In this document: in pieces, positions 1 to 64,000 of the stretch
Position numbering within the stretch: position 1 is the stretch's first letter
How the letters are laid out: the number at the start of each line of letters is the position of its first letter
Sequence record: OK272484.1
Source: Escherichia phage JLBYU22
DNA: 64,000 nucleotides
Strand: one strand, 5' to 3'
Notes under the pieces: model-generated
Seen by the model: the letters and a program-made list of their open reading frames with translations, nothing else
Told to the model about the DNA's origin: nothing
Databases searched by the model: none
Made by a program: the position numbers and the translations under genes

Positions 1-1176
1 TACGGTAAAGACCCAATCGCTTCCGATGCTAAAGAAGCATTCCACCCAATGTATGGTCCAGATGCAATGTTCTCTGGTCAGGGTGCTGCTAAGAAATTCC
101 CAGCTCTGGCTGCTAGCACACAAACTACAGTAGGTGATATCTATACTCACTTCTTCCAGGAAACTGGTACTGTATATCTGCAAGCTTCTGTTCAAGTAAC
201 AATCGATGCTGGCGCGACTGATGCTGCTAAATTAGATGCTGAAATTAAGAAACAAATGGAAGCTGGTGCACTGGTAGAAATCGCTGAAGGTATGGCTACT
301 TCTATCGCTGAACTCCAGGAAGGTTTCAATGGTTCTACCGATAACCCATGGAATGAAATGGGCTTCCGTATCGATAAACAAGTTATCGAAGCTAAATCTC
401 GTCAGCTGAAAGCTGCTTACTCTATCGAATTAGCACAAGACCTCCGTGCTGTTCACGGTATGGATGCTGATGCTGAACTGTCTGGCATTCTGGCTACAGA
501 AATTATGCTGGAAATCAACCGTGAAGTTGTTGATTGGATTAACTACTCAGCTCAGGTTGGTAAATCTGGTATGACCCTGACTCCGGGTTCTAAAGCTGGT
601 GTATTTGACTTCCAGGACCCAATCGATATTCGTGGTGCTCGCTGGGCGGGTGAATCCTTTAAAGCTCTGTTGTTCCAGATTGACAAAGAAGCAGTTGAAA
701 TTGCTCGTCAGACCGGTCGTGGTGAAGGTAACTTCATTATCGCTTCCCGTAACGTAGTTAACGTTCTGGCTTCAGTTGATACTGGCATTTCTTATGCTGC
801 GCAAGGTCTGGCTACCGGCTTTAACACTGATGCTACCAAGTCAGTATTTGCTGGTGTTCTGGGTGGTAAATACCGTGTATATATCGACCAGTATGCTAAA
901 CAGGATTATTTCACTGTAGGTTATAAAGGTCCGAACGAAATGGATGCTGGTATTTACTACGCTCCATATGTAGCTCTAACTCCGCTGCGTGGTTCCGATC
1001 CGAAGAACTTCCAACCAGTAATGGGATTCAAAACTCGTTACGGTATCGGTATCAACCCATTTGCAGAATCCGCTGCTCAGGCTCCGGCTTCTCGCATCCA
1101 GAGCGGTATGCCTTCTATTCTGAATAGCCTTGGTAAAAACGCTTACTTCCGCCGTGTATATGTTAAAGGTATCTAA
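1..1176 (+). CDS. 23: Major capsid protein gp23, C-terminal portion (gene starts upstream of window)
   Basis: Frame is open from base 1 into ORF 49..1176; T4-type gp23 sequence; followed by hairpin terminator. Confidence 0.9.
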   Translation, partial: YGKDPIASDAKEAFHPMYGPDAMFSGQGAAKKFPALAASTQTTVGDIYTHFFQETGTVYLQASVQVTIDAGATDAAKLDAEIKKQMEAGALVEIAEGMATSIAELQEGFNGSTDNPWNEMGFRIDKQVIEAKSRQLKAAYSIELAQDLRAVHGMDADAELSGILATEIMLEINREVVDWINYSAQVGKSGMTLTPGSKAGVFDFQDPIDIRGARWAGESFKALLFQIDKEAVEIARQTGRGEGNFIIASRNVVNVLASVDTGISYAAQGLATGFNTDATKSVFAGVLGGKYRVYIDQYAKQDYFTVGYKGPNEMDAGIYYAPYVALTPLRGSDPKNFQPVMGFKTRYGIGINPFAESAAQAPASRIQSGMPSILNSLGKNAYFRRVYVKGI

Positions 1177-1191
1177 TCTTTGACGATTTAA

Positions 1192-1220
1192 GGGACCTTC
1201 GGGTCCCTTTAGTTGTTTTT
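1192..1220 (+). terminator. Rho-independent terminator after gene 23
   Basis: GGGACC-TTCG-GGTCCC hairpin 1192..1207 followed by T-rich tract. Confidence 0.75.
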
Positions 1221-1224
1221 ATGG

Positions 1225-1232
1225 TATAAATA
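1225..1232 (+). promoter_or_regulatory. T4 late promoter TATAAATA for gene 24
   Basis: Exact TATAAATA about 28 nt upstream of gene 24 ATG. Confidence 0.7.
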
Positions 1233-1259
1233 AATCATATAAACCAAAAGGAAAGCGCA

Positions 1260-2543
1260 ATGGCTAAAATCAACGAACTTCTGCGCGAATCAACCACAAC
1301 GAATAGCAACTCAATCGGTCGCCCAAATCTCGTTGCTTTGACTCGCGCTACCACTAAATTAATATATTCTGACATTGTAGCAACGCAAAGAACTAATCAA
1401 CCTGTTGCTGCTTTTTATGGTATCAAATACCTTAACCCTGATAACGAATTTACATTTAAAACTGGTGCTACTTACGCCGGCGAAGCTGGATACGTAGACC
1501 GAGAACAAATCACAGAATTAACAGAAGAGTCTAAATTAACTCTCAATAAAGGCGATTTATTCAAATATAATAATATCGTTTATAAAGTATTAGAAAATAC
1601 ACCATTTGCTGATATTGAAGAAAGTGATTTAGAATTAGCTCTTCAGATTGCAATTGTTCTTTTAAAGGTTCGTCTATTTTCTGATGCTGCAGTAACAAGC
1701 AAATTTGAAAGCTCTGATAGTGAAATTGCGGATGCTAGATTCCAGATTAATAAATGGCAAACCGCAGTTAAATCTCGTAAACTTAAAACTGGCATTACAG
1801 TTGAATTAGCACAAGATTTAGAAGCAAATGGATTCGATGCTCCTAATTTCTTGGAAGATTTGCTTGCAACCGAAATGGCAGATGAAATCAATAAAGATAT
1901 TCTGCAGTCTTTGATTACAGTATCAAAACGCTATAAAGTCACAGGAATTACTGATACTGGATTCATTGATTTGAGTTATGCATCTGCACCTGAAGCTGGT
2001 CGTTCATTATACCGAATGGTGTGTGAAATGGTTTCGCATATCCAAAAAGAATCAACTTATACTGCAACGTTCTGTGTTGCTTCAGCTCGTGCCGCTGCGA
2101 TTCTTGCTGCATCAGGTTGGTTAAAACATAAACCAGAAGATGACAAATATCTTTCACAAAATGCCTACGGGTTCTTAGCTAATGGTTTACCGCTTTATTG
2201 CGATACCAACAGCCCATTAGATTATGTAATCGTTGGCGTAGTAGAAAATATCGGTGAAAAAGAAATTGTTGGATCAATTTTCTATGCTCCATATACAGAA
2301 GGTCTTGACTTAGATGACCCTGAACATGTAGGTGCATTTAAAGTTGTAGTTGATCCAGAAAGTTTGCAGCCATCTATCGGTTTATTGGTTAGATATGCTT
2401 TATCTGCAAATCCTTATACTGTAGCAAAAGATGAAAAAGAAGCAAGAATAATTGATGGTGGAGACATGGATAAAATGGCGGGTCGTTCAGATTTGTCTGT
2501 TTTATTAGGTGTTAAGCTACCAAAAATTATCGTTGATGAATAA
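1260..2543 (+). CDS. 24: Head vertex protein gp24
   Basis: 427 aa, same length as T4 gp24; position after gene 23. Confidence 0.92.
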   Translation: MAKINELLRESTTTNSNSIGRPNLVALTRATTKLIYSDIVATQRTNQPVAAFYGIKYLNPDNEFTFKTGATYAGEAGYVDREQITELTEESKLTLNKGDLFKYNNIVYKVLENTPFADIEESDLELALQIAIVLLKVRLFSDAAVTSKFESSDSEIADARFQINKWQTAVKSRKLKTGITVELAQDLEANGFDAPNFLEDLLATEMADEINKDILQSLITVSKRYKVTGITDTGFIDLSYASAPEAGRSLYRMVCEMVSHIQKESTYTATFCVASARAAAILAASGWLKHKPEDDKYLSQNAYGFLANGLPLYCDTNSPLDYVIVGVVENIGEKEIVGSIFYAPYTEGLDLDDPEHVGAFKVVVDPESLQPSIGLLVRYALSANPYTVAKDEKEARIIDGGDMDKMAGRSDLSVLLGVKLPKIIVDE

Positions 2544-2549
2544 AACAAA

Positions 2550-2565
2550 GGGACCGAAAGGTCCC
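2550..2565. terminator. Bidirectional hairpin terminator between convergent genes 24 and rnlB
   Basis: GGGACC-GAAA-GGTCCC hairpin flanked by A/T-rich tracts on both sides. Confidence 0.65.
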
Positions 2566-2571
2566 TTTTAT

Positions 2572-3576
2572 TTAACTTACCAATTCAATCCAAGCCGGAC
2601 GAAGTACATCTTGTACCATTTTAACTAATTCCTTCTTAATCAAGGAAGGATTATCCGCTTGAGTTAAAGTAATACCTTCACGAGAAGTTTCTTCCAAAAT
2701 ATCTTGAACAGTTAGTCCCATCACCTTTCCAAAATCTTTTGGACCAATTTCGCCAATTTTAGAAATAACGTTATTTACCCGATTCAGTGTAACGTAGCAA
2801 GCTAAAATTCCCAGCAATTTGTTATCAGCTTCTGACAGTTCAACTTTAACTTTAATAGGCTTATCAGACTTTTTCTTTTCGCTAAATTTAGAGTTCTTGC
2901 ATTTGATAGCTACGCGATTACCATTAGGCATCCAAGAAGGATAACAAGGTTTCAATACATATCCTTCAGCAGTAAATACTTCGCCTTTTGCTTCAGCATT
3001 CCAAACGCATTTATTTGCATCAACTAATCCAGCGTGGTCTACCGTAAAATTATAATCCTGGACGACAGAATCTAAATCATTTGGCAATTTAATAAGTTCT
3101 TCAAATTTACCACGACCCAAAAGTGGAGCCATTTTAAATTTGAATGTATTACAGAATGATTCCATCATATAATCATCGACATAAGTCACATCACCACTTT
3201 CTGTAGTAACAATAATGTCAAATACATAAAAATCTTTATCACCATAATCGACATTCTTCTGAATGCCAGGTCCAGCGAATTCGCCGAAGACTTGATAAGA
3301 TACAACTGCCGAAGTTTCCATAATATCTTGTACTGCTTTAATGGAATCAGCGTAATTCTTTAGAATAATTTCATACCCAAAGAAATCTTCAGCAGGAAGA
3401 ATCGGTCCAGTACGTTTAGCACAAGTTGCTTTATCGCGTTCAATAATCAGTGAGAAATTTGTGCCATGAATCTTTTCACGAGCTACCCATTCGCCGCCAG
3501 TCAATCCTAAACTGTAAAGTTTTTCAATGAATTTAGAATTGTAATGATTTTCAAGACTGCTATACTTTTTAAACAT
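2572..3576 (-). CDS. rnlB: RNA ligase 2
   Basis: 334 aa; nucleotidyltransferase lysine motif KIHGTN near N-terminus; T4 position. Confidence 0.9.
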
Positions 3577-3585
3577 AATTAATCC

Positions 3586-3864
3586 TCAAAATGTAATTTC
3601 TAACCAATCACCATCACGTTGATCACTATTGACTTTAAAGCTAAATCCTTCTTTTCTCAGCCAATCACCAATTTCTTCAGTAATCAATTTATCGCGAGCA
3701 GTACAATAATAACTAAAATATGTTTTACCTTGTTCAGCTGCTTTATTAGCAAGTTCCGAAAAATCTTTAATAAAACACTCTAGCTTAAACTGTTTACTTT
3801 TAAGTGCTTTTTCGCGTAATTGATTAGCAAAAGATTCATTTTCATAAAGATCATACTGTTCCAT
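3586..3864 (-). CDS. Hypothetical protein (position of T4 24.2)
   Basis: 92-aa ORF in coupled minus-strand block. Confidence 0.55.
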   Translation of the reverse strand: MEQYDLYENESFANQLREKALKSKQFKLECFIKDFSELANKAAEQGKTYFSYYCTARDKLITEEIGDWLRKEGFSFKVNSDQRDGDWLEITF

Positions 3865-4066
3865 TTTTCACCTTTTTATTAATATGTCTTTTTCTATAGA
3901 CAACTTTTTCTCGAGTTTCAAATTTATTCTTAGCAGTCATAGCTCGAGCCCATAATACAGCCACTTCTTTTGCCTGTAAGTTCAATTCACGAGCAATTTC
4001 AATGAATGACTTTCCAGACTCATGAAGAGTAAACACCACAACTTCAGTTCTCATAATCAATCTCAT
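3851..4066 (-). CDS. Hypothetical protein (position of T4 24.3)
   Basis: 71-aa ORF, basic, overlaps downstream ORF start. Confidence 0.5.
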   Translation of the reverse strand: MRLIMRTEVVVFTLHESGKSFIEIARELNLQAKEVAVLWARAMTAKNKFETREKVVYRKRHINKKVKNGTV

Positions 4067-4135
4067 GTTATCGAGTTGGTGCCATTATATACATCATTTT
4101 CTGAGTGTGTTTTGTGTGCTTTCAAAATGAAGAAA

Positions 4136-4149
4136 GGGGCCGAAGCCCC
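4136..4149 (-). terminator. Hairpin terminator downstream of hoc
   Basis: GGGGC-CGAA-GCCCC hairpin; T-rich on minus strand after stem. Confidence 0.6.
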
Positions 4150-4155
4150 TTATGA

Positions 4156-5574
4156 TTATGGATAGGTATAGATTATACCAGTTTCTAAAGCAGTTTTGTG
4201 AATGATGTATCCATTACGTGATTCTTGGACATCAACTTCTGGATAGTCTTTCATCATCTTCTGAAGAGTGTAACGATGCAGGTAGTATTTACTATCTGGA
4301 TCTTCAGTTTTCCAATCTTTACCTTCTTCGGTCATTTTTTGGATTTCATCCATAACCCACCAACCACACCAGATGTAAGCTGAAGTACGATGTGGAAGAG
4401 GATGAACATAAGGTAATTCACCTTCTGGCTCTGGAGCAACTTTATCAGTTACCTGAACTTGACCTTCCGCCGTAATAGTTTTGCTATCATAATCAGCAGC
4501 AGTAACAGTTGCAGTAACTTCAATAGTTTGACTTCCAATAGATGAGGTATCAACGGTATATACATTAGTTGACCCTTCTACAGGAGAAGAATCTTTCTTC
4601 CATGAATACGCAATTTGCGCTTCTTCTGGAGCATCAGTGACATTAGCAGTAAATGTAGCCGAAGCATCTTGTTGAACGTTAATAGAAGGAGGAGTCAATG
4701 TAACCTGTGGATTCATTGTCTTCTTATTAACTGTTAATGATACTTCATTCGAAGTAACTTCCTTTTCATTGTAATTTTCAGCAGTTACTTGGGCTACGCA
4801 TTTAATTCTTTTTACTCCACTTGTAGTTGGAGTATAGTTAAATGTAGAGTTAGTTTCTCCACCAACTTGTGAATCATCTACATACCATTTATATGTAGCA
4901 GACGCTCCAACAGGTTGAGAAACCAAGGCAGCAGTAAATTGAACTGGGGTTCCAATTACTCCAGCTGAAGGACTATCAGGAGTTACTGCTAAGGTAGTTG
5001 TCTGCGTCTTTTTATTAACAGTCAGTGACACTTCATTGGAAGTAACTTCCTTTGTATCATAATCTGTCGCGGTTACTTGAGCTACACACTTAATTGTTTT
5101 AACTCCGCTTGTGTCAGGAGTGTAATTGAATGTAGCGTCAGTTGCTTCGTCTACAGGAGAACCGTCAACGTGCCATTGATACGTAGCGTTTGCACCTGAT
5201 GGCTGTGAAGCTAAGGCAGCGGTAAATTCAACAGCTGTTCCAATCACTCCAGCAGCAGGACTATCAGGAGTTACTGCCAAGGTAGTTGTCTGTGTCTTAT
5301 TTTGAACTGTGATAGTTGTACTAATTTCAGCTGTTTCAGCTTCAGAATCAGGAACTGGATTTGTTGCAACTACCTTAATAGTCTTTTGTCCAGCAGGACC
5401 TTTTAGTACATAACTAAAAGTTGCAGACGTTTCTTCCTGCGGTGCATCATCAACAGTCCAAGCATAGGTAATAGGTCCATCTCCAGTTTGACCACTGGGT
5501 GTAGCAGTAAACTGCTGAGTCTGATCTATAACTCCAGTAGGTGTTTTAGGAGTTATATCAACTGTAAAAGTCAT
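4156..5574 (-). CDS. hoc: Highly immunogenic outer capsid protein Hoc, 472 aa with four Ig-like domains plus capsid-binding C-terminus
   Basis: N- and C-terminal sequence as recalled for T4 Hoc; internal tandem Ig-like repeats; T4 Hoc is 376 aa. Confidence 0.88.
   Translation of the reverse strand: MTFTVDITPKTPTGVIDQTQQFTATPSGQTGDGPITYAWTVDDAPQEETSATFSYVLKGPAGQKTIKVVATNPVPDSEAETAEISTTITVQNKTQTTTLAVTPDSPAAGVIGTAVEFTAALASQPSGANATYQWHVDGSPVDEATDATFNYTPDTSGVKTIKCVAQVTATDYDTKEVTSNEVSLTVNKKTQTTTLAVTPDSPSAGVIGTPVQFTAALVSQPVGASATYKWYVDDSQVGGETNSTFNYTPTTSGVKRIKCVAQVTAENYNEKEVTSNEVSLTVNKKTMNPQVTLTPPSINVQQDASATFTANVTDAPEEAQIAYSWKKDSSPVEGSTNVYTVDTSSIGSQTIEVTATVTAADYDSKTITAEGQVQVTDKVAPEPEGELPYVHPLPHRTSAYIWCGWWVMDEIQKMTEEGKDWKTEDPDSKYYLHRYTLQKMMKDYPEVDVQESRNGYIIHKTALETGIIYTYP
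4723..5298 (-). repeat. Tandem duplication of a 288-bp Ig-like domain unit inside hoc (2 copies)
   Basis: Two consecutive 96-aa segments beginning KTQTTTLAVTPDSP and ending EVTSNEVSLTVNK, highly similar at protein level. Confidence 0.8.
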
Positions 5575-5583
5575 AAGTTATCC

Positions 5584-6264
5584 TTATTTTAATGTTACGA
5601 AAGAAGAATTGCGTGTTTCACGAATTAAAACTGATCCGTCACGGTTAATGTAATAAATTAAGCTAAATAAAGTTTGGTGTGCTGACGCATGCTCAAAACT
5701 AGTTGGGTGAGATTTCCAATCCGGAGTTTCAGCAATCCACTGGTAAATCCACCAAGGAACGGTGCAGAATCCTGGATTTTTTCCAATCAGCTGAAGATTC
5801 GGACTAAAGTTTTCCGGAAGAGTAAATACAGACAGCTTTTCAGATTCAATAATCTCAGCTACAGCCTGCTCGAATTTTTCTTCAACAAAAGGAGTATCTT
5901 CAATCAAAACATCGGTATTTTCAGGAATTTTATCCGTTTCTACTACTTCAATTTTAATGTCAGATTTAACCGGAGAATCAATCAGAAGTGCTGCCTCTGG
6001 ATTGACTTCTTCATCGTCATATTTTAACCCCTCTGCAGCATCAGCAGCATCAATTAAGTCTTTAATAGATAACCCATCAGTCTCTGGCATAGGTTCACTA
6101 GCGAGCTTCTGGAGGGCTTCTTCAATATCAACAACGATATTATCAAAAGATTTATTCTTTTTGACCTTTATACCAAACTGCTCAGCATATTCAGCTAATT
6201 TAGCTTTAGCTTCTTTGTTATCATCAAGAGCCTTCAGCTCTGCAATATAATCTTTATCTATCAT
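5584..6264 (-). CDS. inh: Inhibitor of prohead protease gp21
   Basis: 226 aa, same as T4 Inh; position between hoc and uvsW. Confidence 0.8.
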   Translation of the reverse strand: MIDKDYIAELKALDDNKEAKAKLAEYAEQFGIKVKKNKSFDNIVVDIEEALQKLASEPMPETDGLSIKDLIDAADAAEGLKYDDEEVNPEAALLIDSPVKSDIKIEVVETDKIPENTDVLIEDTPFVEEKFEQAVAEIIESEKLSVFTLPENFSPNLQLIGKNPGFCTVPWWIYQWIAETPDWKSHPTSFEHASAHQTLFSLIYYINRDGSVLIRETRNSSFVTLK

Positions 6265-6277
6265 AATATTTCCTCAG

Positions 6278-6285
6278 TATAAATA
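6278..6285 (+). promoter_or_regulatory. T4 late promoter TATAAATA upstream of uvsW
   Basis: Exact TATAAATA about 30 nt upstream of uvsW ATG. Confidence 0.55.
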
Positions 6286-6314
6286 TAGATATATTTATTA
6301 CATGGTATTTAGAC

Positions 6315-7826
6315 ATGACTGACATTAAAGTACATTTTTATGATTTTAGTCACGTGAGAATTGATTGTGAAGAAAGTACATTTCATGAACTCCGTGATTT
6401 CTTTAGCTTTGAAGCTGATGGGTATCGTTTTAATCCGAAGTACAGATATGGCCACTGGGATGGACGAATCCGTCTTTTAGATTATAATCGCCTTCTTCCA
6501 TTCGGCTTGGTCGGGCAAATTAAAAAGTTCTGTGATAACTTTGGCTATAAAGCCTGGATTGACCCGCAAATTAACGAAAAAGAAGAATTATCAAGAAAAG
6601 ATTTTGATGAATGGCTTTCTAAATTAGAAATCTATTCAGGAAATAAAAGAATTGAACCGCACTGGTATCAAAAAGATGCAGTGTTCGAAGGATTAGTTAA
6701 TCGTCGTAGAATTCTTAATCTTCCAACATCTGCAGGTAAATCTTTAATTCAAGCTTTGCTTGCTCGGTATTATTTGGAAAATTATGAAGGTAAAATTCTT
6801 ATCATTGTTCCAACAACTGCTCTGACAACTCAGATGGCTGATGACTTTGTTGACTATCGTTTATTCAGTCATGCAATGATAAAGAAAATCGGCGGTGGAG
6901 CATCAAAAGATGATAAATATAAAAATGATGCACCAGTCGTTGTTGGTACATGGCAAACTGTAGTAAAACAGCCGAAAGAATGGTTCTCACAGTTTGGAAT
7001 GATGATGAATGATGAATGCCATCTTGCTACAGGAAAAAGTATTTCATCTATCATATCAGGTTTAAATAACTGCATGTTTAAATTTGGTCTATCAGGTTCA
7101 TTACGTGACGGCAAAGCCAATATCATGCAGTATGTTGGAATGTTTGGTGAAATATTTAAGCCAGTAACGACCTCTAAATTAATGGAAGATGGACAAGTAA
7201 CTGAGTTAAAAATTAATAGTATTTTTCTTCGCTATCCCGATGAGTTCACTACTAAATTAAAGGGAAAAACTTACCAAGAAGAAATAAAAATTATTACTGG
7301 GCTCAGTAAAAGAAATAAATGGATCGCTAAATTAGCTATTAAGCTTGCACAAAAAGATGAAAACGCTTTTGTCATGTTTAAACACGTATCGCACGGTAAA
7401 GCTATTTTCGATTTAATTAAAAATGAATACGATAAAGTTTATTACGTATCAGGGGAAGTTGATACTGAAACCCGCAATATAATGAAAACCTTAGCTGAAA
7501 ATGGTAAAGGAATAATTATAGTAGCGAGTTATGGTGTATTTTCTACTGGTATTTCAGTTAAAAATCTGCATCATGTTGTTTTAGCGCACGGCGTTAAATC
7601 AAAAATCATTGTATTACAAACAATCGGTCGTGTATTACGTAAGCATGGTTCTAAGACAATAGCAACAGTCTGGGACCTCATCGATGATTGTGGTGTTAAG
7701 CCAAAATCTGCTAATACGAAAAAGAAATACGTTCATTTGAACTATCTTTTAAAACACGGCATTGATCGTATTCAGCGCTACGCAGATGAAAAATTTAATT
7801 ACGTAATGAAAACAGTTAATTTATAA
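6315..7826 (+). CDS. uvsW: UvsW DNA/RNA helicase
   Basis: 503 aa; Walker A LPTSAGKS and DECH box. Confidence 0.9.
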   Translation: MTDIKVHFYDFSHVRIDCEESTFHELRDFFSFEADGYRFNPKYRYGHWDGRIRLLDYNRLLPFGLVGQIKKFCDNFGYKAWIDPQINEKEELSRKDFDEWLSKLEIYSGNKRIEPHWYQKDAVFEGLVNRRRILNLPTSAGKSLIQALLARYYLENYEGKILIIVPTTALTTQMADDFVDYRLFSHAMIKKIGGGASKDDKYKNDAPVVVGTWQTVVKQPKEWFSQFGMMMNDECHLATGKSISSIISGLNNCMFKFGLSGSLRDGKANIMQYVGMFGEIFKPVTTSKLMEDGQVTELKINSIFLRYPDEFTTKLKGKTYQEEIKIITGLSKRNKWIAKLAIKLAQKDENAFVMFKHVSHGKAIFDLIKNEYDKVYYVSGEVDTETRNIMKTLAENGKGIIIVASYGVFSTGISVKNLHHVVLAHGVKSKIIVLQTIGRVLRKHGSKTIATVWDLIDDCGVKPKSANTKKKYVHLNYLLKHGIDRIQRYADEKFNYVMKTVNL

Positions 7827-7839
7827 GGGCTTCGGCCCT

Positions 7840-8082
7840 TTGGAGAAAAAGATGTTACTAGGATTTAAACAATTTCTTTATGAAGCTTCTATTGATGAAT
7901 TTATGGGTAAAATTGCCTCTTGTCAAACATTAGAAGGTTTAGAAGAACTTGAAGCTTATTACAAGAAAAGAGTTAAAGAAACTGAATTAAAAGATACTGA
8001 TGACATCTCTGTGAGAGATGCTTTGGCAGGAAAAAGAGCTGAATTAGAAGATTCAGACGATGAAGTAGAAGAAAGCTTTTAA
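7840..8082 (+). CDS. uvsW.1: UvsW.1 small acidic protein
   Basis: 80-aa ORF immediately downstream of uvsW. Confidence 0.7.
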   Translation: MEKKMLLGFKQFLYEASIDEFMGKIASCQTLEGLEELEAYYKKRVKETELKDTDDISVRDALAGKRAELEDSDDEVEESF

Positions 8083-8137
8083 ATTAAAAAAGGCCCAACC
8101 AAAAAGGAAGGGCCAAAACTATAGACTAAAGGTCACA

Positions 8138-8305
8138 CTATAGCAAAAGTTGTGTTTCATTTAATTGTTCTTCCGAACTTTCTGAAACTGGTAGTTCTTT
8201 AATGTAATTATAGCAAGGCCCAGGATGTACAGGACCTTTGTCTGTTTCAACAACCAATGCAGAATCGATTGGAGTTTTACAGACAACACAAATCTTATCT
8301 GACAT
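8138..8305 (-). CDS. Small cysteine-containing protein (position of T4 uvsY.-2), possible zinc ribbon
   Basis: 55 aa, MSDKICVVCKTPID...HPGPCYNY; Shine-Dalgarno GAGGAG upstream; not in ORF track (under 60 aa). Confidence 0.5.
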   Translation of the reverse strand: MSDKICVVCKTPIDSALVVETDKGPVHPGPCYNYIKELPVSESSEEQLNETQLLL

Positions 8306-8330
8306 GATTGTCTCCTCTGAATTATATATC

Positions 8331-8338
8331 TATTTATA
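8331..8338 (-). promoter_or_regulatory. T4 late promoter (TATAAATA on minus strand)
   Basis: Exact reverse complement of TATAAATA, 26 nt upstream of the small ORF start. Confidence 0.5.
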
Positions 8339-8558
8339 CAACTCTCATATGCATATCAATGCCCATATCTTTAGAATAAAAATATTCATCAAGATATCCG
8401 GCAAATTTTCCTTTAATATAAAGGACATCTTCACCGCACGGGTGGTCGGCCAGGATACGAATATCCTGACGCTTAAGATTATGCTTTTTCATTAAGAATT
8501 GAATTTCCGTTTCAAATTCTTCTTCATAATTAAAAGCATCATCAATGCTATATCTCAT
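8334..8558 (-). CDS. Hypothetical protein (position of T4 uvsY.-1)
   Basis: 74-aa ORF, stop overlaps uvsY start region. Confidence 0.6.
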   Translation of the reverse strand: MRYSIDDAFNYEEEFETEIQFLMKKHNLKRQDIRILADHPCGEDVLYIKGKFAGYLDEYFYSKDMGIDMHMRVV

Positions 8559-8971
8559 TATTTTCCAGCCTCAAATGCCCGCATGTCTTGAATATGCTTA
8601 ATAGCAAATCCACGTGATTTGATAGCATCAAGAGCTCCGCTACAGAAATCTAATAAAATTCCCCAATATTGTAATGAAGTATCAACCTTTAAAACATCCT
8701 TATCAGCTGATAGAACTGTCTTCATTTCTGATTTCTCGTAACGATCCATACTAAATTCATCACCATCTCCTCGTCCCGAGTAGTAGTCTAATTTAGCTTT
8801 AAGAGCAACTTTTTTCTGTGCATCAATTCTAAGCATTTCCTTTTTAATACTTGAATGCTTATTAAGCCATTTACTATATAACATCACATTATTAGCTGCT
8901 TCATACTGTAATTTAGTCGAATCTATAAACACATCTTTCTTCAATTCTTCTTGAAGATCTTCTAATCTCAT
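8558..8971 (-). CDS. uvsY: UvsY recombination mediator
   Basis: 137 aa, same as T4 UvsY. Confidence 0.9.
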   Translation of the reverse strand: MRLEDLQEELKKDVFIDSTKLQYEAANNVMLYSKWLNKHSSIKKEMLRIDAQKKVALKAKLDYYSGRGDGDEFSMDRYEKSEMKTVLSADKDVLKVDTSLQYWGILLDFCSGALDAIKSRGFAIKHIQDMRAFEAGK

Positions 8972-9011
8972 ATTGTTCTCTATTCAATTGTTATTGGATG
9001 GACTTAGATTC

Positions 9012-9037
9012 ATTATACCACGTTTATACGTGAAGCA
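9012..9037 (-). promoter_or_regulatory. Candidate MotA-dependent middle promoter for uvsY
   Basis: Minus strand reads aaTGCTTCA, 13-nt spacer, then TATAAT. Confidence 0.5.
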
Positions 9038-9436
9038 TTATACTCTATTACTGGAAGCCAGTTGTAGTTTTATCTGCTCGATATCATCAGGGTTATCGAT
9101 GACTGAAAAGCGTATTTCTACTATCAAAGTATAATCATCATAAACCGGTATTACATTAACTGCTAATTTATCAATACGTGGCTCATAGTTTCTTACTGCG
9201 CTTTCGATATTACGCTCAACCGTGTCAGCAGTAAGAGGAGTCATATTCTCAAAAAGTTGGTCAGATAAATCACATCCAAATTCAGGGTCAAACGGTCTTG
9301 AACCTTTTCTTGTTGTAATAATTCCTAAAAGACTATTTTTAATTGACCTTAATCCAAGTGATCTTGAAACGTCTTTGTTCCAATCCATTTTCATCTCTGG
9401 GTCAATATCAGAATAAAGCTTATTAATATTTGCCAT
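9038..9436 (-). CDS. 25: Baseplate wedge protein gp25
   Basis: 132 aa, same as T4 gp25. Confidence 0.9.
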   Translation of the reverse strand: MANINKLYSDIDPEMKMDWNKDVSRSLGLRSIKNSLLGIITTRKGSRPFDPEFGCDLSDQLFENMTPLTADTVERNIESAVRNYEPRIDKLAVNVIPVYDDYTLIVEIRFSVIDNPDDIEQIKLQLASSNRV

Positions 9437-10062
9437 TACAATAGCTCAAAGAATTCTTTGAGTCCTCTTATTACATGAGCGTGAGTTTTTCCACACTCTG
9501 GACACTTAATTGGAACAGCCAAATAAACGGTAGGCTTTAAAAGCATATCTTTTATAGCTACAATATCTGACTCTGTGATGATAGAATATAAATCTTCCAG
9601 TTCTTTTTCATTTAAGTCTTCAACTGGAATGCTTTCCCCGTTAGCATGAATCGTTTCTATACATGATACTATCATGTGGGCTATATTTTTATCATCAAAA
9701 ATTTTAGGGTAATGGAATTTAATTTTAATGTCACCCAGTGTATACCAGAGGTCTTCTGGTGCATCTATTTGTGTATGTAATAGATTTATATGGGTTGGTA
9801 TTTCAGTTCCACAGGTGCACTTCCAGGAGTTTTCGTGATTAACTTCTCCAAGAGAATGTGCCCATAAATGAATCAATAGTAGTTCTGATTCTTGGCGGTT
9901 TAAATCTTTTGCATTTGTGCATTCTTTGATTAGCTTTTTAACGATCTCTTCTACTGAACCGTTCTTTTTAGCAGTAATAAGTTCTAGATATTCTTTAAGA
10001 GTAAATGCGCGACAGTTGATTATTTTAGAACCAACTCTCACATCAAATTTGTATTCATACAT
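9436..10062 (-). CDS. 26: Baseplate hub protein gp26
   Basis: 208 aa, same as T4 gp26. Confidence 0.88.
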
Positions 10063-10083
10063 ATTTAGCTCCTTTATTTATCA

Positions 10084-10095
10084 TATTTATAAATA
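10084..10095. promoter_or_regulatory. Divergent overlapping T4 late promoters for genes 26 (minus) and 51 (plus)
   Basis: tatttataaata holds TATAAATA on both strands, offset by 4 nt. Confidence 0.6.
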
Positions 10096-10112
10096 GAATA
10101 AAAGGAGCATCT

Positions 10113-10862
10113 ATGGCAAACATTATTCGTTGTAAATTACCAGATGGTGTTCATCGTTTTAAACCATTTACGGTAGAAGATTATCGAGATTTTTTGTTAG
10201 TTCGAAACGATATAGAACATCGGTCACCACAAGAACAAAAAGAAATAATTGCTGATTTAATTGCTGATTATTTTGGAGACTATCCGAAGACTTGGCAACC
10301 ATTTATATTTTTGCAGGTATTTGTAGGGTCAATAGGTAAAACTAAAGTACCGGTCACATTTGTATGTCCAAAATGTAAAAAAGAAAAGACAGTTCCATTT
10401 GAAATATATCAAAAAGAATTAAAGGAACCTGTTTTTGATGTAGCTAATGTTAAAATTAAATTAAAGTTTCCTTCTGAGTTTTATGAAAATAAAGCAAAGA
10501 TGATTACTGAAAATATTCATTCTGTTCAAGTAGATGAAATATGGTATGATTGGAAGGAAATTAGCGAGTCCAGTCAAATAGAACTAGTTGACGCCATCGA
10601 GATAGAAACATTAGAAAAAATTCTCGATGCAATGAATCCTATTAATTTAACTCTACATATGTCATGCTGTAATAAGTACATTAAAAAATACACTGATATA
10701 GTAGACGTGTTTAAGCTATTAGTTAACCCAGATGAGATATTTACTTTTTATCAAATTAATCACACACTCGTAAAAAGTAATTATAGCTTAAATTCAATAA
10801 TGAAAATGATTCCTGCCGAGCGCGGATTCGTATTAAAACTGATTGAGAAGGATAAACAATAA
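10113..10862 (+). CDS. 51: Baseplate hub assembly protein gp51
   Basis: 249 aa, same as T4 gp51. Confidence 0.88.
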
Positions 10863-12037
10863 TGAGTATGTTGCAACGCCCCGGATATCCAAATCTCAGC
10901 GTTAAATTATTTGATAGCTACGACGCTTGGAGTAATAATAGATTTGTTGAATTAGCTGCTACTATTACTACATTAACTATGCGGGATTCTCTTTATGGCC
11001 GAAATGAAGGAATGCTGCAGTTTTATGATTCTAAAAACATCCATACAAAAATGGATGGAAATGAAATAATTCAGATTTCTGTAGCTAATGCAAATGATAT
11101 TAATAATGTTAAAACACGAATTTATGGATGTAAGCATTTTTCTGTGTCAGTAGATTCAAAAGGTGATAACATCATTGCTATTGAATTGGGAACTATTCAT
11201 TCTATAGAAAATCTTAAATTTGGTAGACCATTTTTCCCTGATGCAGGTGAATCTATAAAAGAAATGCTTGGCGTCATTTATCAGGATCGCACATTATTAA
11301 CTCCAGCAATAAATGCTATAAATGCTTATGTTCCTGATATTCCGTGGACTAGCACATTTGAAAACTATTTGTCATATGTAAGAGAAGTTGCTCTAGCTGT
11401 AGGAAGCGACAAATTTGTATTTGTATGGCAAGACATCATGGGAGTTAACATGATGGACTATGATATGATGATAAATCAAGAACCATATCCAATGATTGTC
11501 GGCGAGCCATCTTTAATAGGTCAATTCATCCAAGAATTAAAATATCCATTAGCATATGATTTCGTTTGGTTGACTAAATCGAATCCTCACAAACGTGACC
11601 CAATGAAAAATGCTACTATCTATGCTCATTCATTTTTAGATTCTTCACTGCCAATGATTACTACAGGAAAGGGTGAAAACTCTATTGTAGTGTCAAGGTC
11701 AGGTGCTTATTCTGAAATGACTTATAGGAATGGCTATGAAGAAGCTATTCGTCTTCAAACTATGGCGCAATACGATGGCTATGCTAAATGTTCTACTGTC
11801 GGTAATTTTAACTTGACTCCTGGCGTTAAAATTATTTTTAATGATAGTAAAAACCAATTTAAAACAGAATTTTACGTTGATGAAGTCATCCATGAATTAT
11901 CCAATAATAATTCAGTAACTCATCTATATATGTTCACTAATGCAACGAAACTGGAAACAATAGACCCAGTTAAGGTTAAAAATGAATTTAAATCTGATAC
12001 TACCACTGAAGAAAGTAGTTCTTCCAATAAGCAATAA
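10862..12037 (+). CDS. 27: Baseplate hub protein gp27
   Basis: 391 aa, same as T4 gp27. Confidence 0.9.
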
Positions 12038-12515
12038 AGAAGTTTCTATTCCTAAAATGGGTCTTAAACACTATAACATTTTAAAAGATGTTAAAGGTCC
12101 TGATGAAAATTTAAAACTTCTTATTGATTCTATTTGTCCGAATTTATCACCGGCAGAAGTTGATTTCGTTTCTATTCATCTATTGGAATTTAATGGAAAG
12201 ATTAAATCTCGTAAAGAAATAGATGGTTATACTTATGACATTAATGATGTTTATGTATGCCAAAGATTGGAATTTCAATACCAAGGAAATACATTTTATT
12301 TTAGACCTCCTGGAAAATTTGAACAATTTTTAACGGTGAGCGATATGTTATCTAAATGCTTGCTTAAGGTCAATGATGAAGTTAAAGAAATTAATTTTCT
12401 TGAGATGCCAGCATTCGTTTTAAAATGGGCAAATGATATTTTTACAACTTTAGCAATTCCTGGCCCTAATGGTCCAATAACCGGAATTGGCAATATTATT
12501 GGATTATTTGAATGA
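11982..12515 (+). CDS. 28: Baseplate hub distal protein gp28
   Basis: 177 aa, same as T4 gp28; overlaps gp27 3' end. Confidence 0.8.
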
Positions 12516-14284
12516 AAAAGCCACAAGAAATGCAAACGATGCGTAGAAAAGTTATTTCAGATAATAAACCAACACAGGAAGCGGCTAAATCCGCTTCCAA
12601 CACTTTATCTGGACTTAACGATATATCTACGAAATTGGATGATGCTCAAGCTGCCTCTGAATTAATAGCTCAAACTGTCGAAGAAAAATCGAATGAAATA
12701 ATTGGAGCAATTGATAACGTAGAAAGCGCAGTGAGTGATACTACTGCCGGTTCTGAGTTAATTGCTGAAACTGTCGAAATTGGCAACAATATTAATAAAG
12801 AAATTGGTGAATCACTCGGAAGCAAATTAGATAAATTAACGAGTTTATTAGAACAAAAAATTCAGACAGCTGGAATTCAACAAACAGGAACCAGTTTAGC
12901 CACGGTTGAAAGCGCTATTCCTGTTAAAGTTGTTGAGGATGATACAGCTGAATCTGTGGGTCCTTTATTACCGGCCCCTGAAGCAGTTAATAATGATCCT
13001 GACGCTGATTTTTTCCCTACCCCTCAGCCAGTTGAACCCAAACAAGAATCGCCAGAAGAAAAACAGAAAAAAGAAGCATTTAACTTAAAATTATCTCAAG
13101 CTTTAGATAAATTAACGAAGACTGTTGATTTCGGATTTAAAAAATCCATTTCAATTACTGATAAAATATCAAGCATGTTATTTAAGTACACCATCAGTGC
13201 TGCTATTGAAGCTGCTAAAATGACTGCAATGATATTGGCTGTTGTTGTTGGAATAGACCTGTTGATGGTTCATTTTAAATACTGGTCAGATAAATTTTCA
13301 AAAGCCTGGGATTTATTTAATACTGACTTTACTAAATTCTCTAGCGAAACCGGAACATGGGGTCCTTTATTACAGAGCATCTTTGATTCTATTGATAAAA
13401 TTAAACAACTTTGGGAAGCGGGAGATTGGGGTGGATTGACAGCAGCTATTGTTGAAGGACTCGGAAGTGTTCTTTTTAATTTAGGTGAACTTATTCAATT
13501 AGGTATGGCTAAATTATCTGCAGCAATTCTTCGAGTCATTCCTGGTATGAAGGATACTGCTGATGAAGTAGAAGGAAGAGCATTAGAAAATTTCCAAAAT
13601 TCTACTGGAGCATCTCTCAATAAAGAAGACCAGGAAAAAGTTGCAAATTATCAAGATAAACGAATGAACGGAGACCTTGGTCCGATAGCAAAAGGATTAG
13701 ATAAAATTGCTAATTGGAAAACTCGTGCATCTAATTGGATTCGTGGTGTAGATAATAAAGAAGCACTGACTACCGACGAAGAACGTGCAGCAGAAGAAGA
13801 AAAATTAAAGCAACTTTCACCTGAAGAAAGAAAAAATGCTTTAATGAAGGCTAATGAAGCCCGTGCCGCAATGATTCGCTTTGAAAAATATGCTGATTCA
13901 GCTGATATGAGTAAAGACTCAACGGTTAAATCTGTTGAATCTGCCTATGAAGACCTTAAAAAACGGATGGATGACCCGGATTTAAATAATTCACCGGCAG
14001 TTAAAAAAGAACTTGCTGCTAGATTTTCTAAAATTGATGCTACTTATCAAGAGCTCAAGAAAAATCAGCCTAATGCCAAACCTGAAACTTCTGCTAAATC
14101 GCCAGAAGCAAAACAAGTCCAGGTAATAGAAAAGAACAAAGCACAGCAAGCTCCTGTTCAACAAGCATCTCCTTCAATCAACAATACTAATAATGTTATT
14201 AAGAAAAATACTGTCGTTCATAATATGACACCTGTCACAAGCACAACTGCTCCTGGTGTATTTGATGCGACTGGGGTTAATTAA
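12512..14284 (+). CDS. 29: Tail tube length determinant (tape measure) gp29
   Basis: 590 aa, same as T4 gp29. Confidence 0.9.
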   Translation: MKKPQEMQTMRRKVISDNKPTQEAAKSASNTLSGLNDISTKLDDAQAASELIAQTVEEKSNEIIGAIDNVESAVSDTTAGSELIAETVEIGNNINKEIGESLGSKLDKLTSLLEQKIQTAGIQQTGTSLATVESAIPVKVVEDDTAESVGPLLPAPEAVNNDPDADFFPTPQPVEPKQESPEEKQKKEAFNLKLSQALDKLTKTVDFGFKKSISITDKISSMLFKYTISAAIEAAKMTAMILAVVVGIDLLMVHFKYWSDKFSKAWDLFNTDFTKFSSETGTWGPLLQSIFDSIDKIKQLWEAGDWGGLTAAIVEGLGSVLFNLGELIQLGMAKLSAAILRVIPGMKDTADEVEGRALENFQNSTGASLNKEDQEKVANYQDKRMNGDLGPIAKGLDKIANWKTRASNWIRGVDNKEALTTDEERAAEEEKLKQLSPEERKNALMKANEARAAMIRFEKYADSADMSKDSTVKSVESAYEDLKKRMDDPDLNNSPAVKKELAARFSKIDATYQELKKNQPNAKPETSAKSPEAKQVQVIEKNKAQQAPVQQASPSINNTNNVIKKNTVVHNMTPVTSTTAPGVFDATGVN

Positions 14285-14292
14285 GGAATAAT

Positions 14293-15387
14293 ATGGCAAT
14301 TGTTAAAGAAATAACTGCTGATTTAATTAAAAAGTCCGGTGAGAAAATTTCAGCCGGACAGAGTACTAAATCAGAAGTAGGAACTAAAACATACACAGCC
14401 CAGTTTCCAACTGGGCGTGCTAGTGGTAATGACACTACAGGGGACTTCCAGGTAACAGATCTATATAAGAATGGATTATTATTTACTGCATACAATATGT
14501 CATCTAGGGATTCTGGAAGTCTTAGATCGATGAGATCTAACTACTCTTCTTCATCTTCGAGTATTTTACGTACAGCCAGAAACACTATCAGTAATACAGT
14601 ATCAAAACTGTCAAATGGATTAATATCAGATAATAATTCAGGAACAATAAGTAAAGCCCCTGTTGCAAATATTCTTTTACCAAGATCTAAATCCGATGTT
14701 GATACATCATCACATAGATTTAATGATGTTCAAGAAAGTCTTATCAGCAGAGGCGGAGGTACTGCTACTGGTGTGCTAAGTAATATTGCTTCAACTGCAG
14801 TATTTGGAGCACTGGAAAGTATAACACAAGGTATAATGGCTGATAATAATGAACAAATATACACTACGGCTCGAAGTATGTATGGTGGTGCTGAAAATAG
14901 AACTAAAGTGTTTACTTGGGATTTGACTCCACGTTCAACAGAAGATTTAATGGCTATTATTAATATCTATCAATATTTTAACTATTTTTCTTATGGTGAA
15001 ACTGGTAAATCTCAATATGCTGCTGAAATAAAGGGGTATTTAGATGATTGGTATCGTTCTACGTTAATTGAACCTTTATCTCCGGAAGACGCAGCTAAAA
15101 ATAAAACACTATTTGAGAAAATGACATCGAGTTTAACTAACGTTCTAGTAGTTTCAAACCCGACAATTTGGATGGTGAAAAACTTTGGTGCAACATCTAA
15201 GTTTGATGGAAAAACGGAAATATTTGGTCCATGCCAAATACAAAGCATTAGATTTGATAAAACGCCTAATGGTAACTTTAACGGATTAGCTATTGCTCCA
15301 AACCTCCCTAGTACATTTACTCTCGAGATTACTATGAGAGAAATTATCACGTTAAACCGTGCTTCTTTATATGCGGGGACTTTTTAA
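14293..15387 (+). CDS. 48: Baseplate tail-tube junction protein gp48
   Basis: 364 aa, same as T4 gp48. Confidence 0.9.
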   Translation: MAIVKEITADLIKKSGEKISAGQSTKSEVGTKTYTAQFPTGRASGNDTTGDFQVTDLYKNGLLFTAYNMSSRDSGSLRSMRSNYSSSSSSILRTARNTISNTVSKLSNGLISDNNSGTISKAPVANILLPRSKSDVDTSSHRFNDVQESLISRGGGTATGVLSNIASTAVFGALESITQGIMADNNEQIYTTARSMYGGAENRTKVFTWDLTPRSTEDLMAIINIYQYFNYFSYGETGKSQYAAEIKGYLDDWYRSTLIEPLSPEDAAKNKTLFEKMTSSLTNVLVVSNPTIWMVKNFGATSKFDGKTEIFGPCQIQSIRFDKTPNGNFNGLAIAPNLPSTFTLEITMREIITLNRASLYAGTF

Positions 15388-16352
15388 TGTATTCTTTAGA
15401 GGAATTTAATAATCAAGCAATAAACGCAGATTTCCAACGTAATAATATGTTTAGCTGCGTTTTTGCGACAACTCCATCAACTAAAAGCTCTTCGTTGATA
15501 AGTTCAATTAGCAACTTTTCTTATAATAACTTGGGTCTAAATTCAGACTGGTTAGGATTGTCTCAAGGCGATATTAATCAGGGAATTACCACGCTAATTA
15601 CTGCTGGCACACAAAAACTGATAAGAAAATCAGGGGTTAGTAAATATCTTATTGGTGCCATGAGTCAACGTACAGTTCAAAGTTTATTGGGCTCATTTAC
15701 AGTTGGTACATATTTAATTGACTTCTTTAACATGGCATATAACTCATCTGGATTGATGATATACTCTGTAAAAATGCCAGAGAATAGATTATCTTATGAA
15801 ACTGACTGGAACTATAATTCTCCTAATATTCGTATAACCGGAAGAGAATTAGACCCTTTGGTTATTTCATTTAGAATGGATTCAGAAGCTTGTAACTATC
15901 GTGCAATGCAAGACTGGGTTAACTCTGTTCAAGACCCAGTAACTGGATTGCGTGCTTTGCCACAGGATGTCGAGGCAGATATTCAGGTTAATCTTCATGC
16001 TCGTAATGGATTACCTCATACTGCGGTGATGTTCACCGGATGCATTCCAGTGTCAGTGAGCGCTCCTGAGTTATCATATGATGGAGATAACCAAATAACT
16101 ACATTTGATGTTACTTTTGCGTATAGAGTCATGCAGGCTGGGTCGGTTGATAGACAAGCTGCGCTTGAGTGGCTTGAATCTGCTGCTATAAATGGCATTC
16201 AAAGTGTTCTCGGAAATAGTGGAGGTGTTACTGGATTATCTAATTCGCTTTCACGACTTAGTAGATTAGGAGGAACTGCTGGAAGCATTTCAAACATTAA
16301 TACTATGACGGGAATTGTCAACTCGCAAAGTAAAATATTAGGAGCAATATAA
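15387..16352 (+). CDS. 54: Baseplate tail-tube initiator gp54
   Basis: 321 aa; T4 gp54 is about 320 aa. Confidence 0.9.
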   Translation: MYSLEEFNNQAINADFQRNNMFSCVFATTPSTKSSSLISSISNFSYNNLGLNSDWLGLSQGDINQGITTLITAGTQKLIRKSGVSKYLIGAMSQRTVQSLLGSFTVGTYLIDFFNMAYNSSGLMIYSVKMPENRLSYETDWNYNSPNIRITGRELDPLVISFRMDSEACNYRAMQDWVNSVQDPVTGLRALPQDVEADIQVNLHARNGLPHTAVMFTGCIPVSVSAPELSYDGDNQITTFDVTFAYRVMQAGSVDRQAALEWLESAAINGIQSVLGNSGGVTGLSNSLSRLSRLGGTAGSISNINTMTGIVNSQSKILGAI

Positions 16353-16356
16353 CAAT

Positions 16357-16374
16357 GGGGACCGAAAGGTCCCC
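16357..16374. terminator. Bidirectional hairpin terminator between gene 54 and the convergent minus-strand block
   Basis: GGGGACC-GAAA-GGTCCCC perfect 7-bp stem, flanked by A/T tracts. Confidence 0.7.
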
Positions 16375-16380
16375 ATATTT

Positions 16381-16671
16381 TTATTTACGGAATGAAATAA
16401 AAGCAGCAACTGAAGCAACTAAACTGTCTTCAATATAAACTTCAATTTTTACCGGAGCTTCTGACTCAAATTTACCTGTTACTACACCTTGGAAAATGCT
16501 TTCAGTCTGTTCTGGCTTTGAAAAATTTTCAGAAGGAAAAATTCCGAACTTTTTATCTGTTCCAAAAATTTTGATAAATTCATCGTAAACTGCTTCATTA
16601 AAAGCATTATCAGCAGGAATAACGCCTTCAACTACAAGTTCTTGACCTAAAAAGCGCAAAGAAGATTTCAT
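16381..16671 (-). CDS. Hypothetical protein downstream of alt
   Basis: 96-aa ORF with GAGGA Shine-Dalgarno and its own early promoter. Confidence 0.6.
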   Translation of the reverse strand: MKSSLRFLGQELVVEGVIPADNAFNEAVYDEFIKIFGTDKKFGIFPSENFSKPEQTESIFQGVVTGKFESEAPVKIEVYIEDSLVASVAAFISFRK

Positions 16672-16681
16672 TTTGTGTTCC

Positions 16682-16740
16682 TCATGTTATGTCAGTAAGA
16701 TTACTATAACACAACACGAGGGACTTGTAAACTACATTTT
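16682..16740 (-). promoter_or_regulatory. Early sigma70-type promoter cassette (GTTTAC -35, 17-nt spacer, TATAGT -10) plus leader
   Basis: Minus strand GTTTACaagtccctcgtgttgtgtTATAGT; 51-bp near-identical copy at 31839..31889. Confidence 0.55.
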
Positions 16741-18789
16741 GAACTTTTTAGACATTCCGTTAATGTTAACCAAAGAAGCTAAGATTTGAGAAACTTCGTT
16801 TTCCTCTTCTTTTGATTCTTCGACAAGGAATTGATTAAATCCAGTCATTGGACGAACTTCACCAGTTTCCATCAAATGGTCGCCATCATATACTGATTCC
16901 TCTAATTGTTCAGAAGGAGGAACGATTGTACCTTCGATTAGATACTTGTTATAAGCAGTTTCTTTCATAAAGTACGTACTTACTTTATTAATCTTCAGTA
17001 AAATTCCACGTGGTAGAATAACTTCAGCTTCTGATGGAAATCCTGATAAATGACCTGGAACGATAACTTTGATTCGCTCAGCTCCTTTAATTACCATACC
17101 CACGCTAGTTTCGGCATCTTCACTAGCATATGTAGAATGACTACCCATATGCATCAAATCTTCTGCATCAACGGAACCTTCTCCTTCACCAGAAAATACT
17201 GCGCCGGAATCATCTAAGGCCATATAGTTTTTACCATGCTCACCGAAGATATTTGGTTTAAGCGATGTGGATACGAAGTTCTTGAAATAGAACATTTTGT
17301 TTTCAATGTTATGACGCAAAGTTTTAAATGTAACTTCTTGTCCACGGTAAAGTGTAGTTCCTGGAGGAAGAACTGAACCTTTAGCGAATGCAGAATCAAG
17401 CGTCTCAATATGTTTAATAGCTCGTTCCATATATTCTTCGCGGGTAGAATCTGGTTTACCCAAAAGGAACGAGTTCATTTCAACATATGAATCTGCACAA
17501 TAATCTTCAATTACATCAGATTCAGCTTGAGTTAATCCTTTTGGAGTTACTTCGGTGCTCGCGTATTCATATGCCTGAGCGGCAGATTCATTAATCAATT
17601 TATAAATGCCATTCATGACAAATTGAATAATAGCTGTCTTTTCATCTGGTGTAGCTTTAGAACCTTTAACTAAATCATTGATAATTTTCTTAATAACATC
17701 AAAGCTATTAGAAATATTAATGTCAGCAAGATCGCTTAAAATTTTATCAGTTTTATAATCAAAGAATTCTTTATTCTTTAAATATTCTTGAGAACCTTGA
17801 TATGTTATATCGCTCTGCAACTTGATAGATGGATCACGTAAACGCGCATGGGCTAATGCAATATGATTTCGGAAACTTTCTAGTTCATAATCATTAGATT
17901 TAAAACGAGAAGCACTTCTCATACCACCGATAGCTCCTTTGTTAAAGTTTGAACCAATCTGGATAACCCCGGAGTTCATTGGTCCTTCTGCTTTATATAC
18001 CGGAACTTTAGATTCAAACTCTTGATATTTCTTAGCAGCGAAGCTATCACCCTGAAGTGAAGCATCAACAGTAGAATATTGAGCTTGTGCTGCTAATCGA
18101 CGACTAATTTTAGTTTTCTGAATAACAGCTTGATCCGTGCGCTTATCATTTTCTAAGGCAATAGAAGCAGCAACAGCAACAGCTTTAGGAACAGCATTAC
18201 CTGTTTTAACGTCTACATAAACATCACCAACCTTTGATTCAACTTTTGTGAATAACTCAGTTGAAATAGGAGGTACACCTGGAATGTCTTCTAAATTGGC
18301 ATTTTTACGGTAAACCATAATATATGCATACTTTTTATCGTAATCCCAGATTTCCTTTAAAAGAGCATATCGACCTGCTCCTTTAGTACGTACTAAACGG
18401 TCAGCAATAACTTGCATTTGACGAGCTGCGCCATTTGTTTTACTCTTTAGTACGCGGAATAAGCATGCATCAATTTTATACTGTTTCATTGTTTGAAGAG
18501 CAGTATCAAAAACCGCATTAATGACACCAATTGGATTTCCACCCAAGTTTTTAAGTTTAACGAGCGATAGTTTCTCATTGACACCTATCATTACGATATG
18601 CATCATTTTATCGCCTGGCTTAACGTTTTTATTTGTATCACCGCCAGAGGTGTATGTACAAAATCTAAATCCAGGAAGCACACTTTCTTCGCCGGCTTGA
18701 ATAGCAAAAATTTGCGGTATTTTATGCTTAGGATTTAAGTTAACAACCGGCGCCGAAGCGCCGTCAAATAATTCTGTAATAAGTTCCAT
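16732..18789 (-). CDS. alt: Alt-like mono-ADP-ribosyltransferase, paralogue A (685 aa)
   Basis: N-terminus MELITELFD; ART R-S-E motifs YRGQ / FVSTSL / SEAEVILPRG. Confidence 0.85.
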   Translation of the reverse strand: MELITELFDGASAPVVNLNPKHKIPQIFAIQAGEESVLPGFRFCTYTSGGDTNKNVKPGDKMMHIVMIGVNEKLSLVKLKNLGGNPIGVINAVFDTALQTMKQYKIDACLFRVLKSKTNGAARQMQVIADRLVRTKGAGRYALLKEIWDYDKKYAYIMVYRKNANLEDIPGVPPISTELFTKVESKVGDVYVDVKTGNAVPKAVAVAASIALENDKRTDQAVIQKTKISRRLAAQAQYSTVDASLQGDSFAAKKYQEFESKVPVYKAEGPMNSGVIQIGSNFNKGAIGGMRSASRFKSNDYELESFRNHIALAHARLRDPSIKLQSDITYQGSQEYLKNKEFFDYKTDKILSDLADINISNSFDVIKKIINDLVKGSKATPDEKTAIIQFVMNGIYKLINESAAQAYEYASTEVTPKGLTQAESDVIEDYCADSYVEMNSFLLGKPDSTREEYMERAIKHIETLDSAFAKGSVLPPGTTLYRGQEVTFKTLRHNIENKMFYFKNFVSTSLKPNIFGEHGKNYMALDDSGAVFSGEGEGSVDAEDLMHMGSHSTYASEDAETSVGMVIKGAERIKVIVPGHLSGFPSEAEVILPRGILLKINKVSTYFMKETAYNKYLIEGTIVPPSEQLEESVYDGDHLMETGEVRPMTGFNQFLVEESKEEENEVSQILASLVNINGMSKKFKM

Positions 18790-18792
18790 GAT

Positions 18793-20889
18793 TTATCCTT
18801 GAACGAACTTGTAAGGCATGTTTGTAATATCTATGCAAGACGCAATAATTCCAAGAGATGATTCTACTTTTTGTTTAACATTTGATGAAACAAATGATGC
18901 AAAGTCAACTCTGTCTTCTATTTCAATATCACCTGTCATTGCAACTACTTCGCCGGTTTCCATTAAATGGTCTCCATCATAGATTACCGATTCGGTGAGC
19001 TCTTCCGTGGTCATAACTTCAGCTTGAATGAGTTTTGTATTATTAGACGTGGTTCCGTCATTATTAGAAGCATCAGTTATTTTATTAACTTTGACCATCA
19101 ATCCGCGCGGTAGAATAACTTCAGCTTCTGTTGCTATTCCGAGACTTCCTGGATATACAACATTAACTTTATGAGCTCCATCAATTGCCCATCCTATTTG
19201 AACTTTAACGTATTCAGGATTTTCTTTATACGCTCTTATTTCGTTTGGATTAATAGTTATTCCTTCTTCATTTTTATCAACTGTCAATTCATTACGAGCT
19301 TCTGGTTCTAAAAGACCAATACCAGCATGTGTAATTCCAAAACGTCCAAAAATGATAGGAGTTAAAGAAGTAGATACAAAATTTCTGAAATAGAACACTT
19401 TATTTTTAACTAGTGCTTCGTATATAGGAGCAGTCATACTTTGAGCACGATAAACTGTGATGCCTTCCGGTATGCGGTCACCATTTTCAAAAGCTGAATC
19501 TAAGTTATTTATAGCAGATTCAATTTCTTTTTCACTCATTACATCATATCGTTCTGGATTGTAACGACCTAAAAGAAGATTATTGATGTCAGTATATCCT
19601 GAACCGCAATATTCTCTAATGCCACGCTTTTGTGATGGAGTATATTTAGAACCATCGCGGGCAATAGTAATATCAATCATTGGACCAGCACCAATTCCAG
19701 AAAAACTGTAAATCATTCGTTTGAGGAATTTAGTTTTTGCTGCGTTCCAGGAATTTTTAGTTATTTCTTCCCAGACTTCATCTGGTTGTCCTTTACGATT
19801 TTTATTATGATTAGCAAGCCATTTATCTTTATAATCTTCAAAGAATTGATTTACAGCTGCTGCGTATTTCTCTAAACATTTTATTGAAGTAGTTGGTTCA
19901 TTTTTAATCGCATTAAGAATTACATCTTTAATTTTTTCAGAAACTTCATTAACCTCACTTTTTGAAAAGAATTTATAGTCATAATGAAGTTCATCTGCAG
20001 TTCCTTCGGCAATGATTTTTGCTGCTTTAGTTTTAGAAGCTAATGAATTAATTCCAAGCTTCATTTCTTCTGCTTCGGGAATTAAAGGAGCCGTAGCAGG
20101 TTTATTGAAATTAGCTGCGGTAGATTCATACTTTTGGAATAATTCACTTTCAAATCTAGAAGATTCTAATGATTGACTTTGTGCAATTGCTCTACGGGAA
20201 ATTTTAACTTTAACGATTACAGCTTGGTCAGAACGTTTATCGTTTTCTTGCGCAATAGATGCAGCAATTGCCTCATTTTTAGTTACTTGAGCTCCAGTAT
20301 CTTTATTGATATAAACATCACCGACCTTTGATTCAACTTTAGTAAAGAGCTCGGTACTAATTTCCGGAACTCCTGGAATGTCTTCTAGTGATACATTTTT
20401 GCGATGTATAAGAATATATGCATACTTTTTATCGTAATCCCAGAGTTCCTTAAGAAGGACGTATCTACCACCTGAACGACTACGGATAAGTCTATCAGCA
20501 ATAACTTGAATTTGTCGAGCTTGACCAGCGGTTTTAGACTTAAGAATACGGAGCATACAGGCATCAATTTTATACTGACGCATAGTTTGCATTGCAACAG
20601 TAAAAACTGAATTGATATAATTAATTGGGCTTGGACCAAGACCTTTTAATTTAGCAATTGAACCTTTAGCAGTTAATGTAAAAGGAACAATATGCATCAT
20701 TTTATCGCCCATCTTTAAATCGCGATTAGTATCACCTCCAGATGTATAGGTGCATAAACGAAAGCCTGGCTGTTCAATTGCATCATCAACGTGAACTGAA
20801 AAAATTTGCGGTATTTTCTTCTTTGGATTTAAGTTTGTAATCGGAAGAGTAGTATCTTCGTCAAATAATTCTGTAATAAGTTCCATCAT
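18793..20889 (-). CDS. alt: Alt-like mono-ADP-ribosyltransferase, paralogue B (698 aa)
   Basis: N-terminal 250 aa closely similar to paralogue A; motifs YRAQ / FVSTSL / TEAEVILPRG; late promoter upstream. Confidence 0.85.
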   Translation of the reverse strand: MMELITELFDEDTTLPITNLNPKKKIPQIFSVHVDDAIEQPGFRLCTYTSGGDTNRDLKMGDKMMHIVPFTLTAKGSIAKLKGLGPSPINYINSVFTVAMQTMRQYKIDACMLRILKSKTAGQARQIQVIADRLIRSRSGGRYVLLKELWDYDKKYAYILIHRKNVSLEDIPGVPEISTELFTKVESKVGDVYINKDTGAQVTKNEAIAASIAQENDKRSDQAVIVKVKISRRAIAQSQSLESSRFESELFQKYESTAANFNKPATAPLIPEAEEMKLGINSLASKTKAAKIIAEGTADELHYDYKFFSKSEVNEVSEKIKDVILNAIKNEPTTSIKCLEKYAAAVNQFFEDYKDKWLANHNKNRKGQPDEVWEEITKNSWNAAKTKFLKRMIYSFSGIGAGPMIDITIARDGSKYTPSQKRGIREYCGSGYTDINNLLLGRYNPERYDVMSEKEIESAINNLDSAFENGDRIPEGITVYRAQSMTAPIYEALVKNKVFYFRNFVSTSLTPIIFGRFGITHAGIGLLEPEARNELTVDKNEEGITINPNEIRAYKENPEYVKVQIGWAIDGAHKVNVVYPGSLGIATEAEVILPRGLMVKVNKITDASNNDGTTSNNTKLIQAEVMTTEELTESVIYDGDHLMETGEVVAMTGDIEIEDRVDFASFVSSNVKQKVESSLGIIASCIDITNMPYKFVQG

Positions 20890-20909
20890 AGCCTCTCTAG
20901 TGTTTATTC

Positions 20910-20917
20910 TATTTATA
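20910..20917 (-). promoter_or_regulatory. T4 late promoter (TATAAATA on minus strand) upstream of Alt paralogue B
   Basis: Exact reverse complement of TATAAATA, 21 nt upstream of start at 20889. Confidence 0.6.
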
Positions 20918-20922
20918 AAATT

Positions 20923-20940
20923 AAAGGCCCGAAGGCCTTT
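20923..20940 (-). terminator. Hairpin between the 62-aa ORF and the alt late promoter
   Basis: AAAGGCC-CGAA-GGCCTTT stem-loop. Confidence 0.45.
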
Positions 20941-21127
20941 AGTAATCTAGTGGTAAGAGAGTACGATATATTTCAAACTTTGGTCCTTTTTCATAGGCAT
21001 CAAATGTTTCTGTAAATTTATTATAAGCGTATGCATCTACAAATTCGAGAATGACTTGTGATACAGAAGTAGAAACATCTCCACCTTCTTTTTGAGCAAT
21101 GACAATTGTTTCTAAGTAAGCTTTCAT
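20939..21127 (-). CDS. Hypothetical small protein between ligase and alt
   Basis: 62-aa ORF overlapping ligase stop. Confidence 0.5.
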   Translation of the reverse strand: MKAYLETIVIAQKEGGDVSTSVSQVILEFVDAYAYNKFTETFDAYEKGPKFEIYRTLLPLDY

Positions 21128-22587
21128 AGACCAGTTACCTCATGAAAATCACCAAATACATCCTCGAATGTATTAGCTTTAGTTTTATCTTCACGTAAAC
21201 GAATCGCAATCGGAAGAAATAATTTAACGTAATCAGTGCGGCCATCAGATTTTAACCAACCGTTGCATTCGCACTCTAGAATTTTTCCAATATAATAATT
21301 TTGGTTTTCCATAATGCGAGTACGGTCAAGCTCATGTGATTTTACGCCGGCTTTATCTTTTAAGCCTGAACCAGCATTTACTTTAATTTTTCCACACTCT
21401 GACTCAAGAATAAATCCACCTGCTTTAGTAGGGTCTTTACGGTGAGGATAAATTCCTACAATTTTTAAATCAACATCAATTACTTCTTTAAATTTATAGA
21501 GATTTTTTGAACGGGCATTTTCCCATAACCCATCAACGTTTTTGAGAATAATACCTTCAAGACCTTGATCAATATACTTTTTGTAAATTACCTTAGCTTC
21601 ATCTAGGTTATTTACTACCTGGTTTTCAATTAAAATTACTTTATCATAGCCTGATGTCATTTGTTCTAGTTTAGAAAAACGTACATCATACTTTAAACGA
21701 AATGCAGGAAGACCATATATTTCTACTAATGGAACATAATCCCAGACCTGAAACTTCATGCATTGTGCTTCTTTTTCGGAAATGGTTCCCTTTAAAGATT
21801 TATTAGCGATTCCATTAGAAGCAGTACGTGATTCAGCTACTTCGGCGAATTCTTTAGCTTTACTAATTTCAGGATAAGCATTAAAAAGAAAATCTAGGCC
21901 TTCTGGCTCCTTTTTAACTTGCTCATGGTATACCAATTCGCCATCAATTAACACACCTTCTGGATGAATCTGGCGGGCTTCAGCGGTCATTTTAATTAAC
22001 TCTTCCTTAAGAAGATCTAATCCTAGATATTCATTACCAGCTCGTGATAAAAGACGAACATCATCTAATTCATCACCTCTGACTTCAGCAAAGCACCGAG
22101 CTCCATCAGCTTTTAACTGGGCAAAAGCTGGAAATTTGATATTCTTATTAATGCCTTTTTCATCATAAGAACTTGCAAGCATTTGAGGTTGTTCAGGAAT
22201 TAAACCTGGCCAAACTTTGTTTGCAATAGATACTGAAGCACCGCATTCAAGGTCTCGCATCATCACTCGACGCAAAACTTCAACATCATCTTTTTTACCA
22301 TCGGTGATATATCCAATTAATTCCTCAATTGCCGCATTTCCAGTCAATTTCCGAGTAGCTAACGTGAATTCAATGAAGTCAAGCATATCGGTAAGAGTCA
22401 ACATTCCAAAACTCTGGGTAGCAATACCCGGTTTAGGCCATTTCTTGATATAATACTGTAACCCACGAGAATAAGTCAGACGATATACTCGTTTAAGCAA
22501 TTCATTATCTTTGTTCTTTTCAAGAATTGCTTGCTTCTGCTTAGTTGAACCAATAGATGCTATTTCGTTCAGAATTTTAAGAATCAT
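21124..22587 (-). CDS. 30: ATP-dependent DNA ligase gp30
   Basis: 487 aa, same as T4; adenylation motif KADGARC. Confidence 0.93.
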   Translation of the reverse strand: MILKILNEIASIGSTKQKQAILEKNKDNELLKRVYRLTYSRGLQYYIKKWPKPGIATQSFGMLTLTDMLDFIEFTLATRKLTGNAAIEELIGYITDGKKDDVEVLRRVMMRDLECGASVSIANKVWPGLIPEQPQMLASSYDEKGINKNIKFPAFAQLKADGARCFAEVRGDELDDVRLLSRAGNEYLGLDLLKEELIKMTAEARQIHPEGVLIDGELVYHEQVKKEPEGLDFLFNAYPEISKAKEFAEVAESRTASNGIANKSLKGTISEKEAQCMKFQVWDYVPLVEIYGLPAFRLKYDVRFSKLEQMTSGYDKVILIENQVVNNLDEAKVIYKKYIDQGLEGIILKNVDGLWENARSKNLYKFKEVIDVDLKIVGIYPHRKDPTKAGGFILESECGKIKVNAGSGLKDKAGVKSHELDRTRIMENQNYYIGKILECECNGWLKSDGRTDYVKLFLPIAIRLREDKTKANTFEDVFGDFHEVTGL

Positions 22588-22853
22588 TGTTCATCCTTTA
22601 GAGTTTGGTTTACAGCTCTATTATAAATCAATTCATCATTAAGCTCAGTCAAAGACCTGTGGTACGTGGTTCTAACTTTATTTCCTTGCATCCAGTGCTT
22701 GACGTAAATGAAACCTTGCTCTACACATTTTTTAAAAATTCGTTCGTCTTTTTGAGCTCGGAATTCTGGATTGCATCTAAAAAATTGATTTACGTGACCG
22801 TAATCACGTGTAGTATTACCTTCATTTTCATAAATAGTGTGAACGACAAACAT
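22584..22853 (-). CDS. Hypothetical protein (position of T4 30.1)
   Basis: 89-aa ORF coupled to ligase start. Confidence 0.55.
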   Translation of the reverse strand: MFVVHTIYENEGNTTRDYGHVNQFFRCNPEFRAQKDERIFKKCVEQGFIYVKHWMQGNKVRTTYHRSLTELNDELIYNRAVNQTLKDEQ

Positions 22854-23689
22854 TAGAATGCTCCTTGGAAAATATTATCACCACTAGTAGGTCTATTATA
22901 CAAATACTCTATGCCACCGGGCTTAATATAGTTCCATGTCTGAAACGGATGTGTCTGATATGGATGATATAGATTATAAGGATTAAATCCAGGAGTTCTC
23001 CAGGTAGTGTTCCAAGGAAAAGAATCATTTTTAATCATCTTTTCAATTACATCTTTTATAACTTTTTCACTATCAAAACTTTCTTTATTTTCCTTCGATG
23101 GAAAAAGCTTATTCTCTACATCATTCCATGTATAAACTCGCTGAGCGGTTTTTGGAATACTGTCACGCTCCCCTCGAGCCATCCAATAAACAGGAACATT
23201 TAATATTTCACTCGCGTGATCGCAATGGTGAGCGAGATCGTCAATATAACAAATTACGTTATATTTCTCTTTTGCCTTTTTGAACAACTCTTCTTTTGAA
23301 GAATCATGACCACACATCAATACTTCTGAGAAGGCACCAGGAAAAAGAGCATTCAAATTAAATTGACGATTCAGCAGAGCGTCAATAGAATCACCCAATG
23401 CTGTAACAGCTACAAAATTATAATCTTCTTTTAATTTGTTAATTACACACAGGGCATCTTTATATGGAGACAAGTAACGAATAAAATCTGAACGATTATA
23501 CTTTTCGATTAATTTAACACCGAGTTCTTCATCGCAATTAAAGAGCTTACCAGGAGAAATAAATTTTTCGTCCTGAATCATTTTTAAAATATGTTCCAAC
23601 GGAAGATTATATTTTTGGGCAAAATAAGGAAGGCCCGATTGCCAGCTTAAACATACCCCGTCAATATCAGTCAAAATAGTAGGCTTCAT
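22853..23689 (-). CDS. Putative HAD-superfamily phosphatase/nucleotidase-like protein (position of T4 30.2)
   Basis: 278 aa; N-terminal ILTDIDGV matches HAD motif I (DxDxT/V). Confidence 0.55.
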   Translation of the reverse strand: MKPTILTDIDGVCLSWQSGLPYFAQKYNLPLEHILKMIQDEKFISPGKLFNCDEELGVKLIEKYNRSDFIRYLSPYKDALCVINKLKEDYNFVAVTALGDSIDALLNRQFNLNALFPGAFSEVLMCGHDSSKEELFKKAKEKYNVICYIDDLAHHCDHASEILNVPVYWMARGERDSIPKTAQRVYTWNDVENKLFPSKENKESFDSEKVIKDVIEKMIKNDSFPWNTTWRTPGFNPYNLYHPYQTHPFQTWNYIKPGGIEYLYNRPTSGDNIFQGAF

Positions 23690-24150
23690 AGAGAGTCTCT
23701 TAATAGGTTTAACACATCAATAAATTCAGCTTCGGTTAGTATTGTATCATCTTTTGTTAGACCACTAGCCATGCTGTGCTTCAAAACTTTTCCTTTCGAG
23801 GCTAGTAATGCATCACGAAAGCCCTTGTTTTGAATCGCTGCTTCAAAATATGCATTTGTGTATAATTCTTTCCACGCCGGGGAGTATCTTGAAAACGGAA
23901 CTCCAATCCAGAAGAGGGTCCCACGGTCCTGAGCTCTAGCATAAGACCTTCCAGCTTGTTGGGCGGCAAGCCCGGATAACCCAAATATACGACGTTGTTG
24001 TTCAACATTTTTCACCTTACACCCTTGGAGGAATCCTTCAAGACCTCCAAATTGAATACCATCCATAACGAAAGGCCATTGGGCGAAATTACTTAATGCA
24101 CATGATGGCCACCTAAAATTGCTTCTAATCTCTAACTCAGACATTTTCAA
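23686..24150 (-). CDS. NADAR/YbiA-family (DUF1768-like) protein (position of T4 30.3)
   Basis: 154 aa; LSNFAQWPFVMDGIQF...EGFLQGCK resembles the YbiA core FSNFAAWP..DG....EHYFQAQK. Confidence 0.6.
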   Translation of the reverse strand: MKMSELEIRSNFRWPSCALSNFAQWPFVMDGIQFGGLEGFLQGCKVKNVEQQRRIFGLSGLAAQQAGRSYARAQDRGTLFWIGVPFSRYSPAWKELYTNAYFEAAIQNKGFRDALLASKGKVLKHSMASGLTKDDTILTEAEFIDVLNLLRDSL

Positions 24151-24343
24151 TGCTTATAATTTCAACATCAGCCCAATGACCATAGCAAGGAAGACGAAAT
24201 TCAACTGGCCAGTTAGGGTCCTTTTCTAATATAATAGACTCAACTCGTGGTTCTTCATGTTCATCAGTATATGGATTTTTATCTGTTACTTTATATGTGA
24301 CCTTAATGTACTGAATTCCAAAAATCTTATTAATTATATTCAT
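24137..24343 (-). CDS. Hypothetical small protein
   Basis: 68-aa ORF in coupled block. Confidence 0.5.
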   Translation of the reverse strand: MNIINKIFGIQYIKVTYKVTDKNPYTDEHEEPRVESIILEKDPNWPVEFRLPCYGHWADVEIISIENV

Positions 24344-24537
24344 ACTAATTCCTTTAATCCGTAGATAGGAGATAATTCATCACCCATACGAAGGTCTTCA
24401 TTTCCATCTACCCAGGAAACAATATAAGCCTCTTTTATTTGAATACCACTCCATTTAAATGGAGGTAGAACCTTAGAAATTAATCCAGGTATACCAACTC
24501 CCTTTAATTCAACAGTTTGACCTAAAAAGAATTTCAT
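24340..24537 (-). CDS. Hypothetical small protein
   Basis: 65-aa ORF in coupled block. Confidence 0.5.
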   Translation of the reverse strand: MKFFLGQTVELKGVGIPGLISKVLPPFKWSGIQIKEAYIVSWVDGNEDLRMGDELSPIYGLKELV

Positions 24538-24824
24538 TAGAACCTCATCTGAAAACCGTGCGATTTAACATTACCGCCGCCAATATCAGAAATGTTAATT
24601 TCACGCGCAATTGAAGGGTCAATGTCAATTTCGCGATTGAGTTTAGTGATAGCTAAAGTATCACGCCCATTTACAGTACGAAACTCTAAAGGACAAACCA
24701 CATCAACGTAGTTTTTAATCGATTCGCTAGTAGGTTGCAAATGTGCAGGAAGGTCTTTAGGCGACTTTGAGAAAACTACTTCGCAGAAGTTTTTACGGGT
24801 ATCAAAATAAGTAGTCATAAACAT
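24537..24824 (-). CDS. Hypothetical protein
   Basis: 95-aa ORF in coupled block. Confidence 0.5.
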   Translation of the reverse strand: MFMTTYFDTRKNFCEVVFSKSPKDLPAHLQPTSESIKNYVDVVCPLEFRTVNGRDTLAITKLNREIDIDPSIAREINISDIGGGNVKSHGFQMRF

Positions 24825-24841
24825 AGTATTTTCCTCAGTAA

Positions 24842-24855
24842 GGGGCCGAAGCCCC
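24842..24855. other. GC-rich hairpin (GGGGC-CGAA-GCCCC) between two minus-strand ORFs
   Basis: Perfect 5-bp stem with tetraloop; T-rich only on plus side, so its role on the minus-strand transcript is uncertain. Confidence 0.4.
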
Positions 24856-24865
24856 TCATTTTATT

Positions 24866-25231
24866 TTAAATATCAAATTCGTTAAGAACTACATCAAAGA
24901 TTGCTTCAAGATGCTCAGGTTTAGCTCTGTTACTCAGAATATGACGAATCCAAGTTTTAACCAGAAGCTTGCGATTAACGCCATTCCAGCAAGGATGAGT
25001 CCCTAAATCGCGTTGACGAAAATCATCATCCAAAGCGATTTTGAAGTTGGAACCTTCCATTGTGATTGAAACCGTGATGCCATTTTCAAATCGCATATAA
25101 ACGTAGTTAGGAGTCATATACTGTTCAATTTCGCATACTGATCCATTTTGATGTTTCCAAAGGCAAATAGTATCAATAGAACCTGCAATACCATTAGAAA
25201 CATATTTACGTTCAAAGTTGATGTAGTTCAT
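24866..25231 (-). CDS. Hypothetical protein
   Basis: 121-aa ORF. Confidence 0.55.
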   Translation of the reverse strand: MNYINFERKYVSNGIAGSIDTICLWKHQNGSVCEIEQYMTPNYVYMRFENGITVSITMEGSNFKIALDDDFRQRDLGTHPCWNGVNRKLLVKTWIRHILSNRAKPEHLEAIFDVVLNEFDI

Positions 25232-25299
25232 TTTTATTCTCCGAGATGTTTAATTGCGGTACAGGTATATAATATCATATCCTGTACCAAAGTAAACAA

Positions 25300-25632
25300 T
25301 TATTTTACTACTTTCCAGTGCTGCATGTCAAGTTTACCAACTTTTTTCATCTTCTCAATTAAGCGTTCTGCGCGTTGGCGAGCTGTAACATAATGCCATT
25401 CACCTAATTCATTTTGTTCAATTTTTCCAACGATTACTGTGTTCAATTCATAAATCCAACCAGTAAAGAAATTATGAACTTGAATTGTAAAGGTGAAATC
25501 TGTTCCCATACCTTCTGTTGTTTCTACTTCAATAATATCACCTTCAACTGCCATTAAGAACCACATAGTTTCATCATATTTACCGTTGAAGCATTTAGTT
25601 TTAACTGTAGCGTTCAGATTAATCGTTTTCAT
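25300..25632 (-). CDS. Hypothetical protein
   Basis: 110-aa ORF. Confidence 0.55.
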   Translation of the reverse strand: MKTINLNATVKTKCFNGKYDETMWFLMAVEGDIIEVETTEGMGTDFTFTIQVHNFFTGWIYELNTVIVGKIEQNELGEWHYVTARQRAERLIEKMKKVGKLDMQHWKVVK

Positions 25633-25719
25633 TTTATTCTCCTTTGTTTGTGTAAGATAATACTATCACAAAGGAACCATACTGTAAACAACTTTGTGCA
25701 ATCTTTGGAAAATAAAAAA

Positions 25720-25737
25720 GGACTCCCGAAGGAGTCC
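25720..25737 (-). terminator. Rho-independent terminator after the small basic protein gene
   Basis: GGACTCC-CGAA-GGAGTCC 7-bp stem followed by T-tract on minus strand. Confidence 0.65.
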
Positions 25738-25742
25738 TCAAC

Positions 25743-25919
25743 TTATGCTTTCTGCTTACCAAAACGAGAAGCATCATCTCGAAGAACCGCACGTGCTCGG
25801 CGCATGATCTTCTCAACAGTTTGATTGATACGAGAGTTCGACCCACGCTTGTAACCAGCGCGTTTAGAATCACCAACTTTCTTTTCAACTGCTTTCTTTG
25901 CTTTAGCTTGTTTTGCCAT
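25743..25919 (-). CDS. Small lysine/arginine-rich basic protein (58 aa)
   Basis: ATG at 25917..25919 gives MAKQAKAKKAVEKK...; the longer 72-aa track ORF is probably an N-terminal over-extension. Confidence 0.5.
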   Translation of the reverse strand: MAKQAKAKKAVEKKVGDSKRAGYKRGSNSRINQTVEKIMRRARAVLRDDASRFGKQKA

Positions 25920-26040
25920 TATAAATTCTCTTTTAAATGAAAATGCAGGACTTATTGGCATTGCCTGCGCAAGCCCTCAAGGGGAACATAGGTTTTTGGA
26001 TATTTAACGACCAGGATAACCATAAACCTCGTCAACATAA

Positions 26041-26289
26041 TTACTTCAGTGTTACCACAAAGTGACGAACTGCTTTTCGTGCAGCAGAAGCCAGAGGCTT
26101 AGCATATTTAAGTTCATCTTTTTCCTGAAGCTCAGCAGCTAATGCAGTTTGAGCAGGATTCAGATGTTTGAAATAACGCAGGATTTCAAGAGCTTCGGCT
26201 TCAACATCAATAGATGCGCCATAGTTTTCGTGACCATTATTCCATGCGTTTCGTTGCAGTTCAAGAGCGTGTTGTAATTGTTTAATCAT
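26041..26289 (-). CDS. rIII: rIII lysis inhibition accessory protein
   Basis: 82 aa, same as T4 rIII; position between the 30.x block and gene 31. Confidence 0.75.
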   Translation of the reverse strand: MIKQLQHALELQRNAWNNGHENYGASIDVEAEALEILRYFKHLNPAQTALAAELQEKDELKYAKPLASAARKAVRHFVVTLK

Positions 26290-26428
26290 TTAAAAATTCT
26301 CGTTAGAGATTAAAACTCGGTAGTCACGTTCTTCTGAATTTCATCTTCTTTCGACAGATCTCTCAGTTGTAGACTACCACATAGAATTGTTCGGTTAACT
26401 TATTATTCCGACACCCAATTCATATTAT

Positions 26429-26436
26429 TATTTATA
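26429..26436 (-). promoter_or_regulatory. T4 late promoter (TATAAATA on minus strand) upstream of rIII
   Basis: Exact reverse-complement TATAAATA just downstream of gene 31 stop. Confidence 0.45.
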
Positions 26437-26772
26437 TCACTTATAAAGACACGGAATAGCTTTATAGTGACAGGTAACGAATTTTTGCTTAATTTCTTTT
26501 GGCTGCTTAAGACCCAGAGCTACAAAAGGATGTGGAACGTTTCGAATTTGACCAACTGGAAGAGAAGTCAAATCACCAACTTCACAGAAACCTTCAGGAA
26601 CATCAGGACCAACAGAGTGAATTACACACAGTTCAGGAACTTCACCTTGAACACGTTTACCGATAATAAGTCCTGATTCTGTAACTTCTTCATCACCGGC
26701 TTGTGCAGGTTCAGAAACTAAAATAACATATTCACCGACAGCACGAATTGGTAGCTGTTGTACTTCAGACAT
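26437..26772 (-). CDS. 31: Co-chaperonin gp31 (GroES analogue)
   Basis: 111 aa, same as T4 gp31. Confidence 0.9.
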
Positions 26773-26802
26773 CGTTTTTCCTTTTTGTTAACAGATGAAT
26801 TA

Positions 26803-26827
26803 ATAATAACAAATAATTCTTAAAGCA
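26803..26827 (-). promoter_or_regulatory. Candidate MotA-dependent middle promoter for gene 31
   Basis: Minus strand aaTGCTTTA, 12-nt spacer, TATTAT. Confidence 0.45.
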
Positions 26828-26828
26828 T

Positions 26829-27137
26829 TTATTTACCAATAAATTGGAGTAAATGCTCAACTTTCATACCATTAACAGAAATCAATTTGTCAATAGAAAA
26901 ACCTCGCCACTCGCCAAGCTCAACATCAAATACTGGAATCATGTCAGTAGATTCTTTCCGAGTAGATTCAGTCAATTTACCGGTTTGCATGGTTGGCATA
27001 AAGTCTGCATCACGAGTACCTTTCATAGTACGAATAGTACCATCAGACTTTTCAAAAACTATGTTTGAAACACCCATGGACAATTTAGTTTTCAAAATTT
27101 CACGAACTGCTACTTTCTGCTCAGTTGTCAGTTTCAT
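26829..27137 (-). CDS. Hypothetical protein (position of T4 31.1)
   Basis: 102-aa ORF. Confidence 0.55.
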   Translation of the reverse strand: MKLTTEQKVAVREILKTKLSMGVSNIVFEKSDGTIRTMKGTRDADFMPTMQTGKLTESTRKESTDMIPVFDVELGEWRGFSIDKLISVNGMKVEHLLQFIGK

Positions 27138-27374
27138 TTATTTACCTATCACAGTTTTAATATGAGTTGTTCCACGTTCTTTAAGGGTGGAAAGTAATTT
27201 TTGGCATTTTTCTAAATCAGATTTCCAACTATATGGTCTATCAATACTAGTCCAATCAGTTTTATAATACTGTTTCCATTTAGAGAAAAAATATTTCTTA
27301 TACTCTACAGCAAATGAGATGTTCTCGTTAGAATAAGAACTAATTGCTGTGAGCTTTACCAAACGAAATTTCAT
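27138..27374 (-). CDS. Hypothetical protein (position of T4 31.2)
   Basis: 78-aa ORF. Confidence 0.5.
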   Translation of the reverse strand: MKFRLVKLTAISSYSNENISFAVEYKKYFFSKWKQYYKTDWTSIDRPYSWKSDLEKCQKLLSTLKERGTTHIKTVIGK

Positions 27375-27955
27375 TATTCACCACAGAATTCGTTGATATT
27401 TTCCCAGTTTAACTTATTCAAGTTTTTCTTAGGAACATTAAACACTTCAATACCTGCATTTCGCAGAATATCATCCCAGCCAGGTTTATTTTTATCGTAT
27501 GTTTCACAATAAACCAGCTTTTTAATACCAGATTGAGCTATCGCTTTTGCACAATCTGGGCAAGGAGAAAGTGTTACATACATAGTAGCACCTTCAATAG
27601 AAGAACCATTTCGTGCAGCAAACAAAATTGCATTTAGTTCAGCATGAATTTCATTTTTAGATGACCATTCCGAGTGAGCACTACGATGTTCTTTCGCCAA
27701 AACAAAACGATCAGCTGAACCAAATGATACGCATTCAGGCTTATGGCCTTGAATGATAGTATGTTTAGGCTTATTCAACAACCATCCTTGCTCAGCAGCA
27801 TAATCACAACAGTTCACACCCCCTGCGGGTGAACCATTATACCCAGTAGAAATAATACGTCCATTCTTTTCAATTACTGCTCCTACCTTCCAGGAGCAAC
27901 ATTTTGATTCTTGCGATACTAAATATGCAATTTGAAGTACTGTACTCGCTTTCAT
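27374..27955 (-). CDS. cd: dCMP deaminase
   Basis: 193 aa; zinc-binding HAELNA and PCPDCAKA motifs. Confidence 0.92.
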   Translation of the reverse strand: MKASTVLQIAYLVSQESKCCSWKVGAVIEKNGRIISTGYNGSPAGGVNCCDYAAEQGWLLNKPKHTIIQGHKPECVSFGSADRFVLAKEHRSAHSEWSSKNEIHAELNAILFAARNGSSIEGATMYVTLSPCPDCAKAIAQSGIKKLVYCETYDKNKPGWDDILRNAGIEVFNVPKKNLNKLNWENINEFCGE

Positions 27956-28290
27956 TTCATAATCACCAGATAAGCAGATTTAGCAGTTTCAACACGATAA
28001 ATTTCGTGACGAAGTTTAGTTATACTTTTAATAACAGAACTAATTATATTCTGCCCATCTTTAAAGCGGTTTTTCTTATCAATAAAAATTGCACCAGCCA
28101 TCTTTTTGTGAAGCTCAACTGGATACTTCGTCACAATAATAGCATCATACACAGAAGGATGAATACTATTCACTAGAGTGTCATTCATTAAAGTTATTCT
28201 AATGAACTGAGCTGTTTCAGAGTCAAGCGCTCTATGATCGCCAGTATCATTTTCAAGACAATTATCAATTATATCAGTTAAATTCATCAT
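27952..28290 (-). CDS. Hypothetical protein (position of cd.1)
   Basis: 112-aa ORF coupled to cd. Confidence 0.55.
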   Translation of the reverse strand: MMNLTDIIDNCLENDTGDHRALDSETAQFIRITLMNDTLVNSIHPSVYDAIIVTKYPVELHKKMAGAIFIDKKNRFKDGQNIISSVIKSITKLRHEIYRVETAKSAYLVIMK

Positions 28291-28523
28291 AGTACGCCAT
28301 ACACCCTTTGTGCTTCAACTAATCCATCAAAATCCAATTTGAGATGTGTTATTTGGTCACCATCACCTGGATTCACAATTACTAATACTGAACGAGGAGT
28401 TTCGGTAATAACACGAACCGATGTTTCTGGAAATCGTTCAGAAACCTTATTTACCAATTCCTGAGCAAATAGTTTAACTTTTTCTTGGAATTCTTTAACA
28501 GTAATTGGTTTTTCACTTAGCAT
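28287..28523 (-). CDS. Hypothetical protein (position of cd.2)
   Basis: 78-aa ORF. Confidence 0.5.
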   Translation of the reverse strand: MLSEKPITVKEFQEKVKLFAQELVNKVSERFPETSVRVITETPRSVLVIVNPGDGDQITHLKLDFDGLVEAQRVYGVL

Positions 28524-28585
28524 TTTGTTTTCCTCATTTGTTTTGGTAGAGCTATAATATCACAACTCTACCAAAAAGTAAACTA

Positions 28586-28867
28586 TTAAATTGCCTTGAA
28601 TTCTGATGTCTGTGATTCAAAGCGAATATCGCCTTTGATGACTAGCTCAGCATCAAGACCAAATACGACAATGATATGCGCGGAACCCGGATACAGCGTA
28701 ATTGCAATAGAATCCACCTGGTCTGGAAGCAAAGTGTTCAATACATGAGTCACTTGAGCATGAATTCGAAGCTCGGCTGCGTTATCAAGCTTTTCAAACA
28801 TATTATTAGCGATAATTTGACTAAACACTACTTCTACGATTTTAGAATAAGTCGGAAACATATTCAC
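28586..28867 (-). CDS. Hypothetical protein (position of cd.3)
   Basis: 93-aa ORF. Confidence 0.5.
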   Translation of the reverse strand: MNMFPTYSKIVEVVFSQIIANNMFEKLDNAAELRIHAQVTHVLNTLLPDQVDSIAITLYPGSAHIIVVFGLDAELVIKGDIRFESQTSEFKAI

Positions 28868-29064
28868 CTCACATAATTTTCTTCAAGCCAATTAATAACA
28901 TCCAACGCATTATCAAAAGTTGAACCATCTACTCTGTCTTCTGTTTCATAATCAAGAACATCTAAGCCTACTCTTCCATCAACAATAGGCCATAAACAAA
29001 ATAGATATTTCTTTTCTTTTTCAATTTTATCACAAAGACGATAAATCTTTTCTATGTTATTCAT
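28864..29064 (-). CDS. Hypothetical protein (position of cd.4)
   Basis: 66-aa ORF. Confidence 0.5.
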   Translation of the reverse strand: MNNIEKIYRLCDKIEKEKKYLFCLWPIVDGRVGLDVLDYETEDRVDGSTFDNALDVINWLEENYVR

Positions 29065-29253
29065 AAGTTTTCCATGGTAAAGGCAGTTTAGTTTTCTTTA
29101 CTGTTAGTTCAACATCAGGATTCTTTTCTCTTAATTTAAGGCATTCCTCCCAAGCTCTGATTTCACTAGTGAAAACACAAAATTGACCATTACTAGTACC
29201 AACTAAACCGCTATTTACAATAACAATAGCCCAAGTTTCATGATGCAAAGCCA

Positions 29254-29254
<1 letters not shown>
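29057..29254 (-). CDS. Hypothetical protein (position of cd.5)
   Basis: 65-aa ORF. Confidence 0.5.
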
Positions 29255-30457
<1,203 letters not shown>

Positions 30458-30461
<4 letters not shown>

Positions 30462-30688
30462 TTATTTTTCTCAACCAATGATTGAATATAATCATGCAGG
30501 TCTTTAGATGCTTTACCCCACTTATTTTGGTATTCATTTTTAAGATTAGCACGTGATTGAGCTAATAAAACATCATTAGTTGGAGGTAAAGATTCTAATC
30601 GTTGAATCTGACGTCCATAAATCATTGCTGCCATCTCTGATTCATAAATCAATCCTTTGAGATGTTCAAATTGATGCCATGAAATCAT
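30458..30688 (-). CDS. Hypothetical protein
   Basis: 76-aa ORF in coupled block. Confidence 0.5.
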
Positions 30689-30984
30689 TTACATTTATCC
30701 TCTTTTAACTCTTGACGATAATAACATATCATAGTTTTCTGGTCATGTACATATCGTTTTACATCATTAAGCCAAATACGAAATTCCTGGGAATCTTCAA
30801 ATGGCATACCGACCCAAGCTTTACCATCGATAACTTTAACTTGCCAAGATAGTTTAGCTTCGTCATATGACTTTATTTGTACAGGCCAATTAGGATGAAC
30901 TGTTTCTTTCTTTACTTCTAGAGGCTTTGTCGAACAACCAACTAGAAGACCAATAGATAATATTACTGCTGATAGTCTAATCAT
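30685..30984 (-). CDS. Putative o-spanin (outer-membrane lipoprotein, Rz1-like)
   Basis: 99 aa; signal peptide with lipobox LVGC; directly downstream of and overlapping the i-spanin candidate. Confidence 0.6.
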   Translation of the reverse strand: MIRLSAVILSIGLLVGCSTKPLEVKKETVHPNWPVQIKSYDEAKLSWQVKVIDGKAWVGMPFEDSQEFRIWLNDVKRYVHDQKTMICYYRQELKEDKCK

Positions 30985-31334
30985 TTAGAAAGGTCCTGGA
31001 TGTCTTCTGCGAACTTGTTGAAGGAGTTGTTGATTTGTTTTTCAACCAATCCTGGCTTATGAGCCACCACATCCGCCTTCTTTGCGTCTTTGCGCAGCTT
31101 TTCATTTTCACGCTCAATAACAGCAATTGCCTCACGATTTTTATTATTCATCGCATCAATATAATTATACTGAATTCGCAAATTATTTAATGCTAAGGCG
31201 TTTTCATTGGCCGTTTTTGTAATTTCTACAACAGACGTTTCTAATCTTTCAATTTTATTTTTTAAAATTAAAGAAGTTCCGCCCAATGCAATTACAATTA
31301 ATAGCAAACCTGCTGTCGTATTACTTAATTGCAT
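30981..31334 (-). CDS. Putative i-spanin (Rz-like)
   Basis: 117 aa; N-terminal TM helix TTAGLLLIVIALGG then charged coiled-coil-like region. Confidence 0.6.
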   Translation of the reverse strand: MQLSNTTAGLLLIVIALGGTSLILKNKIERLETSVVEITKTANENALALNNLRIQYNYIDAMNNKNREAIAVIERENEKLRKDAKKADVVAHKPGLVEKQINNSFNKFAEDIQDLSK

Positions 31335-31831
31335 AAAGTTTTAATAACCTCTATAATATCGTCTTGAGAAAGACCGTTAATTAAAATATGATGTTCAGCT
31401 GGAGATTTAGAAATTTTAAAGCATGCCTCAACATCTTCTGCCATATCCGATGCACTACGATTTGGATTACTAATACCAAGGCGGTGTTTTCCCGTCAAAG
31501 GATTAACGATGATATAGCATTTGCAGCTATTGATATGAACATTGGGTTGAGTCTGATTAATGAACACTTCACAATCATACTTAGCGAGTTGATTTTCTAA
31601 AAAGACTTTCATCTCTTCAACCGCATCAGGAAGCATATCACGGGCTTGCTCAAGACGACGATTTCGATATTCTTTAATGGTCGTTTTCCGCTTGACTTGC
31701 TTAGCTAAATCTTTCTTAAGATCGGTGATATATCCAACTCGACGATTTCCTTTGAATACAGAAATCCCATCTGTAGTATCACCGTATGCTTCAACGACCA
31801 TTTCAGTAGTAATAAGTTGTAAATCCATCAT
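31325..31831 (-). CDS. alc: Alc, inhibitor of host transcription
   Basis: 167/168 aa (tandem ATG), T4 Alc length; position upstream of pseT block. Confidence 0.8.
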   Translation of the reverse strand: MMDLQLITTEMVVEAYGDTTDGISVFKGNRRVGYITDLKKDLAKQVKRKTTIKEYRNRRLEQARDMLPDAVEEMKVFLENQLAKYDCEVFINQTQPNVHINSCKCYIIVNPLTGKHRLGISNPNRSASDMAEDVEACFKISKSPAEHHILINGLSQDDIIEVIKTLCN

Positions 31832-31838
31832 AAAGTCC

Positions 31839-33480
<1,642 letters not shown>

Positions 33481-33488
33481 AATAAAAT

Positions 33489-33502
33489 GGGCCTTGCGGC
33501 CC
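33489..33502 (-). other. GC hairpin between nrdB stop and denA start (possible terminator or attenuator)
   Basis: GGGCC-TTGC-GGCCC stem-loop, T-rich after stem on minus strand, 9 nt upstream of denA ATG. Confidence 0.4.
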
Positions 33503-33507
33503 ACTCC

Positions 33508-34686
33508 TTAAAAATATTTTTTAAAACTCATCATAACTTTATCATCAACATCATTATCAATCTGTGCTACAAGGTAAGATGACAGTTCTACTTCTTGCGG
33601 TGCAGATTGAACATTATCAGAATTAAGATATTCACGAATCCAAGGATATGGATGTTTAACCGGAGCATCGGTAATTGGGCATGGAAGACCGCACTGTTTC
33701 ATACGAGATACAGTTAAGTAATCAATAAAGCTCCACATGCTATTTGTATTTAATCCAGGAACATCGCCATCTTTAAATAAATGAACTGCCCAATCTTTTT
33801 CTTGGCGGTTAACTTCCATGAAAATATCAACTGCTTCTTGTTCACACTCTTGAGCAATTTTAACCCATTGATCGCCATCAGTACCAGATTGAAGTTGACG
33901 AATAATATATTGGGTGCCTTTAAGGTGAAGCTGTTCATCGCGTGCAATGAACTTCATAATCTTGGCATTACCTTCCATGATTTCCATGTTCTTATGGAAG
34001 TTAAAGGTACATGCGAAAGATACATAAAAACGAATAGCTTCCAATGCGTTGATTACATGCAAACAGAGGTAAAGAGATTTCATTAGCTCACGCTTCCAAT
34101 ATGTCTCATGCTCAATAGCATCTTCAATAACGTCTTCGTCTGCATTAATTTCTTTTTGGTATTCGATATCAGCTTTAGCGTTTTCCCAATAACGAGTTTT
34201 AATCAGAACATCATCATAATAACGTCCAATGGATTCAGCACGTTTCATAATAGCTTCATCTAATACAATTTCATCAAATACCTTCGATGGATCAGTATAA
34301 AGATTTCGCATGATATGAGTATATGAACGACTGTGAATAGTTTCACTAAAAGTCCATGTAGCAACCCATGTATCAAGGCTTGGGTCTGAAATTAATGACA
34401 TAAGTACAGCAGATGGCGCGCGACCCTGAATGCTATCTAAAAGTGATTGATACTTCAAGTTGTTAGTAAAAATATTTTGCTGATACTGAGGAAGCTTATT
34501 AAACTGTGCAGCATCCATCATCAAGTTTACTTCTTCAGGACGCCAGAAAAATGACAACTGCTTTTCGGTTAAATCTTCAAAAACTTTATGACGTTGAATA
34601 TCATAACGCGCAATACCAAGACCTGAACCAAAAAACATAGGTTCTTTTAAAACATCAACTGGATTTGTATTAAAAACTGTGCTCAT
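33508..34686 (-). CDS. nrdB: Ribonucleotide reductase small subunit NrdB (uninterrupted)
   Basis: 392-aa continuous ORF; no intron. Confidence 0.92.
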   Translation of the reverse strand: MSTVFNTNPVDVLKEPMFFGSGLGIARYDIQRHKVFEDLTEKQLSFFWRPEEVNLMMDAAQFNKLPQYQQNIFTNNLKYQSLLDSIQGRAPSAVLMSLISDPSLDTWVATWTFSETIHSRSYTHIMRNLYTDPSKVFDEIVLDEAIMKRAESIGRYYDDVLIKTRYWENAKADIEYQKEINADEDVIEDAIEHETYWKRELMKSLYLCLHVINALEAIRFYVSFACTFNFHKNMEIMEGNAKIMKFIARDEQLHLKGTQYIIRQLQSGTDGDQWVKIAQECEQEAVDIFMEVNRQEKDWAVHLFKDGDVPGLNTNSMWSFIDYLTVSRMKQCGLPCPITDAPVKHPYPWIREYLNSDNVQSAPQEVELSSYLVAQIDNDVDDKVMMSFKKYF

Positions 34687-34737
34687 AAATTTTCCACTTA
34701 GTTAATAGATAGTGACTCGTCCATGAGTCAAATTATA

Positions 34738-37002
34738 TCATAATTTACAGGATGAACAATCTTCAGCTTTTGGAGTTTCTATTTCATAATCATCAGTACC
34801 AGAACCATCACGGGTATTATGATAATAGAAATTTTTTCCGCCAAAATACCAAAAATACAAAAGGTCATCAATCATTATTGACATTGGAACCTTTCCTTTT
34901 GGAAAAATCTGTGGGTCATAATATGTATTCGCCGAAGCTGATTGACAAACCCATTTCAGCATAATAGCTACCTGCGTAAGATAAGGTTTATTACCTTTCT
35001 TAGCTAATTTCCATGTATAATCATAGAGGTCTATGTTATGCTCAATATTGGGCACGACTTGATTAAAGGAGCCCTCTTTTGATTCTTTAACAGAGACTGG
35101 TCCACGTGGAGGCTCGATACCGTTTGTACTGTTAGAAACTTGGGAAGATGACTCACATGGCATAAGTGCTGATAATGTGCTATTACGGATGCCAAAGAGC
35201 TTAAGGTCTTCCCGCAGCGACGACCAGTCACAAACGTATTTTGGAGCTGCGATTTGGTCAATCTTTTTATTGTACCAGTCGATAGGTAATTCGCCTCGAG
35301 ACCAACGAGTGTCTGAATAATATTCGCAAGGTCCTTTTTCTTTGGCGAGCTTAATGGATGCTTTAATGAGTCCATACTGTAATCTCTCAAATAGTTCATG
35401 TGTTAAATCGTTAGCATCTTCATAAGAAGCAAAGTTACTTGCCAGCCAAGCTGCATAGTTAGTAACACCTACACCGAGGTTACGACGCTTTTTAGCTTTT
35501 TCTGCTTCAGGAACTGGATATCCTTGGTAATCCAAAAGATTATCAAGAGCACGAACTTGGACTTCTGCCAATTCATTAATTTTATCTTGGTCTTGCCAGT
35601 CAAAATTATCCAGTACGAATGCAGAGAGAGTACACAATCCAATTTCAGCATCAGGACTATTCACATCATTTGTTGGAATAGCAATTTCACAGCACAAGTT
35701 ACTCTGACGAATAGGTGCCTTTTCACGAATAAACGGAGTATAGTTATTCGTATTATCAATGAACTGCACATAAATCCTTGCTGTTCCTGAACGTTCAGTC
35801 ATGAGCAATTCAAATAGTTCACGGGCTTTAATACGCTTTTTACGAATATTAGGGTCTTTTTCTGCAGCTTCATACAATTCACGGAAACGGTCTTGGTCTT
35901 TAAAATAAGAATAATAAAGCTCGCCGCCCATTTCATGCGGACTGAACAAAGTAATGTAATCGTTCTTTCCGAATCGTTCCATCATCAAATCATTCAGCTG
36001 AACACCATAATCCATGTGACGAATGCGGTTTTCTTCTACGCCTTTGTTATTTTTCAAAACGAGAAGATTTTCAACTTCCAAATGCCAAATAGGATAATAA
36101 GCAGTAGCAGCGCCGCCACGAATTCCACCCTGTGAACATGATTTAACTGCAGTCTGAAAATGTTTCCAAAAAGGAATAACACCAGTATGACGTACTTCAC
36201 CCATGCCAATCTTAGAACCTTCGGCACGAATCATACCAACGTTAATACCAATTCCAGCGCGTTTAGAGATATATTCAACAATTGAAGCGGAAGCCTTATT
36301 GATAGACTTTAATGAATCACCTGCCTCAATAACAACGCATGAACTAAACTGTCGAGTCGGAGTACGACAACCAGCCATAATAGGAGTTGGCAATGAAATC
36401 TGTCGAGTAGATACTGCTTCATAAAAACGGATAACATGTTTTAATCTATCAACAGGTTCATCTTGATGCAGTGCCATTCCAATAGTCATAAATGCAAACT
36501 GCGGAGTTTCATAAATTTGACCGGTGGTTTTATCTTTGACTAGATATTTTTCTTTTAATTGCATCGCTCCGGAATAAGTAAATTCCATATCCCGCTCGTG
36601 CTTAATTTTTGATTCTAAAAATGTAATTTCTTCCGCAGAATATTTTGACAATAATTCAGAGTCATATTTCCCTTCATTTACGCAATAAGAAATATGGTCA
36701 ATAAATGAACGCGGTTCATACTGCCCGTAAACATGCTTACGAAGAGCAAACATTAAACAGCGTGCAGCTACATATTGATAATCAGGCTCTTCAACCGAAA
36801 TAGAATTCGCAGCAGCCTTAATGACAATAGTCTGAATATCATCAGTTGTCATTCCATCACGGAGATAAGATTTAATATTTTCATATAATTCATAAGGATC
36901 TACTGATGTTCCTTCAGCTGCCCAAGATAAAACTTTAATAATTTTTTGTGGGTCGAAGCTCTGAGAAACACCACTACTTTTGATAACATTAATTAATTGC
37001 AT
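34738..37002 (-). CDS. nrdA: Ribonucleotide reductase large subunit NrdA
   Basis: 754 aa, same as T4 NrdA. Confidence 0.95.
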   Translation of the reverse strand: MQLINVIKSSGVSQSFDPQKIIKVLSWAAEGTSVDPYELYENIKSYLRDGMTTDDIQTIVIKAAANSISVEEPDYQYVAARCLMFALRKHVYGQYEPRSFIDHISYCVNEGKYDSELLSKYSAEEITFLESKIKHERDMEFTYSGAMQLKEKYLVKDKTTGQIYETPQFAFMTIGMALHQDEPVDRLKHVIRFYEAVSTRQISLPTPIMAGCRTPTRQFSSCVVIEAGDSLKSINKASASIVEYISKRAGIGINVGMIRAEGSKIGMGEVRHTGVIPFWKHFQTAVKSCSQGGIRGGAATAYYPIWHLEVENLLVLKNNKGVEENRIRHMDYGVQLNDLMMERFGKNDYITLFSPHEMGGELYYSYFKDQDRFRELYEAAEKDPNIRKKRIKARELFELLMTERSGTARIYVQFIDNTNNYTPFIREKAPIRQSNLCCEIAIPTNDVNSPDAEIGLCTLSAFVLDNFDWQDQDKINELAEVQVRALDNLLDYQGYPVPEAEKAKKRRNLGVGVTNYAAWLASNFASYEDANDLTHELFERLQYGLIKASIKLAKEKGPCEYYSDTRWSRGELPIDWYNKKIDQIAAPKYVCDWSSLREDLKLFGIRNSTLSALMPCESSSQVSNSTNGIEPPRGPVSVKESKEGSFNQVVPNIEHNIDLYDYTWKLAKKGNKPYLTQVAIMLKWVCQSASANTYYDPQIFPKGKVPMSIMIDDLLYFWYFGGKNFYYHNTRDGSGTDDYEIETPKAEDCSSCKL

Positions 37003-37319
37003 AAGTCCTCAACTTGAAAATCGTCTTTAAACAATCGGTTAACTATATGAGCTATTATATCACCATGACACGGCTTTGGTTTACATGTGCATCCTAGCCT
37101 CATTCCACGTAAAGGCTCTAAATGTGCTTTAGTTATTTCTCCGGATTTAATTCGACGTATAAAATCTTTTTTGAATAATTCAATGGCAGCCTCCCGGCTG
37201 CCAGCATCTTTACCGACGTAATTTCCCCAAAATGTACCACGGTGAATATTAACATCAAAGTCGGATTTGTATTTATTCACTACCCGGCATAGACGGCCCG
37301 CGCTGGAATAATTCGTCAT
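36993..37319 (-). CDS. Hypothetical Cys/His-motif protein (position of T4 nrdA.1)
   Basis: 108 aa; motif [13 protein letters not shown] near C-terminus. Confidence 0.55.
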
Positions 37320-37536
37320 ATTGTTTTTCCGTTAATACAGTAATATCATAGTAACAGTCAGAAGAAGTTTTAACTGTGGAAATTTTATTATCAAAATACT
37401 CACGAGTCATTTTATGAGTATAGTATTTTTTACCATAAATGGTAATAGGCTGTTCTGGTCCTGGAACTTCTAACTCGCTTGGGTTAGGAAGTGTAAAAAG
37501 AACAACGCCAGAAGTATCTTTAAATCGTAAAATCAT
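37273..37536 (-). CDS. Hypothetical protein (position of T4 nrdA.2)
   Basis: 87-aa ORF coupled to td. Confidence 0.5.
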
Positions 37537-38393
37537 ATTGCCATTTTCCCTTTAATTGCTGGATGCGATTCATAATTTTCAAGGATAAAATCTTTCGGTT
37601 TCATGTATTCAGTTAACCAGTAAAGCTGTGTTTCGGTGTCACAATTTCCAAACTCTATAGGCCAATCAATTTTAAGTTCACATAGTTCTTTAGGCTCACG
37701 ACGTAAAATTTCTTTACATTGCTCAGTATGATTCATATAGATGTGAGTATTACCACCAGAAAATATCAAATCTCCTGGGATAAGATTACACATCTTAGCC
37801 ACAATATGCGTCAAGGCAGCGTACGAGGCAATGTTGAATGGCAATCCCAAGAAAACATCTACACTTCTTTGGTACCATTGTAAATCAAGATAACCATTAC
37901 GCACATTAAACTGATAGAACATATGACAGGGCGGTAATGCCATTTGATTGATTTCAGCTGGATTCCATGCTGAAACGATTTGACGTCGATCAGTTGGTAA
38001 TTTTTTAATACGATCAATAGTTTCAACTAATTGATCCACACCACCGAAATCACGCCATTGTTTACCGTATATAGGACCAAGTTCACCACTATGATATCCT
38101 AGGTCTTTAGCCTGGTTTTCATAGTTATCGTCCCAAATAGTTTTACCTTGAATAAGACTGCCATGAGTGCGAAGACGTAAATCATTAACATTGGTAGAAC
38201 CGGAAATAAACCATAGAAGCTCAGCAATGCATGCATTCCAGGCGAGCTTTTTAGTTGTTACTGCAGGAAAACCTTTGGTTAAATCCCAACGCAATTTAGT
38301 ACCGAACAAAGCAATTGTTCCTGTGCCTGTTCGGTCATCGGTTTCATAACCATTTTCAAAAATGTCTTTAATTAAATCTTGGTATTGTTTCAT
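37533..38393 (-). CDS. td: Thymidylate synthase (uninterrupted)
   Basis: 286 aa continuous; active-site PPCHMFYQF; no group I intron. Confidence 0.95.
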
Positions 38394-38437
38394 TTAGTAC
38401 CTTATATAAATTATAATACATTTTATGAAGCTAATAA

Positions 38438-38797
38438 TTAATACGGTTTAGCATCAAATTTTCTCTCAATTTCAGGCGTGAAATATAATTCTTTACCGCG
38501 TTTGGAAAAACGACCAATAATATGATAATTATTCTCATCAAACGTGATATTGCCGATATCCATAGCTTTCAACCAAATATCGATATTTCTGTCAAGCTTT
38601 ATATCAAAATTCCAATACGGAGAACTATTACCAAAAATACTGCAAGCGGATTCAGTGAAACAACTGCTATAAATTTTGTCTTTAGGAACTATTAATTGAT
38701 AGACGCCTTTAATAAACTGAGGACCTTGCCATTTTGGTTGTTTCGCGTCTTTTTCTAATAGAATAGGGTAATAATTAAAATTCATATTTTCCGCCAC
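38438..38797 (-). CDS. Hypothetical protein in an insertion between frd and td
   Basis: 119-aa ORF; frd and td overlap in T4. Confidence 0.6.
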   Translation of the reverse strand: MAENMNFNYYPILLEKDAKQPKWQGPQFIKGVYQLIVPKDKIYSSCFTESACSIFGNSSPYWNFDIKLDRNIDIWLKAMDIGNITFDENNYHIIGRFSKRGKELYFTPEIERKFDAKPY

Positions 38798-38805
38798 GTA
38801 TTATT

Positions 38806-39632
<827 letters not shown>

Positions 39633-39643
39633 ATTATCTCCTA

Positions 39644-39976
39644 TTAAAAAGGATCAGGAATATATCCGCTAGCTTTAATCATTTTAATTAACGTTAGCAT
39701 TCCTTTATTAACCGCTAGTGAGATTTCATCAAAAACTTCATCACTAAAAAGTTCTAACACACCCTTCTGAACTTTTAATTTACAGCCAACAATTTCGTCA
39801 TCGCCTATAGTAAATTCATTACCACCAATTCCTCCGAAAAACTTAATTACACCAGTTAACTGTCTTCCACGAGAATATGGGTCGTGTGATAAAGTAATAT
39901 GAGTCACCCCGGGTACAGTTTTAAATTGGCAGCGAATATTTACTTGAGCAATTCCAGTTACATGAATGTCAGACAT
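39644..39976 (-). CDS. Hypothetical protein (position of frd.2)
   Basis: 110-aa ORF. Confidence 0.55.
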   Translation of the reverse strand: MSDIHVTGIAQVNIRCQFKTVPGVTHITLSHDPYSRGRQLTGVIKFFGGIGGNEFTIGDDEIVGCKLKVQKGVLELFSDEVFDEISLAVNKGMLTLIKMIKASGYIPDPF

Positions 39977-39986
39977 AATATTTTCC

Positions 39987-40229
39987 TCAAACAGACTTTT
40001 TCACAATTTTCCAATCAGCTTTAAACTGCTCGACGTCAGAATGGTAAATCCAAAATCCTGCGCTTTCTCCGTCTTCATAAAGAGGACATCCATCGCATTC
40101 ATCTTCCCATCCCATATCACGTAAAAGATGTTCAGCTTTTTCAACAAGTTCAGAATCTTTACCGATGATATTAAAATACCATTTACCTCTAACTTCCGAA
40201 TCTTTGATGCTCTGACGTTGTAATCTCAT
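39987..40229 (-). CDS. Hypothetical protein (position of frd.3)
   Basis: 80-aa ORF with early promoter upstream. Confidence 0.5.
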   Translation of the reverse strand: MRLQRQSIKDSEVRGKWYFNIIGKDSELVEKAEHLLRDMGWEDECDGCPLYEDGESAGFWIYHSDVEQFKADWKIVKKSV

Positions 40230-40240
40230 TTTATTCTCCT

Positions 40241-40300
40241 CAGTAGTTGATAGGGTAATAGTATCACACTACTACCCTGATGTAAACTACTTTTTGAAAG
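40241..40300 (-). promoter_or_regulatory. Early promoter cassette (family 2): GTTTAC -35, 18-nt spacer, TACTAT-type -10, conserved leader ...CTATCAACTACTG
   Basis: Shares leader and -35 region with elements near 40965, 58105, 61411, 62140. Confidence 0.5.
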
Positions 40301-40652
40301 TTTTTCGCAAAAGTTCAATGATTTCATCTACATTATTTTCGTCTACAATGCAGTGAATTTTTGTTACGCCAGAAACCTTGTCTTCGACTTCATCTTCTTC
40401 AGAAGTCGGTTCTTTATACTCACGAAAACAATGAAATTCGTCTTCACAAACGTTAAAGTAAAAATGCTTTCCATTTGCGCATTCAATGTGTTTTATTACT
40501 CTAAATCCATCAACAAAGAAAGCTTCTTTAACTTCAAACCATCCACCATTTTCTTGAATAATTTTAACTATTGATGAATTAGAACGCGGGCGATAATTAA
40601 TAAATGTATCAATAAGTCTTGGAACAAGCTCATACTTTTTGCCAATATACAT
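40287..40652 (-). CDS. Hypothetical protein in the variable slot between gene 32 and the frd block
   Basis: 121-aa ORF. Confidence 0.55.
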   Translation of the reverse strand: MYIGKKYELVPRLIDTFINYRPRSNSSIVKIIQENGGWFEVKEAFFVDGFRVIKHIECANGKHFYFNVCEDEFHCFREYKEPTSEEDEVEDKVSGVTKIHCIVDENNVDEIIELLRKTFKK

Positions 40653-40696
40653 TACATTTTCCTCATTTTAACGGGGCTGTAATAGCCCCTTGATAA

Positions 40697-40948
40697 TTAT
40701 TGTTCAATCAATCCCATGTAAAATTCTGTGTCTTCAGAATCCATGCCATCACAATATTCATTAGCCATAAAGCGGGTGAGGTCTTCAAGAGGACCTTCAA
40801 TGACAATAGAAAAATTGCAATAATTGGGATCATCGTGAATACTTGTGATACTAAGTTCAGGATAACGATTACGAATAATTTCTTCGATATATTCAAAATC
40901 AACGATGTCAATATCAACTTTAGCCATATTATTTTCCTCTTTAATCAT
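40697..40948 (-). CDS. Hypothetical acidic protein
   Basis: 83-aa ORF with AGAGG Shine-Dalgarno and own early promoter. Confidence 0.55.
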
Positions 40949-40964
40949 CAGCAGTATTGCCGAT

Positions 40965-41025
40965 AGTTGTATAGTACCATGGAAGAACAGGGATGTAAAC
41001 AGTTTTGTGAAAAAATTTTTGAAAT
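40965..41025 (-). promoter_or_regulatory. Early promoter cassette (family 2) with A/T-rich UP element
   Basis: Minus strand ttttttatttcaaaaattttttcacaaaactGTTTACA...TACTATacaactatc. Confidence 0.55.
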
Positions 41026-41031
41026 AAAAAA

Positions 41032-41050
41032 GGGGACCCTAGAGGTCCCC
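41032..41050 (-). terminator. Rho-independent terminator after gene 32
   Basis: GGGGACC-CTAGA-GGTCCCC hairpin followed by T7 tract on minus strand. Confidence 0.7.
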
Positions 41051-41072
41051 AATTAATTAGTAATATAATCTA

Positions 41073-41981
41073 TTAAAGGTCATTCAAAAGGTCATCCAGG
41101 TCCGTGTCATCAGCACTAGATGAACTGCCAGAGCTTGAGCTCATAAAATCATCTTCAGTTTTTGTATTGAAGTCATCAACATTGAATGCATCCAAATCAT
41201 CAGCAACTTTATCAGCTTTCTTAGCGGCAGTTGCTGCGGCACCGCCCATCACAGCAGTTCCCATAACTTGACCGAATTTAGTGCTCAGTTCTTCAAATGA
41301 TTTGAATTTATCTTTAGAAGTCATTTCAGAAAGGTCAACCATTTGTTCGAACAGTTCTTTCTGGAAAGATTTATCGTCAATGTTTGGAATCGCAGATTGA
41401 TTCAGGAATTTAGATTCATCGTAGTTACTAAATCCAGAAACTTGTTTAACTTTCAGTACAAAGTTAGCACCTTCCCACGGACAAGTTACATCAACCGGAG
41501 TTTCACCCATTTCAACATCAACTGCAATCATCGCGTTGATTTTATCCCAGATTTTCTTACCGAAACGATATTTAAATACTTTACCTTCGTTTTCTGGAGC
41601 AGCTGGGTCTTTTACTACAAGAATGTTAGCCCAGTAAGAAGTTTTACGTTTAACAAGACTGTACTCTTTATTGTCAGTGTTGTACAGATCATTTTTACTG
41701 ATGTACTGACATACTGGGCAAGAATCGTAATCACCGTGGGTAGATGAACAGTTTTCAATATACCATTTACCATTTTTCTTGAAACCGTGATTTACAAGAA
41801 TTGCGAATGGTGCTTGTTCATCATTTTTAGACGGAAGAAAACGAATTACTGCTTGACCGTTACCCGCATTGTCGAGTTTCAGTTTCCACTCGCCTTTATC
41901 TTCAGAAGAAAAACCACCTTTATTTCCAGCCAGTTTAGCCATTTGTGCAGCGAGTTCAGCAGTAGATTTACGTTTAAACAT
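41073..41981 (-). CDS. 32: Single-stranded DNA-binding protein gp32
   Basis: 302 aa; acidic serine-rich C-terminus; Zn-binding Cys/His region. Confidence 0.95.
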
Positions 41982-42013
41982 TTTTATTTCCTTTTTAATT
42001 TAATTAACAGTTG

Positions 42014-42048
42014 GTGCTATGACGATGTATGACCTCATAGCTGGTCAG
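42014..42048 (-). promoter_or_regulatory. Gene 32 mRNA leader pseudoknot (translational autoregulation operator)
   Basis: Minus strand CTGACCAGCTATGAGGTCATACATCGTCATAGCAC, then A/U-rich leader before the ATG. Confidence 0.65.
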
Positions 42049-42064
42049 TGAGATAATTATAATC

Positions 42065-42072
42065 TATTTATA
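42065..42072 (-). promoter_or_regulatory. T4 late promoter (TATAAATA on minus strand) upstream of gene 32
   Basis: Exact reverse-complement TATAAATA. Confidence 0.5.
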
Positions 42073-42080
42073 ATAAGCAA

Positions 42081-42734
42081 TTAATACTTACAAGATTTCA
42101 CAGTTTCAATGAAAACACTTTTAGCTTTCTGTGAATCAATATTTAAAATTTTTCTATAAGCCTTTAACTTTATAGAATAATTATTCCAGACTAAATTATC
42201 AGTCTGTTCATCATGTTTATCAATTATATTTAAAAACGAATCAAGCAAGATAAACGTCTCAAACGAAATTATATTCGATTGAAGTAGTTTAAAAATATAA
42301 CTTGATTGAACTTTTGGATTATACTCAAAGATTTCTTTAAAAGCAGAAACTTCAACTTTTTTACTAAAATAATAAATGTTGCGAATATCTTCTTCAAACT
42401 TAAATTTAATTTGCTTTAAGCGTCCGATATATTCACGATAAAACACAAGTGCATCAGCGTCAGAGATGTCACCAATCCAAGCATCTTGGTTAGCAACCAA
42501 ATTGCTTATAAAGATTAAAGCAAGTTCCTTTAATTTATATTTTTCTGATAACTTCTGGAAAAAATACTTATCCCTTCGCTTTTGATAAGCGGCATCAGAC
42601 ACCCGCATGCACCAATTATACTTAATTACATCATACTTTCCATTCATATGTTGTTTTATCATTAAGTATAATTTATAAACTGATTTACCATCAATGTATC
42701 TTTCACCACCAGCAGGCATGCGGAGTTTAATCAT
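42081..42734 (-). CDS. 59: Helicase loader gp59
   Basis: 217 aa, same as T4 gp59. Confidence 0.9.
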   Translation of the reverse strand: MIKLRMPAGGERYIDGKSVYKLYLMIKQHMNGKYDVIKYNWCMRVSDAAYQKRRDKYFFQKLSEKYKLKELALIFISNLVANQDAWIGDISDADALVFYREYIGRLKQIKFKFEEDIRNIYYFSKKVEVSAFKEIFEYNPKVQSSYIFKLLQSNIISFETFILLDSFLNIIDKHDEQTDNLVWNNYSIKLKAYRKILNIDSQKAKSVFIETVKSCKY

Positions 42735-43069
42735 AGTAGAAAATCTAATGTATTAGTTTTTTCACAACGAACAACAGAAGGACGTAAAAGATTTTCGTCA
42801 ATAGCTTCTGACTGAATTTTTTCAATTATACCCGAAGGAATAAATTTAGCAAATTGAGTTTCAGGAATAGAATTTTCTTCTAAGAATGCTGTTGTAGCTT
42901 CAAGATAACTCATTCCAAACTCTTCTACCATTTTTTCAATAATAAATCCATTTTCTTGACGGTCAAGAAGCTTTGCAATTTCATCCTTTTCTTTCTTAAT
43001 TGAAAGTTCTTTTTCTGAAAGACCGGTCTCATCGACCGGACGAATATCATTTAGAGAAAACTGTGTCAT
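42731..43069 (-). CDS. 33: Late transcription accessory protein gp33
   Basis: 112 aa from ATG at 43067..43069 (MTQFSL...); track ORF starts at a non-ATG codon upstream. Confidence 0.85.
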   Translation of the reverse strand: MTQFSLNDIRPVDETGLSEKELSIKKEKDEIAKLLDRQENGFIIEKMVEEFGMSYLEATTAFLEENSIPETQFAKFIPSGIIEKIQSEAIDENLLRPSVVRCEKTNTLDFLL

Positions 43070-43316
43070 AAAGTTCAACTACCTCTTCAGTTTCAGCTTC
43101 AAACACATCACGGTTATCTTTATGATACAAAGCTAACAGACGATTAAACATCTTGCCATCAACACCAAGTTCATCTTTGGCACGAATTCGAATATCTTTA
43201 ATCAATTCATTATAACCAGAAATTTTCAGTTTATGATCAGATGCTTCTTTAATAAATTTAGCCAAATCTTCGCCATGGATAGCTTCATCAAATTCAACCA
43301 TTTCTTTTTTAGCCAT
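43047..43316 (-). CDS. dsbA: Double-stranded DNA-binding protein DsbA
   Basis: 89 aa, same as T4 DsbA. Confidence 0.85.
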   Translation of the reverse strand: MAKKEMVEFDEAIHGEDLAKFIKEASDHKLKISGYNELIKDIRIRAKDELGVDGKMFNRLLALYHKDNRDVFEAETEEVVELYDTVFSK

Positions 43317-43324
43317 TATTCACC

Positions 43325-44242
43325 TCAAAATTCATTAATGCTATTAGTTAATTTAGAAAGACCCGCTTTTACAAAATATGAATAAATTTTGCCACGCGGT
43401 GGTAATTTATATGAATTATAGTAATTCACAATGTTTGAAGCAATATTATCAGGAATATAATCAAAATCAATTAGAACTAAATTTTCTTTATAACGATTAT
43501 ATTCAGATTCTGTGAGAAGCACCTTAGCTTGCTCGCGGTCATTAGCAATAGCTTCAACAATAGAGGTTTTCATTGAAGGAGTTCGTTCACCTTCAACTCT
43601 GGTAAACCAAAAGTCAGACCGTACTTTAACTGAAGCAACGTTATCCTTTTTGTCACCTTTAAGGATTTTAGTCATACAGTCAATTTCAGCAGAACCGCTT
43701 TTAATTTTAACCCATTTCTTGTGCATCGGTGACCATTGCTTAACATTTGGGTATTTGTGAAGTTGAGTAAAGTCACCATCAGATGAAATGATTAAAATCT
43801 TGTGTCCTTCTAAAGAGAACTTTTTAACAAGAACAGCAATATGGTCATCTGCTTCATACTTATCAATATCCATAACAATGTATGGCATATAAGCTTTCAA
43901 TTCATCTATAACTTTATGGCTGGATTCAAAATAACCTTCCCAGTCCCAAGTAGATTCTTCTCGTGCTTTTCCACGGTTTTTCTTATAATAATACGCGAAA
44001 TCACGACGCCAGTATCCAGATTTCGCGTTATCAATACACAGTACAATTTTAGTGTATCCAAGAGTTTTTGCTTTTTTGACATTAAACTTAATTGAGTTCA
44101 ATATCAAATGACGAACCATTGATAAATTAATTTTTTCTTTATCTGGGAAGTTTACCAAAGCAGTTGAAAGCGCAATTTGACTAAAGTCAATTAAGCAGAT
44201 TCCTTCTTTGTAATCTTCATCCAGCATCATTTCTAAATCCAT
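43325..44242 (-). CDS. rnh: RNase H / 5'-3' exonuclease
   Basis: 305 aa from MDLEMMLDED; track start at 44257 is a TTG. Confidence 0.9.
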   Translation of the reverse strand: MDLEMMLDEDYKEGICLIDFSQIALSTALVNFPDKEKINLSMVRHLILNSIKFNVKKAKTLGYTKIVLCIDNAKSGYWRRDFAYYYKKNRGKAREESTWDWEGYFESSHKVIDELKAYMPYIVMDIDKYEADDHIAVLVKKFSLEGHKILIISSDGDFTQLHKYPNVKQWSPMHKKWVKIKSGSAEIDCMTKILKGDKKDNVASVKVRSDFWFTRVEGERTPSMKTSIVEAIANDREQAKVLLTESEYNRYKENLVLIDFDYIPDNIASNIVNYYNSYKLPPRGKIYSYFVKAGLSKLTNSINEF

Positions 44243-44271
44243 ATGAACCTCGTTCAATTAGTGAGATTTCT

Positions 44272-44301
44272 ATTATATACCATCCGAATCTTAAAGTAAA
44301 C
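44272..44301 (-). promoter_or_regulatory. Early sigma70-type promoter for rnh (GTTTAC -35, 18-nt spacer, TATAAT -10)
   Basis: Minus strand GTTTAC...TATAAT with A/T-rich upstream; lies beside the divergent gene 34 late promoter. Confidence 0.5.
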
Positions 44302-44304
44302 AAG

Positions 44305-44312
44305 TATAAATA
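44305..44312 (+). promoter_or_regulatory. T4 late promoter TATAAATA for gene 34
   Basis: Exact TATAAATA 35 nt upstream of gene 34 ATG. Confidence 0.65.
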
Positions 44313-44346
44313 CTTATTATTGAAAACACAATAGGAGCCCGGGAGA

Positions 44347-47300
44347 ATGGCCGAGATTAAAAGAAAGTTCAGAGCAGAAGATGGTCTGGACGCAGGTGGT
44401 GATAAAATAATCAACGTAGCTTTAGCTGATCGTGCCGTAGGAACTGACGGTGTTAACGTTGATTACCTAATTCAAGAAAACACAGTTCAACAATACGATC
44501 CAACTCGTGGATATTTAAAAGATTTTGTAATCATTTATGATAACCGCTTTTGGGCTGCTATAAATGATATTCCAAAACCGGCAGGATCTTTTAATAGCGG
44601 ACGCTGGAGAGCATTACGTACCGATGCTAACTGGATTACGGTTTCATCTGGTTCATATCAATTAAAATCTGGCGAAGCAATTTCGGTTAATACTGCAGCT
44701 GGAAATGACATCACATTTACTTTACCATCTACTCCAATTGATGGTGATACTATCGTTCTCCAAGATATTGGAGGAAAACCCGGAGTTAACCAAGTTTTAA
44801 TTGTAGCTCCAGTGCAAAGTATTGTAAACTTTAGAGGTGAACAAGTACGTTCAGTACTAATGACTCATCCAAAGTCACAGCTAGTTTTAATTTTTAGTAA
44901 TCGTCTGTGGCAAATGTATGTAGCTGATTATAGTAGAGAAGCTGTAGTTGTAACACCAGCAAGTCTCTATCAGGCGCAATCTAATGATTTTATCGTACGT
45001 AGATTTACTTCTGCTGCACCAATTAATGTTAAACTTCCAAGATTTGCTAATCATGGAGATATTATTAATTTCGTTGATTTAGATAAACTAAATCCGCTTT
45101 ATCATACAATTGTTACAACATATGATGAAACCACTTCAGTACAAGAAGTTGGAACTCATTCTATTGAAGGCCGTACATCTATTGACGGTTTCTTGATGTA
45201 TGACGATAATGAGAAATTATGGAGATTATTTGACGGGGACAGTAAAGCACGTTTACGTATCATAACAACTAATTCAAACATTCGTCCAAATGAAGAAGTT
45301 ATGGTATTTGGTGCGAATAATGGAACAACTCAAACAATTGAGCTTCAGCTTCCAACTAATATTTCTGTTGGTGATACTGTTAAAATTTCCATGAATTACA
45401 TGAGAAAAGGACAAACAGTTAAAATCAAAGCTGCCGGTGAAGATAAAATTGCTTCTTCAGTTCAATTGCTGCAATTCCCAAAACGTTCAGAGTATCCACC
45501 TGAAGCTGAATGGGTGACTGTTCAAGAATTAGTTTTTAACGGTGAAACTAATTATGTTCCAGTTTTGCAACTTGCTTACATAGAAGATTCTGATGGAAAA
45601 TATTGGGTTGTGCAACAAAATGTTCCAACCGTAGAAAGAGTCGATTCTTTAAACGATTCTACTAGAGCAAGATTAGGCGTGATTGCTTTAGCTACACAAG
45701 CTCAAGCTAATGTCGATTTAGAAAATTCTCCACAAAAAGAATTAGCAATTACTCCAGAAACATTAGCTAACCGTACTGCTACAGAAACTCGCAGAGGTAT
45801 CGCAAGAATAGCAACAACTGCTCAAGTGAATCAGAACACCACATTCTCTTTTGCTGATGATATTATCATCACTCCTAAAAAGCTGAATGAAAGAACTGCT
45901 ACAGAAACTCGCAGAGGTGTTGCTGAAATTGCTACGCAACAGGAAACTAATGCAGGTACTGATGATACTACAATCATCACTCCTAAAAAGCTTCAAGCTC
46001 GTCAGGGTTCTGAATCATTATCTGGTATTGTAACCTTTGTATCTACCGCAGGAGCTACTCCAGCTTCTAGTCGTGAATTAAATGGTACAAATGTTTACAA
46101 TAAAAACACTAATAATTTAGTTGTTTCGCCTAAAGCTTTGGATCAGTATAAAGCTACTCCAACGCAACAAGGTGCAGTAATTTTAGCAGTTGAAAGTGAA
46201 GTAATTGCTGGACAGAGCCAAGAAGGATGGGCAAATGCGGTTGTAACGCCAGAAACGTTACATAAAAAGACATCAACTGATGGAAGAATTGGTTTAATTG
46301 AAATTGCTACACAAAGTGAAGTTAATACAGGAACTGATTATACTCGTGCAGTCACTCCTAAAACTTTAAATGACCGTAAAGCAACTGAAAGTTTAAGTGG
46401 TATAGCTGAAATTGCTACACAAGTTGAATTCGACGCAGGCGTCGACGATACTCGTATCTCTACACCATTAAAAATTAAAACTAGATTTAATAGTACTGAT
46501 CGTACTTCTGTTGTTGCTCTATCTGGATTAGTTGAATCAGGAACTCTCTGGGACCATTATACCCTTAATATTCTTGAAGCAAATGAGACACAGCGTGGTA
46601 CACTTCGTGTGGCTACACAAGTTGAAGCTGCTGCAGGAACATTAGATAATGTTTTAATAACTCCTAAAAAGCTTTTAGGTACTAAATCTACCGAATCGCA
46701 GGAAGGTGTTATTAAAGTTGCAACTCAGTCTGAAACTGTGACTGGAACGTCAGCAAATACTGCTGTATCTCCAAAAAATTTAAAATGGATTGTGCAGAGT
46801 GAACCTACTTGGGCAGCTACTACTGCGATAAGAGGCTTTGTTAAAACTTCATCTGGTTCAATTACATTCGTTGGTAATGATACAGTTGGTTCAACACAGT
46901 CGTTAGAATTATACGAGAAAAATAGCTATGCGGTATCACCATATGAATTAAACCGTGTATTAGCAAATTATTTGCCGTTAAAAGCAAAAGCTGTAGATAG
47001 TAATTTATTGGATGGTCTAGATTCATCTCAGTTCATTCGTAGGGACATTGCGCAGACAGTTAATGGTTCACTAACCTTAACCCAACAAACGAATCTGAGT
47101 GCCCCTCTTGTATCATCTAGTACTGCTGCGTTTGGTGGTTCAGTTTCGGCAAATAGTACATTAACTATTTCTAATACTGGAACGGCAACTCGTCTGATTT
47201 TTGAGAAAGGACCTCAAACTGGAACTAACCCAGCGCAGACGATGACTATCAGAGTTTGGGGAAATCAGTTTGGTGGTGGATCAGATACAACACGTTCTAC

Positions 47301-48216
47301 TGTATTTGAAGTTGGTGATGAAACATCTAATCACTTTTATTCTCAACGTAATAAAGCTGGTAATATTACGTTTAGCATTAATGGTACTGTAATGCCAATA
47401 AATGTTAACGCTTCCGGTTCATTGAATGCGAATGGCGTAGCAACATTTGGTAGTTCAGTTACAGCCAATGGTGAATTTATCAGCAAGTCTGCAAATGCTT
47501 TCAGAGCAATAAATGGCGATTATGGATTCTTTATTCGCAATGATGCTGCTAACACATATTTTATGCTTACTGCATCGGGTGATCAGACTGGCGGATTTAA
47601 TGGATTACGTCCTTTAGCTATTAATAATGCATCTGGTCAAGTAACTATTGGTGAAAGCTTAATCATTGCCAAAGGTGCTACTATAAATTCAGGTGGTTTA
47701 ACTGTTAACTCGAGAATTCGTTCTCAGGGCACTAAAACCTCTGACTTATATACCCGTGCGCCAACATCTGATACCGTAGGATTCTGGTCAATTGATATTA
47801 ATGATTCAGCTACTTATAACCAGTTCCCAGGTTATTTTAAAATGGTTGAAAAAACTAATGAAGTGACTGGGCTTCCGTACCTAGAACGTGGCGAAGAAGT
47901 TAAATCTCCTGGTACATTGACTCAGTTTGGTAACACACTTGATTCGCTTTACCAAGATTGGATTACTTATCCAACGACTCCAGAAGCACGTACCACTCGC
48001 TGGACACGTACATGGCAGAAAACCAAAAACTCTTGGTCAAGTTTTGTTCAGGTATTTGATGGAGGTAACCCTCCTCAACCATCTGATATCGGTGCTTTAC
48101 CATCTGATAATGCTACAATGGGGAATCTTACTATTCGTGATTTCTTACGAATTGGTAATGTTCGCATTATTCCTGACCCAGTGAATAAAACTGTTAAATT
48201 TGAATGGGTTGAATAA
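44347..48216 (+). CDS. 34: Long tail fibre proximal subunit gp34
   Basis: 1289 aa, same as T4 gp34. Confidence 0.95.
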   Translation: MAEIKRKFRAEDGLDAGGDKIINVALADRAVGTDGVNVDYLIQENTVQQYDPTRGYLKDFVIIYDNRFWAAINDIPKPAGSFNSGRWRALRTDANWITVSSGSYQLKSGEAISVNTAAGNDITFTLPSTPIDGDTIVLQDIGGKPGVNQVLIVAPVQSIVNFRGEQVRSVLMTHPKSQLVLIFSNRLWQMYVADYSREAVVVTPASLYQAQSNDFIVRRFTSAAPINVKLPRFANHGDIINFVDLDKLNPLYHTIVTTYDETTSVQEVGTHSIEGRTSIDGFLMYDDNEKLWRLFDGDSKARLRIITTNSNIRPNEEVMVFGANNGTTQTIELQLPTNISVGDTVKISMNYMRKGQTVKIKAAGEDKIASSVQLLQFPKRSEYPPEAEWVTVQELVFNGETNYVPVLQLAYIEDSDGKYWVVQQNVPTVERVDSLNDSTRARLGVIALATQAQANVDLENSPQKELAITPETLANRTATETRRGIARIATTAQVNQNTTFSFADDIIITPKKLNERTATETRRGVAEIATQQETNAGTDDTTIITPKKLQARQGSESLSGIVTFVSTAGATPASSRELNGTNVYNKNTNNLVVSPKALDQYKATPTQQGAVILAVESEVIAGQSQEGWANAVVTPETLHKKTSTDGRIGLIEIATQSEVNTGTDYTRAVTPKTLNDRKATESLSGIAEIATQVEFDAGVDDTRISTPLKIKTRFNSTDRTSVVALSGLVESGTLWDHYTLNILEANETQRGTLRVATQVEAAAGTLDNVLITPKKLLGTKSTESQEGVIKVATQSETVTGTSANTAVSPKNLKWIVQSEPTWAATTAIRGFVKTSSGSITFVGNDTVGSTQSLELYEKNSYAVSPYELNRVLANYLPLKAKAVDSNLLDGLDSSQFIRRDIAQTVNGSLTLTQQTNLSAPLVSSSTAAFGGSVSANSTLTISNTGTATRLIFEKGPQTGTNPAQTMTIRVWGNQFGGGSDTTRSTVFEVGDETSNHFYSQRNKAGNITFSINGTVMPINVNASGSLNANGVATFGSSVTANGEFISKSANAFRAINGDYGFFIRNDAANTYFMLTASGDQTGGFNGLRPLAINNASGQVTIGESLIIAKGATINSGGLTVNSRIRSQGTKTSDLYTRAPTSDTVGFWSIDINDSATYNQFPGYFKMVEKTNEVTGLPYLERGEEVKSPGTLTQFGNTLDSLYQDWITYPTTPEARTTRWTRTWQKTKNSWSSFVQVFDGGNPPQPSDIGALPSDNATMGNLTIRDFLRIGNVRIIPDPVNKTVKFEWVE

Positions 48217-48224
48217 GAGGTATT

Positions 48225-49340
48225 ATGGAAAAATTTATGGCAGAGTTTGGACAAGGATATGTCCAAACGCCATTTTTATCGGAAAGCAATTCAGTAAGAT
48301 ATAAAATAAGCATAGCGGGTTCTTGCCCGCTTTCTACAGCAGGACCATACGTTAAATTTCAGGATAATCCTGTAGGAAGTCAAACATTTAGCGCAGGCCT
48401 TCATTTAAGAGTTTTTGACCCTTCCACCGGAGCATTAGTTGATAGTAAATCATATGCTTTTTCGACTTCAAATGATACTACATCAGCTGCCTTTGTTAGT
48501 TTCATGAATTCTTTGACGAATAACAGACTTGTTGCTATATTAACTAGCGGAAAGGTTAATTTTCCTCCTGAAGTAGTATCTTGGTTAAGAACCGCAGGAA
48601 CGTCTGCTTTTCCATCTGATTCTTTATTGTCAAGATTTGACGTATCATATGCTGCCTTTTATACTTCTTCTAAAAGAGCTATTGCATTAGAACATGTTAA
48701 ACTAAGTAATAGAAAAAGCACAGATGATTATCAAACTATTTTAGATGTTGTATTTGACAGTTTAGAGGACGTTGGAGCCACAGGATTTCCAAAAAGAACG
48801 TACGAAAGCGTTGAGCAATTTATGTCAGCGGTTGGTGGAACTAATAACGAAATTGCACGTCTACCGACTTCGGCTGCTATAAGTAAACTTTCTGATTATA
48901 ATTTAATTCCTGGCGATGTTCTTTATCTTAAAGCTCAGTTATATGCTGATGCCGATTTACTCGCGCTTGGAACTACAAATATATCTATCCGTTTTTATAA
49001 TGCATCGAATGGATATATTTCTTCAACACAAGCTGAGTTTACCGGGCAAGCTGGGTCTTGGGAATTAAAAGAAGATTATGTAGTTGTTCCAGAAAATGCA
49101 GTAGGATTTACGATATATGCACAGAGAACTGCGCAAGCTGGTCAAGGTGGCATGAGAAATTTAAGCTTTTCTGAAGTGTCAAGAAATGGAGGTATTTCGA
49201 AACCTGCTGAATTTGGCGTCAATGGCATTCGTGTTAATTATATCTGTGAATCTGCTTCACCTCCGGATATAATGGTACTTCCTACGCAAGCATCGTCTAA
49301 AACTGGTAAAGTGTTTGGGCAAGAATTTAGAGAAGTTTAA
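48225..49340 (+). CDS. 35: Long tail fibre hinge connector gp35
   Basis: 371 aa; position between 34 and 36. Confidence 0.88.
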   Translation: MEKFMAEFGQGYVQTPFLSESNSVRYKISIAGSCPLSTAGPYVKFQDNPVGSQTFSAGLHLRVFDPSTGALVDSKSYAFSTSNDTTSAAFVSFMNSLTNNRLVAILTSGKVNFPPEVVSWLRTAGTSAFPSDSLLSRFDVSYAAFYTSSKRAIALEHVKLSNRKSTDDYQTILDVVFDSLEDVGATGFPKRTYESVEQFMSAVGGTNNEIARLPTSAAISKLSDYNLIPGDVLYLKAQLYADADLLALGTTNISIRFYNASNGYISSTQAEFTGQAGSWELKEDYVVVPENAVGFTIYAQRTAQAGQGGMRNLSFSEVSRNGGISKPAEFGVNGIRVNYICESASPPDIMVLPTQASSKTGKVFGQEFREV

Positions 49341-49345
49341 ATTGA

Positions 49346-49363
49346 GGGAGCCTTCGGGTTCCC
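49346..49363 (+). terminator. Hairpin terminator after gene 35
   Basis: GGGAGCC-TTCG-GGTTCCC followed by TTTTTCTTT. Confidence 0.6.
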
Positions 49364-49371
49364 TTTTTCTT

Positions 49372-49379
49372 TATAAATA
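49372..49379 (+). promoter_or_regulatory. T4 late promoter TATAAATA for gene 36
   Basis: Exact TATAAATA 24 nt upstream of gene 36 ATG. Confidence 0.7.
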
Positions 49380-49402
49380 CTATTAAAATAAAGGGGCATA
49401 CA

Positions 49403-50068
49403 ATGGCTGATTTAAAAGTAGGTTCAACAACCGGAGGCTCTGTCATTTGGCATCAAGGAAATTTTCCATTGAATCCAGCCGGTGACGATGTACTCTATAA
49501 ATCATTTAAAATATATTCAGAATACAATAAACCACAAGCTGTTGATAACGATTTCGTTTCTAAAGCTAATGGTGGTACTTATGCATCAAAGGTAACATTT
49601 AATGCTGGTGTTCAAGTACCATATGCTGTAAACAATACAAACCCGTGCGGTATTTATCCAGGTAACGGTGATAATGCTACTTTTGCTGTAGCAAATATCG
49701 ATATTGTTTCGTGGAATGGTATTGGTTTTAAATCATCACAGGGTTCAGCAGCCCGAACTGTTGTAATTAATGCACGTAATGGTGATATTAGCACAAAAGG
49801 TGTTGTATCAGCTGCGGGTCAAGTAAGAAGTGATGCAGCTGCTCCTATAGCAGCGAATGACCTTACTAGAAAGGACTATGTTGACGGAGCAATAAATACT
49901 GTTACGGCAAATGCGAACTCTAGAGTGTTACGATCTGGTGATACTATGACTGGAAACTTAACCGCACCAAACTTTTTCTCACAGAATCCTGCATCTCAAC
50001 CTTCACATGTTCCACGATTTGACCAAATCGTAATTAAGGATTCTGTTCAAGATTTCGGCTATTATTAA
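49403..50068 (+). CDS. 36: Long tail fibre distal connector gp36
   Basis: 221 aa, same as T4 gp36. Confidence 0.9.
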   Translation: MADLKVGSTTGGSVIWHQGNFPLNPAGDDVLYKSFKIYSEYNKPQAVDNDFVSKANGGTYASKVTFNAGVQVPYAVNNTNPCGIYPGNGDNATFAVANIDIVSWNGIGFKSSQGSAARTVVINARNGDISTKGVVSAAGQVRSDAAAPIAANDLTRKDYVDGAINTVTANANSRVLRSGDTMTGNLTAPNFFSQNPASQPSHVPRFDQIVIKDSVQDFGYY

Positions 50069-50076
50069 GAGGACTT

Positions 50077-53000
50077 ATGGCTACTTTAAAACAAATACAA
50101 TTTAAAAGAAGCAAAACCGCAGGTGCACGTCCTGCTGCTTCAGTATTAGCCGAAGGTGAATTGGCTATAAACTTAAAAGATAGAACAATTTTTACTAAAG
50201 ATGATTCAGGAAATATCATTGACTTAAGCATTTCCGCTGGCGGTAATATCAGTGGAAATATCACTCAAACTGGTGATTATACACAGACTGGAAAATTTAA
50301 TTTAATTGGCCCGCAGATTATAGCAAGTGGTGGATATATTGAGTTTAATTATCGTACTACTGGAAGTGGGGCTTGGTCCGGTCAACACACTGCAAAAGCT
50401 CCAATTTTTGTAGATTTAAGCTCAGCTACTTCCACATCTGAATATAATCCTATAATTAAACAGCGCTTTAAAGATGGAACTTTTTCATTAGGTACTTTAG
50501 TTTCTGAAGGTTCGTTAAAGATTCATTATATTGATGAAACTGGTCAATCTAAATATTGGACATTTGCGCGCTCAGGTAATTTTCAAGTTGATTCTGGTAA
50601 TTTATTAGTATCTGGTGGGTATTTAGTCGCTCAGAGTAATATTGAAACAAGAACAGGTTCTTTGATTGGTCCATCTGTTGTAACTAAAAATATTTCATTT
50701 GATACGAAAGCGTTTGGACAATACGATTCGCAGTCATTAGTTCAATATGTTTATCCTGGAACTGGTGAAACAAACGGAATTAATTACCTTCGTAAATTCC
50801 GTGCAAAATCCGGTGGTACGATTTATCATGAATTAGCTTCTGCACAAACCGGAAAAAGTGATGAACTGTCTTGGTGGACCGGTAATACAGCCGTTAATAA
50901 ACAAATGGGCCTTCGCAATGATGGGTCTTTAGTATTGCGACGCTCACTCGCAATTGGTACAATTACAACAGATGAAAACATTAATAATTACGGCTCCACT
51001 GGAGCAATGGGTGAATGCTATATAGTCATTGGAGATGCCGCAACTGGTATATCATATAAAAGATCTGGTGTATATGATTTAGTTGCTAATGGTCTTTCTA
51101 TCGCGTCTATTACTCCTGACAGTTTCCGTAGTACTCGTAAAGCATTATTTGGACGCTCAGAAGATCAAGGTACAACATGGATTATGCCTGGAACGAATGC
51201 TGCATTTTTATCAGTTCAAACACAGGCTGATGAAAACAGTGCTGGAGACGGTCAGACACATATTGGCTATAATTCAGGCGGAAAAATGAACCACTATTTC
51301 CGCGGTAAAGGCAAAACTAATATTAATACTCAAGAAGGCATGGAAGTTAACCCGGGTATTCTTAAAATAGTAACCGGTGCAAATAATGTAATGTTTTATG
51401 CTGATGGCGGTATTACATCCACTAAGCAGCTTTCAATATATAATGGTGTATATTTAGCAGCTAATAATTCTACTGCTGGGCTAACATTCGCTCCAACTAC
51501 TACAATTGATGGCACTAAGCAAATTTTGTGGGAAGGTGGTAAGCGCGCTGGACAGAATAAAAGCTATGTAACTGTTAAAGCGTGGGGTAATTCATTTAAC
51601 GCATCTGGCGATCGTAATCGTGAAACAGTTTTTGAAGTAGCTGACGGACAAGGTTATTATTTTTATTCCCAGCGTGTAGCCCCAAGCGGCTCAGAAACTA
51701 CTGGTCCTGTTGTAACTCAGTTTGCTGGAGCTGTTAATGCTAGAGGAAGTATTATTACTGACGGAAGTTTTAAAGTTAATGGATTGAGCACTTTAGTCGG
51801 TAATGTTACCATGTCTAATGGTTTGTTTGTCCAAGGTGGTTCTTCTATTACTGGACAAGTTAAAATCGGCGGAACTGCAGATGCATTAAGAATTTGGAAT
51901 GCTGAATATGGTGCAATTTTCCGTCGTTCTGAAGATAAGCTTTATATTATTCCAACCCCGCAGAATGCTGGTGAATCAGGTGGTATTTCTAATTTACGTC
52001 CGTTCTATATTACATTAAGTACTGGTAAAGTTTCCATGGATCATGATGTAGATATCGGCGGCGGTAGATTTAAAGTAGAAGTGGCTGGAACTACGGCTGG
52101 TCAACGTATTATAGTTAATGCAGCGAGCGATGCTATTAGAATAAATGCTCCAACACAAGAGTCTTCTAACTTCATTCAAGGACGTAAGGCTGATGTGAAT
52201 AAATGGTATTTGGGTATTGGCGATGGCGGCAACGTCGTTCGTATGCACAGCTACACATATTCACATGGTATTGCATTAAATTCTGATTCTGTCGATATTA
52301 CTAAGCCTCTTAAAGTCGGAAACGCCCAACTAGGAACTGACGGTAATATTACCAATGGTTCAGGAAACTTTGCCAACTTAAATACCACGTTAAATCGTAA
52401 AGTTAATTCTGGATTTATTACTTATGGAGCAACCTCTGGATGGTATAAGTTTGCAACAGTAACAATGCCACAATCCACTTCGACAGTCTTCTTTAAAATA
52501 GTTGGAGGTTCTGGATTTAATAGCGGATTATTCACACAATGTAATATTGCTGAAATTGTTTTACGTACTAGTAATGAAAGACCTGCTGACTTAAATGCTG
52601 CATTATACACAAGAACAATTGGAGCTGCATTTAAAGATATTGCAGTTAATAACGTCTCTGGAGATACATATGACATTTATGTTTCTGCTGGAACATATTG
52701 TAATCAATTGGCTTGTGAGTGGTCATGTACCGAAAATGCTACTGTTAGTGTTATTGGTATTAACTCATCTACACAATCGCCTGTAGATGCTCTTCCAGAC
52801 ACAGCAGTTAACGGTCAAGTTGCTAATGTTCTTAATAACTTGGTTGATCGCGGTAAAGTTAAGCGTTATGAAGCCGATTCTGAAATAGCTATTAATAGCC
52901 AAACCGGTATTCGTATCAGAAGCAACAGCGATAAAACTGGTTCTGTTGCTACAATGCTACGAAATGATGGCGGTAGTTTTTATATTCTGTTTACAGATAA

Positions 53001-53838
53001 AAATGCCACCGATGGCGCAGCAACTGTTAATGGCGATTGGAATAGTAAACGTCCTTTCGCAATTAACTTAACAACCGGCAAAGTGATGATGAATAATGGC
53101 ATAGCTGTTCGCAGCGCTGCTTTATTCTATAATAGCATAAACGTCAAAGATAATGGTTCTATTAACTTTGATAAATCAGGCGCTAACCCGAGAAATATGA
53201 GAATATTTCATGCTGGCGATGCTTCTCGCGGTAACCGTATTGAAATTGCCGATGAAACTAACTATATTGCTTACTTTGAAAAAACACCAGGTGGAGCTAA
53301 TCGCTTTGTAGTAAATAATGCTACTGTAGCTGGTGTTAATCAAATGAATTCATTTGGTATTAACATCAATAACGCACTTGGTGGAAATAGTATAGCGTTT
53401 GGCGATAATGACACTGGTATTAAGCAAAATGGCGATGGATTATTAGACATATATGCGAATGGTGTACAGACTTTCCGTTTCCAAAACGGTGATTTGTACT
53501 CATACAAAAATATAAATGCTCCAAACGTTTATACTCGTTCTGATATTCGTTTAAAATCTAACTTCAAACCTATCGAAAATGCACTTGATAAAGTTGAAAA
53601 ACTTAACGGTGTCATTTACGATAAAGCTGAATATATCGGTGGAGAGGCAATTGAAACTGAAGCGGGTATTGTAGCTCAAACGTTACAAGACGTTTTACCA
53701 GAAGCCGTCCGTGAAACAGAAGACAGCAAGGGTAATAAAATACTCACTGTTTCTTCTCAAGCCCAGATTGCTCTTCTGGTTGAAGCTGTGAAAACGCTTT
53801 CTTCTCGTGTAAAAGAACTTGAATCTAAACTTATGTAA
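50077..53838 (+). CDS. 37: Long tail fibre distal subunit gp37 (T2/T6-type, 1253 aa)
   Basis: N-terminus conserved with T4 gp37; longer than T4 (1026 aa); C-terminal segment resembles an intramolecular chaperone-like domain. Confidence 0.9.
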   Translation: MATLKQIQFKRSKTAGARPAASVLAEGELAINLKDRTIFTKDDSGNIIDLSISAGGNISGNITQTGDYTQTGKFNLIGPQIIASGGYIEFNYRTTGSGAWSGQHTAKAPIFVDLSSATSTSEYNPIIKQRFKDGTFSLGTLVSEGSLKIHYIDETGQSKYWTFARSGNFQVDSGNLLVSGGYLVAQSNIETRTGSLIGPSVVTKNISFDTKAFGQYDSQSLVQYVYPGTGETNGINYLRKFRAKSGGTIYHELASAQTGKSDELSWWTGNTAVNKQMGLRNDGSLVLRRSLAIGTITTDENINNYGSTGAMGECYIVIGDAATGISYKRSGVYDLVANGLSIASITPDSFRSTRKALFGRSEDQGTTWIMPGTNAAFLSVQTQADENSAGDGQTHIGYNSGGKMNHYFRGKGKTNINTQEGMEVNPGILKIVTGANNVMFYADGGITSTKQLSIYNGVYLAANNSTAGLTFAPTTTIDGTKQILWEGGKRAGQNKSYVTVKAWGNSFNASGDRNRETVFEVADGQGYYFYSQRVAPSGSETTGPVVTQFAGAVNARGSIITDGSFKVNGLSTLVGNVTMSNGLFVQGGSSITGQVKIGGTADALRIWNAEYGAIFRRSEDKLYIIPTPQNAGESGGISNLRPFYITLSTGKVSMDHDVDIGGGRFKVEVAGTTAGQRIIVNAASDAIRINAPTQESSNFIQGRKADVNKWYLGIGDGGNVVRMHSYTYSHGIALNSDSVDITKPLKVGNAQLGTDGNITNGSGNFANLNTTLNRKVNSGFITYGATSGWYKFATVTMPQSTSTVFFKIVGGSGFNSGLFTQCNIAEIVLRTSNERPADLNAALYTRTIGAAFKDIAVNNVSGDTYDIYVSAGTYCNQLACEWSCTENATVSVIGINSSTQSPVDALPDTAVNGQVANVLNNLVDRGKVKRYEADSEIAINSQTGIRIRSNSDKTGSVATMLRNDGGSFYILFTDKNATDGAATVNGDWNSKRPFAINLTTGKVMMNNGIAVRSAALFYNSINVKDNGSINFDKSGANPRNMRIFHAGDASRGNRIEIADETNYIAYFEKTPGGANRFVVNNATVAGVNQMNSFGININNALGGNSIAFGDNDTGIKQNGDGLLDIYANGVQTFRFQNGDLYSYKNINAPNVYTRSDIRLKSNFKPIENALDKVEKLNGVIYDKAEYIGGEAIETEAGIVAQTLQDVLPEAVRETEDSKGNKILTVSSQAQIALLVEAVKTLSSRVKELESKLM

Positions 53839-53840
53839 AA

Positions 53841-53856
53841 GAGGGCTTCGGCCCTC
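53841..53856 (+). terminator. Hairpin (attenuator/terminator) between genes 37 and 38
   Basis: GAGGGC-TTCG-GCCCTC stem-loop followed by moderately T-rich sequence. Confidence 0.45.
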
Positions 53857-53868
53857 TAAGGATTTTTA

Positions 53869-54654
53869 ATGGCAATTGTAGGTGTTCCTGGCTGGATTGG
53901 TGAATCTGCCGTGAATGAAACTGGACAGCGTTGGATGGATGCTGCGATGAGAGCAGTTCGTGTTTCAGTTCCTGGTTGGATGAGCTCAATGGCTGGGCAA
54001 TCTAAAGAAGTATATTATAGCATTGGTGCTAGCAATTCTTACAATAAAGACACACTAATAAATTGGATAAAAGCCCAAGGAAGCACTCCTGTTGTTATTA
54101 CTATTACAGGAAATATTGTTTCTCAATCTACTGGTGTTCCATGCTTAGATTTTCCTAGCTCATTAACTAATGCATACGTGACACTTAATATCAATTCAGG
54201 CGTGCATGTTTGGGGCCGTGGCGGGAATGGCGGAAATAACTCTGCTGGCGGAGCAGGAGGAACTGCAATAAATAACGGAATTGGAACTAGATTACGTATT
54301 AACAACAATGGTGTTATCGCAGGCGGCGGTGGCGGCGGTGGCGGCGGATACTACTCTCCTTTTTCACAAATGAAATTGACTTTTGGCGGAGGAGGCGGTC
54401 GTCCATTTGGTGCTGCCGGTGGGTCTGCTAATATGGAACAGGGTGCTACTGCTGGTACTATTTCTGCGCCAGGTAAAGGGTCTGTCAACGGTATCTATAA
54501 TGGCGGGAATGGTGGTGATGCCGGAGCCGCAGGAGGTAAATGTAATATTCGCGGTCAAGGATCAGAATATAACGGTGGTGCTGCGGGTAAAGCTGTTACT
54601 GGTAATGCTCCAACTTGGACTAAAGTTGGCACAATATATGGTTCAAGAGTATAA
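53869..54654 (+). CDS. 38: Tail fibre tip adhesin gp38 (T2-type, glycine-rich motifs flanking variable segments)
   Basis: 261 aa; poly-Gly runs such as GGGGGGGGGYY and GGGGG; N-terminus MAIVGVPGWIG; C-terminus GSRV. Confidence 0.88.
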   Translation: MAIVGVPGWIGESAVNETGQRWMDAAMRAVRVSVPGWMSSMAGQSKEVYYSIGASNSYNKDTLINWIKAQGSTPVVITITGNIVSQSTGVPCLDFPSSLTNAYVTLNINSGVHVWGRGGNGGNNSAGGAGGTAINNGIGTRLRINNNGVIAGGGGGGGGGYYSPFSQMKLTFGGGGGRPFGAAGGSANMEQGATAGTISAPGKGSVNGIYNGGNGGDAGAAGGKCNIRGQGSEYNGGAAGKAVTGNAPTWTKVGTIYGSRV

Positions 54655-54686
54655 TTTTTGAATAAATATCCTTAAAAGGAGGGTCT

Positions 54687-55343
54687 ATGGCAGCACCTAG
54701 AATATCACTTTCGCCCTCTGATATTCTATTTGGTGTTCTAGATCGCTTGTTCAAAGATAACGCTACCGGGAAAGTTCTTGCTTCCCGGGTAGCTGTCGTA
54801 ATTCTTTTATTTATGATGGCGATTGTTTGGTATAGGGGAGATAGTTTCTTTGAGTACTATAAGCAATCAAAGTATGAAACATACAGTGAAATTATTGAAA
54901 AGGAAAGAAATGCACGCTTTGAATCTGTCGCCCTGGAACAACTCCAGATAGTTCATATATCATCTGAGGCAGACTTTAGTGCGGTGTATTCTTTCCGCCC
55001 TAAAAACTTAAACTATTTTGTTGATATTATAGCATACGAAGGAAGATTACCTTCGACAATAACAGAAAAATCACTTGGAGGATATCCTGTTGATAAAACT
55101 ATGGATGAATATACAGTTCATTTAAATGGACGTCATTATTATTCCGATTCAAAATTTGCTTTTTTACCAACTAAAAAGCCTACTCCCGAAATAAACTACA
55201 TGTACAGTTGTCCATATTTTAATTTGGATAATATCTATGCTGGAACGATAACCATGTACTGGTATAGAAATGATCATATAAGTAATGACCGCCTTGAATC
55301 AATATGTGCTCAGGCGGCCAGAATATTAGGAAGGGCTAAATAA
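54687..55343 (+). CDS. t: Holin T
   Basis: 218 aa, same as T4 holin; single N-proximal TM segment. Confidence 0.9.
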   Translation: MAAPRISLSPSDILFGVLDRLFKDNATGKVLASRVAVVILLFMMAIVWYRGDSFFEYYKQSKYETYSEIIEKERNARFESVALEQLQIVHISSEADFSAVYSFRPKNLNYFVDIIAYEGRLPSTITEKSLGGYPVDKTMDEYTVHLNGRHYYSDSKFAFLPTKKPTPEINYMYSCPYFNLDNIYAGTITMYWYRNDHISNDRLESICAQAARILGRAK

Positions 55344-55616
55344 TTATTTGTTCGTATACATCTCTAGATATCGATATACACCCTCAAAACCCTCGTTGAA
55401 TTCGTCGATGAGGGTTTTCTTATCTTCTTGAGTTAATTCAGAAACAATTTTACGGAATGAATTCTGATTTAATTTTCTACCTTCATGCGTTACTCCAATC
55501 TCATTCAGAAATGCAATAAAATTAGCACGATTCTCAACAATATCTTCTCTGGAAAATTTAATCAAAATAGACGCAACAGTAATAATTTCACGAACTGTAT
55601 CAATGTTTTTATTCAT
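55344..55616 (-). CDS. asiA: Anti-sigma70 factor AsiA
   Basis: 90 aa, sequence as recalled for T4 AsiA. Confidence 0.9.
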   Translation of the reverse strand: MNKNIDTVREIITVASILIKFSREDIVENRANFIAFLNEIGVTHEGRKLNQNSFRKIVSELTQEDKKTLIDEFNEGFEGVYRYLEMYTNK

Positions 55617-55628
55617 TAACTATACCAC

Positions 55629-55781
55629 TCAATTAGTTGACTTTGTTATAATATCATCAGACGCTTGATTTGTAAACTGGTCTGTGTTATTTTCTTCAAA
55701 AATTTTTTCTACGAATTCCTTGAACGACTTACGTTCCTGAGCTACATTATGCTCGATTACTTTTTCAAGATTATGACTCAT
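55629..55781 (-). CDS. Small hypothetical protein (50 aa) coupled to arn
   Basis: ATG overlaps arn stop (ATGA); not in ORF track. Confidence 0.35.
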   Translation of the reverse strand: MSHNLEKVIEHNVAQERKSFKEFVEKIFEENNTDQFTNQASDDIITKSTN

Positions 55782-56056
55782 TCGAAATAATCTTCAATTT
55801 CATAATCATGGACGTAAATCATTATAGTTTTTAATACATCATCAATACTTTTTCCTGGAGCTGGAATTACGTAGAAATATCCTGCTTTTGAGAGGTCTTT
55901 ATAAGTTCCAATCAAGAAATCATTATTCTCAAGATGTAGTTCTTCAACTAATTCATTAACAATTGAATGGTATAGGTTTGGTAGAAACTTATATAGCTTT
56001 TCTAGAATATCAATTTTGATTGTGTATTGAACCACGGATTGAGAATCAATAATCAT
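55778..56056 (-). CDS. arn: Arn, anti-restriction (McrBC inhibitor) DNA-mimic protein
   Basis: 92 aa acidic protein at the T4 arn position next to asiA. Confidence 0.7.
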   Translation of the reverse strand: MIIDSQSVVQYTIKIDILEKLYKFLPNLYHSIVNELVEELHLENNDFLIGTYKDLSKAGYFYVIPAPGKSIDDVLKTIMIYVHDYEIEDYFE

Positions 56057-56139
56057 AGACCTTCCCCTTATGTTTCTGTTTGCGATTAGATTCTTTAAAC
56101 GCTTTCTTCTTATCCATATGAACAGAAGCTTTATTAAAA

Positions 56140-56358
56140 TTATGTTTTGCGACTAAATTGTTCATAGTGCTGAATTACCTCTCTCAAACATTTGCATGTG
56201 AATGAAAACTTTTTAGCTACACCACATTCAAATATATGTTCTCTTAAATCGTGTGTATCCGTATATCCCATCTCAACAATAAAATGCCGTATTAGATTTT
56301 TATCTTTATCATTGAGAGAATTAAAATAATCAGATTTTGAATTAATTTCCCTGGCCAA
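56140..56358 (-). CDS. Hypothetical protein (arn-motA interval)
   Basis: 72-aa ORF. Confidence 0.5.
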   Translation of the reverse strand: MAREINSKSDYFNSLNDKDKNLIRHFIVEMGYTDTHDLREHIFECGVAKKFSFTCKCLREVIQHYEQFSRKT

Positions 56359-56638
56359 ATTGAATCACCTTCAGTTGACGTTTTAGCTCTTTTATCATCT
56401 CTTCGTTCATCGCAATATAAAGATCGCGTAAAGCAGGTTTTAGCATGTCATTTATTATAGAACTAAATGGACATACATAATCTTTTCCTACGAGCTTTTT
56501 GGTGAATTCCATATCACAGAACTTAAATCCCGGCTCATTGGTATAAATTCCCCAATTAGTTGACATCATTTTATTGGCATATTCTAGTGCCTGGATTTGA
56601 TTCATAATTCCATCAATTTGAAACTTTTTAATATTCAT
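56342..56638 (-). CDS. Hypothetical protein (arn-motA interval)
   Basis: 98-aa ORF. Confidence 0.5.
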   Translation of the reverse strand: MNIKKFQIDGIMNQIQALEYANKMMSTNWGIYTNEPGFKFCDMEFTKKLVGKDYVCPFSSIINDMLKPALRDLYIAMNEEMIKELKRQLKVIQFGQGN

Positions 56639-57099
56639 TAGTAAAGGTCCTCAGAGTAAAGTTCTTTTTCACTACCACCACGTTCAATACGTACTTGTCC
56701 AGCGTAAGTTGCAATAATCATTGCTTCTTCACGTGTCCAATAATTACTATATTGGTCAATAAACCCTTGGTCATCATCACAAACTTGTTGAGTAACTAAT
56801 TGAGGTTTAACTACATCTAAAACTTCTGCCATATCTTTAGAATAATGACGAGCACCTGGAATAATAAGAGTTCGTCCATCTTTTAATTTAAAACGGTTGG
56901 CTGCACAGACAATTCGTCGTTGATACTTTTGGTTTTCATCCCAATATGCAGTCTGCCAACAGATTTCAGGAACTTCATCTAAAACATTTTGTTCTGTATA
57001 TTCACCACCATAAGAAGCTAATTTAGCAGCCAGACTTTCCGGAGTCTCACGAGATAAAGCTTTATCTAACAGAGCTAAACGTTCTTTAAAAGTTTTCAT
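56638..57099 (-). CDS. Hypothetical protein (arn-motA interval)
   Basis: 153-aa ORF. Confidence 0.55.
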
Positions 57100-57425
57100 T
57101 TAAACCATCCTTTAATACGCTGCCACAAAGTTTTCTGTTGAGCTTTGTTAACACCAATTGAACGAATAACCGGTTGAGATTCCTGGAATTCTTTATAATC
57201 GGCAAGGTAAATTTCGTAAGCTGCATCTGTAAAGGAACTTATCGCTGCCATAAAATTATTGCGAATACCTACTGGAGCATCTTTACTTTCACGAATAATC
57301 ATGTATTTACCAGTCTTAATCTTTACAATAGTTCCAAGATAAGCTCCATGGTACCAAATATCCCAACCCTCTTGAGTAGGTTCTGCACAACGACGAAGTT
57401 CATTGACAATTTCTAACTTGTTCAT
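57096..57425 (-). CDS. Hypothetical protein (arn-motA interval)
   Basis: 109-aa ORF. Confidence 0.55.
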
Positions 57426-57435
57426 TATTTATTCC

Positions 57436-58071
57436 TCACAGTTCAGATGCTACAGTGATTACAGCTTCAATGTTTTCTGCCGAGCGTTTAATGTCAAGAT
57501 ACACATTACCGTTTTTAGCGATTTTACAAGACATTCCGATATCAGTAAATTTCTGAATATGATGTTCCATCATTTTGTATCCAAAAATTCGCATGTTTCC
57601 ATTGTTGTTAATTTCAAAATTGCGAATTCCGTGAGTGCGTTTTTCTAAAATAGCAAGATAATTACTACGATAAGTTTCAACCTTTTTAAGAACAAATCCA
57701 TTTTCATCTAAAAGTTTTAACATGAGATCTTTATCTTCTTCCATATCGGAAGTAATCTCGCGAGCTTTACGAGTAGCACGTTTTTTCAGAAGTTCTGGAG
57801 CATTTTCCTGCGCATATAAAGTTGCTGCGTTTGAAATAATATCTTGCGCTTCGCCTGTGATGATTAATCCATCACCTGATTTCTCTACCAGGCCTTTTTT
57901 AATCAATACCCCAATATTACTATTAACTACTGCGTTACCTAAATCTGGATGCACCTCACGAACTTCTGCAGCTGTAATGAAATCTTTCTTAGCAATGGTA
58001 ATTAAAATCGCAGCAGTTTTTTCATTCAGAACATCGTTAGAAGCTTTGATGATGTAAGTTACTTTAGACAT
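57436..58071 (-). CDS. motA: Middle transcription activator MotA
   Basis: 211 aa, same as T4 MotA. Confidence 0.92.
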   Translation of the reverse strand: MSKVTYIIKASNDVLNEKTAAILITIAKKDFITAAEVREVHPDLGNAVVNSNIGVLIKKGLVEKSGDGLIITGEAQDIISNAATLYAQENAPELLKKRATRKAREITSDMEEDKDLMLKLLDENGFVLKKVETYRSNYLAILEKRTHGIRNFEINNNGNMRIFGYKMMEHHIQKFTDIGMSCKIAKNGNVYLDIKRSAENIEAVITVASEL

Positions 58072-58104
58072 TTTCTAATCTCCGTAATTCTGTATCAGTA
58101 GTTG

Positions 58105-58170
58105 ATAGTTGTATAGTACCACAGTATGCTTTGGTTGTAAACCGTTTTGTGAAAAAAATTTTTGAAATAA
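58105..58170 (-). promoter_or_regulatory. Early promoter cassette (family 2) for motA with UP element
   Basis: Minus strand ttttttatttcaaaaatttttttcacaaaacgGTTTACA, 17-nt spacer, TACTATacaactatcaactactg. Confidence 0.55.
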
Positions 58171-58174
58171 AAAA

Positions 58175-58194
58175 GGGAGAGCCTCGGCTCTCCC
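58175..58194 (-). terminator. Rho-independent terminator immediately upstream of the motA promoter
   Basis: GGGAGAGCC-TC-GGCTCTCCC hairpin followed by T-tract on minus strand. Confidence 0.7.
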
Positions 58195-58199
58195 TAAAA

Positions 58200-58349
58200 T
58201 TACTGCATGACTGTGATAACTGTCATGATAACACGTTGAATTCCGAACGCAAGAAGACCTCCTGCTACGGCTGGAACAACACCTAAACCCGCCAGTAAAA
58301 TGCTACCGGATACTAATGCAGCGCTTGTAATACCTATAAATGGACTCAT
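58200..58349 (-). CDS. Small hydrophobic membrane peptide (49 aa), coupled to gene 52
   Basis: MSPFIGITSAALVSGSILLAGLGVVPAVAGGLLAFGIQ...; ATG overlaps gene 52 stop; not in ORF track. Confidence 0.5.
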   Translation of the reverse strand: MSPFIGITSAALVSGSILLAGLGVVPAVAGGLLAFGIQRVIMTVITVMQ

Positions 58350-59674
58350 TTGATTTCCTCTAAATCTTTAGTGTATTCGGTAACTACATCAGTAGTTTTC
58401 CAATATTCGTTTTCTTCTTTCTTAGCTTTAGCTTCTTCAGCAAGTTTCTTTGCTTCGTCGGAAGTCATATGAAAAATATTCATACCAACTAGTTTATCAA
58501 CATAAGAAGAATACATATCAATTTTAGAAAGTTCTTCTGTCAGTTCTTTACGAGTTTTACCTTGTACAACAATTTCACCTGAAATTACTTTCTTAATGAA
58601 ATGTGCCTTGGCAAAGGCTAAACGAAATGCTGATTCAGTTTCTTTGATTTTGTTATCAATTCGTTTCTGGACATAAGTTTTACGAACTTCAACGAAGTCT
58701 TTGATTAAATCAACTACGTTATCGTAAACTTGCAGCTTTCCTTTCTCATTAATAACGGTAATATTCTGGGAACGACGCTCAATCAACCCGAAGTCTTTCA
58801 TAATTTTCGCGTGACGTTCTTCTTCGTTATCGCTCAAAGAATATTCTTTACGGAATTTAACTTTGAAGCCAAAACCATGCTCACCGCAAGCATCATCCCA
58901 CGTAATGAATCCTTTATCTTCAAGCGGGTCTAAGATTTTACTCACATAAGTTTCACGATCATACTTATACGGAATCTCAGTGATATTCATTTGAGTTCGT
59001 GAAGTAAACTTGTACGTTCCACGAATTTCATATTGACCGTCAATTTCAACGACTTCACCGCGAAATTCTGGGAATTCTACCTTAGGTTTAGTTACTTTCT
59101 TTCCTTGAAGAGCTTGCAGTACAGCTTTCTTGACAGAAGAAACGCTATGAGGAAGAATGTAAGTTGCATAACCAGTTGCAATACCGGAAACACCATTAAG
59201 AAGAACAGTAGGAATAATAGGCAAATAGAAAGCAGGCGGAATGTGTTCTTTATCTTGATGTACCGGAGCATATTCAGTATCTTTATATACGTTATAGAAA
59301 TTTTTACTTACACGAGCAAAAATATAACGACTTGCCGCTGCTTTTTGGACAGTACGAGAACCAAAGTTTCCTTGACCATCTAACAAAGGAAAGTTATTAT
59401 TCCAAGTGTTAGCCATCAAAGCACCTGCGTCTTGTGCAGAGTTTTCACCATGATGATATCCAAGGTCTGCTACACCACCTGCAATAGAAGCGAGTTTGTG
59501 AAACTTATCTTTATTTCCTCGTGCCAAATCAAGAGCTCGAGCAATAACAAATCGTTGAACTGGCTTAAATCCATCAATCATATTTGGAATGGCACGATTT
59601 TCAACCGTGTACATAGCATAAGCCAATGCTTCATTATCAATGATACTTTTTAAATCGCGATTATTCAGTTGCAT
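58346..59674 (-). CDS. 52: DNA topoisomerase II medium subunit gp52
   Basis: 442 aa, same as T4 gp52. Confidence 0.93.
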   Translation of the reverse strand: MQLNNRDLKSIIDNEALAYAMYTVENRAIPNMIDGFKPVQRFVIARALDLARGNKDKFHKLASIAGGVADLGYHHGENSAQDAGALMANTWNNNFPLLDGQGNFGSRTVQKAAASRYIFARVSKNFYNVYKDTEYAPVHQDKEHIPPAFYLPIIPTVLLNGVSGIATGYATYILPHSVSSVKKAVLQALQGKKVTKPKVEFPEFRGEVVEIDGQYEIRGTYKFTSRTQMNITEIPYKYDRETYVSKILDPLEDKGFITWDDACGEHGFGFKVKFRKEYSLSDNEEERHAKIMKDFGLIERRSQNITVINEKGKLQVYDNVVDLIKDFVEVRKTYVQKRIDNKIKETESAFRLAFAKAHFIKKVISGEIVVQGKTRKELTEELSKIDMYSSYVDKLVGMNIFHMTSDEAKKLAEEAKAKKEENEYWKTTDVVTEYTKDLEEIK

Positions 59675-59678
59675 AAAT

Positions 59679-59819
59679 TTACCATACTAGTGAATGTAGT
59701 GCCATAATAACATCAGAAATGAAAAGCACGACTTGAATTAATCCGAACATTACTCCATAATATAGTGCTACCAATAAAGTAGCAAGGGCTAGTGAATAGC
59801 CCAAGATTTTCTTAATCAT
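59679..59819 (-). CDS. Small hydrophobic membrane peptide (46 aa)
   Basis: MIKKILGYSLALATLLVALYYGVMFGLIQVVLFISDVIMALHSLVW; not in ORF track. Confidence 0.45.
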   Translation of the reverse strand: MIKKILGYSLALATLLVALYYGVMFGLIQVVLFISDVIMALHSLVW

Positions 59820-59970
59820 TAGTAGATAACAACACAAATGTTAAATATGCACACATACCCTGGGCTAAAGCTTGTGAAAACACACTGCTAGCATCGATAC
59901 AGATAGTTAAAACACATGCTACTATCCAACAAATAAATGAAATAACTCCTAATAATTTTGCGATATTCAT
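59812..59970 (-). CDS. ac: Ac-like small membrane protein (52 aa)
   Basis: MNIAKLLGVISFICWIVACVLTICIDASSVFSQALAQGM...; size and position of T4 ac. Confidence 0.55.
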   Translation of the reverse strand: MNIAKLLGVISFICWIVACVLTICIDASSVFSQALAQGMCAYLTFVLLSTND

Positions 59971-59980
59971 AATATTCTCC

Positions 59981-60136
59981 TCAACTATTTTTAGAACCAA
60001 TGTACGCGAATAATGATAAAATCGCTAATACGCCCTGAGCTGATGCTTGCAAAAATACTGAAGTTTCTCCAGTTATTACTGTTCCGATGCATAAAAAGAA
60101 CCAACAGAAAAAGGCTATACCGTGAACAAATTTCAT
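59981..60136 (-). CDS. Ac-like small membrane protein paralogue (51 aa)
   Basis: MKFVHGIAFFCWFFLCIGTVITGETSVFLQASAQGVLAIL...; shares FxCW...C...SVF.QA.AQG pattern with the neighbouring Ac-like ORF. Confidence 0.5.
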   Translation of the reverse strand: MKFVHGIAFFCWFFLCIGTVITGETSVFLQASAQGVLAILSLFAYIGSKNS

Positions 60137-60143
60137 ATTTTCC

Positions 60144-60224
60144 TCACTGGCGTCCGAAGACGCCTTTGGTTTTAAGATTGTTACGATAGAACTGCATCAC
60201 GTGTTCGTTGTGGAAATTACTCAT
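60144..60224 (-). CDS. stp: Stp peptide (26 aa), host-defence modulator associated with PrrC anticodon nuclease
   Basis: Translation [26 protein letters not shown] matches T4 Stp as recalled; ATG overlaps ndd stop. Confidence 0.8.
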
Positions 60225-60682
60225 TAATATGCCTGCAAAACGAATTTAAAGTTATCAGCCAACATACGGTTCATTTCTTCAAGTGTTTGATACTCAGAAT
60301 GATGATTACGAGTAAACGCCAAAGCTAACTGACCTTTACCAAATCCTGTCGTCAGAGGTTTCATCTTAGAAGCAGGTAAATAAAATACTGTGTATGGAAC
60401 ATTGTTATTTGCAATAGTACGTGCAAGCTGAGACCGACGTTGACGAATATGACTTAGAACTGCACTGAATCCTTGCTTAGAACGCTGATTACCTACATAA
60501 AATCGTGCTGACACACATGGATTACTAAATAGACGACCATCTAATTTACTTACTAAAAAGTAAAATCCAGGTTTAGATAAAATATCTTTATGCGGAGTTC
60601 CCAAAAACCACTCGCCACCCTTGATTGTACCAATAACAGTAGCGCCTGCGTTGTTCAGATCAGTAACAGTCATGTATTTCAT
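60224..60682 (-). CDS. ndd: Nucleoid disruption protein Ndd
   Basis: 152 aa from MKYMTVTDL; T4 Ndd about 151 aa; track ORF over-extended. Confidence 0.8.
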
Positions 60683-60740
60683 ATTAATTTCCTCTAAATT
60701 ATTTTCTACTCCAAGGCCGCATGAATACGCGGCCATTAAA

Positions 60741-60956
60741 TTAATCGTCGCAGTCGACGCTCAATTCCCAAAACTCTTCTACTGTATAAGTTTCAGTATC
60801 ATTTTCAATACAGAAACGTTCATTACTGTTATTTGCTAAAGTAGCATTAACTGTCATTTTCTCGCTGGTGCTCTTAAGAGGCGAAATACGAATTAACTGA
60901 TCACCATTATCTAAACAGAAAATTTCACCAACTTTTACATCTTTAAAAATTTTCAT
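60741..60956 (-). CDS. Hypothetical protein (position of ndd.1)
   Basis: 71-aa ORF. Confidence 0.5.
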
Positions 60957-60964
60957 AATTCACC

Positions 60965-61072
60965 TCAAGGAGTATAAAATCCAAATGCAGTTGTTGACCA
61001 TCCCATCCAATATGGGAAATTTGCGCCAATGTAAAACATGAGAATATAAAACCAAATGCTTAGTAAATTCAT
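60965..61072 (-). CDS. Small hydrophobic peptide (35 aa)
   Basis: MNLLSIWFYILMFYIGANFPYWMGWSTTAFGFYTP; coupled to upstream ORF. Confidence 0.35.
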   Translation of the reverse strand: MNLLSIWFYILMFYIGANFPYWMGWSTTAFGFYTP

Positions 61073-61269
61073 TATTTTACACCATTCCAAATTGTTTCAA
61101 CTACAGATTTTAAGCCATTTTGATGAATGTCCATTCCGACAACTGCCATCAAATAGATTCCAACTACAACTGAACCTAAGGCAAAAATCAGCATGAAAAT
61201 GAATAAAGCCGGAAAAATATTATCGAAAAACCATTCAATAAATGTAAAAGCACTACGTTTACGCTTCAT
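61072..61269 (-). CDS. Small membrane protein (65 aa from MKRKRSAF)
   Basis: Hydrophobic helix IFPALFIFMLIFALGSVVVGIYLMAVVG; GAGG Shine-Dalgarno before ATG at 61269. Confidence 0.5.
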   Translation of the reverse strand: MKRKRSAFTFIEWFFDNIFPALFIFMLIFALGSVVVGIYLMAVVGMDIHQNGLKSVVETIWNGVK

Positions 61270-61276
61270 ATTTTCC

Positions 61277-61390
61277 TCACATAAATCCAAAGTAAGCGTT
61301 TAATACATCAATCATTAAAACGATTGGGAATATACTCAAAACTATTAGTATTATAACTACATTCCATATAGCTTTAACAATCTTTTTCAT
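61277..61390 (-). CDS. Small membrane peptide (37 aa)
   Basis: MKKIVKAIWNVVIILIVLSIFPIVLMIDVL...; GGAGG Shine-Dalgarno; early promoter directly upstream. Confidence 0.5.
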   Translation of the reverse strand: MKKIVKAIWNVVIILIVLSIFPIVLMIDVLNAYFGFM

Positions 61391-61410
61391 TTTCTGTTCC
61401 TCCGTAGTTG

Positions 61411-61455
61411 ATAGGGTAATAATACCACAGAGGAACAGTCTTGTAAACAACTTTT
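61411..61455 (-). promoter_or_regulatory. Early promoter cassette (family 2)
   Basis: GTTTAC -35, 18-nt spacer, TATTAT -10, leader ...CTATCAACTACGG. Confidence 0.5.
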
Positions 61456-61554
61456 TTAAAAATATTCGTAATAAATGTGAATACCAACTACTACTGCTGA
61501 AACTTGCGCAACCCACCATGCACAAGCAATAAGTACAGAATTCAAAATTTTCAT
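61456..61554 (-). CDS. Small hydrophobic peptide (32 aa)
   Basis: MKILNSVLIACAWWVAQVSAVVVGIHIYYEYF; not in ORF track. Confidence 0.35.
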   Translation of the reverse strand: MKILNSVLIACAWWVAQVSAVVVGIHIYYEYF

Positions 61555-61633
61555 AATAACCTCATCACAAAAGTAAATGTTAAACAAATTAATGGAATAC
61601 TAATTAACCAAACGAAACACCACCATAGTGAAC

Positions 61634-61897
61634 TCATAACTCAATCTCAGCGATTTTCATTTCATTACTATTAATAGCCGCTTTAAGACTATCTGAAAGA
61701 ATTACATTCCAGTGGTCATTCATATGACCATTGACTAAGCGTGTAATTTCTTCGGGAGTTGAAAAATAAGGCGTATCAGACTCCCAATGCGATAGTCCCA
61801 AGCGAGTATAAATCATACCTTCATCATCGCTAGAATATTCAACTGACACAAACTCATCAGTTATTTTATGTTTAGCGTAATAAAATTTAAATTTCAT
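61634..61897 (-). CDS. Hypothetical protein
   Basis: 87-aa ORF. Confidence 0.5.
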   Translation of the reverse strand: MKFKFYYAKHKITDEFVSVEYSSDDEGMIYTRLGLSHWESDTPYFSTPEEITRLVNGHMNDHWNVILSDSLKAAINSNEMKIAEIEL

Positions 61898-61903
61898 TTT
61901 TAC

Positions 61904-62122
61904 TCAATAATCCGCTAAAAGATCGACGATTGCATCACGAAGACACTTATTCGCAATACGTTTAAGAGCAATTTCAGTTTCTGGAGCATTTTGAATAATC
62001 ATTGAATTCAATTCAGCCTCAGCAAACTGAAGTTCTTTAATTAATTCAGCTTTATATTTTCCTTGCCCTTTCTTAGCTTTTGCTCGTTTTAGTTCAGCTG
62101 TAGTAAACATTTTATTCTCCAA
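61904..62122 (-). CDS. Hypothetical protein
   Basis: 72-aa ORF with early promoter upstream. Confidence 0.5.
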   Translation of the reverse strand: MENKMFTTAELKRAKAKKGQGKYKAELIKELQFAEAELNSMIIQNAPETEIALKRIANKCLRDAIVDLLADY

Positions 62123-62139
62123 ATCCGTATCAGTTGATA

Positions 62140-62190
62140 GTTGTATAGTACCACAGTCCTTGTGGTATGTAAACCGTTTTGTGAAAATTT
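62140..62190 (-). promoter_or_regulatory. Early promoter cassette (family 2)
   Basis: Minus strand aaaattttcacaaaacgGTTTACA...TACTATacaactatcaactgatacg. Confidence 0.5.
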
Positions 62191-62191
62191 T

Positions 62192-62749
62192 TTAAATGGA
62201 AAGATACCATCCGTTGTAGTTGCTTTTTCTTACAACCTTACGAAGGTCTTCTCTATCACCAATGAACTTCGGAGTGTACTGGATGACACCTGGGTGAATT
62301 TCTTTAGTGTTGAATATAATTATACAGTCAGCGACTTGATGATTTAGAATGGGCCCTAGATTTATTCCAGAACCGTATGGATACTCTCCGCTGCATCCTG
62401 TTGTTACAGAAATCCAACGCGAGTCAGTTTGATGTGTCTTAACTTCTACGCGAAGTCCGCAGTATCTTGGGTGCGCCAATACATCCCATGCGTATGTATA
62501 CGGGTCATTAACATCCTCTTGACCTTTGTTAACATACCCGCTTAGCCAATCTGCAACAAAAAACTCTGCGTACACCGCGATACGGCATCTTTCAATAACT
62601 TCTGCTTTATCCTGATTTGGATTTTGTTTTAAAGAGTATCTTGCTGTATCAGCAATTTTGACCTTCATTTCACTAGTCAAGTCACTGTTCGATAGGGTAA
62701 ATGTCGGAATCTGAAATAGTCTCTGTAAACCCGGATTCGTTTTCTGCAT
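62192..62749 (-). CDS. denB: Endonuclease IV
   Basis: 185 aa, same as T4 DenB; position next to rIIB. Confidence 0.8.
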   Translation of the reverse strand: MQKTNPGLQRLFQIPTFTLSNSDLTSEMKVKIADTARYSLKQNPNQDKAEVIERCRIAVYAEFFVADWLSGYVNKGQEDVNDPYTYAWDVLAHPRYCGLRVEVKTHQTDSRWISVTTGCSGEYPYGSGINLGPILNHQVADCIIIFNTKEIHPGVIQYTPKFIGDREDLRKVVRKSNYNGWYLSI

Positions 62750-62818
62750 TAAACTTTCCTTTTACGTCGGAATCACCGATATTCATACAATAAATCATAA
62801 TTTTTCCTTAAAACAAAA

Positions 62819-62830
62819 GGGCCGAAGCCC
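62819..62830 (-). terminator. Short hairpin with T-tract on minus strand
   Basis: GGGC-CGAA-GCCC followed by TTTTGTTTT on minus strand. Confidence 0.4.
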
Positions 62831-62837
62831 CTTATTT

Positions 62838-63032
62838 TTATTTGAATTGTGCAATTCTTTTTTCTAAACAATCTGCGTAAGATTTCATTGAGATGAACTG
62901 TGAAAGCAGTAATTCTTGCTCAACTTCATTAATCGTTAGAAACTTTGTGCTTTCTAAAAATTTGCTCAGTGCATTAATTTTGAGCATTAATTGATCGTAT
63001 TCTTCTTTTACTCGTGCTTGATAACCTAACAT
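62838..63032 (-). CDS. Hypothetical protein (position of denB.1)
   Basis: 64-aa ORF. Confidence 0.5.
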   Translation of the reverse strand: MLGYQARVKEEYDQLMLKINALSKFLESTKFLTINEVEQELLLSQFISMKSYADCLEKRIAQFK

Positions 63033-63060
63033 AATTTTCCTTAGTTAAGGGCCGAAGCCC

Positions 63061-63999
63061 TTATTTAAATTGTTCAGTAACGTCTTCAACTACTTCGTAT
63101 TGGCAGGTACGCATTTTAGCATCGTTGTAATCAATCGGAATTGATACTACATCGCGAGGATGTACTTTAACTTTTACAACTCGGCTGGTTGAACTACCAA
63201 AGTGACGAATATAAGATTTAGAACACACATGCAGACCACGAGAACAAGTTTGTGTATCATCGTCATTCACACGAGTACGTGGCATTTTAACTACTTTACC
63301 AGGACTGTTATCAAAAGTATTTGAATGGCAGTCAAAGTAATTGCTGCGAACTACTTTCCAAGCATAGAAGTAGCCGTCTTCAGTAATTTCAATATCGTTT
63401 GCTACCAAGAAATCAAAGAGTCGAGATACAGCTTTTTGGCTCGGGTTTTCCAACAGATTTTCCAAGAACGGAAAATAAAATTCAAAGTTTTCACCTTTTT
63501 CCATCGAATCGAGAATACGATCAACTAAACCAGATCGCAATTCAATATTTTGATAGAACAAGCTTCCACCTTCAATTCGAACATCACCGGAAATATATTT
63601 TTCAACAGCGCGACGAACATTAATTTTTTGTGCCGCTTCTTCCAATTTATCTTCAACAAGCAGATTAAGAATTTCCTGGAAGTTTGAATGAGTATTAGGA
63701 GTTGCGTTATAAGTTACACCGTCAACAGTAATTGAAATGAATTTTTTAGATGCATTCCAAATAATGTCAGATTTAGTAACTGGAGCAATAGCTGTATCGC
63801 TATTAACTTTAACCGTAATGTCACCGCTAATAGTAACTTTAGAGCGTTTAGCTTCTTCAGCATTTTTCAAAACACGACGAATTGTGTCAACCGATACACC
63901 TTGCCAATCAGCCAATTCCTGTTGGGTGTAATTACCGCTTGAATACAATTTAACAATTTCAGCTTGTTCGTTTTTGGTCAGGCATTTAATATTGTACAT
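63061..63999 (-). CDS. rIIB: rIIB rapid-lysis/membrane integrity protein
   Basis: 312 aa, same as T4 rIIB; start codon at window edge. Confidence 0.88.
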   Translation of the reverse strand: MYNIKCLTKNEQAEIVKLYSSGNYTQQELADWQGVSVDTIRRVLKNAEEAKRSKVTISGDITVKVNSDTAIAPVTKSDIIWNASKKFISITVDGVTYNATPNTHSNFQEILNLLVEDKLEEAAQKINVRRAVEKYISGDVRIEGGSLFYQNIELRSGLVDRILDSMEKGENFEFYFPFLENLLENPSQKAVSRLFDFLVANDIEITEDGYFYAWKVVRSNYFDCHSNTFDNSPGKVVKMPRTRVNDDDTQTCSRGLHVCSKSYIRHFGSSTSRVVKVKVHPRDVVSIPIDYNDAKMRTCQYEVVEDVTEQFK

Positions 64000-64000
64000 A

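Follow-up and report, generated by a model that had tools for sequence, protein, structure and literature searches.

A T2-type distal tail fibre with a probable Tsx-binding gp38 tip adhesin in Escherichia phage JLBYU22

Which type of distal tail fibre does phage JLBYU22 encode, and which receptor would it recognize? The original prediction, made from the sequence, described a long gp37 and a glycine-rich gp38 adhesin of "T2/T6 type". The window analysed here, a 64,000-nucleotide stretch of record OK272484.1, is ~97% identical in DNA sequence to many T-even phages, and its source genome is a Tequatrovirus. The two reading frames lie at the positions first given, with the same lengths (gp37, 50077-53838, + strand, 1253 aa; gp38, 53869-54654, + strand, 261 aa), and the Pfam E-values of both proteins, given below, speak against a chance resemblance. 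Gene order, domain content, fold, identity to characterised proteins and absence of T4-type features, all computed here, point with high confidence to a long tail fibre of T2 type, of which these genes encode the distal half. Experiments on the identical gp38 of other phages make the tip adhesin an almost certain Tsx binder. The architecture of this gp37/gp38 pair is ordinary, already known and well studied.

Genomic setting and transcription signals

The pair is preceded by gp34, gp35 and gp36 and followed by the t holin (Pfam Phage_holin_T, 1.3e-116). Gene 38 starts after a spacer of 30 nt, directly 3' of a gp37 ending in a predicted cleavable chaperone domain. The main elements are:

49372..49379, + strand: T4-type late promoter consensus TATAAATA, upstream of gene 36 (exact match)
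49403..50068, + strand: gene 36, small distal half-fibre subunit, 221 aa, linking gp37 to the hinge (Pfam Phage_T4_gp36, E=1.3e-43)
50077..53838, + strand: gene 37, large distal tail-fibre subunit, 1253 aa precursor, T2/K3-type (ORF; PHROG 1699)
53840..53857, + strand: intercistronic hairpin AGAGGGC-UUCG-GCCCUCU, beginning 2 nt past the gp37 stop codon
53869..54654, + strand: gene 38, tail-fibre tip adhesin, 261 aa (Pfam GP38 and Gp38_N; 6F45_D; AF2 model)

The promoter motif, with gene 35 and then a terminator-like hairpin (49344-49365) ahead of it, is the likely start of a g36-g37-g38 late transcript, a function ascribed to it from knowledge of T4 late promoters; across the whole window the motif does not occur above chance (12 found, 8.9 expected). 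The gene 38 Shine-Dalgarno sequence AAGGA (53858-53862) lies immediately 3' of the intercistronic hairpin, which has a minimum free energy of -13.4 kcal/mol and a z-score of only -1.6. The hairpin sequence is the same in 10 T2-type relatives; T6 and T4 have analogous hairpins of other sequence, and the K3 and NR1 records annotate the structure as a potential terminator. Its role here is putative.

The gp37 shaft, tip and chaperone domain

gp37 matches PHROG 1699 ("long tail fiber protein distal subunit", E=0), and its first 657 residues share 59% identity with T4 gp37 and 74% with T2 gp37. A database search returned no exact match to gp37, the closest being QOTSP at 96.2% amino acid identity, and gp37 is a new mosaic allele. 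Four regions were delimited:

51598..52011, + strand: gp37 trimerisation module common to gp34, residues 508-645 (Pfam Gp34_trimer, E=2e-9)
52027..52326, + strand: gp37 mosaic shaft segment, residues 651-750, common only to QOTSP among 11 relatives
53341..53538, + strand: gp37 T2-type fibre tip, residues 1089-1154 (alignment with T2 gp37 and 6F45_A)
53539..53835, + strand: gp37 Peptidase_S74 intramolecular chaperone domain, residues 1155-1253, with the motif S1155-D-I-R-L-K1160 (Pfam PF13884)

A wider stretch around the trimerisation module, residues 443-699, aligns with the T4 gp34 structures 4UXE/5NXF (E ~2e-12). By sliding identity the mosaic segment is 100% identical to QOTSP and 10-46% identical to the other ten relatives; it is overlapped by a gp37_trimer or T7 gp17 pyramid-like module at residues 686-760 (Pfam gp37_trimer, E=7.6e-12; T7 gp17 structures 4A0T/4A0U, E=1.3e-6).

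The tail NAPNVYTRSDIRLKSNFKPI...KELESKLM, quoted in the original prediction as part of an autoprocessed chaperone-like end, is present, and that end proved to be a full-length Peptidase_S74 domain that can be aligned with the cleavage site of S16 gp37. The PF13884 match (residues 1155-1212 of 1253; E=3.4e-15, 56.5 bits with a cut-off of 22) spans the whole profile (positions 1-58 of 58) and lies at the very C-terminal end of the fibre protein. At the start of the domain, S1155 and K1160 stand five residues apart in an S-D-x-R-x-K motif that aligns with SDRRIKK of S16. In the Peptidase S74 family the Ser and Lys of this motif form the catalytic dyad. SDIRLK lies exactly 99 residues before the C-terminus in 10 of 10 T2-type relatives, and T6 gp37 has SDSRLK 113 residues before its end; no such S-D-x-R-x-K chaperone motif was found in T4 gp37. 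The gp37 tail also gave a weak match (E=0.0012) to 7DC3, the auto-processing domain of MyRF. The full profile, the Ser...Lys spacing and the C-terminal location in a trimeric fibre are shared with the endosialidase and T5 pb1-type chaperones (MEROPS S74, PF13884), unlike which cleavage here is predicted to expose the docking site of a separate adhesin rather than merely to mature a tailspike.

C-terminal processing is known from experiments on identical or near-identical proteins: S16 gp37 is cut at DLNVS^SDRRIKK with release of 113 residues (PMC7917993), and processing has been reported for T2/T6 gp37 (Trojet 2011). For JLBYU22 we infer the exact bond, and self-cleavage is predicted between R1154 and S1155 (NVYTR^SD), which would leave residues 1089-1154 as the mature C-terminus and gp38 docking face. 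This tip aligns with the S16 gp37 tip (6F45_A), and the last 165 aa of gp37 are 92% identical to T2 gp37.

The last 170 aa differ from slur04/teqsoen at one residue, I1153T (codon ACT, 53533-53535). It directly precedes the P1 arginine, second to last in the predicted mature protein, and lies on the strand that would dock gp38. A scan of 50,697 phage records and of IMG/VR contigs returned no Thr at this residue; 71 phage records agree at 49 of 50 residues, and those inspected carry Ile. The change may affect cleavage or docking: the strand ...VYIR has been proposed as the docking face (PMC7917993), and the rarity of Thr would suit a substitution that hampers autocleavage or gp38 docking and leaves the fibre partly defective or unlike those of its relatives. 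We nevertheless consider such a defect very unlikely. Like Ile, and like the Val that S16 has there, Thr is a beta-branched residue well suited to beta-strands, and the Ser/Lys motif and the remainder of the last 170 residues are those of slur04/teqsoen. The substitution amounts to a single T-to-C transition, and could just as well be a polymorphism of no effect or an error in sequencing.

gp38 as an adhesin of mixed ancestry

gp38 belongs to two Pfam-named families, GP38 (PF05268; E=3.5e-72, 243.2 bits, cut-off 25) and Gp38_N (PF21721; 8.2e-18, 64.6 bits, cut-off 25), and to PHROG 2056 (E=2.3e-105). Its PDB matches are the S16 adhesin 6F45_D (E=2.7e-49), to which it is ~50% identical, and PP01 9V85 (E=1e-33). 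An AF2 model of the monomer (pLDDT 93.3, pTM 0.87) predicts a beta-helix plus polyglycine-II sandwich fold; Foldseek matched the model to 6F45_D (E=3.5e-22, TM 0.80/0.84) and to PP01 9V85_C (target-normalised TM 0.86), and returned no other PDB fold at E<1. The protein divides as follows, the GRM and HVS boundaries being approximate:

53869..54009, + strand: gp38 three-helix attachment domain, residues 1-47, with W9/W22/W37, T2/K3 subtype (alignment, model)
54010..54213, + strand: gp38 beta-helix body, residues 48-115 (model strands throughout)
54214..54651, + strand: gp38 glycine-rich specificity domain, residues 116-261 (invariant glycines and variable segments in two alignments)
within it, GRM1 116-131, HVS1 132-151, GRM2 152-160
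then HVS2 161-172 (54349-54384), GRM3 173-185, HVS3 186-211 (54424-54501)
then GRM4 212-223, HVS4 224-235 (54538-54573), GRM5 plus conserved C-terminus 236-261

In the attachment domain the model places helices at residues 10-18, 23-29 and 38-41, with one Trp just ahead of each. Across a 9-sequence alignment neither W9 nor W22 varies and W37 is almost always kept; with 62 sequences, conservation is at least 90% for W9 and W22, and most sequences have Trp at position 37. A docking role for these residues is known from S16 (PMC6851490). Residues 1-47 are 98-100% identical to T2, RB18 and PaulHMueller, and 66% to T6. The beta-helix body shares 91-99% identity with its counterparts in RB18, PaulHMueller and GEC-3S, and 34% with that of T6.

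The poly-glycine motifs quoted in the original prediction are all there (nine glycines followed by YY at 152-162, GGGGG at 173-177, GGNGG at 212-216), and residues 120-261 are 32% Gly. Invariant glycines occupy residues 116-131, 152-157, 173-177, 213-222 and 236-240 of the alignments, with variable segments between them. The expectation that the segments between glycine runs would be the variable ones held for HVS2-4; HVS1 is mostly conserved beta-helix. HVS2-4 are 77-92% identical to T6/WilhelmHis and 92-100% to the Krischvirus GEC-3S, against 25-69% to OmpA phages and 0-23% to T2. gp38 is chimeric, with HVS2-4 of the T6/Krischvirus type.

Several records call the identical protein a "distal long tail fiber assembly catalyst" or "tail assembly protein", names which, taken at face value, would make gp38 a T4-type assembly chaperone outside the virion and leave the receptor-binding tip to gp37. 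We give this reading almost no credence, and regard the names as legacy annotations transferred from T4. gp38 can be aligned with the T2, T6 and S16 adhesins and shows no similarity to the T4 chaperone (183 aa; BLASTP E=19); the S16 and PP01 adhesins gave strong matches in both sequence and fold. As for gp37, its likeness to T4 gp37 (1026 aa, as the original prediction had it) ends at about residue 657. Neither of the two outcomes that the original prediction named as refuting it was thus seen. The T4 needle tip with its His-box iron sites (PDB 2XGF) was not matched at E<0.01 by full-length gp37, the sole match being 19 residues of the collar at E=0.058; in place of the needle, gp37 ends in a removable chaperone domain.

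Receptor assignment and relation to known fibres

The original prediction listed OmpA, OmpC, FadL and Tsx as the types of receptor used by known relatives; this list can be reduced to Tsx, because the identical gp38 occurs in two phages mapped to it, Bas39 (Tsx as primary receptor; PMC8594841, S5 table) and JK38 (Tsx/Kdo by RB-TnSeq; bioRxiv 10.64898/2026.04.02.716166). The protein is 100% identical in 14 phage records, including FriedrichMiescher (Bas39), JK38, teqhal, teqsoen, slur02/04/11/13, JK1, QOTSP, BGP and EL, with 41-44 synonymous differences in the DNA; these phages differ from JLBYU22 in gp37, which has 1253-1312 aa, other shaft mosaics and Ile at the equivalent of position 1153. 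On this exact identity, the receptor of JLBYU22 gp38 would almost certainly be Tsx.

A main receptor other than Tsx (e.g., OmpA, OmpF, OmpC or FadL), or a second one beside it, would be compatible with the same architecture. Near relatives of gp38 use other porins, PaulHMueller (OmpA) being 87% identical overall, and a few HVS substitutions broaden or switch specificity. Since small loop changes can add or switch receptors, as in PST versus T6 and in RB68 Q206L (bioRxiv 10.64898/2026.04.02.716166 for RB68), the call is based on exact identity, which extends to gp38 only. RB18 and TadeuszReichstein are each 84.4% identical to gp38, and RB18-type loops are markedly unlike those of JLBYU22; if the TadeuszReichstein loops are RB18-type, a different loop set also serves Tsx. 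Against this, phages carrying this very protein were mapped to Tsx in two independent studies, and HVS2-4 are closer to T6/WilhelmHis than to OmpA phages or T2. A receptor other than or additional to Tsx thus seems improbable, and Tsx remains the preferred assignment.

Among characterised phages, T2 shares the gene order 36-37-38-t, the 99-aa chaperone with SDIRLK and an identical g37-g38 hairpin, but its gp37 has 1341 aa and another central shaft, its HVS2-4 are unrelated and its receptor is FadL. T6 and WilhelmHis (Bas35) have an identical GRM2 and the Tsx receptor; T6 gp37, on the other hand, has 994 aa and another tip. The "T2/T6-type" label is accordingly narrowed: the tip, the 99-aa chaperone and the gp38 attachment domain are T2/K3-type, not T6-type, which has a 113-aa chaperone and another gp38 N-terminus. 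The S16 pair (6F45) shares the fold, the three docking Trp, the polyglycine-II sandwich and an S74 chaperone with the same motif, but binds Salmonella OmpC, and its pre-cut sequence DLNVS, loops and chaperone length differ. GEC-3S gp38 (RB49-like) is ~90-100% identical over residues 48-261, but only 64% in the attachment domain, and in Krischvirus the gene lies far from gene 37, among small hypothetical neighbours.

The T2-like gp37 C-terminus (92%) and gp38 residues 1-47 (98%) fit the lock-and-key proposal (Trojet 2011) and an experiment with PP01/T2 chimeras, where compatibility was set by the N-terminal 113 aa (PMC12892980). By analogy with S16 and T2, gp37 would form a trimeric beta-helical shaft with the aid of its own C-terminal 99-residue Peptidase_S74 chaperone, which would then excise itself by cutting the R1154-S1155 bond with its Ser1155/Lys1160 dyad. 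Cleavage would expose a flat trimeric tip ending ...NVYTR, on which one copy of gp38 would dock in a presumed 3:1 geometry, its N-terminal three-helix bundle putting W9, W22 and W37 in three equivalent pockets. The remainder of gp38, the beta-helix and polyglycine-II sandwich, would project hypervariable loops that bind a host outer-membrane protein, which for this gp38 allele would be the nucleoside channel Tsx.

Architecture and processing of the distal tail fibre

JLBYU22 is a Tequatrovirus, and a 25-kb stretch of the window has ~97% DNA identity to many T-even phages while matching none exactly. The open reading frames of genes 37 and 38 lie exactly where the original prediction placed them, within the following gene order.

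Tail-fibre genes and their 3' neighbour
44347-48216, 5' of gene 37: gp34
48225-49340, 5' of gene 37: gp35
49403-50068, 5' of gene 37: gp36
50077-53838, + strand: gene 37, ORF of 1253 aa
53869-54654, + strand: gene 38, ORF of 261 aa
54687-55343, 3' of gene 38: t holin, followed by asiA on the opposite strand

The gp35 hinge protein also matched, above the gathering score, the Pfam ILEI family (interleukin-like EMT inducer / FAM3 fold; E=3.4e-8, residues 58-127).

gp38 belongs to the Pfam Gp38 adhesin family (E=3.5e-72; N-terminal domain, 8.2e-18), and the closest solved structures are the adhesin of Salmonella phage S16 in the gp37-gp38 tip complex (6F45_D, E=2.7e-49) and the PP01 gp38 receptor-binding domain (9V85, 1e-33). 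An AlphaFold2 single-chain model (62 homologues) was rated confident (pLDDT 93.3, pTM 0.87) and gave TM-scores of 0.80/0.84 against 6F45_D and 0.86, by target, against 9V85; no other PDB fold matched the model at E<1. S16 gp38 docks onto gp37 via three tryptophans (PMC6851490), and W9, W22 and W37 are present in the window protein, each directly before a predicted helix. The glycine motifs originally quoted (G9-YY at 152-162, GGGGG at 173-177 and GGNGG at 212-216) are all in gp38, where glycine makes up 32% of the C-terminal 142 residues.

The alternative of a T4-type fibre was weighed for both proteins. Residues 1-657 of gp37 are collinear with gp37 of T4 (59% identity; 1026 aa, as had been stated) and of T2 (74%), but past residue 657 the T4 likeness disappears, and the T4 needle tip (2XGF) was unmatched when searched with gp37. 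A T4-type gp37, whose C-terminus would align with the T4 tip, is ruled out by these comparisons. Likewise, gp38 does not resemble the T4 gp38 chaperone (E=19), which rules out a T4-type gp38 and agrees, together with the Pfam and structural matches, with its assignment as a T2-family adhesin. The last 165 residues of gp37 are 92% identical to those of T2 gp37.

The gp37 tail had been proposed to be an autoprocessed intramolecular chaperone-like domain. Consistent with this proposal, residues 1155-1212 span the whole profile of Peptidase_S74, the 'chaperone of endosialidase' domain (56.5 bits; cut-off 22), and the tail can be aligned to the crystallised fragment of S16 gp37, cleavage motif included. 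In S16, cutting at DLNVS^SDRRIKK frees 113 residues and exposes the gp38 docking face (PMC7917993). Because NVYTR^SDIRLKS of the window protein aligns to that site, the alignment predicts cleavage between R1154 and S1155, which would release a 99-residue chaperone. All ten T2-type relatives examined have SDIRLK at a distance of exactly 99 residues from the C-terminus, unlike T6 gp37, where SDSRLK stands at 113 residues; T4 gp37 has no SDIRLK-like motif. That T2 and T6 gp37 are processed proteolytically before gp38 caps the fibre is established (Drexler 1986, as cited in PMC3157838).

A shaft module at 52132-52356 (gp37 residues 686-760) shares homology with the T7 gp17 tail-fibre pyramid domain (PDB 4A0T/4A0U, E=1.3e-6; Pfam gp37_trimer). 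The module overlaps gp37 segment 651-750, which only the window and QOTSP have in common among the relatives compared.

Segment pattern and receptor of gp38

The gp38 alignment took in T2, T6, S16, RB18, WilhelmHis, PaulHMueller, EV240 and GEC-3S in place of K3 and Ox2, which the original prediction had named; the K3 record used covers gene 37 only. Identity to the window protein varied by segment.

Nearest and most distant relatives of gp38 segments
Residues 1-47, attachment domain: near T2, RB18 and PaulHMueller (98-100%); far from T6 (66%)
Residues 48-115, beta-helix: near RB18, PaulHMueller and GEC-3S (91-99%); far from T6 (34%) and T2 (62%)
Hypervariable segments HVS2-4 (approximately 161-172, 186-211 and 224-235), specificity loops: near T6 and WilhelmHis, both Tsx phages (77-92%), and Krischvirus GEC-3S (92-100%); far from T2, a FadL phage (0-23%), and the OmpA phages PaulHMueller and EV240 (17-69%)

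This pattern shows a chimeric protein. It matches the lock-and-key rule that gp38 N-terminal subtypes go with matching gp37 C-termini (Trojet 2011), and the experimental finding that the first 113 gp38 residues decide compatibility with T2 gp37 (PMC12892980). With its T2-type tip, T2-type docking domain and T6-type loops, the gene 37/gene 38 pair is a clean lock-and-key example for tail-fibre engineering. Residues 48-261 (54010-54651) are ~90-100% identical to the GEC-3S adhesin (positions 586-1362 of the GEC-3S sequence), but identity falls to 64% over the attachment domain, residues 1-47. Near-identity of the body beside a divergent attachment domain implies that the adhesin body was exchanged between genera, with the junction falling in the linker that follows residues 1-47.

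Fourteen phage records encode this gp38 with 100% protein identity, among them FriedrichMiescher (Bas39), whose primary receptor is Tsx and terminal receptor the LPS deep core (BASEL S5 table, PMC8594841), and JK38, mapped to Tsx/Kdo by RB-TnSeq (bioRxiv 10.64898/2026.04.02.716166). Since the protein is identical, not merely similar, to that of Tsx-mapped phages, the originally proposed list of OmpA, OmpC, FadL and Tsx-type receptors narrows to Tsx. The phage is predictable from sequence alone as needing Tsx as primary receptor, and hosts that lack tsx, E. coli B REL606 among them, should be resistant.

The gp38 proteins of RB18 (L012) and TadeuszReichstein (Bas43) both stand at 84.4% identity to the window protein, and RB18 HVS2-4 have only 25-50% identity to those of the window. 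TadeuszReichstein is likewise listed as Tsx-dependent. If these two gp38 proteins are of the same type, Tsx is bound by two or more quite dissimilar loop sets.

Predicted expression signals

An exact late-promoter consensus, TATAAATA, lies at 49372-49379, 24 nt 5' of gene 36 and preceded by a hairpin where gene 35 ends; we infer that it is a late promoter. Near the operon the only other exact copy is at 44305, before gene 34, and none precedes gene 38. Matches in sigma-70 and terminator scans were mostly at chance level.

A 7-bp GC-rich UUCG hairpin at 53840-53857 begins 2 nt past the gene 37 stop and adjoins the gene 38 Shine-Dalgarno sequence. The T2-type relatives (n=10) all share its sequence, T6 and T4 have analogous hairpins of other sequence, and the K3 and NR1 records label it a possible terminator. 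Its folding energy is unexceptional (z = -1.6), so the case for it rests on conservation rather than energy. Speculatively, the hairpin may keep expression of gene 38 below that of gene 37, and this would agree with the 3:1 stoichiometry.

In the spacer between gene 38 and t (54655-54686), AATAAATA at 54661-54668 differs at one position from the T4 late-promoter consensus and is kept in QOTSP, FriedrichMiescher, T2 and T6. It is possibly a separate late promoter for the holin gene.

Divergence of genes 37 and 38

Compared with seven relatives encoding the identical protein, gene 38 has 41-44 nucleotide differences, all synonymous (dS ~0.25, no amino-acid changes), among them a change of serine codon family at nucleotides 213-215. 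The dN/dS values of the neighbouring genes 36, 37 and t are 0.08-0.18. An unchanged protein at ~5% DNA difference could be the product of artificial recoding, but the relatives themselves differ at up to 13 synonymous sites, NR1 represents an intermediate DNA lineage 24 nt from the window, and only 8 sites are unique to the window. Artificial recoding is ruled out on these grounds, and because of the divergence among relatives and the NR1 intermediate, the pattern is one of natural purifying selection.

No database sequence matches gp37 exactly, QOTSP coming closest (96.2% aa), and the identical gp38 is partnered by gp37 proteins of 1253 to 1312 aa. In a sliding-window comparison, residues 1-650 resembled QOTSP, FriedrichMiescher and BGP, residues 651-750 matched QOTSP alone, residues 751-1100 resembled QOTSP, FriedrichMiescher, NR1 and RB18, and residues 1101-1253 were exactly those of slur04 and teqsoen save for I1153T. 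This substitution (codon ACT, 53533-53535) changes the last residue but one of the predicted mature gp37 (NVYTR^SD), on the strand where gp38 would dock, a position that is Ile in 10/10 aligned T2-type relatives. A 50-aa peptide with Thr1153 had no exact match in 50,697 phage records, 71 of which match at 49 of 50 residues; Thr1153 was also absent from IMG/VR, a weak result given that the Ile control pattern was found in only 3 contigs. Since I1153T takes one T-to-C transition, either neutral polymorphism or sequencing error could account for it.

JK38 gene 37 (L003, the JK38 locus, 1201-5692) is ~730 nt longer than that of the window and is annotated as two overlapping CDS (1201-3921 and 3908-5692), which may reflect either an assembly error or an internal duplication or insertion combined with a frameshift.

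Taken together, this is a distal tail fibre of textbook T2 type; the gp38 adhesin match, the Peptidase_S74 tail of gp37 and the exclusion of T4-type readings bear out the original prediction in both observation and interpretation. The architecture, processing step, fold and receptor of the exact gp38 protein are already published, and the adhesin allele has been characterised by experiment in other phages. Two things only are new here, the particular gp37 mosaic and the one private substitution beside the predicted cleavage site. As a discovery this counts for little; the practical value lies in annotation. Tentatively, and with somewhat less than even confidence, we suggest that Tsx-specific gp38 may be a 'frozen' cassette, an adhesin called hypervariable yet within one receptor class among the phage's most constrained proteins, which would move between genera as a unit with the docking domain alone swapped to suit each gp37 tip; I1153T could then be a compensating change or a neutral by-product.

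Follow-up and report, generated by a model that had tools for sequence, protein, structure and literature searches.

The stretch at positions 55629-57425 of Escherichia phage JLBYU22 (sequence record OK272484.1) was identified as the arn cluster of a Tequatrovirus, a phage of the T4 type, a reading to which we assign a probability of about 90%. Positions refer to the window, meaning the whole stretch of 64,000 nucleotides that was analyzed. The locus itself is already known, and its identification adds nothing new on Arn biology.

The genome is that of a Tequatrovirus, and the stretch corresponds to the catalogued asiA.1-arn-arn.1-arn.2-arn.3-arn.4 cluster on the minus strand. It is syntenic with T4 (NC_000866), with the T4 order motA-arn.4-arn.3-arn.2-arn.1-arn-asiA.1-asiA kept on one strand and 84-100% protein identity to the T4 products of asiA, asiA.1, arn, arn.1-4 and motA. 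There were 649 phage records with a match to a 2.4-kb stretch of the locus; in 483, the match spanned 80% or more of that stretch, and identity reached 98.3%. Each ORF in addition matched a PHROG family at E ≤ 1e-22. Because 649 phage records match and every ORF has a PHROG match, the block of ORFs is not a chance pattern. In minus-strand order, the genes are as follows.

57436-58071, minus strand: motA (Pfam MotA_activ and MotCF)
57096..57425, minus strand: arn.4, full-length form of 109 aa, start 10 nt after the motA stop, SD gaggaa
56638..57099, minus strand: arn.3, 153 aa (phrog_839, 2.1e-73)
56342..56638, minus strand: arn.2, 98 aa, start overlapping the arn.3 stop by 1 nt (TAATG)
56140..56358, minus strand: arn.1, 72-aa form, TTG start at 56358, SD aaggtga 5 nt upstream
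56046..56165, minus strand: basic 39-aa ORF of the DUF7230 family (MNNLVAKHNFNKASVHMDKKKAFKESNRKQKHKGKVYDY, pI 10.1; Pfam and PHROG)
55778..56056, minus strand: arn, DNA-mimic McrBC inhibitor (identity to T4 Arn, Pfam, PDB)
55629..55781, minus strand: asiA.1, 50 aa, acidic (pI 4.9), ATGA overlap with arn
55344-55616, minus strand: asiA (Pfam AsiA, 1e-42)

An earlier note, made from the letters alone, had listed six ORFs (50, 92, 72, 98, 153 and 109 aa) and placed them between asiA and motA. All six are present on the minus strand, and the placement was borne out by the AsiA domain (1e-42) on one side and the MotA_activ and MotCF domains on the other. Alignment with arn.1-arn.4, proposed there as a check, identified the neighbors of arn as T4 asiA.1 and arn.1 to arn.4 in T4 order. 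The five neighbors named are thus real, but their total is six with the 39-aa ORF, and the cluster holds seven packed ORFs as opposed to the six listed earlier.

An SD-like sequence precedes every start codon of the cluster. From arn.4 to asiA.1, consecutive genes overlap by 4 nt (arn.4 stop with arn.3 start, ATGA), 1 nt (arn.3 with arn.2), 17 nt (3' end of arn.2 with the 72-aa arn.1 ORF), 26 nt (end of arn.1 with the 39-aa ORF), 11 nt (39-aa ORF with the arn start) and 4 nt (arn with asiA.1). The last of these is the ATGA coupling of the 92- and 50-aa ORFs that had been described before and is seen in the sequence. Once the 39-aa ORF is counted, there are zero intergenic bases from 57425 to 55629. 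The seven small genes overlap, are translationally coupled and run in the same direction as motA and asiA. Among the related IMG/VR loci, arn and asiA.1 are absent from most of the more distant relatives, and asiA.1 occurs only in loci that also carry arn. As most of these relatives lack them, the cluster does not form a fixed functional unit. The six non-Arn proteins, which are under purifying selection, may be regarded as candidate accessory host-takeover or counter-defence factors. In the passages that bear on them, a 2026 preprint about the arn operon of phage T2 (10.64898/2026.06.19.733364) gives the functions of the arn neighbors as unknown, and the GenBank label "anti-restriction nuclease" on homologues of arn.1-arn.4 appears to have been propagated from the gene names.

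The 92-aa protein is Arn. It is identical to T4 Arn at 90 of 92 positions, matches Pfam PF22134 (DM_Arn) at E 4.4e-54 over model positions 1-79 of 79 (181.2 bits, cutoff 26) and aligns over residues 1-92 with PDB entry 3WX4 (3wx4_A) at E 1.1e-55. The earlier note had named lack of similarity to Arn as grounds for refutation; the similarity is there, and with these three matches its wording of a "candidate" was too cautious. The acidity it ascribed to the protein was confirmed as well (16 D+E, 7 K+R, pI 4.55). T4 Arn has the same length (92 aa), is 98% identical and likewise acidic, and its gene, too, lies between asiA.1 and arn.1 and is coupled to asiA.1 by ATGA. From the 98% identity to 3WX4, a DNA-mimic surface charge is to be expected. 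Earlier work describes Arn as a DNA mimic that is acidic and forms dimers (Ho et al. 2014 JBC, cited in PMC12871103). According to the passages drawn on here, Arn of T4 and T2 binds and inhibits the type IV restriction enzyme McrBC (10.64898/2026.06.19.733364; Ho et al. 2014 JBC), which otherwise cuts DNA with unglucosylated hydroxymethylcytosine, and Arn also binds H-NS (arn literature). JLBYU22 Arn would be expected to keep McrBC inhibition. Its allele is I13, S70 and I80, and it differs from T4 Arn by F13I and N70S. The substitution N70S, to the T2-type residue, abolishes inhibition of the PUA-Cal-HAD defence system by T4 Arn (PMC12871103). Because JLBYU22 Arn carries the T2-type S70, it should not inhibit PUA-Cal-HAD, and a narrower, T2-like target range is predicted.

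The statement of the earlier note that the flanking ORFs have no recognisable motifs does not hold for the 153-aa protein, Arn.3, whose residues 1-30 match the CmdA model PD-T4-9_B. Two parts of Arn.3 were distinguished.

57010..57099, minus strand: N-terminal module of Arn.3 (residues 1-30), sharing homology with the N-terminal part of CmdA, the CmdTAC (PD-T4-9) antitoxin
56641-56928, minus strand: Arn.3 core domain, residues ~58-153, PHROG 839, with the invariant C-terminus ..ELYSEDLY

Arn.3 is identical to T4 Arn.3 at 129 of 153 positions, with the differences concentrated in residues 1-43. An alignment of 40 sequences was used to define invariant residues and family motifs. Invariant in Arn.3 are R61, A66, A67, R84, H85, Q111, G112, F113, D115, R123, Q135, S149, E150 and Y153, and the PHROG 839 family motifs, including the C-terminal SE.LY, are invariant across the alignment and present in Arn.3. 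The invariant polar residues of the core suggest a role in ligand binding or catalysis. A profile of the core found 3621 representative clusters at E ≤ 1e-3, mostly of 90-130 aa, and the match runs to the C-terminus of the protein in nearly all of them. Among the matches listed, 118 of 120 Arn.3 homologues carry PF26092 as precomputed label. Ten longer proteins with the core at the C-terminus were searched for a partner domain; none was found in Pfam, and PHROG gave phrog_839 only, apart from two weak matches to families of unknown function. The AF2 model of Arn.3 (pLDDT 88, pTM 0.82) has a folded domain with pLDDT 85-97. Searching the PDB with this model yielded no fold at E ≤ 0.001 (best E 0.19, TM 0.3), and Fur/ArgR, cytidine-deaminase and FERM fold matches from the PDB searches with Arn.3 and Arn.4 were dismissed at TM values of about 0.2-0.3. 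In BFVD, matches were mostly uncharacterised phage proteins; three proteins labelled 'large polyvalent protein associated domain-containing' also matched weakly.

For the module, helices were predicted at residues 4-8 and 20-29 in the AF2 model. Arn.3 matched PADLOC PD-T4-9_B at E 1.2e-8, with only model positions 1-30 of 77 aligning, and the same model matched 10 of 40 members of the Arn.3 family. The CmdA sequences used for comparison come from a scan of IMG/VR, in which loci L042 and L043 hold genuine cmdT-cmdA-cmdC operons matched by all three PADLOC models (A, B and C); the operon in L043 adjoins a P2-like portal gene. No CmdA sequence was recovered by a word-indexed protein search (45-aa query), by tblastn against plasmids, by blastn against E. 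coli genomes or by a scan of GTDB genomes. A SecB-based search of phage records likewise failed, as its single candidate was a housekeeping secB on a high-GC contig. The module is identical to L042 CmdA at 21 of 30 positions, where 100,000 shuffles reached a maximum of 12. An HMM built from phage sequences only retrieved CmdA at 7.5e-15, and its next non-homologous match had an E value of 1.8. An extension of the similarity to the 'PEICWQ' strand of Arn.3 (27/73 identical with gaps) was too weak for use.

Arn.3 is not CmdA; one module is common to both. CmdA consists of an N-terminal helix pair and an unstructured tail ending in a ClpXP degron (PMC11618068). Its first 30 residues are 57-70% identical to those of Arn.3, with helices predicted in both. 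Whereas CmdA continues into a disordered chaperone-addiction tail with a C-terminal Ala-Ala degron, Arn.3 has neither and carries a folded 95-aa phage domain in place of the tail; the last residues are ..QAA in L042 CmdA, ..EAA in L043 CmdA and ..SEDLY in Arn.3. The cmdA gene sits between the ADP-ribosyltransferase gene cmdT and the SecB-like cmdC. In contrast, arn.3 is flanked by arn.4 and arn.2, and no protein of the block matches PD-T4-9_A or PD-T4-9_C. Judged by the alignments, the module is homologous to the CmdA antitoxin N-terminus, either copied from it or of common ancestry. We infer that in Arn.3 a two-helix module like that of the CmdA antitoxin has been fused to the widespread small PHROG 839 domain.

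What such a fusion would do can be read in two ways. In the first, which we consider plausible at slightly less than even odds, the module is a portable helical adaptor, for instance for oligomerisation or docking, that was acquired independently by CmdA and Arn.3, and the Arn.3 core acts on a target unrelated to CmdTAC. Consistent with this, the module was found in at least four C-terminal contexts (the PHROG 839 core, a Cys-rich domain, nothing, and the CmdA tail), it is duplicated in tandem in one Arn.3 homologue (P0007), and most members of the core-domain family lack it. Moreover, the type of module does not track sensitivity to CmdTAC. However, a portable adaptor leaves unexplained why the only cellular home found for the module is the antitoxin of a system that targets T-even phages, and why identity is as high as 70% between a T-even phage that is lytic and a defence gene borne by a prophage.

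The second reading, which we regard as unlikely, takes Arn.3 as a stabilised decoy of the orphan-antitoxin kind, whose CmdA-like module would bind mRNA ADP-ribosyltransferase toxins of the CmdT type, or CmdC, and so neutralise abortive infection of the CmdTAC type. Lacking tail and degron, Arn.3 would persist once the capsid protein had set off degradation of CmdA, and the variability of the module (window, T4, Bas35 and Bas38 types) would be due to a fit with different variants of CmdT. The homology is reciprocal and significant in both directions, the CmdA proteins compared come from bona fide operons, and both the architecture of CmdA and the specific targeting of T-even phages by CmdTAC (PMC11618068) agree with such a role. 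A 49-aa Vibrio phage protein consists of the module alone, with neither tail nor degron (PADLOC 8.4e-13), and the module is the mosaic, fast-changing part of Arn.3, as an arms-race interface would be. Orphan antitoxins have a T-even precedent in AdfN (PMC11825919). T4 Dmd, against RnlA/LsoA, and AdfN/gp30.3, against DarTG1, are likewise early accessory genes of T-even phages that resemble the antitoxin half; both are experimentally proven, whereas the functional comparison for Arn.3, sensitivity to CmdTAC in the BASEL collection, was negative. The T4 module is divergent (13/30 identical to L042 CmdA), the resemblance of the T2 and T6 modules to the window module is just as weak as that of the T4 module, and T4, T2 and T6 are all strongly restricted by the CmdTAC of ECOR22. 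That a window-type module predicts escape from this system was rejected with published BASEL plating data: the module of Bas36 (Paracelsus) is 29/30 identical to that of JLBYU22, yet Bas36 is restricted, and the escapers Bas35 and Bas38 carry other variants, so no correlation is seen. In addition, the assignment of the CmdA N-terminal helices as the toxin-binding part is AlphaFold-based in the original paper and not biochemical, the module has just 30 residues, and another Vibrio phage has it fused to a Cys-rich domain that is unrelated, which fits a generic adaptor equally well.

Full-length Arn.4 (109 aa) matched phrog_1594 at 2.5e-54 and has 55 homologues in this form. The annotated T4 Arn.4 is identical to residues 42-109 (68/68), and T4 has ATA where codon 1 of JLBYU22 arn.4 is ATG. 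Residues 1-41 are the most conserved part of the protein (pN/pS 0.14 versus 0.30 in the C-terminal part) and contain most of its invariant residues. On this comparative evidence the 109-aa protein is the ancestral form. Its AF2 model (pLDDT 82) consists of a helix, a five-strand sheet and helices, and had zero PDB fold matches at E ≤ 0.001. A match of Arn.4 to REase_II in PADLOC (E 0.0033, 15 bits) was put down to chance.

Arn.1 is annotated in T4 as a protein of 43 aa that starts at an internal ATG (56271). The 72-aa form matched phrog_4452 at 9.7e-39 over residues 1-72, and phage NR1 is already annotated with it. Divergent loci keep the full length (54-71% identity), and their version begins with an ATG that has an SD sequence in front of it. 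In the extension (codons 3-29), pN/pS was 0.44 with synonymous sites saturated. Conservation thus indicates that the 72-aa, TTG-started arn.1 is a real gene, with its start placed on the same grounds.

The 39-aa ORF matched Pfam PF23876 (DUF7230) at 3.9e-11 (43.3 bits, gathering cutoff 27) and phrog_1359 at 1.6e-22. It is intact in T4, yet unannotated in the T4 reference, and occurs in all 27 related IMG/VR loci, including loci without arn and arn.1. With a pN/pS of 0.18, it is under purifying selection. AsiA.1 is identical to T4 AsiA.1 at 48 of 50 positions (phrog_3762, 9.6e-38), and Arn.2 to T4 Arn.2 at 94 of 98 (phrog_1844, 1.3e-50), with zero Arn.2 matches in Pfam, NCBIfam, PADLOC and PDB. 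Sequence searches of the PDB returned nothing meaningful for Arn.1, Arn.3, Arn.4, AsiA.1 and the 39-aa protein, and NCBIfam gave only sub-threshold noise for the small proteins of the cluster. Across Pfam, NCBIfam and the PDB, no relative pointed to a function for any of the six non-Arn proteins.

That the small ORFs around arn are annotation noise or decaying remnants and arn alone is functional, a view aimed especially at the 72-aa extension, the 39-aa ORF and the N-terminal part of arn.4, could draw on the shorter arn.1 and arn.4 and the unannotated 39-aa ORF of the T4 reference, the ATA at the T4 arn.4 start and the TTG start of JLBYU22 arn.1, but it is most improbable and conflicts with the conservation data: all segments are 45-90% identical as protein while pS is near saturation (0.5-0.7) and pN/pS lies at 0.14-0.44, the long Arn.1 of divergent phages has ATG and SD, the 39-aa ORF scores above the Pfam gathering threshold, and the N-terminus of Arn.4 holds most of its invariant residues.

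The revised arn.1 bears on the regulation described for T2. According to passages of the T2 preprint (10.64898/2026.06.19.733364), arn.4 to arn form one transcript, and the host sRNA ArcZ pairs at the 3' end of arn.2 and stabilises the arn transcript against RNase E. Both elements of this model were located in JLBYU22.

56345..56354, minus strand: ArcZ sRNA pairing site CCAGGGAAAU (= CCAGGGAAAT), arn.2 +285..+294, position taken from the T2 preprint
56283..56287, minus strand: GCAUU motif, proposed in the T2 study as a putative RNase E site, 11 nt before the ATG at 56271

The pairing site is the exact reverse complement of nt 65-74 of E. coli K-12 ArcZ (ATTTCCCTGG). It was found only in T4, Bas35, Bas36, Bas38 and the loci closest to T4. 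As far as the T2 preprint passages describe it, the T2/T4 operon has the same genes in the same order, an identical 10-nt site at the same position in arn.2, and GCAUU likewise 11 nt before the internal ATG of arn.1. With both the 10-nt site and GCAUU intact, ArcZ regulation would also apply to the arn transcript of JLBYU22.

The ArcZ site also forms codons 2-5 of the 72-aa arn.1 ORF, whose TTG start lies 1 nt upstream of it, and GCAUU (GCATT) falls within the same reading frame. With the 72-aa Arn.1 as the real gene, the "intergenic region" of T4 and T2 is coding; the comparative data indicate that the 70-nt region of the T2 model is the 5' coding part of Arn.1. The passages of the T2 preprint drawn on here are silent both on a coding 5' part of Arn.1 and on the additional 39-aa gene between arn.1 and arn.

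Promoters were sought by a consensus scan, which gave the following sites.

58113..58141, minus strand: sigma-70-type promoter-like site upstream of motA (TTTACA, 17 nt, TACTAT, extended -10 TG)
58174-58195: terminator-like hairpin just upstream of the preceding site
55648..55676, minus strand: sigma-70-type promoter-like site in the 3' end of asiA.1 (TTTACA, 17 nt, TATTAT, TG), with 10/12 matches the best of the scan

By consensus match, the site at 58113..58141 is likely an early promoter that feeds motA and the arn genes, and the one at 55648..55676 is a candidate for a separate asiA promoter. Promoter-like sites are not enriched in the region (11 found versus 14.2 expected from shuffles). 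No convincing middle promoter with a MotA box and no convincing late promoter was found adjoining arn.4. As arn.4 has no convincing MotA box directly in front of it, the transcript structure was borrowed from T2. Rfam gave no RNA families in 55000-58500.

The reference models of arn.1 and arn.4 are too short, and a conserved 39-aa gene is missing from the reference. The revised models alter the reading of ArcZ/RNase E control, as the sRNA site coincides with the region where Arn.1 is initiated, and the RNase E site termed "intergenic" lies inside its coding sequence. The S70 allele of Arn provides a sequence-based prediction of sensitivity to PUA-Cal-HAD. The homology between Arn.3 and CmdA supplies a concrete hypothesis for one of the many function-less phage genes. 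If Arn.3 did act as an antitoxin decoy, toxin-antitoxin-chaperone systems would have their first natural counter-defence, and an arn.N gene would have a function for the first time.

The block at 55629-57425 (minus strand) belongs to a T4-like genome. A megablast search with 55300-57700 matched 649 phage records, nearly all from Tequatrovirus and related T-even phages of Escherichia, Shigella and Yersinia; 483 of them had at least 80% query coverage, and identity reached 98.3%. In the ORF listing of the window, asiA, the arn block, motA and gene 52 follow in this order on the minus strand, and a 1253-aa gp37, a 261-aa gp38 and a 218-aa holin t lie upstream of the block on the plus strand. The gp38 gene (53869-54654, plus strand) lies at a local GC maximum of 0.52 (genome about 0.35). 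Its glycine-rich product belongs to the T2/T6 type of adhesin and not to the T4-type tail-fibre chaperones, which have 183 aa. Judged by this protein, the phage is T2/T6-like in receptor recognition despite its T4-like arn region.

All six ORFs of the earlier note were recovered in the window, and the ATGA overlap of its 92-aa and 50-aa ORFs was confirmed in the sequence. Alignment with T4 Arn and the arn.1-arn.4 products revealed similarity for all five proteins.

Identity of block and flanking proteins (all minus strand) to T4 proteins by pairwise alignment (T4 reference, NC_000866 annotation)
MotA: 207/211
Arn.4, 57096-57425: 68/68 across the 68 aa annotated in T4
Arn.3, 56638-57099: 129/153
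Arn.2, 56342-56638: 94/98
Arn.1, 56140-56358: 41/42 across the 43 aa annotated in T4
Arn, 55778-56056: 90/92
AsiA.1, 55629-55781: 48/50
AsiA: 90/90

Each block ORF other than Arn also matched a PHROG family (E of at most 1e-22), with function unknown for all families but one. The label "anti-restriction nuclease" on arn.1-arn.4 in PHROG and GenBank appears to derive from the gene names; a preprint of June 2026 that deals with the arn operon of T2 (10.64898/2026.06.19.733364) gives the functions of these genes as unknown. The earlier note describes the T-even arn cluster, a locus already on record, and in that form the finding is known. Beyond this, the gene models are corrected here, the Arn allele allows a functional prediction, and Arn.3 is shown to be homologous to the antitoxin CmdA.

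The acidic 92-aa ORF, previously put forward as an Arn candidate, has a pI of 4.55 and matches Pfam DM_Arn at 4.4e-54 and the crystal-structure sequence 3WX4 at 1.1e-55. By sequence it is Arn, beyond candidate status. Arn is already known and its structure solved; it is described as mimicking DNA, inhibiting McrBC and binding H-NS as well (Ho et al. 2014, cited by PMC12871103; 10.64898/2026.06.19.733364). The window allele has I13, S70 (codon 70 at 55847-55849, minus strand) and I80, whereas T4 Arn has Phe13 and Asn70. N70S was reported to abolish inhibition of PUA-Cal-HAD by T4 Arn (PMC12871103). From these residues, the window Arn is predicted not to inhibit PUA-Cal-HAD.

The gene models were tested on 27 related IMG/VR loci by tblastn, start-codon inspection and Nei-Gojobori counts. 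On these comparisons, the real Arn.1 is the 72-aa ORF already listed. Its first 29 codons, intergenic in the T4 annotation, keep 44-74% identity in divergent phages, where the long form begins with ATG preceded by a Shine-Dalgarno sequence. The extension has a pN/pS of 0.44 with synonymous sites almost saturated. Both the window and T4 have a TTG start; in the window it lies at 56358, and aaggtga precedes it by 5 nt. For Arn.4, the same comparisons indicate a full form of 109 aa, in which residues 1-41 hold the majority of invariant positions (pN/pS 0.14). Codon 1 is ATG in the window (57423-57425) and in the 27 related loci, but ATA in the T4 reference (L001 3455-3457), which is why the T4 annotation gives only a 68-aa protein. 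T4 would either initiate at ATA or make only the 68-aa C-terminal part, without the most conserved residues. The six listed ORFs are real; a basic 39-aa ORF spanning the arn.1-arn junction (56046-56165) had been overlooked. It scores above the Pfam gathering threshold for DUF7230, has a pN/pS of 0.18, is intact in T4 and was found by tblastn in 27/27 IMG/VR loci, even where arn, asiA.1 and arn.1 are absent. The block thus has seven genes, with overlaps of 4, 1, 17, 26, 11 and 4 nt and zero non-coding bases between 57425 and 55629. In the window arn.4 and arn.3 overlap by 4 nt; their junction is a hot spot for insertions. Bas35 WilhelmHis has an additional 51-aa ORF there (L047 6841-6996), and IMG/VR relatives (L010-L012, L016, L020, L021) have insertions of 150-360 nt.

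For T2, the operon preprint (10.64898/2026.06.19.733364) describes a single abundant transcript from arn.4 through arn, paired with ArcZ at arn.2 +285..+294. Pairing shields the RNA from RNase E at a GcAUU motif that precedes the annotated ATG of arn.1 by 11 nt, and phage yield falls without ArcZ in a McrBC-dependent manner. The 10-nt site is present in the window at 56354-56345 and reads as the perfect reverse complement of nt 65-74 of ArcZ from E. coli K-12, and GCATT lies at 56287-56283, 11 nt from the ATG at 56271. With site and spacing intact, the T2 regulation very probably transfers to the window. The stretch treated as a 70-nt intergenic region in the T2 model is Arn.1 coding frame here. 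The ArcZ site forms codons 2-5 of the long Arn.1, with the TTG start 1 nt upstream (56345-56358, minus strand), and the putative RNase E motif (56283-56287) falls within the Arn.1 frame; there may therefore be mutual interference between ArcZ pairing and the initiation of Arn.1.

Promoter-like sites (consensus matches only)
58141-58113, minus strand: upstream of motA
55676-55648, minus strand: within asiA.1, upstream of asiA

Such matches were not enriched in the region compared with shuffles, and a search for a MotA box adjoining arn.4 gave no convincing site. Immediately upstream of the motA promoter-like site is a strong terminator-like hairpin (58174-58195, minus strand; 9-bp stem with 6 GC pairs, T-run). 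It is overlapped by a hydrophobic 49-aa ORF (58200-58349, minus strand), the equivalent of T4 motA.1, which is coupled to gene 52.

The earlier description of the flanking ORFs as lacking recognisable motifs fails for Arn.3. Its residues 1-30 (the module) match the PADLOC model PD-T4-9_B (E 1.2e-8), as do 10/40 Arn.3 family members. PD-T4-9 is CmdTAC, which guards E. coli specifically against T-even phages (PMC11618068). CmdT is an mRNA ADP-ribosyltransferase toxin and CmdC a SecB-like chaperone; the antitoxin CmdA has two helices at its N-terminus, followed by a disordered tail with a terminal ClpXP degron, and is displaced from CmdC by the major capsid protein as trigger (PMC11618068). An IMG/VR scan with the phage module recovered three contigs, L042, L043 and L044. 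L042 (1413-2638) and L043 (1416-2626) carry complete cmdT-cmdA-cmdC operons encoding proteins of 189-190, 77-81 and 129-130 aa, which match PD-T4-9_A, PD-T4-9_B and PD-T4-9_C at about 1e-90, 1e-33 and 1e-57. By their translations, a P2 gpA-like replication gene adjoins the L042 operon and a P2-like portal gene that of L043. Between the two CmdA proteins the N-terminal 30 aa are conserved and the tails divergent; both end in Ala-Ala. The window module is identical to L042 CmdA at 21/30 positions, compared with 12 at most in 100,000 shuffles. An HMM built exclusively from phage modules gave E values from 7.5e-15 to 5.6e-12 for the three CmdA proteins, against 1.8 for the next ORF, an unrelated one. 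Taken together, these checks make the homology of the module and CmdA solid. The word "arn" has 0 occurrences in the CmdTAC paper (PMC11618068), where the homology is unmentioned, and a targeted literature search for it found nothing.

Compared with T4, Arn.3 is about 50% identical over residues 1-43 and almost identical over 44-153 (window 56970-57099 vs L001 3002-3131), a mosaic implying that a recombination boundary lies where module meets core. In a 40-sequence alignment, the core (residues ~58-153) has invariant polar residues R61, R84-H85, Q111-G-F-x-D115, R123, Q135 and S149-E150, and an invariant C-terminal SEDLY. Such invariance suggests a domain with a ligand-binding or catalytic role. 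Among 1.84 billion representative proteins, 3621 clusters matched the core profile (E of at most 1e-3), mainly stand-alone proteins of 90-130 aa, with the match nearly always reaching the last residue. The AF2 model of Arn.3 is confident (pLDDT 88, pTM 0.82) but had no fold match in the PDB (best E 0.19, TM 0.3). Its BFVD matches were largely uncharacterised phage proteins; in addition, three proteins named "large polyvalent protein associated domain-containing" gave weak matches to internal domains.

The more conservative reading, to which we assign a probability of about 0.45, is that the module is a portable adaptor common to mobile elements. It occurs alone as a 49-aa protein in the 253-kb Vibrio phage D484 (L031 601-750; PD-T4-9_B 8.4e-13, model positions 1-42) and, in Vibrio phage 495E54-1 (L030 2501-2929), as a fusion with a C-terminal domain rich in Cys. 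A 203-aa Arn.3 homologue (P0007, 170.6-kb contig) has two tandem modules, one window-type and one T4-type, before a single core. The module was present in 815 phage records: 141 have the window type at 90% identity or more, and 369, with T4, T2 and T6 in that band, fall below 60%.

It is rather unlikely that the module acts against CmdTAC, its variants each matched to other CmdT variants. It would be a degron-less copy of the antitoxin's toxin-facing part, borne by phages that CmdTAC targets, and T4 Dmd offers a precedent. AdfN of T-even phages is another (PMC11825919), and CmdA sequences are highly variable (PMC11618068). However, CmdTAC-ECOR22 restricts all BASEL Tevenvirinae save Bas35 and Bas38 (Vassallo et al., PMC11618068), and module type had no predictive value for escape among four BASEL phages and T4.

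Arn.3 residues 1-30 compared with L042 CmdA
Bas36 Paracelsus: restricted by CmdTAC-ECOR22, 20/30 (module 29/30 identical to window)
Bas35 WilhelmHis: escapes, 17/30
Bas38 AugustSocin: escapes, 17/30
T4: restricted, 13/30
Bas42 AndreasVesalius: restricted, 13/30

The window-type module was rejected as a predictor of escape, since Bas36 carries a near-identical one yet is restricted; action against CmdTAC would be conceivable only as a match of module variant to other CmdT variants. Arn.3 was itself rejected as a CmdA, since two defining traits are absent: a degron-bearing chaperone-addiction tail and neighbouring cmdT and cmdC genes. Only the module is common to the two proteins. The Arn.3-CmdA homology is a testable lead at an otherwise known locus.

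Follow-up and report, generated by a model that had tools for sequence, protein, structure and literature searches.

A terminator and an early promoter between motA.1 and motA

The stretch of DNA analysed here (the window) comprises 64,000 nucleotides of Escherichia phage JLBYU22 (OK272484.1), and local BLAST aligned the whole of it colinearly with T4 105,335-168,903. Around the focal site, a 1.5-kb segment that spans topoisomerase gene 52, a small ORF and motA shares 99.9% identity with Shigella phage A2, and hundreds of Tequatrovirus genomes match it at 95–97%. Sequence comparison identifies the window as a segment of a Tequatrovirus genome, corresponding to about T4 105–169 kb. motA.1 and motA flank the focal interval, just as they do in T4. 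Both genes are read from the minus strand, as are all window features given below: motA.1 (58200..58349, 49 aa) ends with a stop codon at 58202-58200, and motA (57436..58071, 211 aa) begins with an ATG at 58071.

The motA.1 stop codon is followed by a predicted intrinsic terminator, a hairpin with a 9-bp stem (AGGGAGAGCCGAGGCTCTCCCT; 58174..58195) and a dG of about -17 kcal/mol. A T-run occupies 58173-58168 (tail TTTTTATT), and the stem ends 31 nt upstream of the GTTTAC of the promoter that drives motA. The core of this early promoter (58113..58142) consists of GTTTAC at 58142-58137, an extended -10, TGG, at 58121-58119 and a TACTAT -10 at 58118-58113; it is preceded by an A/T-rich UP-element region (58143..58173, …AAAAATTTTTTTCACAAAACG) whose tract proper, at 58163-58143, is found again at 41021-41001 and 62193-62175. 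Downstream of the -10, and with the start site placed at the seventh base after it, lie the untranscribed discriminator ACAACT at -6 to -1 (58107..58112), the initial transcribed sequence ATCAACTAC at +1 to +9 (58098..58106) and a Shine-Dalgarno sequence, GGAGATTAGAA (58073..58083), that is also a RegB/S1-type site with a 10/11 match to GGAGRAYARAA.

At the focal site, then, the terminator of motA.1 is succeeded by the early promoter of motA. In phage Lutter (NC_054924) the very same position is annotated with a terminator and a promoter, and T4 carries an almost identical cassette upstream of motA (T4 163750-163600, with the promoter at T4 163644). The T4 motA early promoter has the same position, orientation, downstream gene and elements (UP, GTTTAC, TGn, TAYTAT and an A start), and nothing substantive distinguishes the two beyond a few substitutions and indels in the UP tract. 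Rfam covariance models, applied at the gathering threshold, matched no family anywhere in the window.

T4-type early promoters across the window

The original prediction had grouped the motA promoter with four other minus-strand sites as a second family of early promoters sharing GTTTACA, a TACTAT or TATTAT -10 and a conserved leader. All five are real, with -35 and -10 elements where it had placed them (58113, 40971, 40258, 61419 and 62145). The frd.3 early promoter (40956..41000) has GTTTAC at 41000-40995, TACTAT at 40976-40971, the discriminator ACAACT and a start region, ATCGGCAAT (40964-40956), that matches the leader only in part. The frd.1 cassette (40229..40287) combines GTTTAC at 40287-40282, TACTAT at 40263-40258 and the discriminator TACCCT with a leader made up of ATCAACTAC at 40251-40243 and GGAGAATAAAA at 40239-40229; its -10 is bracketed by the inverted repeat AGGGTA/TACCCT (dG -15.2, z -3.4). 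In the ndd.4-type cassette (61394..61448), GTTTAC at 61448-61443 and TATTAT at 61424-61419 are followed by TACCCT and by ATCAACTAC at 61412-61404. The fifth site is a cassette upstream of two extra ORFs (62110..62193), with a UP tract at 62193-62175, GTTTAC at 62174-62169, TACTAT at 62150-62145 and ACAACT; its leader carries ATCAACTGA at 62138-62130 and GGAGAATAAAA at 62120-62110. The long A/T-rich UP element attributed to three of the sites was found as described, the tract ttttcacaaaac adjoining GTTTAC at 58142, 41000 and 62174.

A motif search of the window confirmed these sites and added copies, at 55648, 44272, 28554, 25269 and 25660, that had been missed. The copy at 55648 (55648..55677, GTTTAC…TATTAT, start region GTCAACTAA) is the asiA early promoter, the ortholog of T4 161182; three others lie at 44301-44272, 28583-28554 and 25297-25269. 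The copy at 25660 belongs to a further terminator–promoter module (25660..25739), in which a hairpin (GAGGACTCCTTCGGGAGTCCTT; 25739-25718) precedes a GTTTAC…TAGTAT promoter (25689-25660) that drives the 30.8 ortholog. The pattern GTTTACA-N16-19-TAYTAT matches the window six times, always on the minus strand, against 0.02 matches expected and a maximum of one in 100 shuffles. GTTTAC(A), followed at N18 from the C by TAYTAT, is common to all five sites of the original prediction and to 55648.

In T4 early promoters GTTTAC is placed at -36 to -31 (PMC1524935), with a 17-nt classical spacer between it and a TAnnAT -10. A scan of the full T4 genome for GTTTAC-N17–19-TAnnAT returned 35 sites on the strand of the early genes. 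The profile built from the 33 GTTTAC sites with the modal spacing concentrates information in the A/T-rich UP region (-54 to -40, with A at -40 in 94% of sites), the -35, the TGn element (G at -14 in 85%) and the TAYTAT -10. Positions -3 to +8 carry a further 0.3-0.6 bit each, with the consensus aCTATCAAnTA; 'additional regions of consensus' have been stated for T4 early promoters (PMC2988021). By sequence the window sites are T4-type early sigma-70 promoters with a UP element, GTTTAC, TGn and TAYTAT, which upholds the earlier assignment to early promoters. The proposed second family dissolves into the mainstream T-even early-promoter consensus, with mosaic sub-variants.

Terminator–promoter modules and the PeSL architecture

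Two of the sites had been described as compact modules in which a strong hairpin terminator immediately precedes the promoter. Both modules stand, each hairpin being followed by a T-run, and the module at 25739-25718 makes a third. Besides the motA.1 hairpin, the terminator of gene 32 (GGGGACCTCTAGGGTCCCC plus T-run; 41032..41050, dG -14 to -15 kcal/mol) also ends its stem 31 nt upstream of GTTTAC. Five of six genomes share a predicted terminator at this place, after gene 32 (Nolan 2006). With their GC-rich stems and T-runs, and with the motA.1 hairpin following a stop codon, the two are predicted Rho-independent terminators.

Terminator hairpins of -13 to -17 kcal/mol end 28-31 nt upstream of GTTTAC in 3 of the 11 window copies and 4 of the 35 T4 copies. 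Two more T4 copies have a hairpin that ends 14-16 nt upstream, so that 6 of 35 carry one in all. At a distance of 28-31 nt the T-run of the terminator passes straight into the A/T-rich UP region. The homology between the T4 module at 55355 (nrdC.10) and the motA module covers everything from terminator stem to leader.

This organization resembles the promoter-early stem-loop (PeSL) cassettes reported by Arbiol et al. (2010) and Comeau et al. (2014), which consist of a stem-loop, an AT-rich tract, an early promoter, a Shine-Dalgarno sequence and a start codon, are conserved over roughly 100 bp and recur throughout the early regions. For the PST/T4 pair, the PeSL stem-loop lies just upstream of TTTACW-N17-TAYWAT, with the Shine-Dalgarno sequence and start codon at the end (PMC4122927). 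The stem-loop of a PeSL adjoins or overlaps the early promoter; its counterparts here are the upstream hairpins at 58195-58174, 41050-41032 and 25739-25718 and stems across the promoter at 61419, 40258, 28554, 25269 and 25660. PeSLs are expected above all in hyperplastic regions, beside variable ORFs, and are further associated with indels and ORF swaps, including in the ndd.4/ndd.5 region. The likeness is incomplete, in that an upstream terminator hairpin is present in only 3 of the 11 window copies, other copies having stems inside or across the promoter, and the motA and gene 32 modules border conserved genes rather than variable ORFans. The PeSL literature that we examined does not single out an element at +1 to +9. 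Judged by their layout, the terminator–promoter fusions correspond to the published PeSL architecture and would form compact stop-then-restart modules.

The copies are mosaic. Spacers and 5′UTRs recur in identical form but in different combinations; an identical 18-nt spacer, aagcataaagctttatgg, is present in the distant cassettes at T4 146846 and 55355, and the cassettes at T4 167057, 27051 and 55355 have a common 5′UTR, ...tgatacggatttggagaat(a/g)aaatg, the identity sometimes extending down to the first codons. When the window was compared with T4, 2 of about 16 breakpoints fell inside cassette leaders (40243/40227 and 62108), and the motA and gene 32 modules sit beside conserved genes. At the two cassettes concerned, 40258 and 62145, the downstream sequence that is joined differs from that in T4. 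Between the frd.1 promoter and frd.1, T4 carries an additional ORF of 22 codons that is missing from the window, and the window has a 441-nt insertion containing two ORFs (61667–62107), located exactly at the start codon (ATG) of the 62145 cassette. Experiments on RB49 and phi1 have demonstrated PeSL mini-circle recombination (PMC2839356), and the mosaicism and indel junctions seen here agree with the PeSL recombination model. Homologous recombination between copies would spread and reshuffle the cassettes, and would account for the spacers and UTRs that copies have in common and for the indels at the edges of cassettes.

A three-part leader

To anchor the leader we used the note 'Pe133295' in the T4 record (AF158101), which refers to a promoter between cd.2 and cd.3, together with the usual 7-nt rule; the record has no annotated promoters, and this note was its single usable start-site anchor. 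The -10 of Pe133295 ends at 133302, so the start site is the seventh base after the hexamer, a spacing that we extrapolate to the window. A literature search for T4 start-site mapping by RNA-seq returned nothing relevant. With a start 7 nt after the -10, ACAACT or TACCCT would be an untranscribed discriminator at -6 to -1 and ATCAACTAC would begin the leader. The original prediction had taken the whole conserved block downstream of the -10 to be transcribed; on the Pe133295 anchor, its first six bases lie upstream of the start.

The similarity among the leaders is real and survives multiple alignment. MAFFT alignment of six copies retained, downstream of the -10, (A/T)(A/C)(A/C)(A/C)CTATCAAC–TAC(T/G)GA. 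The 11-mer CTATCAACTAC has three exact matches in the window, all of them at promoters, and five matches when one mismatch is allowed, against 0.87 expected; no shuffle reached five. The conservation is less uniform than had been proposed, the 40971 copy having only ACAACTATC in common and the 62145 copy reading ATCAACTGA.

The conserved leader had also been suggested to be a shared RNA processing or translation signal. This description suits the 3′ part of the leader, which contains GGAG, rather than the block to which it had been applied. Strong RegB/S1 sites, whose GGAG is unpaired and lies in the translation-initiation region of T4 early genes, have the consensus GG*AGRAYARAA, with the determinant lying 3′ of GGAG and no other conserved motif emerging from SELEX (PMC3014915). 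GGAGAATAAAA is an exact match to this strong consensus at 62120-62110, 40239-40229, 25642-25632 and 25242-25232, and serves as the Shine-Dalgarno sequence of these four window leaders. We regard the 3′ GGAG part as a Shine-Dalgarno sequence and predicted RegB/S1 site; such a site accounts for that part of the leader only, and not for the ACAACT|ATCAACTAC block. The leaders are unstructured: their mean z of +0.45 in the window and +0.59 in T4 places them slightly below shuffled controls in structure. A 5′-terminal hairpin, AUCA…UGAU, was considered for the motA-type leader and discarded as too weak, at about -0.6 kcal/mol within the e.8 leader.

The start-region 9-mer is early-specific and conserved across genera

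All seven occurrences of CTATCAACTAC and all eight minus-strand occurrences of ATCAACTAC in T4 are at +1 to +9 of early promoters. The distribution of matches to the 9-mer among the T4 sites is bimodal, with 9/9 in 7 of the 35 sites against a genome background of 5e-5. The 25 experimentally mapped T4 middle promoters (coordinates from PMC2988021) match 0-5 of the nine positions, which equals the genome background. The absence of the motif from middle promoters indicates that it is not a general RNA polymerase optimum and weakens a simple reading as the best start sequence; on these grounds, ATCAAC was rejected as a general sigma-70 start optimum. Nor is the exact 9-mer required for early-promoter function, since it is missing from about two thirds of early promoters. 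The consensus of NAD-capping promoters is HRRASWW around +1. The T4 start region does not fit it, and this candidate too was set aside.

The 9-mer extends to other genera. RB69 (Mosigvirus) has four exact and four near copies, and JS98 (Dhakavirus), taken as the third genus in place of PhAPEC2, which is itself another Mosigvirus, has two exact copies in the first 50 kb scanned and at least five genome-wide. The nrdC.8 promoter matches 9/9 in T4, RB69 and JS98 although its spacers are unrelated and its discriminators differ, and the denV and imm.1 promoters match 9/9 in T4 and RB69, again with unrelated spacers and different discriminators. In a collection of viral contigs, the 9-mer is preceded by 48 different spacers and 20 different discriminators and is always at +1; the ATG follows at a distance of 20 to 35 nt, and of 20-23 nt in 57 of 63 cases. 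Per-position identity between T4 and RB69 at +1 to +5 is 0.55-0.73, only moderately above the downstream baseline of about 0.36, in an ortholog set that is small (11 automatic pairs, three of them doubtful). The retention of the 9-mer across genera in which spacers and discriminators have diverged argues for a constraint of its own that is anchored to the start and specific to the early class.

A full-text literature search for the motif strings returned unrelated primer matches only. The T4 literature that we searched, which did not include the primary consensus papers (Liebig and Rüger 1989; Wilkens and Rüger; Miller et al. 2003), assigns no function to +1 to +9.

A model for the cassettes and the role of the start region

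We think it likely that the sites are T-even early-promoter cassettes, some of them fused to an upstream terminator, with a leader in three parts. Host sigma-70 RNA polymerase would read a near-consensus UP element, GTTTAC at -36 to -31, TGn and TAYTAT, and would start at an A 7 nt after the -10. Where a terminator lies upstream, it would stop transcription of the preceding block in vivo, and the host σ70 polymerase would restart at the cassette. The first part of the leader would be the untranscribed discriminator, ACAACT or TACCCT; the second, an early-class start element, C(-2) T(-1) A(+1) TCAACTAC; and the third, a short unstructured 5′UTR ending in GGAG(A/G)A(Y)A(R)AA, which would act as both Shine-Dalgarno sequence and RegB/S1 site. 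RegB/S1 cleavage at the Shine-Dalgarno sequence may later inactivate the early mRNAs. For the second part we propose, at a little short of an even chance, that C(-2)T(-1)A(+1)TCAACTAC adjusts initiation, promoter escape or the choice of start site at these very strong promoters.

A role of the start region at the RNA level is possible, if distinctly less probable: at the very 5′ end of leaders that are themselves very short, the G-free, unstructured AUCAACUAC may be a ribosome (S1) landing or standby site, a determinant of 5′-end stability or an aid in marking early mRNAs for RegB/S1 attack. RegB needs S1 (PMC3014915), the Shine-Dalgarno sequence starts directly after the 9-mer in most copies, the motif is early-specific and the low structure of the leaders relative to shuffled controls suits such a role. 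Longer leaders, of the motA, e.8, imm.1 and ndd.6 type, nevertheless keep the 9-mer at the 5′ end, away from the Shine-Dalgarno sequence, and the published RegB/S1 determinant lies 3′ of GGAG with no other motif found by SELEX (PMC3014915). As ATCAACTAC is fixed with respect to the start while its distance to the Shine-Dalgarno sequence varies from 0 to about 15 nt, a promoter or 5′-end function fits better than ribosome binding. It is improbable that the leader similarity has no function of its own and was simply copied along with the promoter by duplication, gene conversion or PeSL-type recombination. Whole spacers and 5′UTRs are indeed common to several copies (as at T4 167057, 27051 and 55355), two indel junctions coincide with cassette leaders and PeSL mini-circle recombination is established in RB49 and phi1 (PMC2839356); yet orthologous promoters in two other genera keep the 9-mer although the spacer, discriminator and distal UTR around it can no longer be aligned, the spacers and discriminators that precede it number 48 and 20, respectively, and conversion tracts limited to 9 nt with non-homologous flanks are implausible.

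Least probable, and in our view quite unlikely, is that the discriminator and ATCAACTAC are together read by a phage factor or a modified polymerase, as a determinant of Alt stimulation or of early shut-off. The element lies outside sigma-70 recognition, is early-specific and is conserved across genera, and reviews describe both the Alt effect, which cannot be traced to any one -35, TGn or -10 position, and early shut-off as mechanistically unexplained (PMC2988021, PMC3014915). Shut-off is class-wide, however, whereas the motif is present in only about a quarter to a third of early promoters, and there is no candidate binding protein. If this reading held, the element would be a regulatory mark and not a passive contributor to promoter strength: it would determine why Alt-ADP-ribosylated polymerase stimulates some T4 early promoters and not others, or how early promoters are abruptly switched off 2-4 min after infection.

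Most of what lies at these sites is already known: T4 early promoters, the gene 32 and motA.1 terminators, PeSL cassettes and RegB sites. To that extent the finding is largely ordinary, and it illustrates that real regulatory modules can be picked out from sequence alone. Its residual value lies in a 9-mer that is anchored at +1, is early-specific and recurs in three Tevenvirinae genera amid unrelated flanking promoter sequence. This 9-mer offers a cheap, defined mutational target for studies of promoter escape, Alt stimulation, early shut-off and 5′-end-dependent mRNA fate.

Promoters embedded in hairpins

About half of the cassettes lie within strong hairpins (z < -2 in 17 of the 35 T4 copies and 6 of the 11 window copies), in which the spacer pairs with the leader and Shine-Dalgarno sequence and the -10 is in the loop. 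The 61419 cassette forms a 15-bp stem, 61438-61424 with 61408-61394, of -23.2 kcal/mol (z -6.05); the focal motA copy has no embedding stem (z -0.2). Matched pairs of spacer and Shine-Dalgarno sequence are more complementary than mismatched pairs in T4 (p≈0.001), RB69 (p≈0.0002) and the window (p≈0.01), and the same comparison in JS98 was not significant. Compensatory changes were also seen, CTCCTGTAG/CTACAGGAG in one case being replaced by CTCCAGTAG/CTACTGGAG in another. Such pairing implies that RNA reading through from upstream would mask the Shine-Dalgarno sequence, and that RNA from the embedded promoter would not. In the T4 genes e, soc, 49 and I-TevI, promoters placed inside hairpins are known to release a ribosome-binding site that is otherwise sequestered; there, late promoters lie within sequences carried by early or middle transcripts. 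The cassettes described here differ in that the embedded promoter is itself early, not late.

Early promoters embedded in hairpins

Strong hairpins enclose about half of the early promoters, with the promoter spacer (between the -35 and -10) pairing with the leader and its Shine-Dalgarno sequence while the -10 lies in the loop. At the ndd.4-type cassette whose -10 ends at 61419, the hairpin has a 15-bp stem with a dG of -23.2 and a z of -6 (window 61394-61438, minus strand). Further hairpin-embedded promoters occur in the window at 40252-40279, in the 28554-28583 region, at 25232-25297 and at 25632-25689, and outside it at loci L001-L010 of T4, RB69 and JS98. Spacer/Shine-Dalgarno complementarity was greater in matched than in mismatched pairs, and compensatory changes between phages were seen in this pairing. 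Such a hairpin would mask the Shine-Dalgarno sequence in read-through RNA and leave it free in RNA started at the embedded promoter.

Upstream of cef, T4 carries an eighth copy of the cassette (locus L001; 6560-6660, minus strand). Its -35 is degenerate (TATACA), and within this copy the spacer TCAGTAGTTGAT and the start region ATCAACTACTGA show perfect reverse complementarity over 12 nt.

A small hairpin, CCACA-agga-TGTGG, lies wholly within a promoter spacer at window 62151-62168 (minus strand). The same hairpin was found again at several unrelated early promoters (T4 2429, 50944 and 167057; RB69 139234), and other T4-like genomes have the variants CACCA/GGTG and GGCAA/TTGCC, in which the pairing is kept and the sequence changed.

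Terminator-promoter modules

A third terminator-promoter module, absent from the original prediction, occupies the minus strand, with its hairpin at 25718-25739 and its promoter at 25660-25689. The hairpin, GAGGACTCCTTCGGGAGTCCTT followed by a T-run, ends 28 nt upstream of the GTTTAC…TAGTAT promoter of the 30.8 ortholog, and the leader of this module ends in GGAGAATAAAA.

The gene 32 terminator hairpin reads GGGGACC-TCTAG-GGTCCCC in the window (41032-41050) and GGGGACC-CTAGA-GGTCCCC in T4 (about 146,900-146,920). The two loops are reverse complements of one another, and this palindromic hairpin appears to have been inverted as a whole between the two phages.

Departures from T4 colinearity

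Between the early promoter and frd.1, T4 has an unannotated 22-codon hydrophobic ORF (MFAPYIMAAVMLVCLYLLIKAC; T4 146018-146107). Window 40227-40243 is without it: the promoter leader runs straight into the frd.1 Shine-Dalgarno sequence, placing the indel junction inside the cassette leader. Conversely, the window has 441 nt that T4 lacks (window 61667-62107, minus strand, against T4 167017-167025), and this segment holds two small ORFs, one of 68 aa (MFTTAELK…) and another that reads MKFKFYYAKH…. Its junction is precisely the promoter-cassette ATG, with microhomology AAATG; all that T4 retains there is the final 8 codons (MKIAEIEL*), joined to the start codon of the cassette.

Elsewhere, T4 homing-endonuclease genes and introns coincide with colinearity gaps in the window (1187/1248, 6301/6321, 34010/34013, 34686/34742, 37841/37846 and 42044/42080). 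This phage appears to lack every one of the T4 elements at these gaps: segD, segE, the nrdB intron with I-TevIII, nrdB.1/mobE, the td intron with I-TevI, and segG. The region for the distal tail fibre (equivalent to gene 37/38; window 50222-54662) aligns to T4 only in part, at about 75% identity, and otherwise not at all; hypervariability is expected of this host-range segment.

Follow-up and report, generated by a model that had tools for sequence, protein, structure and literature searches.

Tandem Ac-family genes in the T4-type ndd-to-motA.1 operon of Escherichia phage JLBYU22

The closest described relative of the two paralogous small membrane peptides considered here is Ac, the acridine sensitivity protein of phage T4. 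According to a 2025 preprint (bioRxiv 10.1101/2025.06.30.662393), T4 plates on acriflavine when ac is deleted or mutated, the G38R substitution abolishes Ac function and renders the phage acriflavine-resistant, and expression of Ac by itself raises the sensitivity of E. coli to the dye by about 3 logs. Spontaneous acriflavine-resistant mutants of T4 arise there at about 2e-4 (2.4e6 of about 1e10 PFU). The preprint also reports that Ac expression is not toxic when the dye is omitted (CFU of 1.5e9 versus 2.3-4.3e9) and that Ac-expressing cells are hypersensitive to ampicillin, which its authors read as lost efflux. A block of AcrAB-TolC by Ac is put forward there as a hypothesis, and is repeated as an assumption in PMC13250531. 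An ESMFold model in the preprint presents T4 Ac as a hairpin in which the helices join at D26-A27.

The E. coli peptide AcrZ (49 aa, bound to AcrB) provides a second point of comparison, since both AcrZ and Ac are inner-membrane peptides of about 50 residues that are known or proposed to modulate AcrAB-TolC. The PDB includes structures of AcrBZ, according to PMC7267776. The analogy is functional only. AcrZ is a single bent transmembrane helix, whereas Ac has two predicted helices split by a polar turn; AcrZ enhances the export of some substrates, whereas Ac would inhibit export; and AcrZ binds AcrB, whereas binding of Ac to AcrB is only hypothesised in the preprint. A search of the PDB with our Ac profile returned no chain at E <= 10, and a Foldseek comparison of a model of one of the Ac-family proteins described below (acB) with the PDB gave 0 matches.

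The T4-type transcription unit and its two Ac-family genes

The window analysed here is a stretch of 64,000 nt of Escherichia phage JLBYU22 (OK272484.1). Over positions 58100-60800 it shares 99.6% identity with Shigella phage A2, and 96-98% with dozens of further Tequatroviruses. This region is a standard T4-type operon of Tequatrovirus, ndd-stp-ac-52.1-52-motA.1, except that it contains tandem Ac-family genes, which we designate acA and acB (Table 1). All genes of the block lie on the minus strand and are transcribed from ndd towards motA.1, that is, in descending window coordinates. The three back-to-back ORFs of 46, 52 and 51 aa listed in the initial annotation are present on this strand as 52.1, acA and acB, and so is the 49-aa hydrophobic peptide that it placed next to gene 52, encoded by motA.1, the ATG of which overlaps the gene 52 stop codon by 4 nt (ATGA). 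The record for phage Aplg8 has a terminator annotated at the position equivalent to the one that closes the unit in the window.

Table 1. Features of the ndd-to-motA.1 region in the window, and small ORFs occupying the stp slot in other records (coordinates of the respective locus)
Feature	Sequence	Position	Strand	Description
motA	window	57436..58071	-	transcription activator
intrinsic terminator	window	58174..58195	-	9-bp stem with 6 GC pairs and T-run; closes the ndd-stp-ac-52.1-52-motA.1 unit
motA.1	window	58200..58349	-	49 aa, Gly/Ala/Val-rich, hydrophobic
gene 52	window	58346..59674	-	DNA topoisomerase II medium subunit, 442 aa; context
52.1	window	59679..59819	-	46-aa membrane peptide, ATG start
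acA	window	59812..59970	-	52 aa; T4 ac orthologue (Ac, acridine sensitivity)
acA Shine-Dalgarno GAGGAG	window	59977..59982	-	overlaps acB TGA stop; read from sequence
acB	window	59981..60136	-	51 aa; second Ac-family gene, TGETSV-turn type
acB Shine-Dalgarno GAGG	window	60142..60145	-	overlaps stp TGA stop
stp	window	60144..60224	-	26 aa; activator of host PrrC anticodon nuclease / type IC restriction inhibitor
GGCGUC-UUCG-GACGCC hairpin	window	60149..60164	-	C(UUCG)G tetraloop; formed by last stp codons, immediately 5' of acB Shine-Dalgarno
ndd	window	from 60224	-	nucleoid disruption protein
small ORF in stp slot	KP179 (L006)	555..710		
small ORF in stp slot	Shark (L007)	537..710		
small ORF in stp slot	UPEC01 (L024)	529..687		
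small ORF in stp slot	DCP80 (L026)	431..592		
small ORF in stp slot	L027	720..902		

Both Ac-family genes are preceded by a Shine-Dalgarno (SD) sequence of the GAGG type, located 5-6 nt from the ATG and overlapping the TGA of the preceding gene. The SD of acA sits in a 16-nt junction (AGTTGAGGAGAATATT) that is similar to the junction between stp and acB (CAGTGAGGAAAAT), and the 25 nt upstream of acB are the same as the 25 nt upstream of T4 ac. Translation of 52.1 appears to be coupled to that of acA, because 52.1 lacks an SD of its own and its start shares 8 nt with the end of acA. The hairpin formed by the end of stp has an MFE of -12.2 kcal/mol and is kept in T4 and RB51 upstream of the one ac gene that each of them has. 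A role of the hairpin in mRNA stability, or in adjusting how the peptide gene that follows is translated, is possible.

The annotated T4 record shows the same gene order, motA.1, 52, 52.1, ac, stp, and comparison with this record identifies all but one of the small proteins. Stp is identical to T4 Stp, MotA.1 is identical to its T4 counterpart at 49/49 positions (phrog_3487, E = 2e-31), and gp52.1 at 45/46 (phrog_3595), with a match to Pfam DUF7396 (PF24129) at positions 1-46 of 46 (81.9 bits, gathering cut-off 27, E = 3.5e-23). The 49-aa and 46-aa peptides of the window are these T4 proteins, with no notable difference. The acA product corresponds to T4 Ac (51 aa) with an additional Thr three codons ahead of the stop, so that 51/52 residues match; this Thr-insertion variant is common and is reported to be still acriflavine-sensitive in phage PP01 (bioRxiv 10.1101/2025.06.30.662393). 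No counterpart of acB is present in T4 or T2. One of the ORFs had initially been equated with T4 ac, and this applies to the middle ORF, acA, which is the orthologue, but not to the stp-proximal ORF, acB. The peptide set as a whole is not novel: the presence of the identical set in T4 had been named beforehand as the observation that would mark it as conserved, and T4 has three of the four peptides, acB alone being extra. Kinship of 52.1 or MotA.1 with Ac was rejected, their alignment scores being equal to the shuffle mean, and the two are unrelated to each other as well; they are conserved T4 membrane peptides, co-translated in the same operon. The T4 record remarks that the 52.1 ORF was formerly mis-identified as ac.

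Family membership, predicted structure and the two Ac types

In BLASTP the acA and acB proteins align with 17/40 identities (43%, E = 6e-10). Their Smith-Waterman score is 85, compared with 24 +/- 4.9 in composition-matched shuffles, and since 0/20,000 shuffles reach 85, hydrophobic composition is not the cause of the likeness. These results bear out the proposal of the initial annotation that the two ORFs are paralogues with a shared core, which reads F-x-C-W-x3-C ... SVF-x-QA-x-AQG. Both proteins match phrog_2501 over their full length (acA, E = 3.7e-25; acB, E = 4.9e-26). Precomputed annotations record the Pfam family PF26944 (Phage_T4_Ac) on the acB-type proteins P0004 and P0007 and on P0009, a protein considered below; a local Pfam-A scan of acA and acB gave no Ac-family match, and the family assignment rests on PHROGs and on the profile built in this analysis. 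Alignments of 11 and 14 sequences covering five lineages define six family-invariant residues (W15, T22, V30, Q33, Q37 and G38 in T4 Ac numbering), all of which are kept in acA and in acB, so that acB retains the Gly equivalent to the position of the inactivating G38R substitution. The length of 47-52 aa, the predicted architecture (a hydrophobic helix joined by a short polar turn to a second helix) and the genomic slot between ndd/stp and 52.1/gene 52 are likewise common to the family and to both copies in the window. We regard acB as almost certainly a genuine, expressed Ac-family gene.

The family itself is small and restricted to Tevenvirinae. An exhaustive profile search of 1.84 billion representative proteins recovered only some six clusters of Ac proteins, with no bacterial protein that could credibly be called a relative, and lends no support to a host-derived origin of Ac; two weak partial matches, to proteins of 2254 and 859 aa, were taken as chance.

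Each Ac copy is predicted to form a two-helix hairpin of about 51 aa. The AF2 model of acB (mean pLDDT 76, from a shallow alignment of 9 sequences) consists of a helix at residues 2-22, a turn at 23-26 (G-E-T-S) and a helix at 27-50, an architecture that agrees with the published ESMFold hairpin of T4 Ac. Helix 1 is strongly hydrophobic and contains the invariant Trp, the four-residue polar turn has one acidic residue, and helix 2 is less hydrophobic and carries the invariant V-x-x-Q-x-x-x-Q-G face. Hydrophobicity clearly marks helix 1 as membrane-spanning (in its best 15- to 17-residue segments the summed Hessa dG is -2.5 to -3.4 kcal/mol), and helix 2 only marginally so (+1.6 to +4 kcal/mol), for which reason it is possible that helix 2 is interfacial instead of membrane-spanning. 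The basic residues at the N terminus of Ac and the single acidic residue in the turn fit a hairpin with both termini inside, and from these we infer an N-in/C-in topology. The shared core had been described as lying within a single transmembrane helix, but both the hydrophobicity analysis and the AF2 model divide it: F-x-C-W belongs to helix 1, and SVF..AQG extends over the turn and helix 2.

Two types of Ac protein can be distinguished by the turn, which reads ...T-G-E-T-S-V-F... in the acB type and ...I-D-A-S-S-V-F... in the T4 type. T4 Ac and acB share the family profile, length, predicted hairpin, invariant residues (W, T, V, Q, QG) and the slot between stp and 52.1, but are only 35-43% identical and differ in having the IDASSV and TGETSV turns, respectively. 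A single Ac gene, of the acB type, is present in the Tequatroviruses RB51, RB68, RB33 and BECP11, in Gaprivervirus UPEC01 and DCP80, in Mosigvirus phi25-307, in F2 (filed as Tequatrovirus in its record) and in Jiaodavirus KP179 and Shark. The T4 (IDASSV) type was found in Tequatrovirus only, on a long branch shared with P0009, a metagenomic single-copy intermediate in which the turn is TGES but helix 2 is of the acA-like CAYLTF kind. Since RB51, RB33, Gaprivervirus, Mosigvirus and Jiaodavirus have no Ac of any other type, the acB type looks to be the canonical or ancestral form, and T4 Ac looks like a derived branch restricted to Tequatrovirus. The homologue survey in the preprint, which took in BLASTN matches of 93-100% identity only (bioRxiv 10.1101/2025.06.30.662393), therefore missed the more widespread acB type.

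The acB protein is 76% identical to that of RB51 ac, 70% to that of RB33 and 45-51% to the Mosigvirus and Jiaodavirus proteins. The single-copy ac genes of RB51/RB68/RB33, Gaprivervirus, Mosigvirus and Jiaodavirus have the same TGETSV turn and the same SD context after stp as acB. They differ at the 3' end: single-copy acB-type ac overlaps the start of 52.1 and ends ...KND*, whereas acB of the window ends ...KNS* and is followed by the second SD and acA.

Distribution and history of the acB cassette

At a threshold of at least 80% identity, the acA type (T4 Ac) is present in 459 phage records and acB in 52, including 39 in which the acB protein is 100% identical and a further 8 in which identity is at least 98%. 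The full 469-bp two-copy arrangement is covered in 50/735 records, a 556-bp query is covered to at least 80% in 50/544, and the intermediate protein P0009 matches two places in 48. Both copies occur in about 48-50 records, or ~50 of the ~540 Tequatrovirus records; expressed per acA-carrying Tequatrovirus, two copies are found in roughly 9-10%, and acB is missing from ~90%. Two-copy phages include Aplg8, ECML-134, PST, Sf22, pSs-1, slur07 and Bas41 of the BASEL collection. In several records two 'acridine resistance protein' annotations are present. The tandem layout has been deposited too often with an identical or near-identical acB to count as novel: the polymorphism in gene content is genuine but unremarkable, has been annotated before, and concerns a described family in its usual slot. 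Our search of the literature found no paper on the tandem arrangement, on the acB type as the canonical form or on a cassette system. The IMG/VR collection yielded 7 confirmed loci, too few for population analysis, and annotated GenBank loci were used instead.

A three-way DNA alignment shows the order SD-acB-SD-acA-52.1 in the window, SD-acA-52.1 in T4 and SD-acB-type-52.1 in RB51. The boundaries of the cassettes fall in short repeated SD/stop motifs, GAGGA(A/G)AAT..ATGAA and AAT(A/G)(G/A)TT(G/A)A. The ac locus behaves as a cassette system, with acA alone, acB alone or both.

Annotation of the two-copy loci is inconsistent. Many GenBank records name only one of the two ac genes, and sometimes the wrong one. 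In the loci of Yersinia phage PST (L021, 1888..2043) and SHBML-50-1 (L019, 1890..2045) it is acB that is named 'ac' or 'acridine resistance', with acA unannotated, and the two-copy records of JK1, HMD-9 and slur07 have no feature over acB.

The summed pairwise differences in acA comprise 71 synonymous and 7 non-synonymous changes (pN/pS ~0.03), and acA is under strong purifying selection. This excess of synonymous changes is one of several observations against taking the short ORFs for untranslated frames that happen to be open in AT-rich intergenic DNA, a reading for which only their small size speaks. The ORFs are conserved across hundreds of phages and several genera, they are tightly packed with SDs or overlapping start and stop codons, and T4 ac was defined genetically and by plasmid expression; the probability of chance frames is negligible, and for acA the reading is effectively refuted. 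The acB type evolves faster than acA, with pairwise dN/dS of 0.33-0.67 in small samples of acB-type genes, but the ratio is below 1 in both. One could regard acB as a redundant, drifting copy without a separate role in these phages, produced neutrally by recombination in a hyperplastic region and heading to loss. The higher dN/dS is in keeping with this, as is the absence of acB from most acA-carrying Tequatroviruses. A further point in its favour comes from Tequatrovirus BCH953P4 (OZ035784.1 / OZ035789.1, ~70943..71094), in which acB is recovered in two tblastn pieces from a locus of 465 rather than 469 bp, suggesting that acB is frameshifted or pseudogenised there, or that the record contains a sequencing error. 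The absence from ~90% of acA phages and the apparent BCH953P4 frameshift imply that acB is dispensable and could be partly redundant. We nevertheless consider neutral drift towards loss unlikely. In all ten of the two-copy loci examined the acB ORF is intact and has a strong SD, the six family-invariant residues are kept, the protein is identical in the 39 records counted above, and the type itself must be functional because it serves as the sole Ac in four other lineages or genera.

Diversity within the two-copy phages bears on how the arrangement arose. Among nine such phages, segregating sites number 2/156 in acB, 6/159 in acA, 8/141 in 52.1, 4/81 in stp and 60/459 in ndd. The low diversity of acB, together with the existence of the single-copy intermediate allele P0009, hints, on small numbers, that the acB cassette reflects recent recombinational spread or the stacking of diverged alleles rather than an old retained duplicate. 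An ancient duplication in situ followed by reciprocal losses is the alternative origin; on these small numbers the evidence leans to stacking or recent spread.

Possible function of the Ac peptides and other small ORFs of the interval

A role of these peptides in host membrane transport, raised in the initial annotation, fits the published data on T4 Ac, namely acridine sensitisation and the proposed block of AcrAB-TolC; for the superinfection-related role raised alongside it we found no evidence. A holin-like role was rejected, the genes being outside any lysis cassette and Ac expression not being toxic. In the mechanism suggested by the T4 literature, Ac would be made early in infection, insert into the inner membrane and raise the intracellular acridine level, most likely by binding and inhibiting a component of export in the host inner membrane, for which AcrB of AcrAB-TolC is the candidate of the preprint. 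We hold the assignment of AcrB as the target only tentatively. Since acB keeps the invariant face and the architecture, and is the type found as the sole Ac of several genera, it would most likely have the same biochemical activity, being either redundant with acA or tuned to another variant of the host target, and from its sequence acB probably sensitises cells to acridines as T4 Ac does. Taken as a whole, the account that we favour, with reasonable though not strong confidence, is one of tandem Ac cassettes encoding hairpin peptides, in which acB is likely to be Ac-like and inhibition of export is the likeliest mode of action.

The sensitisation could also be explained if Ac peptides self-oligomerise through the Q-x3-QG face and thereby form a small channel, or perturb the membrane, such that cationic dyes are admitted, as in Silver's increased-permeability model; oligomers made of one paralogue or of both would then be conceivable. 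Polar Gln/Gly faces often mediate helix packing, and helix 2 of the hairpin has a conserved polar i/i+4 Gln pair and a Gly. Early uptake studies, as summarised in the preprint (bioRxiv 10.1101/2025.06.30.662393), also point in this direction. However, Ac expressed without dye leaves CFU unreduced, which argues against a general leak, and the ampicillin hypersensitivity was read by the preprint authors as lost efflux. The permeability model is disfavoured by the lack of toxicity of Ac, and we consider it improbable compared with inhibition of export. Less probable still, and offered as speculation, is a split of the Ac family into two specificities, in which the TGETSV type would be ancestral and T4 Ac would have been retargeted to another inner-membrane protein or pump allele. 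If this were true, phages with two cassettes would disable efflux or transport in a broader range of Escherichia, Shigella and Yersinia hosts, ac of T4, although the textbook example, would be an atypical member of its family, and comparison of the two types might reveal the natural, non-acridine role of Ac. A PNAS 2026 paper contains no acriflavine data on two-copy BASEL phages such as Bas41.

The practical value of these observations is small. Three points are worth keeping, namely the apparently ancestral standing of the acB type, the uneven annotation of the locus and a possible difference in counter-selection in two-copy phages: the ac locus serves as an acriflavine counter-selection marker in T4 genetics, and in phages with two copies a single knockout may not give resistance. 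If Ac peptides do inhibit AcrAB-TolC, then acA, acB and the Mosigvirus and Jiaodavirus types would form a comparative series for mapping the interaction surface.

Other small ORFs are found in the same part of the genome. The slot between ndd and ac that is occupied by stp in T4 contains different ORFs of ~51-60 aa in Jiaodavirus, Gaprivervirus and a metagenomic T4-like contig (Table 1). None of the five listed matches the Ac profile, and hydrophobic products are encoded by the three that were translated, from KP179, Shark and the metagenomic contig L027. The interval from ndd to gene 52 gives the impression of a hot spot at which small membrane peptides can be exchanged. In the two-copy phage 101117BS1 an extra 57-aa ORF (L022, 2127..2300) lies between stp and ndd, in ~165 bp that are absent from the window, a further indel polymorphism of this block. 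The ndd frame of the window (60224..60736, minus strand) extends over 170 codons when read from an ATG further upstream, and use of the T4-type start (MKYMTV...) at 60682 would give 152 aa; the length of ndd differs by record, being 513 bp in Aplg8 and RB33 and 456-459 bp in T4 and A2. Upstream of ndd, at 60741..61640 on the minus strand, is a run of very short hydrophobic ORFs that corresponds to ndd.1-ndd.6 of T4, part of one T4 cluster of predicted small membrane proteins.

Follow-up and report, generated by a model that had tools for sequence, protein, structure and literature searches.

Does a reading frame of only 26 codons, at 60144..60224 of a 64,000-nucleotide stretch of phage DNA (the window), encode the Stp peptide of phage T4, and does it form, together with the polynucleotide kinase/phosphatase and RNA ligase 1 genes of the same window, a complete counter-defence set against the host anticodon nuclease PrrC? 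This is what the original prediction, made without database searches, had proposed. We examined the identity of the reading frame, the signals around it, an RNA hairpin lying within it, its relatives in other phages, and the integrity of the two repair genes.

Identity and genomic setting of the 26-codon gene

The 2.5 kb surrounding the reading frame (59000..61500) matched 746 records of a phage collection by megablast, the closest being Shigella phage A2 (99.0% identity over 100% of the query); a further 485 phage records fell in the 95-99% identity band, nearly all of them T4-like phages of Escherichia or Shigella. Judged by this similarity, the window belongs to the genome of a Tequatrovirus (T4-like phage). 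The reverse complement of 60144..60224 translates into a 26-residue peptide followed by a stop codon that lies within these coordinates. The predicted peptide and the position given for it thus proved correct, with the addition that the gene, for which no strand had been named, is on the minus strand. On the plus strand, 60144..60224 contains no such reading frame and no start or stop context.

Because 54 open reading frames of at least 20 amino acids overlap the 4 kb around stp, a frame of 26 codons is not significant by itself, and it is homology, as read from the sequence, that makes stp a real gene. Alignment with authentic T4 Stp (NP_049878.1) gave 100% protein identity with zero mismatches, and the two genes differ in 2 of 81 nucleotides, both changes being synonymous (His5 CAC/CAT and Thr19 ACC/ACT). 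The Pfam profile PF08133, for which the curated cut-off is 25 bits, matched the peptide with 75.3 bits (E = 2e-21) along positions 1-26 of 26, so that both the length expected of this anticodon nuclease activator family (about 25-30 residues) and a full-length profile match were found. The PHROG profile phrog_6763 also matched (E = 4.4e-21); this family, and the T4 protein NP_049878.1, carry the label "activator of host PrrC lysyl-tRNA endonuclease" (PHROGs; T4 record). Residues 1-18 are identical in the window and in phages T4, T2, TOPO13 and K1ind2. The exact identity with T4 Stp, the purely synonymous divergence and the strong profile matches led us to reject a chance origin of the frame.

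A second candidate in this region, a 58-aa plus-strand frame at 60013..60189, was rejected as antisense to conserved genes and lacking support.

The neighbourhood is syntenic with that of T4, with gp52, 52.1, ac, stp and ndd followed by ndd.1 and onward genes, all on the minus strand. By this synteny gp52 occupies 58346..59674, and ac, the acridine resistance gene encoding a small membrane protein, occupies 59812..59970 (phrog_2501, E = 3.7e-25). Directly downstream of stp lies a paralogue of ac, a 51-aa membrane-protein gene at 59981..60136 (phrog_2501, E = 4.9e-26), and directly upstream lies ndd, the nucleoid disruption gene (60224..60682), placed by the list of reading frames and by the annotated syntenic genes of T4, A2 and FriedrichZschokke. 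In T4, stp is located at 165505..165585 (NC_000866), between ndd and ac; by synteny, the gene of the window has the same T-even position, directly following ndd and preceding ac on the strand that is transcribed early.

The translation initiation region of stp, read directly from the sequence, spans 60222..60236 on the minus strand (GCAGGCATATTAATG). A Shine-Dalgarno-like AGG (60232..60234) precedes the ATG by 7 nt; this core is only 3 nt long, as it is in T4. The ATG shares one base with the stop codon of ndd (TAATG, with the A at 60224), an overlap that suggests translational coupling of stp to ndd. T4, T2, RB68, TOPO13 and FriedrichZschokke share the AGG core, its 7-nt spacing and the TAATG overlap. 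T4 stp has been defined by genetics and gives an active product (PMC3014915). The window carries the same ribosome binding arrangement from which Stp is expressed in T4, so that a usable site, the possible lack of which was raised at the outset, is probably present.

With regard to transcription, Stp, Pnk and Rnl1 are delayed-early products in T4 (reviewed in PMC3014915). A scan for sigma-70-like promoters upstream of stp found 18 sites as compared with 15.2 expected in shuffled sequence, which is not above chance, and no site was designated as a promoter. Since promoter-like sites are no commoner than in the shuffles, we infer from T4 synteny that stp would be transcribed in the phage of the window as it is in T4.

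A hairpin within stp and the variable C-terminus of Stp

Codons 20-25 of stp contain a GGCGUC-UUCG-GACGCC hairpin (60149..60164, minus strand) that appears in both the minimum free energy and the centroid structures. It has a perfect 6-bp stem and precedes, by 6 nt, the GAGG from which the following gene would be translated; a terminator scan picked it up on the plus strand, where it is followed by a T-run and resembles a terminator. This raises the question of whether the true conserved feature of the locus might be the C(UUCG)G hairpin, stabilising the mRNA or terminating transcription between ndd and ac, with the 26 codons a chance or decayed frame. Such a reading could draw on the abundance of short frames in this region and on the perfect stem, which is retained in Gaprivervirus relatives, but the pattern of conservation runs the other way: it is strongest over the first 18 codons, which do not include the hairpin, and the differences from T4 are solely synonymous. 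The hairpin is kept in T4, in RB68, in VR7 (with a UUUG loop) and in TH22 (with one G-U wobble), and is weakened in FriedrichZschokke by the substitution R25S. It is absent from T2, TOPO13, Rtp and K1ind2; Rtp and K1ind2 nevertheless carry the KGVFGK peptide, and T2 and TOPO13 keep residues 1-18. Across all 151 nt of the region the folding is no stronger than that of shuffled sequences (z = -0.57), with the local hairpin alone standing out, and the profile matches of the peptide are highly significant. We therefore rejected an RNA element in place of the stp gene, the region folding like its shuffles and the hairpin not being its most conserved part; given the conservation pattern this alternative is effectively refuted, and we assign it next to no probability. 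The reading of 60144..60224 as a protein-coding stp gene is the one we carry forward.

A tblastn search with the 26-residue peptide found 817 phage records, of which 422 matched at 99% identity or above and 611 covered at least 80% of the query. In diverged relatives residues 1-18 are nearly unchanged and the C-terminus is variable, as stated in the literature. This division corresponds to what is known of the T4 peptide: its activity, both in inhibiting EcoprrI and in activating the nuclease, resides in the N-terminal 18 residues, suppressor mutations cluster at residues 4-14, and deletion of the last 8 codons reduces activity only moderately (PMC3014915).

Several individual relatives were also observed. 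Rtp (Drexlerviridae) has an annotated Stp homologue of 30 aa, located about 450 bp downstream of a gene for a 179-aa polynucleotide kinase (1444..2524 of the extracted region), and K1ind2 (Kagunavirus) has an unannotated homologue that is 92% identical (2501..2575 of the extracted region). Many T1-like phages of Escherichia, Salmonella and Citrobacter have weaker matches, which are confined to the first 18-19 residues. FriedrichZschokke encodes a natural variant with the substitutions H5Y and R25S (2645..2725 of the extracted region), the first of which falls within the segment of residues 4-14 where the loss-of-function suppressor mutations of T4 cluster.

The gene is easily overlooked. Shigella phage A2, the nearest GenBank relative of the window, has no stp CDS annotated (2638..2724 of the extracted region), and in many of the 60 listed tblastn matches, out of 817, only the neighbouring ndd, or no feature at all, was found under the Stp match. 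The 26-codon gene is often missed by automated annotation and by many gene callers; in the list of reading frames supplied for the original prediction, the frame likewise fell below the 60-aa cut-off.

The ac paralogue downstream of stp bears on the variation of the Stp C-terminus. The 51-aa product of 59981..60136 is 43% identical to Ac over 40 aa, and both match phrog_2501. The paralogue is absent from T4 and present in A2, FriedrichZschokke and RB68. The single ac gene of T4 has an upstream region and ribosome binding site that match those of the paralogue, and a coding sequence that matches ac; either T4 collapsed a tandem ac pair or the present lineage duplicated ac. The C-termini of the T2-type peptides read NFGILGFKK and NFGILGSKNS (T2 and TOPO13). 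The DNA encoding them (positions 401..530 of the extracted T2 and TOPO13 regions, compared with 59950..60230 of the window) matches the 3' end of the ac paralogue together with the spacer that precedes ac, and the match is exact in TOPO13 (GGTTCTAAAAATAGTTGAGGAGAATATTATGAATATCGC) and nearly exact in T2. This pattern indicates an in-frame deletion in T2 and TOPO13 that joined stp, near codon 18, to the final codons of the ac paralogue, in keeping with reports that the C-terminus of Stp is dispensable.

PseT, Rnl1 and the predicted response to PrrC

The two repair genes were found at the coordinates originally given for them, both on the minus strand and both matching their T4 counterparts over the full length. 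The gene pseT (29254..30159) encodes a 301-aa polynucleotide 5'-kinase/3'-phosphatase (Pnkp) that matches T4 Pnkp (PDB 1LTQ) with E = 1e-201 and is 95.7% identical to T4 PseT, with 13 substitutions. It has the two-domain architecture of T4-type Pnkp, an N-terminal P-loop kinase and a C-terminal HAD (DxDxT) phosphatase domain (Pfam PF25109 and PF13671), with the P-loop GCPGSGKST and the phosphatase motif DVDGTL intact. The gene rnlA (gene 63; 31893..33017) encodes a 374-aa RNA ligase 1 (Rnl1) that matches T4 Rnl1 (PDB 2C5U) with E = 7e-252 and is 98.1% identical to it, with 7 substitutions. It combines a nucleotidyltransferase domain carrying the motif I lysine (K99) with the Rnl1-specific C-terminal domain, as T4-type ligases do (Pfam PF09511 and PF20819), and its EGYVA and HFKIK motifs are intact.

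We also inspected individual residues that work on T4 Pnkp and Rnl1 has marked as catalytic; their presence in the window was computed. PseT has K15, S16, D35, R38, R126, D165, D167, R176, R213, D254 and D278, and Rnl1 has K99 (in KEDGS), E159, E227, K240 and K242.

The order of genes in this cluster, rnlA / alc / pseT.3 / pseT.2 / pseT.1 ... pseT, is that of T4. Between pseT.1 and pseT the window has an additional 100-aa reading frame (30159..30461, minus strand) that overlaps each of its neighbours by 4 nt and is absent at the corresponding position of T4. It matches phrog_2364, a family of unknown function (E = 2.9e-53), and had no match in a Pfam search.

The pathway in which T4 Stp takes part has been worked out in some detail. 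The T4 peptide (Penner et al. 1995, J Mol Biol 249:857, as cited in PMC3014915) is an inhibitor of restriction enzymes of type IC, namely EcoprrI and EcoR124I, and not of type IA (PMC3014915). In prr+ cells PrrC is kept latent through its association with EcoprrI, and the combination of Stp, GTP hydrolysis, dTTP and unmodified DNA unmasks it; once unmasked, it cleaves tRNA-Lys 5' of the wobble base (PMC3014915). Pnkp and Rnl1 heal and seal the cut tRNA-Lys (PMC3014915, PMC12707154, PMC12409349). On prr+ hosts, loss-of-function mutations in stp rescue mutants of pseT (pnk) or rnlA (rli) (PMC3014915). The succession of EcoprrI inhibition by Stp, unmasking of PrrC and tRNA repair by the two enzymes that had been put forward for the window agrees with these three reviews.

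Because the peptide of the window is identical to the T4 peptide on which this work was done, the same behaviour is expected of it. Stp of the phage of the window would bind restriction enzymes of type IC, such as EcoprrI and EcoR124I, and inhibit them; in prr-carrying hosts, inhibition of EcoprrI would unmask the latent PrrC anticodon nuclease, PrrC would cut tRNA-Lys 5' of the wobble base, and the intact Pnkp and Rnl1 of the same genome would repair it. Expression of stp, inhibition of EcoprrI and activation of PrrC in this phage are thus projected from the T4 literature, as is the repair step; that PseT and Rnl1 of the window would repair PrrC-cleaved tRNA-Lys in vivo we infer because of their 96-98% identity to the T4 enzymes and the genetics of T4. 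Taken as a whole, we put the probability at roughly 96% that the window is a T4-like segment in which 60144..60224 is stp, acting as T4 Stp does, with intact Pnkp and Rnl1 alongside.

The description of the three genes as a counter-defence set holds for two of them. PseT and Rnl1 do counter PrrC, and that part of the proposal stands; Stp counteracts restriction and sets off PrrC, and has no part in the repair. It does not belong to the counter-measure, because it triggers PrrC and because stp mutations rescue pseT and rnlA mutants on prr+ hosts. The three genes are a functional trio and not one operon or genetic module, since stp is some 27-31 kb away from the other two, in a separate cluster, and both pseT and rnlA have further roles.

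A more radical reading has stp, pseT and rnlA present without there being any dedicated PrrC module, and their joint action on PrrC incidental to their retention. Each gene would then be kept for its own purpose: stp to counter restriction by type IC enzymes or to act on another target, pseT for the general healing of RNA ends (for example after cleavage by RegB, Pnk being known to act also on RegB-cleaved mRNAs; PMC3014915), and rnlA for the attachment of tail fibres. Several observations are in keeping with this: some 27-31 kb separate stp from rnlA and pseT, and the gene clusters are different; the T4 annotation describes rnlA as "RNA ligase and tail fiber protein attachment catalyst"; Stp inhibits EcoR124I as well, which has no anticodon nuclease (PMC3014915); and Stp homologues occur in the small siphoviruses Rtp and K1ind2, where no RNA ligase 1 was found within the 5 kb inspected. 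T4 genetics, on the other hand, ties the trio together directly, as pnk and rli mutants escape prr restriction when stp is mutated as well (PMC3014915). We regard incidental co-retention as unlikely, and it would alter the evolutionary framing only, not the identity or the action of the genes; the functional trio of a PrrC trigger and two repair enzymes is the reading we prefer.

A more speculative proposal is that EcoprrI and EcoR124I are not the only targets of Stp in this lineage, others being, for example, further sensors linked to type I systems or decoy systems such as Ronin-like HsdMS-toxin modules, and that variation of its C-terminus, between the form carrying the UUCG hairpin and the T2-type fusion, might adjust the choice of host systems that Stp inhibits or triggers. 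We consider this improbable, well below incidental co-retention; if it were true, natural Stp variants would be a probe of the signalling from type I complexes to the abortive effectors linked to them.

Comparison with known systems

What the window contains of Stp, Pnkp and Rnl1, and of their link to PrrC, is already known T4 biology in a close relative of T4. Identifying stp here therefore has practical value for annotation and little for discovery. It predicts that the phage of the window triggers PrrC in prr+ hosts and that in such hosts it depends on pseT and rnlA. The window adds nothing on how Stp binds EcoprrI, a binding mode given as unknown in a 2025 review (PMC12707154); among the matches listed for the literature since 2022, titles and abstracts revealed no structural work on Stp with EcoprrI or PrrC.

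As compared with T4, the stp locus has the same 26 residues, the same position between ndd and ac, the same TAATG overlap and AGG site, and the same UUCG hairpin at its 3' end, and differs in the two synonymous nucleotide changes and the extra ac paralogue downstream. The repair enzymes share with T4 Pnkp (1LTQ) and Rnl1 (2C5U) their lengths of 301 and 374 aa, their catalytic motifs and their gene order; their 13 and 7 substitutions spare all the catalytic residues that were checked, and the pseT region differs from that of T4 by the 100-aa frame (30159..30461) added between pseT.1 and pseT.

Outside the T4-like phages, the same logic is seen where T7 Ocr meets PARIS or Ronin, abortive-infection systems that serve as a backup and sense anti-restriction proteins: in these cases, too, an anti-restriction factor triggers a second line of defence that targets tRNA or is lethal (PMC12409349; bioRxiv 10.1101/2023.04.06.535777). 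Ocr is an unrelated protein and a DNA mimic, whereas Stp is a peptide of 26 residues (PMC12707154). The answer of the phage differs as well, T4-type phages responding by enzymatic repair of the cleaved tRNA, unlike the decoy tRNA that figures in the comparison with Ocr, PARIS and Ronin.
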